Shown here piece by piece: positions 1 to 33,444 of a stretch of 33,444 nt of DNA. A program made the position numbers and the translations under genes. Below the pieces are notes generated by a model. That model ran no database searches, was not told the DNA's origin, and worked only from the letters and a program-made list of their open reading frames with translations. The DNA comes from Pelomyxa schiedti (taxonomy: Eukaryota; Protista; Evosea): NCBI GenBank assembly GCA_020536535.1, contig JAHLWZ010000982.1:1-33444 (forward strand). Reading direction: 5' to 3'. The first letter of the stretch is position 1. Every line of letters starts with the position of its first letter.

Positions 1-1730
1 AAAGTTGAGTGGGTCAAGAAAAAACTAGCTTGCAAAGAGGCATACCAATTACATATATCCATGTTAATTTACGTACAAAAATAAATGCAATTTCACAGCC
101 TGCTTCAAATGTCATAGCAAGAAGTGCAAATGGTTTCCGCCCAATAATCTTATCACTGATTGGGCCAAAGGGAATCGAAAAAATAACTGAGGTACCCATT
201 CGAATTAGGGAATAGATTGAAGCAGCCTACAGGAAAAGAATGTCAAGAATGACTCTTTGGGTACGAGGAGATACCGACGAGGCATCTGTAACACAAGCAA
301 TGTCAGCAAGCCAGTACTGACGATACACACTGGAAGTGGAGGCAAGGAACCAGCAGCCTCTTTTTATGATTCAGTATCAAATTTAAGTGTTAGATAAGTA
401 CGTCATTATAAGAGACAGCAGGAAGTCAGGGTGTTTTCTTGGAGAAAACGTATATGATTTGAAAAAGTTAACAATCATCACGAAGAAGTTCTTCACTCTG
501 CTTGAGAGTTGCTTTTGCGGGGGTGGGTGAGTTTATACAATACGGAACCCATACTTTAGATGCCACTAATACAGGATGCTCTGGTGGAAGATTCCAGGTT
601 CGTTCTTGCGCAAAAATTATTGTAGGAATTGTGCACACAATGACTGCGGCACAATAAAGCCCGCAGATGAGTTCTGTGGAAAGATCAAACGAGGTCAGCA
701 TAAAACCTTCCGAAAGGTCTTAGAAGGAGGTCAATCGAACTGGCCAAGTTACCAATTGTAGTCCCTCCAAGAGTGGCAATAGACGAGGATGCAGAGCCCA
801 TCCCATGCTGAGAAGAAGGGCATATGTCCGGGAGTAATGCTGACATTGTTGATGAGCCAATAGCAATTCCAGTGAATGTGATGAAGTAGCTAAGCAGAGT
901 GATTGACATTTTTTTGAATGACAGGAAATACCCCAGAAGCAACACAGAGAGAAGTTCAAAAATGTCCCCAAACAGAAAACCAAGGAGTCCAATTAAAATT
1001 ACGACCGATGCAAGGATCACAAAAGGGCGCCGTCTTCCTTTTCATTTTGTTAGAGGATAACCTTAACTCAAGAATTTAAACCTAAACGACATACACATCT
1101 GTCACTCCAATAGATGCAAGCAACTCCAGAGAGCTCAAAAATGATGCTAATACCACCAGCAATTCCAACAATCGAAGCCGCACCAACAGGTTTGAGTTCC
1201 CGCACCACTGCTGGAAGAAGGATGCCGGATAGACTACCAGAAATATGAATATCCAATCTCGAAATATAATATAACAACTATTTCACATAAATGGAGGGTC
1301 GGGGGTAGCATTCAAGTTGAATGCTTGCAACTTACCTTTGCTGAATGACGCCGCTCCCAATAAGCCATGTCATACTAAGCAATAGTCTCCACCACGGCTT
1401 CGGCGATATGAATTCGGTTGAGTCCAACTTGTCATGATGATGATGGTGGTGGTGCTGCTGCTGCCGCCCCGCGCCCCCGCACTCACACCCACCATCACCA
1501 TCACCCTCACCCCCTTCCTCCGACGACGCCGCCTCCTCCTCCTCCTCGATGTGCTGCTGCTGGTGGTGGTGGTGCTGAAGCAGCGGGGTACACGGGCTCC
1601 CTGCTGCCTCTGAAGCCTCCTCGTCCTCCCCATCCCCCTCCTGCTCGTTGCTTGTTGTCGTAGTCCTCCTCACCCCCCCACCACCGCCAGGTCCCTCGTC
1701 CTGCCCGTCCCCCCCTTCATTGTCACTCAT
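1..1730 (-). CDS. Major facilitator superfamily transporter (sucrose/SLC45-like motif A), multi-exon, 3' end runs off the window
   Basis: ATG at 1730 (MSDNEGG...), first GTAAG donor at 1335. The spliced product has hydrophobic TM segments, two MFS motif-A signatures (YWSDRCVCRL/GRRRPF and GPISDKIIGRKP) and ALLPDICPSSQHGMGS. The N-terminus is long and acidic/His/Gln-rich. Confidence 0.85.
1434..1575 (-). repeat. Coding trinucleotide repeats (poly-His, poly-Gln, poly-Glu) in the MFS N-terminus
   Basis: (TGA)n, (TGG)n, (TGC)n and (CCT)n runs on the + strand encode HHHHQQQH, EEEEE and QQQHHHHHHH on the - strand. Confidence 0.85.
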
Positions 1731-1906
1731 GTGATTCGTCGTTGTCCTTTGCGAAGGAGAATGCAAAAATTGGGTTCAGAGCAGATCTTGATGCAAAAGT
1801 CCCATGGTAGGAGGTCGCCTTGCCATTGTTTTCATCATTTTTGGGTTTTTGGTGGTGGACGTGACAGTACGGCAAAAAATCTTCACCTTGGAGGCGTGCT
1901 TTTAAG

Positions 1907-3184
1907 TTATGGGATTTTGTTGTTGGTAGTGGTCCTAGCCCTCTTTGGAAACATTAGGCCACGAGAGAGTGGCTCGAATGAGATGAAGGCCTTGGGTAGG
2001 CTGGTTATTCTGGTGAAGGACTTTGTCAGCATGGTGAATGAAGGGTGCTCAAGGTCACCGGCAGTGAGGCAGCAGAGGTCGACAGCAGACACTGTGGATT
2101 CGCAGTTACCGGGGGACTGGTGGAAAGACGGTGTGAGGCAGAACCCAGTGGTTGAGAATGTGGAACCCGATGGCGCGCTTCCGGCGATACTGGGGGGTGC
2201 TGTGGGGTCGTCGGCACTGTAGACTAAGTAGTCGCCTCTCTCTTGGGTGTGGATGTGGTTGTCCCCAACTATCTGGGTGTATATGAACAAGGGGATTGCG
2301 GTGTCTGTGCCTGTGGTTAGGTTGACTATGAAGCTGGTGGAGGCGTCCCGCAGTACCATGAATGGAGCACCTCTATGAGACCAGAAAAGCCCTGGGATGT
2401 AGTGCGAGCACGTATCTAGCAGCGGGCCGGAGTACTCGATGGTCCTTGTGATGGTTTCATATTCGCCTTGGTACCACCGAGAGAGGTCCGCAGTATGTAC
2501 GCGCAGTGAATCCCAGGGGTAGTCAAGGAAGGTAAGTTCATTCCCATAGGCTATTGAGGAGTCACTGTGAGAAAACTGGAAGAGTGATGTAAATATGGAC
2601 TTCAATGGAAATTGCACGTGTGGCTCTTGCTGAGGAACCGCCTCTTTCACTTGCCAAATGTGAAAGCATTTTGCAGGTTCTGTGTAAGCCACAATCCAGT
2701 TTTGGTTACATTTAACATCGAACTTGTTAATACAGTGAGCAAGTGATGTTGTCCAGGCCGTTTTCTTGTTACAACCCAGCCTTCTACCAACGAATTCTTC
2801 CCTCCATAGCAAGAAAGTGTCGGTATATCCATTCTCCGGCCTCTTGTCCATCATCAACCATACGCTGCCATACTCGTCGAGCTGTCCAACCACCTGGATT
2901 GCAGCAAGTGACTGCTCATACACACGCCACGGATTTTCGCAAATACTGCCAATCGGTGACAAGCAAAAGGTGTACAAACCAGAAGCAGCCTCAAAAAACA
3001 GCCTACGGCGCGCACAAGGCCGCAGTCCCAAAACGTATTTGCCAATCTCGTGCAGCACAAACGAAGTGACACGAACTGCTGGAGAATTGACACCACAACG
3101 GGCCACAGCCGCCGCACACAGGGCCGCTGCTTGGCCTATGGCATCGCATTTAGGAGGCGGCTGGAGAAACACAACATCTTCCAT
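1907..3184 (-). CDS. Intronless hypothetical protein, 425 aa, probably from a lineage-specific expanded family (possible beta-propeller body)
   Basis: Uninterrupted 425-aa ORF with ATG. N-terminal 'QAAALCAAAVARCGVNSPA' and internal 'KCNQNWIVAY' resemble, from memory, a large Pelomyxa-specific hypothetical family. Divergent from the HECT gene. Confidence 0.7.
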   Translation of the reverse strand: MEDVVFLQPPPKCDAIGQAAALCAAAVARCGVNSPAVRVTSFVLHEIGKYVLGLRPCARRRLFFEAASGLYTFCLSPIGSICENPWRVYEQSLAAIQVVGQLDEYGSVWLMMDKRPENGYTDTFLLWREEFVGRRLGCNKKTAWTTSLAHCINKFDVKCNQNWIVAYTEPAKCFHIWQVKEAVPQQEPHVQFPLKSIFTSLFQFSHSDSSIAYGNELTFLDYPWDSLRVHTADLSRWYQGEYETITRTIEYSGPLLDTCSHYIPGLFWSHRGAPFMVLRDASTSFIVNLTTGTDTAIPLFIYTQIVGDNHIHTQERGDYLVYSADDPTAPPSIAGSAPSGSTFSTTGFCLTPSFHQSPGNCESTVSAVDLCCLTAGDLEHPSFTMLTKSFTRITSLPKAFISFEPLSRGLMFPKRARTTTNNKIP

Positions 3185-3510
3185 ACTGTCGTAGACACAA
3201 CGTCAACGTGCACGATTTTCGCTCAAAGGGATGTGATGCCCCTCGGTTTTTTTTTTTTTTTGGATTTGTGATGTCTGTTTGACAGCTTCACTTGTTGGGA
3301 GTTGGCACTAGTTGCCTGCGGTGTGTGTCATTGGGAGAATCTGACAGTCTCAGGAAGACAAGTGCCTCTCCAACTGCAGAAACCCAAAATCAAACAACCA
3401 AAAAAAAAAAAAAAAACCCACCCAAAGAGCGTGGTGCCGCGGATAAACGACAACCAAGTCAACAAAGCAACGCACACCGACACCAGCACAACCTAGATCT
3501 CGACTGCGGA

Positions 3511-6500
3511 ATGAGGAACGCGTTTGGTGGTGACGACTCCGGGAGGAGAGCGGAGGAGTTCTTTTCCATGACGAGGAGCACCGGCGGGCTGCCTCCTCCT
3601 CCCCCGCCTTCATTTCTAGGGGACTTTGGCACAGGCATCAGCCTTGGCGGCGCGTCGGGGCTACGGCTGAGGATGGAAGGCGAAATTGAGGGGAAGGCAA
3701 AGGTGGCGGGCACTGATGGCAAGGACGGCGACGTTCCAAGTTGGACCAGCTCCCAGCTGGAGTCCACCAAGGAAGAAGACTCAAAGTGGCTGTCGATGAG
3801 GGTGGGCTTGACTCGTTATAGAGAGACGAACGGCACTAACTAGCGATTTAGGAAGAAAGTATCATTTTCAATGAAAGCTACTGCACAAAGAAATACATGG
3901 AGCTAACTGACGATGACCAAAACGACCCTGATGCAAAGCTCCTGTCCTTTTTAGATGAAATTTCCGAAGATTTAAAGTCTAAGCCCCTGGAGGTATTTTT
4001 CTTTCTTTGGGCTTCTGAAACGAAATACAGAAGCACAAGCACAAGAAATCCTTGGACAGTGAAACCAGTTGGAAAATTATTCTTGGGTCATCTCCATCTG
4101 TCCCTTCAGCAGACCATGATAGTGATGATATTGGTAAAAGGGCTGCAAGACAACTTTTGCAACAGTTGCTTCAGCTTTACCGGAGGTTCGCCATTTTTTT
4201 TATGTATCTTTGCCTGAGGTTTTTTAAGTCCAGGGTTGGCATTTGCCTCTGCATTGCAAAAGCGCATGATGGTTCAAAAACGCATGCATACGGCTTATAT
4301 GCGCGAAAGTATGCGCAAAAAGCAAGACAAGGTATAGAATTCCACTTCATGCAAAGGAATTTAACTGCAGTTAGACTAGTAACCAAGTCAGTAGCACTGG
4401 AAGCAGTAAAACTCCTTCAGCACCTTTTGTTGTCCGATTGGCTTTGATGAGCACATTCCAACTTCTTCAATCACTTGAATCTGTTCCAGGCATTAACCAT
4501 GCAAAACTTTGCACAGATATACTTGGGACACTCATTGATATCTTGAGTGTGTATATGGTTAGTTTACACTTCATAATATTTTCTACAGAAACTGTTGGAC
4601 CATTGGGATTACATGATGAAGCTCAGGATTGCATATCCATGGTTTTGAAATTCATATTATCACGCCCAGAAAAGACACCTCAAGTCTTTTACTTCCCTGA
4701 CCTCTTCTAAAGTAGTTAATGTAATAAAAGATTCTGGAAGCTCTTACTGGTGTTTCTGTATTGCTTGGAGATACAGATAAACTCTTGGAGCTTATAAACA
4801 TCCTCCTCTCAGTGAAACAGCTTCAAACTGCGACGATGTCTGAGGGATCCTGTGCTGACTCCATCCCTAAAATTGACACGTGGCCATTTTTGCAACACCT
4901 AGCAAATCATAACTTGGATATTACTCTGTCTGTCATGCTCCAGAAAGCAGTACAAGGTTATTCCCCTAATTTCCAATACATTTCACTTAACAGAGAATTC
5001 CCCAGAATTTTTGACATCTAATGCCCCTCCTGAGCCAGTTCCAACCTCGCCAAGTGCCAATGGGCCAAGTGTTTCCTTGGTTTGCAATTCCTCACCAGTA
5101 ATAATATATCTAAGATGTTGCAGCCATCATGGAGTGCCATTGCTTCCGATGGAACTCATATCTTCATATTAGATGATACAAATGGTACTTTGAATAATCT
5201 CTTAAGGTGTCTCATAAAAACTAGGTCTCGTCAAGGTTGGCACTGGCTTCAATAACAGCATTCAAGGTCATGTCTATGACTGTAATTCTGAGCTTAAACC
5301 AAAAGTTGCCAGCAAGAAGAAAAGGCACTTTTATTTTCAATCAATTCACCCATTGTAACTCCCCAAGGTGGCTTTGTTGTATTGGGAAGTTTCTCTATGC
5401 ATCTTCCATTGAGGAGGAAACAACTCCAGCAAATCCTGCCTCATCATCTGAAGGAGCCCCAGCAGAGCGACCAACCTCAGTAAGTGATGATGTCCAGATG
5501 GAGAATTCTCAGTCTGCAACCACCTTTGTGAGCATCACTGTCATATCCTGTGACACTCTTCAAGTTGTCAAGTCCATAAAGTGCTGTTTACCTGAAGTAT
5601 ACACGACCTCAACAGCACAAAAACAATCCTCAAATTCCAGCTCTTCCAGCCCATACACACTTTCACATTCTGCCTTTTGTTCAGGTGAGGCTGGGCACCT
5701 AACTTCTTTCTTTGTGTTTACTCTTTGTTCAGATGGACAGTTTATTTTCATTCAAACGAAGAGAGAGACCAAGGAATCTACAACAAACCCAGCACCAGTT
5801 GTGGTAAGTTACAGTGGCAGTGGCAGTATTTCTTCAGGCGCTTCATCCCCCTCGTCCACCAAAACTTCTTGGTGGCTGGAGGTCTTTGATCCATCTGTGA
5901 TAACAGGTGATGGGAAAACTGCAAAATAAATGTCATTTACACATTTCAGATGAAACTGCAAAACACATTAAATCTCTAGAACTTTTCGGGCCAATGCCTG
6001 AGTCAACAATCCTGCCAGCCAAACACACACCAAAGACATCAGACCCAAAAGGGACACCAGGTTTGCCTCTGCACGTTTTATTCATTCTTCTAACTCGTAC
6101 TCGTACAGAACCTGCATTCACTGCCCAGCTATTTGAAAAGGGTTACCCATATGCCACCCCAATGCAATATGTGGTTATGTGTCCCCCCGAGGCCTGTAGC
6201 AGCACAACAGATTTTATGGGAAGAGTTTTTTCTCTTGACACTGGAAAACACTTGTGGGATGTCAACATGCACACAACCCCATTTGGCAAGTGTAAATTAC
6301 CAGTAAATCTGACTCACACACCTTAGGATTAAGCACATGTTATGACAGTGTGAACGATGTACTATGGAACTTTTCACTGAAGCATTCACACGTCGGCTGG
6401 TGGGCGAACATGGGTCCAAGGAATAAGACTGATATAATCCCGGAATCACTCTTTGCTCCTTCTCTCAAACTGCTGACACCTCTTCGTATGAACGCTATCT

Positions 6501-9500
6501 TTATTGTCTTACCTGACCCACAACGAAGAAACGGCGGGAATTATTCTTAGTCACATGGAGCGACTGGCGCGACAGCACAGCAGAAATGAGACTGAGGACA
6601 AAAACCATTCATTTGACTCATTATCTCATCCTCTTTGTCTTGTTGTGCATCCCGTTCCGTCGTTCTTCAGGTGTCTATTTCCATCTTTGTATGACAGCTT
6701 TATTTTAACATTTTCACAGTACAATTCATGAAGTTTTGACAAAATTGGTGGAACTATTCCTACACTCATCTTCAAATGAAAAGCCACTCGCAATCAAAAT
6801 GCTAATTTCCATATTAAGAGTGGTACATTGCAACATCAGGTCTCTGATTGTAGAGCCACCTCCATCCGTTGACGCGGGTATGTTATAGTGTAGTGAGATA
6901 TGTATGACTCTCATTTACATTATGTAGAACTAGCTGTCCTCCTTCAAAAACTTCGGTGCCAGCTTGTGTCACTCCTTTCTTTACCAAACTCATCTGGTGA
7001 AGCCGACTTGCAGCAGGTCATATGTGCCACTCTGGCTAGTGGTCTTAATTTATTTTACCCCACTCGAGAAGATCAGCGAAATCTTTTACTCGATCTGATG
7101 TCCGCAACTGATGTGTGTTTCTCCATTACAAAGGATAGACATTAATTCGGAACACAGGCACAAAATAAATTGATTGAAGCTGTATTCACTGAAATTGGGT
7201 CCCATTCACTTGTAAAAGAGCTGTTGCAAGCGGATTCAAACCAAGAAGTACTGGATTTTTCCACAAAACATTGCATTAAAATACAAAAGAATAGCGCTCC
7301 GTCATGGGAAAGAGCCCAAAAAATCACTCTGTCTATCCTGGATTATGTTTTTTCGGAGGCAAAGCAGAGTATTGTGACCCTGAGTTCTCTTCAACACCTC
7401 ATCTCTACACCATTAGTTTCACCAGCCCTGAGGTATTCACCTGGAAACTTTAACCTACTTACCAAACATCAGGATGCTAATGGCCATTCAGCGTGAACTT
7501 GTAAGCTATCCTAAATACCAACACCTCTTGCTGCAGTTCGCAAAATATGCCCTGACGAAGAGCACGGAGTTGGTAAATTTTGTCCTGACACAGAAGAACA
7601 CAGCTGACAGTACCCGCTTCGAGAAGAACATAGATGCGGCAGTGAGAAATTCTTTCCTGGGAAACTGCATTCCATCACTTCTTATTACTCTATGCAGGTA
7701 TACTCTTCCTCCCTCCCCTTTCTTCACTAAAGAAATGAAGAAAACAATTTTGCGAACATACCCAAGTTGCGGGTGATGTACTACCAACACTTCTTGAGTT
7801 AATCTCGATCCTTGGAAAATTTAATGATAGATTACCGAATGTTAGCTCTTGCGACAAGAGCTACTTTGAACGAGTTCAAGTATCAGATAACCTCCCTCTC
7901 TTCAAGCTCATCCAGATTAGAAATCTGACGAGCAAAGAATTGTCATTGAATCTCAGCATCCCTATCCCCATGGTGCGAACCAAGTCAAGAGGTCAGTAAA
8001 AATCCCTGGAGCAGAGGCACTGTGCCTTACATTCAGCTCCAAGTGCCGCACAGTCAGTTCTTCTGATGCCCTTCAGGTACATTACTTTAATTTCCTCCCC
8101 CTTCTCATTTAAACAGGTTCTGAAAGGCTCATCCGAACCAATCAACAACAAGCCGGCTTTCTATGAAACCTCTTTTCCAACCTCTCCTATTGTGGTTCCT
8201 GGCAACCACATAACTTTTGACTTCAGGTTGGACAAACATGTATTGCAATAGTACTTACAAGTTCACAGTGCTTCCACAAAACCAGACTCCCCCATGAGCC
8301 CCCTCCAGAAGTCACAGCGATGGGGGTTCAAGTGCGTTATAGTCGGAGTTGGAAAAGGGGCCTCCATGCCTCTTATTGGATCCTGGATTTTAGATGTGCA
8401 ATGTGTTGCGGTTCTCTTGGCTTCTCGCATCACCATGTTGAATGTAGCTGCTGAACCTGCAACAGAACTGGAAAAGGATAACAGATTTTGGCTTAAGGTG
8501 TGGAACTCCCAAAAAAAAGTTAATCTAACAAAAAATTTTGTAGGACAAACTCCTGCTTGGTGGCTTTGTTGTACCTTTGTCACCACATAAGCCGTGTGCC
8601 CCTCCAGCAGTTTCCCCAGTATCATCTGCAGTTCAAGTTTCCCCAGTCCCTTCTGTGCCTACAGCATCTCTGTTTAGTGAGCATCCCCTTGGAATCAATC
8701 CGTTCATCAGTGAGATATTAAGTGGTGAGGGTACAGGCGGGGCCTGCCTTCAATGGGTGCAAGCACATGCTTCCGGTAGAAGTCGCTACAGCAGGCTTGC
8801 CAAGTACTATACAATATTACACCATCTAAGCCCATTTACATTTCTACAGGCAAATTGAACAAGTTGAACGACATGTGGCAGCAACACTCATCCACCACCA
8901 CAAAGATATTCTTGCAGATGAACTCTCTAGGCACAGGGACTGGTCGCCTGCGGCAATACTGCCACCTCGCCTTATCAAGTCACTGTCAGATGTTGGGACC
9001 AAGATGTCACAGGTTGAACTGCCAATTTTCTTAATCCAGTTAACAGTGCATAGATAACTGGTTGGGTAGCATACACACTACAACGGGAAAAAGAGTGGAA
9101 TCAGTCAATAGATGATAAGGAGCCAAAGAAAGACTTTTTTGAAAGGCATGCTCTTCTGTTATCCCAATAACCAACAATATTCTTTAGGTTCGCCAATGTT
9201 CCACAGACACTAAAAGAAATGTGTGAAATCAAGAGAGTGGAGTATTCTAGTCTCGACCAGAATGCAACTATCACTAGGTTATGGAATACTCTGCAGGAGG
9301 ATATTGAACAGCATAAACCGTTTGTCTCCCTTTTTTTCGTTCTGTCATGTTGATGATCAATCACAGTTACGTACCTGTGTCTCAAGTTGTTGTTGGCCGA
9401 TGCAAGTTTCTCTTGTCTCTGGTGCCCTCTAAACGTGTTGTGAAGCCAACCAATATTCTTAGGAGGTGGATTTTCCCCTTCTCACAATTTGTGCTCAGTA

Positions 9501-12500
9501 AAAATAAGGTCTGCAAATCTAGCCTCACATACTCAGGATGGGATGGAAGTTGATTCTATCAGACATTCTACTCCTGCCCCTGTGAAGAGATCAAATACAT
9601 GTAAAATTTATTCTTTATTTTTCCTGGACAAACAAAATTAAAGATGATCCCGATATGGATAAGCACAAAACAAAAGAAGACGACCCTTCAATGTCACAGG
9701 AGGGTGGGATGCTAACACTCTTAGAAGCCTACAAGAACTGGTACAACTTCGTTGTGGTCTCTACTCTCCACCAATCACTTAAGGAAACAATGGCAATCTG
9801 AGGCCCATACAGACAAAGTTCATAGACAAACCGACCCTATGGAAGCCGTTTCAGTCTTCCTGAAAAGCTCAGTTGACGTTGAAAAGCTATTCACTTGCCT
9901 GTGCTTCCAGTCAAAGCGGGCGTTCAGACGCTTAATTGGTACTGAGTCTCCCATAGACGTTGAAAATATTAACAGCAATAGGACTACAACAGCTTGCCTC
10001 TCTTTTACCTCAGGGTAGTCTCTCCTGTGTCAAGCACCAAATACTTTGTCCTATCTCGCCTCCTCTAGCTTTTGGTGGACATGTTTTAGACAACATTCAG
10101 GTTTTTTTTGCTGACCACTCAACACGTTTGCTTACAGCTCTAAGCTTGCTGGGCATGAAGCTGTCACACAGGCAAGAACAATTTTCCATAGTATTCTTCA
10201 TACAGTTGCAACTGGTCTTCGGAAAGATGAAACTGGTAAACTTGCAGTACAGCAGAACTATAATCCTAACACATTTTAGATAGTATCACCAAGTTACTTA
10301 TGCTAAGGTTGTGTAGTACCGCCTTTGTGAAGGAAGACGCAACCCTCCTCCAAAACTTGGATGTTTTTAATATGCTTCTTGAGTTGGCTGTTAAGAAACC
10401 TCAAGGCCTTGTAAATATCCCAGGTTTTTCCCTTTCCCTGATCTTCTGCCTAGTTCGAAAAAGCATGCTGGATTGTCTTCTGTTATTTGTGTGCAAATGC
10501 AGCATCATGGAAGTTAACTGCCACATGCATTGATTCTACTTCCACTGTAACTACAGACGATGTTGGCTTCCAGCTTCAAACAAGCATTGTCAACTTGATT
10601 TGCTCAACCCTGAAAGTATAGTACTTTATTTTGAAATTTTCTAACAGAAGCAGTCTCTGTATCAGGAAAATGAAAGAGAATCCCAATGTTACGACTTAAT
10701 GCTACTTCTCCGCTTATTTGCCACAACTCAAGCTGCCAGAAGGTAGAGATTTCTTTATTTTTTTTGAACTTACCATTCAAAAGGGCTCTGAGTAAGATAG
10801 ACAACTTCCGGTGCCTTGTACTTAGTGTTACAAGTGCCACCTCCACTCCCCGACAAAAGCTCTTGGCTCTTTCCATGTGCAAGCAGTTTTTACCTTTCTG
10901 TGAGTTTTGTACCACTTACTAAAACGGTCTTACGACGGCTAGTGGTTGACATCAGTTTGGTAGAAATGCGTAGTGTCATGTCTGGCATTTTGGGATGTCT
11001 TGGAGTACATCTCATGCTACCGATTTCAGCTCCTGGTATTTATCCAACAATCTTTTATCATTGGCCCATTTTGCACTAGAGGATACGCAAATGGCAAACG
11101 TATCAGCTGCACCAACAGTCACTACGAATGTTAGCACTGGAAATCAAACCGACCGATCTCAACTGACTGGGAGCACTGCTGGGGATGAGGACAATCAGCC
11201 TTCTGCTGCACAACAGTGGCACCTCTACCTGATTTCGTACGGTTCTTCCTCTTCTTCTTCCAATGCCAGAAAGCTGATGGAAGTCTGCCACACTGCTGGA
11301 ATTCTGGTAAACCCCTTTTCTAAGAGTGTGGGTAGAAACCTAATCTGACCCAGGATTCATTTTTACCTGCTGCAGCAGCTACAAATTCCAGCTACAAACG
11401 ACAACTTGCCGAAATTTGGGCAAAGCAGTTCATTGAATCCCTGGATCATGTTGGCATCCTATTTGATTTCATCTTTTCGTAGAGCTAATTAATGTAGGGA
11501 CCACAACTTCTGAAAGCAGGCAGCAAAGCTGACTGCGACAAGATGGCGAAAGCTCTTGTATCAGATCAAGGATATGCCGGAACTGTTCTTGTCATTCCGG
11601 CACCAACTGAGGCCACAGACAAAACCTCAACTGATTTGAGAAAAGCCAAATTGCAGAGGAACAATGTCCGTCAGGAAAAAGGGCTTTACCAATCTGCACA
11701 GCCAAGATATGGATGCTCAACAGCGATGTCTGTAGCCAGTGAATGTGTTAGCTTGTTAAGAATGCTTCTGTCACTTCAAAAAGTATCTTCTATTGGTGGT
11801 GGCATATGGTCCACGGAATGCACTAATCTTATAACCTCTGGAATGTTAGAAATCACTCCAGGTACCCAATAATTACTGTATGTTAGATGCTGACTGGAAT
11901 AGATGTCAAGTACACACAGGCAGAATCAATTCAGCGTGGGGTTGCTGCACTTGCAGTTTGTGGTGGGTTTGCGGAAACTTTGCGAGTGGGTGGCCATGTG
12001 GTGATTTCCCAACCAACAGCAACTCTGCACAACAAGACAGGTTGGTAACCTTTCAACCTTCGTAACCTGACAGCATTTTAAGGAGTCGTCACACACTACA
12101 CTTTTGGTAGTTCCAAAGCACAAGTTCTTGTTGAAGGAGATGCCTCCAAGATTTCCCAGGAAGTGGATGTAATCCACCTTAAACCGGCACCAGAGACCCC
12201 TTTTGTGCCTGACATGCTACACATGACACCAAAGATTCTCAACCATCTTATGCTTTTGGTTGTGAATATTCATAAGAATGCTGTGTGTTTCCTTAACTCT
12301 CTGGAAGTACTCTAACACTATCCAAATCAGGTTATCGACTTGGCCACAGTCCATACAATACAACTTTATGCAACAAGGGCAGTTGCTAATGCTTTGAGGG
12401 ATATGACTGTTCAAGACATGCTCTTTGAAAGTGAACTGCATTCCTCTTATATTGCTCATCTTGTGGAATGTACTCTGAAGGGAACACCAGGTAAGAGTGC

Positions 12501-15500
12501 TTTGCGGTTGAGGCTTCTTCTGAACTTTTCCATGTGAAGGAAGAAAACTTGCTGAGCTGGAAAATTCCCTCATGTGCCTCAGTGAAAGGATGTGGGAGCT
12601 TTCACCTCCACTTCATGTTGATTATCAAGAGCAAGGGATGTCAGCCCTTCTTCCTTATGCAATTTGTCCCCAGAAGAATGAGCTCCTCCCAATGTCCTGT
12701 TATGGTGGAAAGCTGCTGGGAGTAACTTTTAGGAGTGAAGACTTCTGTTCGTTTGAATACTCTGGAGTGTATGTCAATGCAAGTAACACCGACCTTATAA
12801 TCTGTGTAGAAAAACAGGCCGTGTTGGTGATCCAGAAGCACTGGTGATGTCCCCAGTGCCAATACCGATGGACTGTGACTACTACTACGAGGTCACTCTA
12901 GATGTGGCCGACACTTCATCAATTTTGAAGTATGTGTTGTGCTTCTTTTTGTTTTTTTATAATGCAGTTTGTAGCATTGGGTTATGTCCGGAAGGTGCAT
13001 CTGGGTGGGGAAATAACAGTTACCGATTCCAAGGGGATGCCAAGAAAACTTGGTATTATTTCATGAACCAAGGGCAATGTGTAACTTCACCCAGGTTTTC
13101 TAATGGTCAACGACAGAGATCAAACTACGGCGTTCCCGTTTCCTCTAAATGCACGATTGGGTGCCACTGGTCCAGTAAGGAGAAGTGCATTTCCTATACA
13201 AAGGATGGAAAACTTCTTGGTCCAGCCTTCAAGTTGGTTTTTACGCAACCCACCCTGCTTCTAATTAACATAGGCATGTACCTTCAATGCCAAAACTTGT
13301 TCCTGCCATTGGGATTGGTAGGGGAATCCGCGCAAATGTTAACTTCGGAAGTCGCCCCTTCAAGTAGGACGTTCGGCCCTTCCAACATAATCTCTAATCG
13401 CCGTAGATATCAAGTTAGTGGAAGTGGCAGTGCTGTTGTCTTAGATTCTGTTGCACAGGCAAAGAAAGAAGCAGAAGATATTGCCCGACTTGAAAAAGAA
13501 CTCCGGGAGGAGGCTGAGAGGAAAAAAACCGCCTGGCTGGCTGAAAAGAAGGCACAGACTGATGCCTGCCAACAACTAATGAGAATGGGGTACATCCCTC
13601 CTCTCCTTGATGGGACTCACAAAGACAGGTTTACTAAGGAGCAATGTCTCTTCGCTCTGATAAATTCTGGATTCAACTTCAGTGGTAAATATATAGAGAA
13701 AAAAGCCATTCCCTCACTTTTATGTCAGAAAAACCAAAAAATGGCTCAATGTTGGATTTGGTTGGAAACTGGGTACGAATTGTTTTAGCAAAACGTTTTC
13801 TCACAACCGAAGATGCTTGAACATATAGGAAATGTTTCTGATGACGATTTGGCTGCGTGCATGGCTGAGATGAAGAAAAATGATGACGAGGTCCTTCCAT
13901 TTGCTCCCCCATAACACTAACTTCCTCATTAGAAAGCCAAGGAATTCGACACAACGGGTGAAAAAACCAAGCCACCCTCAGAAAGTCAGAATAAGCCACA
14001 GACCTCTAGCACTTCAGTTCCCCCTGAGATCACGCTTCAGCAATGTCTTGATTCGTTTTCTCCTTCCGAGAGTGGGAAATATCAACTGGCCGACTTGTAC
14101 TCTTTTAATGACGAGTACCTATCTCAAGTTCCCCAGTTTCTTTGAAACTTACATTGTAAGGTCTGCCGCGTTCGCCATTATCAATAAGATCGATCCTTGG
14201 TGGGAAGATGAAGGTCTACCTGAGATCAGAATGTTCCTGGAACACGAGTGCGTTATCTTATGTGTAACGTTGGGCCTTACGTAACTAGTAACCGACCTGC
14301 TTTCGAACTGGAGGAGAATATGATGTTATTGAGGAACAAGTTGACTGCTGGCAAGGAAGCCGAAGTTCTTGTATGTCAAAAATGTTTCGTTTTTTCCTAT
14401 CTCAGTGGCCAAAGGGACTTATTTTGCGACTCACTTCAGAGAATCTTAGTTATGTACCATTAATTCAGAAGCGCTTCTCCAGTGGTGCTGCAACAAAGTC
14501 TATAAAGCTGAGCCAGGTACAATGGAACTACATTGAAACAAAAAACTAACATTTCACTTCCAGGCTCGAACTGGTGCAACCGTGCTTGTTTCCACAGCAT
14601 TAGTGGACAGTTTACCCACGCATCCCATGTGGATGGAAGAAATGTCTTCTGTGAGCACTGTAAGACATATTGAAGAATTACTAACTCTATTTCAAAAGAC
14701 ACTGGGGCAACAAGGTGTTGTTAAATTCCTAGAACCCCGTGAGAAGCTTGTTCTTCTTCAATTCCACAACAGTGAAACTGCAATGACCACTGAATGGTGG
14801 TATCCTCTTACCCACCTTGAACCTGTGGCACTGAATGATGAATTTTCTTCGAGGAGCCAGACAATTCAGCAATGTACACCAAATTTAATAATATGAACTG
14901 ACATAGGACTGCAGTGATCAGTGAGCATGGCAATTTAATCTCACACTACTCACGCAATGCGATTTTACAACTCGTTGCCCATCCACGCATACAGCTGTGC
15001 CTGCCTCCATTAGAACTTCCTTCCTTGCTAAAGCTTGTGTCATTTGAGCTCCTTGATTCCCAGCAGTCTCTCACAGAACCTGTGCAAGCTTCGGTGACAC
15101 CAAGTTCGTCTCCTCTTTCTCTGTTCAAGGTATAGTTTTCCAACCAACTTAGTTTTAATGTTTAATTTACACAAGGGGAAACTCATGACAATTTTGGAGA
15201 GCGACACCTCCTTTTCCAAGCTGCTTTTAGGTGCATGTGTTAGTACAATAAACCGTGAAACAACCATGACCGCGACAAAAGTGGTGGTATTGAGATTTGC
15301 TCACACTGGCCTTCGTCTAACTGAAAGCAGATATCTCCACCCACAGGTGGTGCCCTAAATGCTGAACAAGTGTCCTTTCCCGATGCAAATGAAATCACAG
15401 TTGTGTTTGACCGCACCTGCACTTTATCTTCAGGAAATAAAGCTAAATTATCCATCTACAGCGTAATGTCCAATACTCCCAGTAGCACAACTCTTATTTT

Positions 15501-18500
15501 TTTCAAGGATGAAATATGCACCAAACTGCTGCACAGGTACACGGAGAAAGACTTGCTGTTCCCTCTGCGCTTCCGCGCGAACACACTTTTCATTAAAATG
15601 GAAACAGATCACAACCCAGAAAACCTGAAGTACAACACTCACTTACAAGTATTTACTCATTTCCCTCTTCATAAAGGTACAAAGTGGCATGTATCCCCAG
15701 TACATTCCAAGTGGGATTGGCACTATGGCTTGCAGATCTTCTGCTCGATGATGCAGCAAAATTCACTGACATACACGAAGTGTGTGAAGAATTATTCACA
15801 GCGGCTCTGAAGTACGTATATGTTTCCTCAGTGCCATTCCCAGCAAAGGAAATCTTCTTCAATTTGATCAAGAAGATTTTACGGATTGCAAACGCAAGAG
15901 GTTCCACTCTTCCCAGCAAAATCCAGAGGCACTAATCTACAACACTTCACCAGATTATGTTCTCCCAATTCAACATCTGGATCGGCTAGGTGAGGAAATG
16001 GTCTCTCTGTATGGCTCTGATCGCCGAGTTACAAGGCCTGGGTTGCACACAACCTACTTCCAGTCGCTTATAGAATTAGCTTTAATTTCCAAACAAGTGT
16101 GGTCCATGTTACCGGAGGAAGTGAGAGCTTCTCTGACTCCCCCTCCACCCGTCACACCAACCCCTGCCACACCCACAGAGAAGACAGACTCCCAGTCATC
16201 AGTCATATCACCAACTGTAATGCAGATGTCAATTGCAGAGGCAACCACTGCAGCTCTTGCTTCAGCAGCTTTGGCTGCCTCCACACCAAAAACCTCTGAT
16301 CCCATATTGCCAAGTAATTTGTTTGGCGTCAAGGTCTCCCCGGACCAAGATGACACTGCTCTTGCCGTTGCCCTGACCAAGACCTTACGAGACAGTGTGG
16401 AGAAACTAGAACCGGACGGTGCTGATGAAGGGTTGGTACACGTGTCTTACTTTATTCATTTTGACCAATATTCAGATCAGAGCAGCCCGTGGATGATGAT
16501 TTTGCTCTTGCAATTGCGCTCTCTCTTCAATCTGTGTGTTCCTTGAAAATTTTGGCTTCGTTTTTACCAGTTTGTGTAATAGGTGGAGGAGCCAAAATCA
16601 AAGGATGACAGCCAAGAACCAAAGGAGACAAAGGATCCCGAAAAGGCGCCGGATGCCCAAGATATACCAAGCAGCCCAGAAACCATGGAGTCCCCGGCGG
16701 TAGGGGAGTCAAGTTCCTCATCAAGCTCGCAGGAGGAATCTGCAGCTGCAACACCAGGCTCTTCACCAGCCAACACAACTTCTCCTAAGGAGGCGGAAAT
16801 CCCGGAAGTTCCAAAGCTTATGGAAGTGGACGCTTCGCAGGTGTCTAATACAACGACGCCTTCAACTGTTCCCGTTGTTTCGACTCCAACTGAAGCAGTA
16901 GTACCACAAGATGATAAGAAAACTGAGGTCAGTGAATCTCTTCCAAAGGAACAGACAACTACACCATCCCCTACATCAGCAGAGAGTTCCATTCCTCCAC
17001 CTCCTCCACCCCCTCCATCTTCAAGTTCGTTGAAAGAATCTATGAGTAAGCTCCTCCTTTTTTTTTTTTTTACTCCATAACCTTCACGCAGCTGGGATTA
17101 AGATAGGGTTGAAGCCTCAAAAAGCACCGTTTTCGTCGGGTAATACTACAAGATTTATACTCCTCCATTCATCCCCTTTAGTTGCAAACTCGTCCTGGTT
17201 CACTGAAGTCACTGAACTGTACTTCTTCGCGCAGTATCTTTCCGGAAAGGTACCACATGACTCGCCACAGATGTTACCGATTTGGAAGAAGTGTTATGAA
17301 GCCTCAACAAAGGTAACGAGTTACTGGTCAAGAAACCAACCGTAATAATGGTACAGGAAACTATAAAAGAGCGGATTGTTTGTGTGGAAGGCTTACCTAC
17401 AGTTCCTGAGGAATCGGCTGGTAGCTCCCCTTCTTTCACTTCTTTCATACTAACAAAACTCGAGGGGATATTGGTGGTCTACTTTTCAAAATATTCCGAG
17501 TACACTGCAAGCTATGGGGAGGGCCCGACTGGCGCGAGTGTATCTGGTTACCGGTAGATGCAGACACACACAAGACCATGGGGTAAAAGTTTTCCTGTAA
17601 TGCCCCCTTTTTAGTTTTAACCCTAATGACAGTTACGCCTTCGTTGAAGTACTATGTTCTGAGAAGGTTAAAGATGTTGTAAGGAAGATAAACAAGACCA
17701 AGTTACCCGTGAGTAATACAATACTCCTCCCCTCTATCTAATATTTGCCCAAGGAACCTCATAACTCCAGCACCTTGAAGGTGACCAGGTTCCGGCCAGA
17801 TCTGGAGCAGTCAAACGATCCAAGAGTCTCCGCTGTATGCTCTACTTTCTGTTTACTTCTACTCACACTTTGTAGTATTGCATGTCGAAGTTAATTACCA
17901 GAAGTAAAGAACTCACTTCACCCGCATCATCTGCTTTAGAAACACTCTTTTCCATATTCGGCAAGCAGTTCCCGGTACTTAACCTTCTCGGTTTTGTATA
18001 GTACAACCTAACAATCCGCCAGGGTATGATCACACTTCAGGAACTTGATGCATTGCAACTTGCGGGTGCAGGAAAACATTTTACCGACGATGAATTGGCT
18101 GTGATTCGCAAAGACAAAGATTTGAAACAGCTGGCAGAAAATCCTGGTAACAGACTCCTTCTTTCTCTGTCCTCTTAAATACCGTGCAGAGACTTTTGGC
18201 ATACCCTTGAATTCATTCAAGCAACTTTATATCAACAGTGCTATGGTTGCCCCAGTTGAAACTATGGATGAACTCTTCAAGCTTGGATTCGACTTCCATC
18301 TGTACCCTGACCACTTTATGTCTGTCGATGATGCCGTAGCTGCCATGGTGCGGAATTCACTTTTAACATCGCACTGAGGTAAAACGCAGAGTAAATGGGA
18401 GCGATCCACAGATCGTCTTTTGATTGAAATTGTGGAAAGCACATACCAAGAAAAAGAAGTTCCCTCTCCTACATCACTCCCGGCAGACATGCTCTTACCC

Positions 18501-20661
18501 TCATGTATCTCATAAGACTACTTTTTACTCCCTCTTACAAGTTTCTTTCCAGTTGGTGACCTTCATAAAGTTCAAGCACCGATCCCCGTCACTCGATTCC
18601 GCTTCACCCTGTTGAAACTCTTCAACTCTTATGTTACTGCTGTTTTCCCTCTGCTTCAGCCATCATCTTCCGTACCAAAGCTCACCACCTCTACATTAGC
18701 CTCCCCAACCTCTGCTGCAGCTTCAACAACATCGAGCAAATTAGAGCAAATTGAATCCTTCTGTGATTTATCATCGGCAGTCTTTTCTTGTGGGAATCTC
18801 ATCTTCCCTAAGAGCAAGACCATATTCTTCTTTGATGTACTGGAAAAAACTGGAAGCACATGCCCACAACCTGCTTTAGCAATCAACAGGCTCAAACTGG
18901 CTGCTAGTAAAACGAAAGGTTTGCATTGTACATACAATTTTCCAGGAGTAATCTACAACAGCGGCATCCGAAGGAGAGGAGCCTTCCCTTCGCTACACTA
19001 TGTTCAGGGCAGCTTTCAACAAATTGCGAAATACGCACCCCGCCCTGTTGAGGTGTCGAAAACCTGCTGGAGAACACCACACAGCCATAAAACTCACCTT
19101 CAGAGGTGAAAATGTGGAGGGTGAAGGTAAAGCAACCTTGAATTGCGGAATAGTTATAACCAACATCTAGGTGGCCCATACAGACAGTTTTTCACTGAAG
19201 TGGCCCAAGAACTCCAGACGCAGTACTCAACGTCACTGTTCATAACATGCCCAACAACACATATGAAGTTTATTCCAAGACCTTCTTTCACAAGCTCCGA
19301 GCATCTCGAGATGTACAGACTAGTGGGGAGGATGATGGGCATCGCTGTGCGAACAGGAATTTACTTCTCTTTGTACTTGCCAGCATTCGTTTGGAAATCT
19401 TTGGTGAGTAACGAACTGCTGCAAAGAAAATCTAAATCCCACATTTAGCTCGATGTCCCTGCTACCTTAGAAGATTTTGGGGAAATAGACGAGTCCCTGG
19501 AAAAGGGTCTTAAATACGTAAAGCAGTGCAGTGATGAAGTAATTTAGTAACCCACCGACCGCTTCTAAATCTAACTCCAGGAATGCGCCGATCTAAATGA
19601 TTTGTTTACTACAGTCTTGTCTGATAAGACGCAAGTAGAACTCGTGCCACAGGGTGCTATGATAGCCCTGACCCCAGAAAACCGTAAGCAGTATTTGCAA
19701 CTTGTAGAGCAAGTGAGATTAAAAGAATTCGCCCAGCAGTCACAAGCCATGCGCCAGGTCCAACATGAGCCCAAAACGAATTTACAATCTTATAACTGTT
19801 CAGGGTTTGTTGGATATTCTGCCGGATCGACTGCTCCGCATATTAACTCCAGCGGAACTTGAGTGGAGAGTGTGTGGTCAACCTGCTATCGATGTTGCAC
19901 TTCTCAAGGCATGCTTCAATCTTCTTTCAGGAACCACTTAACCTTTTATTACAGAGACACACAGAATACAACTCATTAATAAGCAGTGAATCTGATGTTA
20001 TCAGATGGTTCTGGGAGGTTTTGGAGGAACTCCCCCAAACTGACCTGCGTTTGTTCCTGCGCTTCACTTGGGCCCAGGAAAGACTTCCTTCGGATGACGC
20101 TGACTTTGTTCGAACCCAAACCCGCTTGATGGTGAAGCCTATGTCTACCACGCCCTTCCCAACAACATCGGCTCCCACTTCTGCCTTGGCCGCGGCCTCT
20201 GCCTCCCCGCCTTCATCACCACAAACCTCCGATAGCAGTGACAGTACACAAGCACGCCAAGAAGCTGCACAAGCCCAGGCCCAAGCGAAACAAGATGCAA
20301 TGTTCCCTAAAGCGGACACCTGCTTCTTTGCCTTCACCATACCCGCGTACTCTTCCAAAGAAATCCTACGGTAACCCTCCCCTCCCCCGCAAAAACCAAC
20401 ACTAACACACCAACCCACTACAGGGAGAGACTCCTCCTGGCAATACACTCAGACTCTGACAGCATGAACGCGGACACTACACACAGAGGGGACCAGTTCA
20501 TGGAGCCAGGGCGCCGGTTCAACCGGTTCACAGGCGGCAGTGACGAGTTTGTGGACGACGAGGAGGAAGAAGAGGAGGAAGATGAACAGGAGGAGGACGA
20601 GCCCAGCGGCGACGACAACGAGGCCAGCAGTGACAGCAACTCGGACGAAGGAGACAGATAA
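3511..20661 (+). CDS. Giant HECT-domain E3 ubiquitin ligase, HECTD4/HERC-like (about 85 short introns; CUB-like ESxHPY, SPRY, UBA, UIM, RRM-like, EF-hand-like and HECT domains)
   Basis: Manual splicing gives one continuous frame from ATG 3511 to TAA 20661. Motifs: IASDGTHIF..GLVKVGTGFNNSIQGHVY (HECTD4/MYCBP2-type), IESQHPY, AALAVCGGFAETLRVGG, SPRY YYYEV..VNFGSRPF, UBA LMRMGF..NWMLEH. HECT: FRGENVEGEGGPYRQFF, LLKRHTEY, IRWFWEVL..FLRFTWAQERLP and catalytic FPKADTCFF. Confidence 0.92.
5325..5367 (+). other. GC-AG intron (43 nt) in the HECT gene
   Basis: AAG/GCACTT...CAAG. Needed to join GHVYDC..KKKR to WLCCIGKFLY; the nearby GT alternatives I tested give stops. Confidence 0.7.
6286..6326 (+). 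other. GC-AG intron (41 nt) in the HECT gene
   Basis: TTG/GCAAGT...TTAG gives PFGLSTCYDSVND; both adjacent GT donors give in-frame stops. Confidence 0.8.
12850..13410 (+). other. SPRY domain region of the HECT ligase
   Basis: Spliced sequence PIPMDCDYYYEVTL..IGLCP..YG....TIGCHW...ISYTKDGKLLGPAFK..LVPAIG..VNFGSRPFKY. Confidence 0.8.
13565..13830 (+). other. UBA domain region of the HECT ligase
   Basis: Spliced over three introns: CQQLMRMGFTKEQCLFALINSG...VGNWMLEH, with the MGF loop and NW-LEH end. Confidence 0.75.
19000..20475 (+). other. HECT catalytic domain, catalytic Cys codon at 20321-20323
   Basis: Canonical HECT motifs; PKADTCFF corresponds to the PxAHTCF catalytic motif. Confidence 0.92.
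19909..19954 (+). other. GC-AG intron (46 nt) inside the HECT domain
   Basis: AAG/GCATGC...ACAG restores the conserved IDVALLK-RHTEY. The length is not a multiple of 3, so it must be spliced. Confidence 0.88.
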
Positions 20662-21041
20662 ACAACAACAACAAGAAATACCAATACACTGTAGGCAACA
20701 TTTCATATCCACAACCCAACCACGCAAAGGCACGTTGTTAAGTCCTAGTTCAAACAAATATTTGTTTTATTTCTTCCTTGTGTGAAATGGGCACCCAATA
20801 GTAACTCCGACAGGGGAAAGCAATCTTGGAATTTCCCGTGCCGCTGGAGCACACCCCCACAGACCAACTTGGTACAGCCATCATTCCCATTCGAGAACGG
20901 ATTCACCAAGCACCTCTAGGAGGAGAAGGTCGCACTCACATCAAGTGAATGCGGATCTGATACAGAGGTTGAACTGGACCACTCTCACAAAAAACAAAAC
21001 TCAGCTTAGTTGGGAAAACAGGGAAAAAAAAGGCGAGGAAG

Positions 21042-23074
<2,033 letters not shown>

Positions 23075-23325
23075 CACCAACAATCAATCAACAAGCAGAA
23101 CAAACAATTAATGTTGATAAAAAAAAACCCAACTTGGCAATTTAACCAAGCGAAACAAAGTTGTCGGACTAGCGCTCCGAAAAAATTGAACCACTGACGT
23201 AAAGATCTGTACGAGTTTTCTGAGTCTGCGTCAGTTCTTGGAGTTGCAAAAATAAAAATAGTTTCCGATTTATAAACATTTTAAATTTGATTTTTGATAA
23301 TTTCCGTAAAACCAACAACCCAAAC

Positions 23326-24530
23326 ATGGACAGGAAGAGAAAACCTACAGGTTTTGCCTTTTATGTCACTTCGATAGACCGCGAACTGTACGAGACTCGT
23401 TCAAGAGACCTTTCACAGCGAAAGGTCTTCGAACATGCCGTACAGGTTCAGCGGATTACGATTTGCTTCCCGGACGAGCTCGAATCTATATCGTGCATCG
23501 AAATGTGGATGCACGCTCAGGGATTCGAACTAGCATTCGGGAGGTTACATAGCACGCGATCCATCCGCTTTACTACACGTCTTCGGTATTACTCACATCT
23601 TCACAGCGACTGACTACTCAAGTGAAGGATCCTCGAGCGAGACCTCTCCTGCAAAGAGCCCTTCCCGCAAGCGAACCAGACCCGACGGGGTGAAAAAGCA
23701 AATGGAGAAGTTGGGTGGACGGTTCTGCAGAGAACACCTTTACACTCGACTTCCACGTACTGACATGGAACGGAACTTATTGAGCCCAAGTCCGGCTTAT
23801 TCGTCATACTATGAAAGCTCTCCTAAGAGTTCATACCAATCTAAGCAAGACTACCGGGGATTCTGGAGGATTGGATCAACAACTCAGCACTCTCAGACAG
23901 GCCGTCGCGTGATCTGCTGTGTGGAACAGCCATCAATCGGCAACGGGAACTCGGCCAAGGACTACCTCCCACTGCTGTGCAAATCCTGGCTGAAGGTTTG
24001 CAGTGAATTCGATGCCTCTGTGGATCCTGGTACAGTCCTGCGCCTGTCAACAGGGGAACCACTCACCGAAGACAACTGTTGCCTGATAAATGAAACCGAG
24101 ACAGGGAAGGGCAAGCTAGGATTCCAAGGAAGATTGTACCTGAGAGTGTTTGTGAAGAGCATTGACTCCCCTACATCCTATTCCTGGGTCAGGACTCCTA
24201 TGTGCATAGGTTACTCTTCATGTTTTCGTGTTCGAAGGTTGACCTGTTGATTTAGTTACCGATCCCTCTCTCGAACATCAGTCTGCAGTTCCGATGCCTG
24301 CCCAAGTTTTGGATCCGTTCGATCTTGGAACTGTCATTCCTCAGGAATTCAACAGCTTCCCTCTTGGAGTTGCCTTTACGGATTCACTGGAGTACAGTGG
24401 TTTGTTTGGCACATACCCAGGGGCCATTGGTGTTCCTTCCCTGAGTGGAGAGTTGTTAACAACCACTGATCCCCTGGGGGAGTCAGAGTACCAAGAAAGT
24501 GATTTCACACCACTGCCCCTCACTCCCTGA
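23326..24530 (+). CDS. Orphan protein of about 300 aa (basic NLS-like N-terminus, acidic C-terminus); exons 23326-23350, 23607-24209, 24256-24530
   Basis: CAAAC-ATG start; phase-1 introns 23351-23606 and about 24210-24255 join MDRKRKPT/ATDYSSEG..RKRTRP.. to ..SWVRTPMCI/VTDPSLEH..PLPLTP*. No recognisable domain. Confidence 0.65.
23362..23552 (+). ncRNA. Candidate intronic structured RNA: two long hairpins followed by ACA (H/ACA-like, unassigned)
   Basis: Hairpin 1: CCGC/GCGG, GAAC/GTTC, TGTACG/CGTACA, GTTC/GAAC, AGACCTTTC/GAAAGGTCT. Hairpin 2: GCTTCCCGGA/TTCGGGAGGT, CGAATC/GATTCG, CGTGCATC/GATGCACG. ACA at 23547-23549. Confidence 0.5.
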
Positions 24531-24863
24531 ACCACTATACTGTAAAGCAATGTAAATGAAAAGAAAGGTTGTTTTAAGTTACCGGTGCTCCCACCAGCCC
24601 GACTCGTCCCTATAAATAATTCCAGTGAGGGACGCGGAACAGTTCAGGGTGGGGAAAAAAATAACGAAGTTGGGCGGCAGACTGCGGCCGGCGCAACGGT
24701 AACCCGAGAGTGCTCATTGTGGGTCTTGCTAAATGTGTCCTCTCAGCAGAAAAGTTGTGTCTCAGGTTCCCGGGATACTCGACAGGATTAATTAATTAAA
24801 CAAGTCGAGCGAGTCAACGGTGAGTGGCGAGACGAGATCTGCGGAAAGACGACAAGTATAACG

Positions 24864-27763
24864 ATGGACAAAGGCAAAGAGGGGGACGATGGTGCGGTGG
24901 TCGACGACGGTAGTGGCGGAGATGCGTCTGCTCACAATTTTCCGGCCCCGGCGACATCGCAATCTCCTGTGAACGATAGTGACAAAATGCTGCTATCGTA
25001 TCGGCCTGGCTTTTCGCTTTCGTTTTGTACTTAATGTCTGCCAGACCGTGCAGAAAACGCAAGAAAGGGGACCCTGCCAGAAAGGGCGACATTGAAGTAG
25101 TTCCATTCCCAAGGGTTACCAATATGACTTGTGAAACACCTCCGATTCTAGAAGGAAACACTTGTTCTACTGCGGGAGAAGTTGCTGCGGATTCAAGTAC
25201 CCAAGATCCAATTCCTCCGTCAACGTATGCCTTCCTCTTATTTCTTGTGGCCGAACATTTGCAGGGACGACGACTCCTCTGACAGTGATGAAGATGAACA
25301 ACTATGTAGAACGCCTTTAAACTCAAACACACATTCCCCACAGTCCCCCGAGTCCAGCGATTCAGAGGCCTCAACAAATAAGCCCCAAGAGGGAGTGACT
25401 GACTCTGGGCAAAGTAAATTGATGAATTCAGTCTCTTATTTAATGCTTTCAGAGTTCAGAGTTCCTCATACCAAAAGCCCGTTGCCTCTTTATAGTCCCC
25501 TTCGTTGGACTCTTTTTGACTGGCTTAAAAGTAGCTGTCTACTCAGCGTTATTTTATTATTTTTGCCCCTTCCTCGTTGGGTAGGTTTGCTCCAAATCCT
25601 TTTCGTATTACCCTGGAAAAAGGTATTAATCGTTTGGTTCGGGATTTGGAGACTTGCTTACAACTTAGGAATAGGATTACTCCTTAAGTACAATTCCAAC
25701 TCGTTGTATGCCTTTAATCATGGACAGATACCAGTCAGAAAACAAGGTTATCACAAAATTTACACAGCAGATCCTGTCAAAACCGAACAATATGTTATAT
25801 TCAATTGCTAAAACCGCGGCCCACGTTGACGTAGATAACGATTACTCGTTTGAGGTAATTGCACTCATTTGGTGTAAGAGTTAATCCAATACATAGAGTG
25901 CACCACCAAGTTTGACAGCATGGCTACTCTTTCGGCCAGTGGTTGATGTGATACTATTCTACGATGTAGTAGCATACTTTGTTTTTGTGCTAGGCTATTG
26001 GTACTGACGGAACTTATGCGGGGCCTTACCAAACACAGGACTGCTCCGGCCCATTTCTTTTCTCTGAAAACCCTTCTCTCTTACATTGGGGGAGTCTTCT
26101 TGTGCTTCTTTGCCTTGTGGGCAAAGACGGACTCTTTCAGAGTTGTAAAAGACTATGCTTGGTGTAATACTACCTATTCTTGAGATGTGAGTAACTGTGT
26201 AACAGACTGGGGGGATTTTTTCTTTGCAATTCATCAGAAACTAACCTTTGATCGTGTATTTCGCATAGCGCCACATCCCATGTACACAATTGGGTTCGTT
26301 ACAAAGACAATTTATCTTTTTCTCTCTCTCTAATTCCTTTGTCAGATATGCATTCTTCTACGGATTTGCTCTGCTAACACACTCGTATATTGTTCTTTAT
26401 GTGAGTTTGGCTGCACATGTATGTCAGTTGGTATTCCTTGCTTTAGTTGAAACCCCGCGTATGTCTTCATTTTTTCAAGAAATTCTCTGTCTAAGGAACT
26501 ACTAGATATGAAGAAAATTTACCCTGAAATGGTTGGAGATTCCTCTTACAAATTCAGTGGTGGTGCTTTGCCCCGCTCCCTAGTCGGGTTCGGAAATTTC
26601 ACACCTTACCGGGGCGTGGACCTACTTTTTATGGTGTTTGTTGCACAAAACATCGTTGTCCACATAGTCCTAATTGAATCCATCCCGACTTGGGTTTTTG
26701 TATGTATGTCATGTTTTCTTTTCCTGCAACTTTCCTCAATTTCATTCAGGTGAAGTTCTATTCTGGCGACTGTGGCTGAGTGGGGTTCTTGGACTCGTGT
26801 TACATTTACAAAGTAAGAGTAATTGGTTTGTCCTCAAGTGTGAAAAAATGGGAATGAATACTGCACAGGCTTTTGACAACTGGAAATTGTAATCCCTTAA
26901 CTTATAAAACTTGGGTAACCAAATTACAGAATTTACAACGCTGCCCACGTAATGACATACGTTTCATTCTTTTGCTGTGCCGTGAAGTACAGTGCCGGTG
27001 TCACCTTCCAGCCCTATTGTGTTGCTCAAGTATTAGCGTTGGTTTGTACAATACAATTTGAATTATCACTAAATTCCCAAAAGGTCCTTTGTAGCATAAG
27101 CCTGTGGTGTTCTCTTTCGACATACGAAGTTCTAGGAGATTATGGCTGGTTTTATGGTGACTTTTTCATTACATCAGCTGTCCCAGTACCAGTGGTTTAT
27201 AGCGGAATATACAGGTTCACAATACAGTTTTCTCCTCGCTAATCACATACAGATTTATGGACAATCCAGACAGCATCATTGGATGGGGAGGTTTTTATGG
27301 ACTGGGACTATTTGCTGAGAGCAAAACAGTGGTACTACTTGCTGCTATCTGCCAGGTCATCAACTACCTGTTTATAGTTTTCGTGGAGAGGTAGCACAAC
27401 CTGCACGAACCATAACCTAACATTTACACTAGTCCCCACATGAGGAAGATTCACGGTGGTAAACTACGGCCAATTAGCGGCATACAGAGCGGCGTCACTG
27501 ATATCTTCCTGGATATGGTCGAAAAGAATCCGAGAATACAAAAGCTCAATAAGAAGGCAAGAAGGGAAATAAGCAAGTAAGAATCTACCTCCCTCCTTTC
27601 AAATTTCTTCCACCCCCACACAACACCAAACTCATTACAATTCAGGATCAAGAAAAGAATAACCACGGAGATCAAGGGCCTGAGCATACACGACCGCATT
27701 GGGCTACAAAAAGCCAAGTCCACACTTTTTGAGAACCTCCTACTCAAGAAGAAGAAGAGCTAA
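24864..27763 (+). CDS. CHO2: Phosphatidylethanolamine N-methyltransferase, fungal Cho2/Pem1 type (two PEMT repeats), multi-exon
   Basis: Spliced motifs [80 protein letters not shown] and a second repeat [34 protein letters not shown]. Ends KKKKS* (KKXX ER-retrieval-like). Confidence 0.88.
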
Positions 27764-27970
27764 CTAAACTCCCATATGGCACTCCTTTTTTTTTTTGGCC
27801 CCACCCAACACCCATTATTCCACCTCTCTTTCTCATGTACCCAATCAATTTCGTTTTCCCGGAAGTTGCAGTTGCACATCGGAGATTAACCCAATTTGCG
27901 TTGGCGTGTGTTGCCGGGCGTAGTGAAGGGAAGTTGTTGAGGGATTCATTTGCGTTTAGAATATAATACA

Positions 27971-30191
27971 ATGTCTCGGTTGAGTGAGTCTCTTTTTTTT
28001 TTCCTCCAATTGGCCCGTTTGGCATATAATTTGTGTACATTATATATTATTAGGTTATGTTCCACCTGAGAAGAAAAGGGTTGGTACCAAGGTCAGTGAA
28101 GAGGACCCCGAAAAGTTGTATTGGGGCAGGTACAAGGTAATAATAAGTTTTCAGTCATAACTGCCATCATTAATGTGAGCCACCACCCCATGTAGGCTGT
28201 TGGAACAGTGCCTGTTGATGGCCCAGTTTCATCAATTGTGATGTCCCCAAAGTATTCAAGCTGCCCGGAAATACTAGTCACTGCAAACCTGGTATCTCCA
28301 TCCCCCCTTTTTGAATAAGATTATTATAAATGCGTCATGTAACCCTTAGATAGCCTCACGTGATAGACCTTCAGTCATATTCTATAGCAAAGTCATTCAC
28401 AAAGTTCAGGGAGGTATGACGTCCCAAACAAAGGAAAGCATTGGGTTTCTGACCCTTAGACAGACTGCCCTTGGTGCGTCATATCGAAGTGATGGGAAGA
28501 TGATTGCTTGTGGGGGTACTTACCCAGCAGTGAAAATATTCCAAGCCACGACCTTGGGTTTACTCAGGACCTTTCGTGGTCACAAAGCGTAAGCATTCTT
28601 TTACTTTCCACAGGATTGACATTGCCAGTCCAGTGAGAGCCACTGGGTTTTTGAGTGACAATGTCACGGTCGTGTCTGCTGCGGAAGATGGAGTTGTTAA
28701 AACGTGGGATATGGCCACTGGGAACAACATAACAACTACACAAGCTCATTCCGTACAGTTTCACCCGCAACTCGATTCGTATTTACTTTAGACAGGACCA
28801 TGTACGGCAGTTACTCACTAGTCCGAAAGATAATACCTTTTGGGCTACTGCTTCGTACGATCAAACCATTAAGGTAATAAAATACCCTTTGAATTGTCTC
28901 TTAAAGCACCTACAAGTTATGGGATTTACGACAAAAATCCAATGTTATGACAATGAAACACGCATCTCCAGTTGAATCAATAATATTTTTCCCAGGTGGT
29001 AACATCATCGCTTCTGCAGGTATCACGGCTTACGGCCATCTGCTCTTAATTGAATGTAATACAGGTGGCACCTCCGTGAAAATATGGGACCTTTTGAACG
29101 GGGGTTCCCAGCAGAGAACTCTTTCTGGAAACCACTTGAAAACAATTACTAGTCTCGGAATTTCGTCAGATTCTTCGAGATTGTTTTCTGGCGGTCTTGA
29201 TGAGCACATCAAGGTAAAGTTGATTGATAGAAGCATATACTCAATAAACCCAAGGTATACAATGTATCAAGTTGGACAGTTGCACACACTTTTTCCTACC
29301 CGTCTCCTATTCTCTCCCTGGGCTTTTCAGTACGGCTTCGCTCTCACACTCTGTGCCACTAACCCAAGACCATCACAGCCGGATGACAAAACCCTTGTAG
29401 TTGGTGGCAGCGATGGTAAATTACACATACAACAACAAACAGACGAAACAGCAGTCACTCCGGCACCACAACCAAGTGAACTTCCTACCAAAAGATACTG
29501 GAAACCAGTAAGTTATTCAATCCTTCCCTTCCGCTCCGCTTTCTCTCTGTTTATTTGTAACACTACAAGTGAAATCTCTAATCACGACATGCATAGGCAC
29601 CATCAAGACCCACAGCACAGCGGAACTATCAACCACCTGATCACATAACAAAATACTTTCAGATGTTACAACACCCTAAGGCTCTCGATGCAGCTCTTGA
29701 GGTAAACAGCCACAAAACACCCTCTCTAATCACATGATATCATTGTTAGGTATATTCAGAACAGCATGAACCCTTGGCTGTAATGAGTACTCTGCAAGAG
29801 CTTCTGAGACGAGGGAGACTCGTTGAGGCAGTGGGATCAAGGGATGATGATTCTCTGGCTCCCATTGTTATGTTCCTTTGTGAGAACATTGACACACCCG
29901 CGTTCACAAATACTTTGGTTGCGATAACTCATGTTATATTGGGTACGCCGAACATATCTTTCCACAAACTCACATATTTGTAACATTCATTATTTTGGCT
30001 ACACAGATATCTATACAGACCACCTGCAAGGTTCACCTATGATAGAGCATTTACTGGAGAAGCTGTTCAGCAAAGTCAAGACAGAAATCAGACTTGAGGA
30101 TACTATGATGGAATTGTTGGGGTCCTTGTCTCTCATTGTCTCATCTGGAACCCAAAGCAATCCTATTTCCACATCCGCTTCATCATCATGA
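27971..30191 (+). CDS. UTP15: U3 snoRNA-associated protein 15 (WD40 repeats plus UTP15_C), multi-exon
   Basis: N-terminal PEKLYWGRYK, ASYRSDGKMIACG, LRTFRGH, ATASYDQTIKLWDLR, HASPVES..FFPGG, HLKTITSL, SGGLDEHIKVY, and C-terminal VMSTLQELLRRGRLVEAVGSRDDDSL..LFSKVKTEIR. Confidence 0.9.
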
Positions 30192-30394
30192 GTATAATAA
30201 GAGAGAAAATCCCGCCATTTTTACATTCTTTCTGTGATAATCCTCCTAAAGGATATTGGTACATAGTTTTAGGGTGGGATCATACCCTTGAGCTTTGAAT
30301 TGTAATTTGTACTCTTCCATAAATGTAGAAATGCAAGGGGGCTTCGGGATTGCAAGTTGGTCCTAGGGTAACAGGAAAGGTAAGTACAGTCCAT

Positions 30395-31720
30395 TCAGGT
30401 GCACATTACCTCAAAGTCAACCTCATCATCCCATGAAAAGCGGCAAGGTACTGTTGGTGGGAGAACTAATCGCCTGGCTTTGTAGTTTGTTGGTTTTGAA
30501 TCAGTGGGAGTTGGAGGGTGAGTAGCGGGACTGGGGCTTGGGCTTGGGCTAGCTCTCTTCAATATCTCTGGAGGTTTCACACCGGGAATAGGAACCAGCC
30601 ATCTTAATGTTTGGTTTAAAGTTGTGTTAGTCACTTGGCTGGCGAAACTCCAGTCCCTATGAAATATTTGATTCATCCACACAGGGGTAATGTCCTCCTG
30701 TTGGTTCTTTTCCAAAGGTGACTCCTTGTTGGGCACAGGGTTTTCCAGTTCCACGTTCAATACTGCGATAAGTGGCGGTTGTGGGCTATTCTTGGGCAAA
30801 GTTGGTGTACTTGATTTCACCTTGGCTGCTCTAGAACTGGAAGAATTCTTTTTCCCTGTTGAGCCGCGAACACTCTTCTTTGTTTTGGCTCCTTTGTGGT
30901 GCTTTGCTTTGTTCTTTCTCTTTGAAAGCTTCCTTGCATCAGAGGTACTCATTACAGGGGGCAACTTGAGCCAGGGGTCCTCCTCGTTAGCCGGGCTTTG
31001 CTTAGACGCCTTTCTAGGGTGCCGCGGAGCCGCCTCGGTGTATTCCTCGTCATCAGAGTCAGATACAGACTCAGCTTCCCACTCCTCACCCCACCCCTCA
31101 TACTCAGTCAGAGTCAAAGCGCTCTTCTTCCTTGATTTGCCTGATCCCCGGGCCCCAGACTTTGGAATCCTGCCATTTTTCCTATCAGAAGTGTACCATT
31201 TTTCCGCGTCGTTCTCGGACTCATTATTGGACGGGCTGGAATAAGTAACATAAGTAGCAGAAGTAACCGGCGAAATCATTCCAGTGCCGGTGTCAATAAT
31301 TCTTGGCCTTTTTGGTAGCGGCGGGTCCGTGGGGTTCGAATTCTTCCTCTGGATTTCCAGGGCGCCGCCACCCTGGTTCGCGGAATTTGATGGGGCGGTG
31401 TCGTTGCCGGCGCCCTTGTCGTCGTCCTCAGTTGGTTCTTCCTCAGTCTCGGTGTCCGTCCCGTTGTCACGTGCATGTGGCTGCGCAGCGCGGCCACCTC
31501 CCCCTCCTCCTCCCCCCATAATTCGATTCTGTTGTCCTTGAAGCTGCTGCAAATGCAGCTGCGGTTGTTGTTGTTGCGCGACACCACCCACTATTGCGGA
31601 GGGGGGCACGTCGTTTTGGTTGTACCAGGACGACCTGACGTATTCCACACCCTCGTCTCCCGCGTCGTCGTCGAGGAACCTGAGCGCGTCCATCACCGTG
31701 TCCCTGTCTCGCGTAGACAT
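30395..31720 (-). CDS. Intronless hypothetical protein, 441 aa, low-complexity/disordered with basic NLS-like patches
   Basis: Long uninterrupted ORF with ATG; Gln/Gly tracts, acidic and Lys/Arg-rich blocks (PKRPR, KRKNKAKHHK). No recognisable domain. Confidence 0.7.
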   Translation of the reverse strand: MSTRDRDTVMDALRFLDDDAGDEGVEYVRSSWYNQNDVPPSAIVGGVAQQQQPQLHLQQLQGQQNRIMGGGGGGGGRAAQPHARDNGTDTETEEEPTEDDDKGAGNDTAPSNSANQGGGALEIQRKNSNPTDPPLPKRPRIIDTGTGMISPVTSATYVTYSSPSNNESENDAEKWYTSDRKNGRIPKSGARGSGKSRKKSALTLTEYEGWGEEWEAESVSDSDDEEYTEAAPRHPRKASKQSPANEEDPWLKLPPVMSTSDARKLSKRKNKAKHHKGAKTKKSVRGSTGKKNSSSSRAAKVKSSTPTLPKNSPQPPLIAVLNVELENPVPNKESPLEKNQQEDITPVWMNQIFHRDWSFASQVTNTTLNQTLRWLVPIPGVKPPEILKRASPSPSPSPATHPPTPTDSKPTNYKARRLVLPPTVPCRFSWDDEVDFEVMCT

Positions 31721-31903
31721 TCTTCTGATGGCCGCTTACAAGTCAAGGAAGGGAAGAGGAGATACAAAAACTCTCATCCTCAAGCTCTGGGGCTGTCTCT
31801 CCCCTAGTTCCAGGTCCAGCGCACTCCCTCAGCCGTGCGTGGCGCTGTTGACTCGTCCTTCTGGCATGAGAACTCAACCTGATTGTAGATTCGGAATTTG
31901 ACA

Positions 31904-33444
31904 ATGCAGTCGCCAGGGGGTGCAGCAGTGACCAACAACAACAACAACAACAACGTAGGAGGGGGGACAGGGGTGTATGGTGGCGCGCAACAACAGCCGC
32001 CATCGTCATCAACATCCCCACCACCACAATCGATGATGATGTCGCCGCCTCAGCAGCAGCGCATCAATCACCAACACCAACATCAACAGCAACAGCAACA
32101 ACAACACCAACACCTGCAACACCAGTTGATGATGTACAAGGCTCAGCGTGAGAGGGAACAACAACAACAACAGCAGCTCCAAACTAACAACTATCAACGA
32201 CAGGTATGCACTTCCCTGTGATATAACTACTACAAGAGTAGTACTGAACACGAAAACATTGTGTTTAACTAACGTGTAAATATTAATAGGGTAACAATAA
32301 TAACTACGCACAGCAGCCTGGGTATGCACCTGCTACCCAACAACAAACACAAGCACAAACACAACAACAAATACAACACCCAATTACTACGGCAATCCCA
32401 CAAGTACAGTCATACTCACCGCCACCTGTGTCGCCTGTGTACGGCCCACTCAATAGTGGAATTCCATTATCTGGTTCTGATGTACATTATCAGTTCCTGA
32501 CTGCTGAGAAGCGGCTTGTACCAGGGGTACTACCCTTTTTTTTTTTTTTCTTTTTTCCACGTTATTCTTTGGCTTACTTTCAAAAGGTTGCCCGGGCTGC
32601 TCTTAATCCCTCATTGCCATACCTTAACTTGCAACCAAGACTTCTATCTTCAAGTGGGACTACTCTCTGTCACGGGTTACATGGTATTTTGCTAGTGGTC
32701 TGCCAACAAAAAAAAACCCACCCATTACACAGGTACAATTGAATTCTACTCGCGAGATTTATCTACACACTTTTCAGTTCAACCAACATCCTCCCAGCTT
32801 CAAGGTTTATTTCTTTATCTCGGTTTCATTTTTGAGACTTACCTGCCCCAGGCCTTGCTGTATCTGCCTTCAATATGATAGCATATTCAACTCAGGATGG
32901 GTCCTTGGGCATAGTGCAAAAGTATGAACCATGTAGGTTCACTGAAATCCTGCACCCTTCTCCTTCCAAAACTGTTTTATCCAATTTGGTGAGGTACACC
33001 TTCCGTCATCACTCTGTTTACATTGCCTTAGACATGGAACAACAACAAACTTGGAGTTGCCACTTCAAGTAATATCTTTGTGATTGACGTGGACAGTCTT
33101 ATCAGTCAACGGAAAAACAGTGTTGATGTTTCGCAACTGCCATCTCTTGAAATAGAAAAGGTCAACATTCTTGTTTGTGATGTGAGTTTAAAACAATCAC
33201 AGCCAGCAACATCACTGTGTCTCTGTGGAGATCACCTTGTTTGCATATGTGCAGACGGCAAAGCTACACTCTGGAACCATAAATCAAACGCTAAACATTC
33301 ATGGTGTCCCTGGAGTAGCAGTTCTGTTGCCGTGTTTTCTTCAATGTAAATGCTTGCTTTTCCGTGGACGTTCCTAATTCTGACAAGAGTTTCAATTGGA
33401 GACAAGAAGAGTATAATCCTCGCTTCCGAAAATGAAATCCAAGT
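31904..33444 (+). CDS. PolyQ/N N-terminus plus degenerate WD40 protein, possibly EDC4/VARICOSE-like decapping enhancer; runs off the window
   Basis: ATG 31904 and a Gln/Asn/Pro-rich first exon. Later spliced segments GIPLSGSDVHY, RLLSSSGTTLCHGLHGTIEFY, MIAYSTQDGSL and ATSLCLCGDHLVCICADGKATLW follow the order of motifs I recall for plant VARICOSE/EDC4 WD40 regions (recall-based, weak). Confidence 0.5.
31935..32180 (+). repeat. (AAC)n/(CAA,CAG)n coding microsatellites encoding poly-Asn and poly-Gln
   Basis: Direct observation: NNNNNNN, QHQHQQQQQQQHQH, EQQQQQQLQ. Confidence 0.9.

Follow-up and report, generated by a model that had tools for sequence, protein, structure and literature searches.

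In a 33,444-nt stretch of the Pelomyxa schiedti genome (GenBank assembly GCA_020536535.1, contig JAHLWZ010000982.1; hereafter the window), the 256-nt first intron of a protein-coding gene folds into two long hairpins. The tops of these hairpins have diverged from their counterparts in a paralogous intron through paired, compensatory changes, and these changes support the view, as read from an alignment of the two sequences, that the hairpin structure is under selection. The opposite strand of the intron carries candidate tRNA-type A and B boxes, and past the hairpins this strand reaches a T run. Our leading reading, held tentatively and at somewhat short of even confidence, is that the intron is real and that nested within it lies an antisense, RNA polymerase III-type, tRNA-derived structured RNA of ~245 nt. 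We place this reading first because no other accounts at once for the conserved boxes, the T-run layout and the RNA coverage.

The assembly that was searched comprises 52.37 Mb in 5337 contigs, the genome paper giving 52.4 Mb and 5337 scaffolds (PMC8887013). The element adjoins VPS4 upstream (named by eye from ORF translations) and is followed on its 3' side by a Pelomyxa-specific gene and then by a PEMT-family gene. A second copy of the region, 100% identical over at least 3.2 kb, was found on contig C977 and is probably assembly redundancy. Four nearby introns verified by RNA contigs measure 40, 47, 51 and 135 nt, those of 51 and 135 nt being the last two introns of VPS4, so that the small-intron surroundings described for the 256-nt intron in an earlier note on this DNA are consistent with the RNA data. 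The coordinates of all features are collected in Table 1.

Table 1. Features of the structured intron, its host gene and the predicted antisense unit (positions are those of the window).
Feature	Position	Strand	Details
RNA contigs, union	23318-23587	not given by contigs	two contigs, 23318-23491 and 23343-23587, unspliced across 23350/23351
Exon 1, host gene	23326-23350	+	ATG plus 22 nt, MDRKRKPT, phase 1; 24/25 nt identical to paralogue, the single change synonymous
First T4 run past the boxes	23340-23343	-	candidate RNA polymerase III terminator, inside exon 1; next T4 at 23308-23311
Small palindrome spanning the donor	23340-23355	no strand	6 bp, 4-nt loop; minus-strand T4 run inside; stem sequence kept in paralogue
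Predicted antisense RNA polymerase III-type unit	23340-23590	-	~245-250 nt; based on boxes and T run; RNA contig X3 at 23343-23587
First intron	23351-23606	+	256 nt, GT..AG; matched in position by a 269-nt intron of the paralogue, whose first 12 nt and CACAG acceptor are identical
Hairpin arm 1	23371-23461	no strand	36 bp; top helix 23406-14 / 23420-28 (9 bp, perfect), 5-nt loop
Hairpin arm 2	23465-23545	no strand	28 bp; top helix 23492-99 / 23508-15 (8 bp, perfect), 8-nt loop
tRNA-type B box	23521-23531	-	inside lower stem of arm 2; tRNA-gene spacing to A box
tRNA-type A box	23565-23575	-	4 differences from the paralogue's, all on degenerate tRNA positions 11, 12, 13 and 16
Branch-point-like UACUCAC and CACAG acceptor	23590-23606	+	read from sequence; paralogue has ACUAAC equally far from acceptor
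Exon 2	23607-24209	+	first 95 nt coding, no in-frame ATG
Second intron, inferred	24210-24256	+	GTTACT donor; joins the frames of two ORFs and agrees with annotated protein P0003
Exon 3	24257-24530	+	ends at TGA stop; from ORF frames and P0003

The paralogue, found with exon 2 as query, is Pelo_15333 on contig C1005 (locus L031). Upstream of its annotated start lies the shared layout, namely a near-identical 25-nt exon 1 followed by a 269-nt structured intron. The claim of the earlier note that 23351-23606 is an oversized intron is borne out by this comparison, since exon 1, the donor region, the acceptor and the coding start of exon 2 are all kept in the paralogue. Within the 16-codon block at the start of exon 2, seven synonymous and two non-synonymous changes separate the two copies. 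In the exon-2 frame of the window the nearest upstream stop is at 23531 and there is no ATG between 23531 and 23609; the paralogue has none there either, and in both copies the ATG comes from exon 1. The conserved peptide thus needs exon 1 spliced onto 23607, and from this coding conservation we infer that 23351-23606 is spliced as the genuine first intron of the gene. No spliced 23350/23607 junction occurs among the contigs of the three RNA runs, which have no contig on exon 2. The first-intron donor, GTTTTG, lacks the A at +3 that is present in 4/4 RNA-verified introns. With the intron retained, the frame is stop-free as the earlier note had claimed, but this openness is not significant (p 0.05, and p 0.16 in the paralogue). 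The host gene is annotated as Pelo_15005/15064. Searches covered its exons; the protein has no Pfam family, and relatives were found in P. schiedti only. Its AlphaFold model is poor (pLDDT 61), and Foldseek with this model returned no match.

The two arms of the structure sit exactly where the earlier note had placed them (23371-23461 and 23465-23545). On the plus strand, 23351-23606 folds at -87.8 kcal/mol (z -5.3), an energy equalled by none of 200 dinucleotide shuffles, and the arms alone reach z -7.7; both values lie well beyond chance. The minus strand folds to a similar degree (z -5.0 for the intron and -8.4 for the arms). The structure is thus real, but the argument that an excess of G-U pairs favours a sense RNA fails for the window copy, which has six such pairs against five on the other strand and shows no bias. 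A closing helix between TATGT and ACATA, also put forward in the earlier note, can form but is absent from the minimum-energy fold. Internal loops in both hairpins span at most 5 nt per side. For the minus strand, RNAalifold proposed a stem joining the 5' and 3' termini, in which one pair is compensatory; single-sequence folds of that strand favour a local hairpin over this stem.

The paralogues have diverged considerably (dS 0.77, with 59% identity at fourfold sites), and identity across the whole intron is near this neutral 59%. At the top of arm 2, three of the 8 bp are changed on both sides and none is broken. At the top of arm 1, four of the 9 bp are changed on both sides in an ungapped alignment, again with none broken, a gapped alignment giving one double change and a paired 1-bp indel instead of the four. 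Taken together, the ungapped alignments of both tops contain 7 compensatory changes in 17 bp and no broken pair, a covariation that comes from two sequences and for which the shuffle control is weak (66/500 and 34/500), though the two helices are independent. Slid-alignment controls left 16-59% of positions paired and produced no double changes. These data support the idea that the hairpin structure has been maintained by selection, as judged from the compensatory changes. The loops match the paralogue at 4/5 and 6/8 positions, which is not above the neutral 59%, and the two copies are unlike each other in their closing helices and in the lower part of each arm. The structured core of the paralogue is closed by a strong stem of 5+7 bp, outside which 5 + 62 nt stay unpaired; the window copy has a weak closing helix with other partners, and the two helices are not homologous. 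Two variants seen in the RNA contigs, at 23455 and 23490, both fall on unpaired positions.

The element has no wider family. BLAST with the full element and with its two halves separately, together with a covariance model of arm 2, recovered only the window copy, its identical duplicate and the one paralogue. A pattern search with the head motif found no repeat family, and a 16-nt pattern from the donor region matched exactly in the two paralogues and the duplicate and nowhere else. A metagenome scan for the conserved exon 1/donor block gave no match, and the distant paralogues on contigs C448 and C1228 are without the element. A dispersed repeat (SINE, MITE or introner) was rejected on the grounds that there is a single locus and one paralogue.

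On the minus strand of the intron, the A and B boxes lie at tRNA spacing (~43-45 nt, start to start, in type-2 genes). A strict textbook pattern for the two boxes is matched on the minus strand of the paralogue's intron; this pattern had 17 matches in the 52-Mb genome and none in a reversed-pattern control, and among seven matches that were fetched, four were called tRNA genes and most of the others were tRNA-like by sequence. The window copy matches only a relaxed pattern built on tRNA invariants, which was devised after the A box in the window had been seen and which gave 50 matches versus 2 in the control. The two A boxes differ at 4/11 positions and keep every invariant position. By our own calculation, the chance that four differences hit exactly the four degenerate positions of the 11 is ~1 in 330, and by our own estimate the perfect boxes of the paralogue would have only a ~0.5% chance of neutral survival at this divergence. 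In both paralogues, the minus strand contains no T4 between the boxes and the T4 run just past the hairpins, inside exon 1. T4-T5 runs lie downstream of tRNA genes in this genome, and its U6 genes end in at least 10 T, so T4 may be a weak stop signal. No TATA-like sequence was found upstream on the minus strand. Elsewhere in the genome there are three units with A and B boxes that ARAGORN does not call as tRNA genes, as well as such a unit on contig C968 with a T9 end; we regard these as leads and not as support.

RNA data were available from three single-cell, poly(A)-primed libraries of the genome's own study, in the form of unstranded contigs; libraries of this kind are not ideal for polymerase III RNAs. 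Contigs cover the element, and the stretch 23634-24949 has no coverage in any of the three runs. The VPS4 and PEMT genes are spliced in the RNA contigs. Coverage of this kind is awkward for pre-mRNA, because pre-mRNA would also cover the exons, and for an excised intron, which would lack the exon 1 sequence present in the contigs; an independent antisense RNA is a natural fit to the pattern. The limits of the contig at 23343-23587 correspond to the first T of the T run and to a few nt upstream of tRNA-like position 1, although contig ends are not RNA ends in these libraries, which have adapter read-through and a depth of ~3 here. One RNA contig extends 22 nt beyond the first T4 run. The earlier reading of this DNA had overlooked both the opposite-strand boxes and the unspliced RNA confined to the element.

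If the antisense reading is right, the length of the intron would be explained by an old tRNA-derived unit that occupies nearly the whole of it on the opposite strand. This unit would be an active type-2 RNA polymerase III gene with its A box at 23575-23565 and its B box at 23531-23521, without a cloverleaf. The two long hairpins would then form the body of a highly base-paired antisense RNA, transcription would end inside exon 1 at the first T4 run (23343-23340), and the RNA-library contigs would represent the minus-strand polymerase III product. The most plausible role would be paralogue-specific control of the splicing or transcription of the host gene, proposed because each copy of the element stays with its own host. 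Against an antisense product stands the fold of the paralogue, which is better on the sense strand (z -4.0 sense and -2.2 antisense for the intron; -5.6 versus -3.0 for the core).

That sense-strand preference also speaks for a second reading, which we consider clearly less probable while giving it real weight, in which the hairpins act in cis as a structure of the sense pre-mRNA that compacts the long intron or switches the weak GUUUUG donor, and in which the boxes are the fossil of an inserted element. The intron is real and its donor weak, the 6-bp palindrome covers that donor, and there is precedent in the zipper stems of yeast (PMC12350175, PMC2536676, PMC12311795). The closing stem of the paralogue would bring the unpaired remainder down to the 5 + 62 nt given above, and the window copy leaves a 61-nt 3' tail. 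By contrast, the adjacent 135-nt intron is unstructured (z -1.1) and is nevertheless spliced in all three RNA runs, and the two closing helices lack homology, that of the window copy being weak. A structure acting in cis also leaves unexplained both the conservation of the A and B box invariants and the presence of RNA on the element alone, with none on exons 2-3. The antisense-gene and cis-structure readings are compatible and not mutually exclusive.

A bolder proposal, which as a whole we regard as unlikely, is that the same 250 bases are used twice, as a sense intron and as an antisense tRNA-derived polymerase III gene with its terminator in exon 1. The resulting RNA would be perfectly complementary to the donor of its own host, and each paralogue would possess a private regulator of its own splicing or transcription. 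Private antisense regulators of this kind would explain why host and element stay together and covary.

The element could also be a relic without function, left by a tRNA-derived or foldback insertion older than the duplication, with template-switch (quasipalindrome) correction keeping the stems and with the contigs derived from stray unspliced pre-mRNA. Its confinement to a single-locus family without other copies, the near-neutral identity of the intron and the unexceptional conservation of the loops would all be expected of such a relic. We nonetheless judge this reading improbable, since it has to account for seven paired changes with no one-sided break in 17 bp, for the ~0.5% chance of the paralogue's boxes surviving intact, and for an intron length held in both copies amid a tiny-intron genome.

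In the public annotation, model P0003 (359 aa) translates the hairpins as part of an exon at 23326-23543 and splices out a 78-nt intron at 23544-23621, so that the hairpins would encode a 64-residue insert. The open frame and the continuity of the RNA contigs across 23350/23351 speak for this model. However, the insert peptide is unconserved in the paralogue while its nucleotides covary as stems, the annotated acceptor CTCAAG reads CTCAAA there and is thus not an AG, the open frame is unremarkable, an RNA contig runs unspliced across the annotated donor at 23544, and no credible Pfam match was obtained. We therefore think it very unlikely that the hairpins are coding, and the public annotation that reads them as protein is probably wrong.

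Still less credible is a precursor of small RNAs on the sense strand of the intron, whether a divergent box H/ACA snoRNA or a tandem pair of pre-miRNAs, because the hairpin-hinge-hairpin layout with arms of 81-91 nt is accompanied by no H box, conserved ACA or pseudouridylation pockets, by no Rfam match up to E 10 in either paralogue, and by RNA contigs that contain exon 1 sequence. With regard to box H/ACA snoRNAs, the hinge at 23455-23468 was negative for ANANNA on both strands, the earlier note having already observed that the hinge lacks this motif. No ACA corresponding to that at 23547-49 follows the paralogue's second hairpin, and an RNA contig continues to 23587. The internal loops are too small for pseudouridylation pockets, and three permissive Rfam scans (E up to 10) gave no match at the locus or in the intron of the paralogue; the assignment was abandoned. 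A tRNA gene was likewise rejected, as neither paralogue folds as a tRNA; ARAGORN found no cloverleaf in the window or at L031, and there was no tRNA match in Rfam. A set of 23 U1, U2 and U6 loci yielded an snRNA-type upstream motif, CCCAYAAY at about -55 to -62, which is absent near the locus; its nearest match in the window is at 24716-23. The minus-strand GUGUAGUA is a chance likeness to U2 snRNA, which was rejected with no family-model match and with 33 canonical U2 genes elsewhere; the canonical U1 and U6 genes also lie at other loci. Likenesses seen by eye to the U5 loop, the SRP Alu domain and RNase P CR-I were dropped, as no models matched.

If the structured intron and its antisense RNA are confirmed, they would correct a public gene model in which RNA hairpins are read as protein. 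Few protist introns are documented as structured and maintained by compensatory evolution, and this one, in a tiny-intron genome, would join them. The locus would further offer a candidate tRNA-derived polymerase III RNA nested antisense in an intron, for which the promoter, the terminator and the predicted ends are concrete. Given the other uncalled tRNA-like units in the genome, the element may be one member of a broader group of archamoebal small RNAs that has yet to be described.

Polymerase III type-2 genes for tRNA-derived non-coding RNAs include BC1 and the SINE-derived RNAs, and by layout the vault and adenoviral VA RNAs. The predicted unit resembles them in its internal A and B boxes at tRNA spacing, its lack of a decoding cloverleaf, its base-paired body and its T-run end. 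It differs from BC1 and SINE-type genes in being one locus with one diverged paralogue instead of a dispersed family, in lying antisense within an intron with its T run in a coding exon, and in that its use of polymerase III is predicted. The TMERs of Murid herpesvirus 68 are polymerase III units in which a tRNA-like head precedes two hairpins and a T run. This same order is found here, but the head is not folded as a tRNA, and its 3' half is one strand of the first hairpin. Box H/ACA snoRNAs share the two hairpins, the hinge and the intronic position, whereas the element has no H box, conserved ACA, pockets or target, and membership is rejected. A survey of mammalian MIR elements describes intronic, antisense, polymerase III-transcribed SINE units (PMC5381342), to which the element is similar as a predicted polymerase III-type unit antisense in the intron of a protein-coding gene; those units are copies of abundant repeats and mostly neutral, whereas this one is unique and its hairpins show compensatory changes between the paralogues. 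In Saccharomyces cerevisiae, zipper stems and structured introns show that pairing within a long intron can bring the donor near the branch point (PMC12350175, PMC2536676, PMC12311795). Pairing within a long intron, possibly with mutually exclusive alternatives, is common to both systems, yet here there are two autonomous hairpins in place of one stem from donor to branch point, and the closing helix is unconserved. Finally, nimtRNAs are nuclear, intronic tRNA look-alikes that act as splicing enhancers and in which the cloverleaf is kept and required (PMC7722341). The P. schiedti element differs from them in that the cloverleaf has been lost and the tRNA-like head is antisense, while in both cases tRNA-derived sequence resides in an intron with a proposed effect on splicing of the host.

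The last intron of VPS4, the gene upstream of the host gene, is 135 nt long and unstructured (z -1.1), and it was spliced in all three RNA runs; since a long intron is removed here despite being unstructured, folding is not required for long introns in this region. All four of the nearby introns verified by RNA begin with GTA, whereas both inferred donors of the host gene, at window positions 23351 (GTTTTG) and 24210 (GTTACT), begin with GTT. Both junctions of the structured 256-nt intron recur within its first hairpin (arm 1): the 10 nt spanning the acceptor junction (23600-23609) are repeated exactly in the arm 1 loop at 23412-23421, and the 8 nt spanning the donor junction (23346-23353) are found again at 23441-23448. 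At the corresponding two places in the paralogue Pelo_15333, just CACAG is kept.

In the public annotation of the host gene, a 78-nt intron is placed at 23544-23621 and the hairpin region is translated. The public model of Pelo_15333 starts only at an internal Met. The 5' ends of both annotated models look wrong. The host gene carries two protein accessions (Pelo_15005 and Pelo_15064) because the region is present on two contigs: window 21851-25106 matches contig C977 (8332-11587) in the opposite orientation at 100% identity over at least 3256 nt, which is probably assembly redundancy. At 23455 and 23490, within the element, the sequence of one RNA contig departs from the assembly by A>C and A>G. 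Both positions are unpaired in the predicted fold, and the variants are likely strain or allele differences.

The host family (window 23702-24530 and loci L031, L034, L035 and L036) comprises at least five P. schiedti genes, just two of which carry the structured intron. Its members are without a Pfam domain, no fold was identified for them, and no relatives outside P. schiedti were found among 1.8 billion representative proteins.

Locations of annotated and candidate features in the window and elsewhere in the assembly (G000).
Feature	Location	Strand	Description
VPS4 last intron	window 22838-22972		
5' part of Pelo_15005 / Pelo_15064 public model	window 23326-23621		full model 359 aa; hairpin region read as 64-residue insert
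Annotated intron of this model	window 23544-23621		
Orphan match to snRNA upstream element	window 24716-24723	minus	CCCACAAT; intergenic, between host and PEMT genes
L055	C352:17653-17706		perfect A and B boxes
L056	C507:31921-31974		perfect A and B boxes
L059	C512:38177-38226		perfect A and B boxes
L060	C968:2716-2768	minus	AT-rich tRNA-like unit; 7-bp acceptor-like stem; T9 run

Among the snRNA genes (loci L007-L030), all three classes, U1, U2 and U6, share a CCCAYAAY upstream element at about -55 to -62, an orphan match to which lies in the window, and the U6 genes end in at least 10 T. Three further units in the genome (L055, L056 and L059) received no tRNA call from ARAGORN, and two of the three are followed 45-50 nt downstream by T6-T7 runs. 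All three units are candidates for small RNA genes of tRNA origin. L060, likewise not among the called tRNAs, resembles the window element in the flanks of its tRNA-type promoter boxes, which are similar at 15 of 18 positions for the A box and 12 of 14 for the B box.
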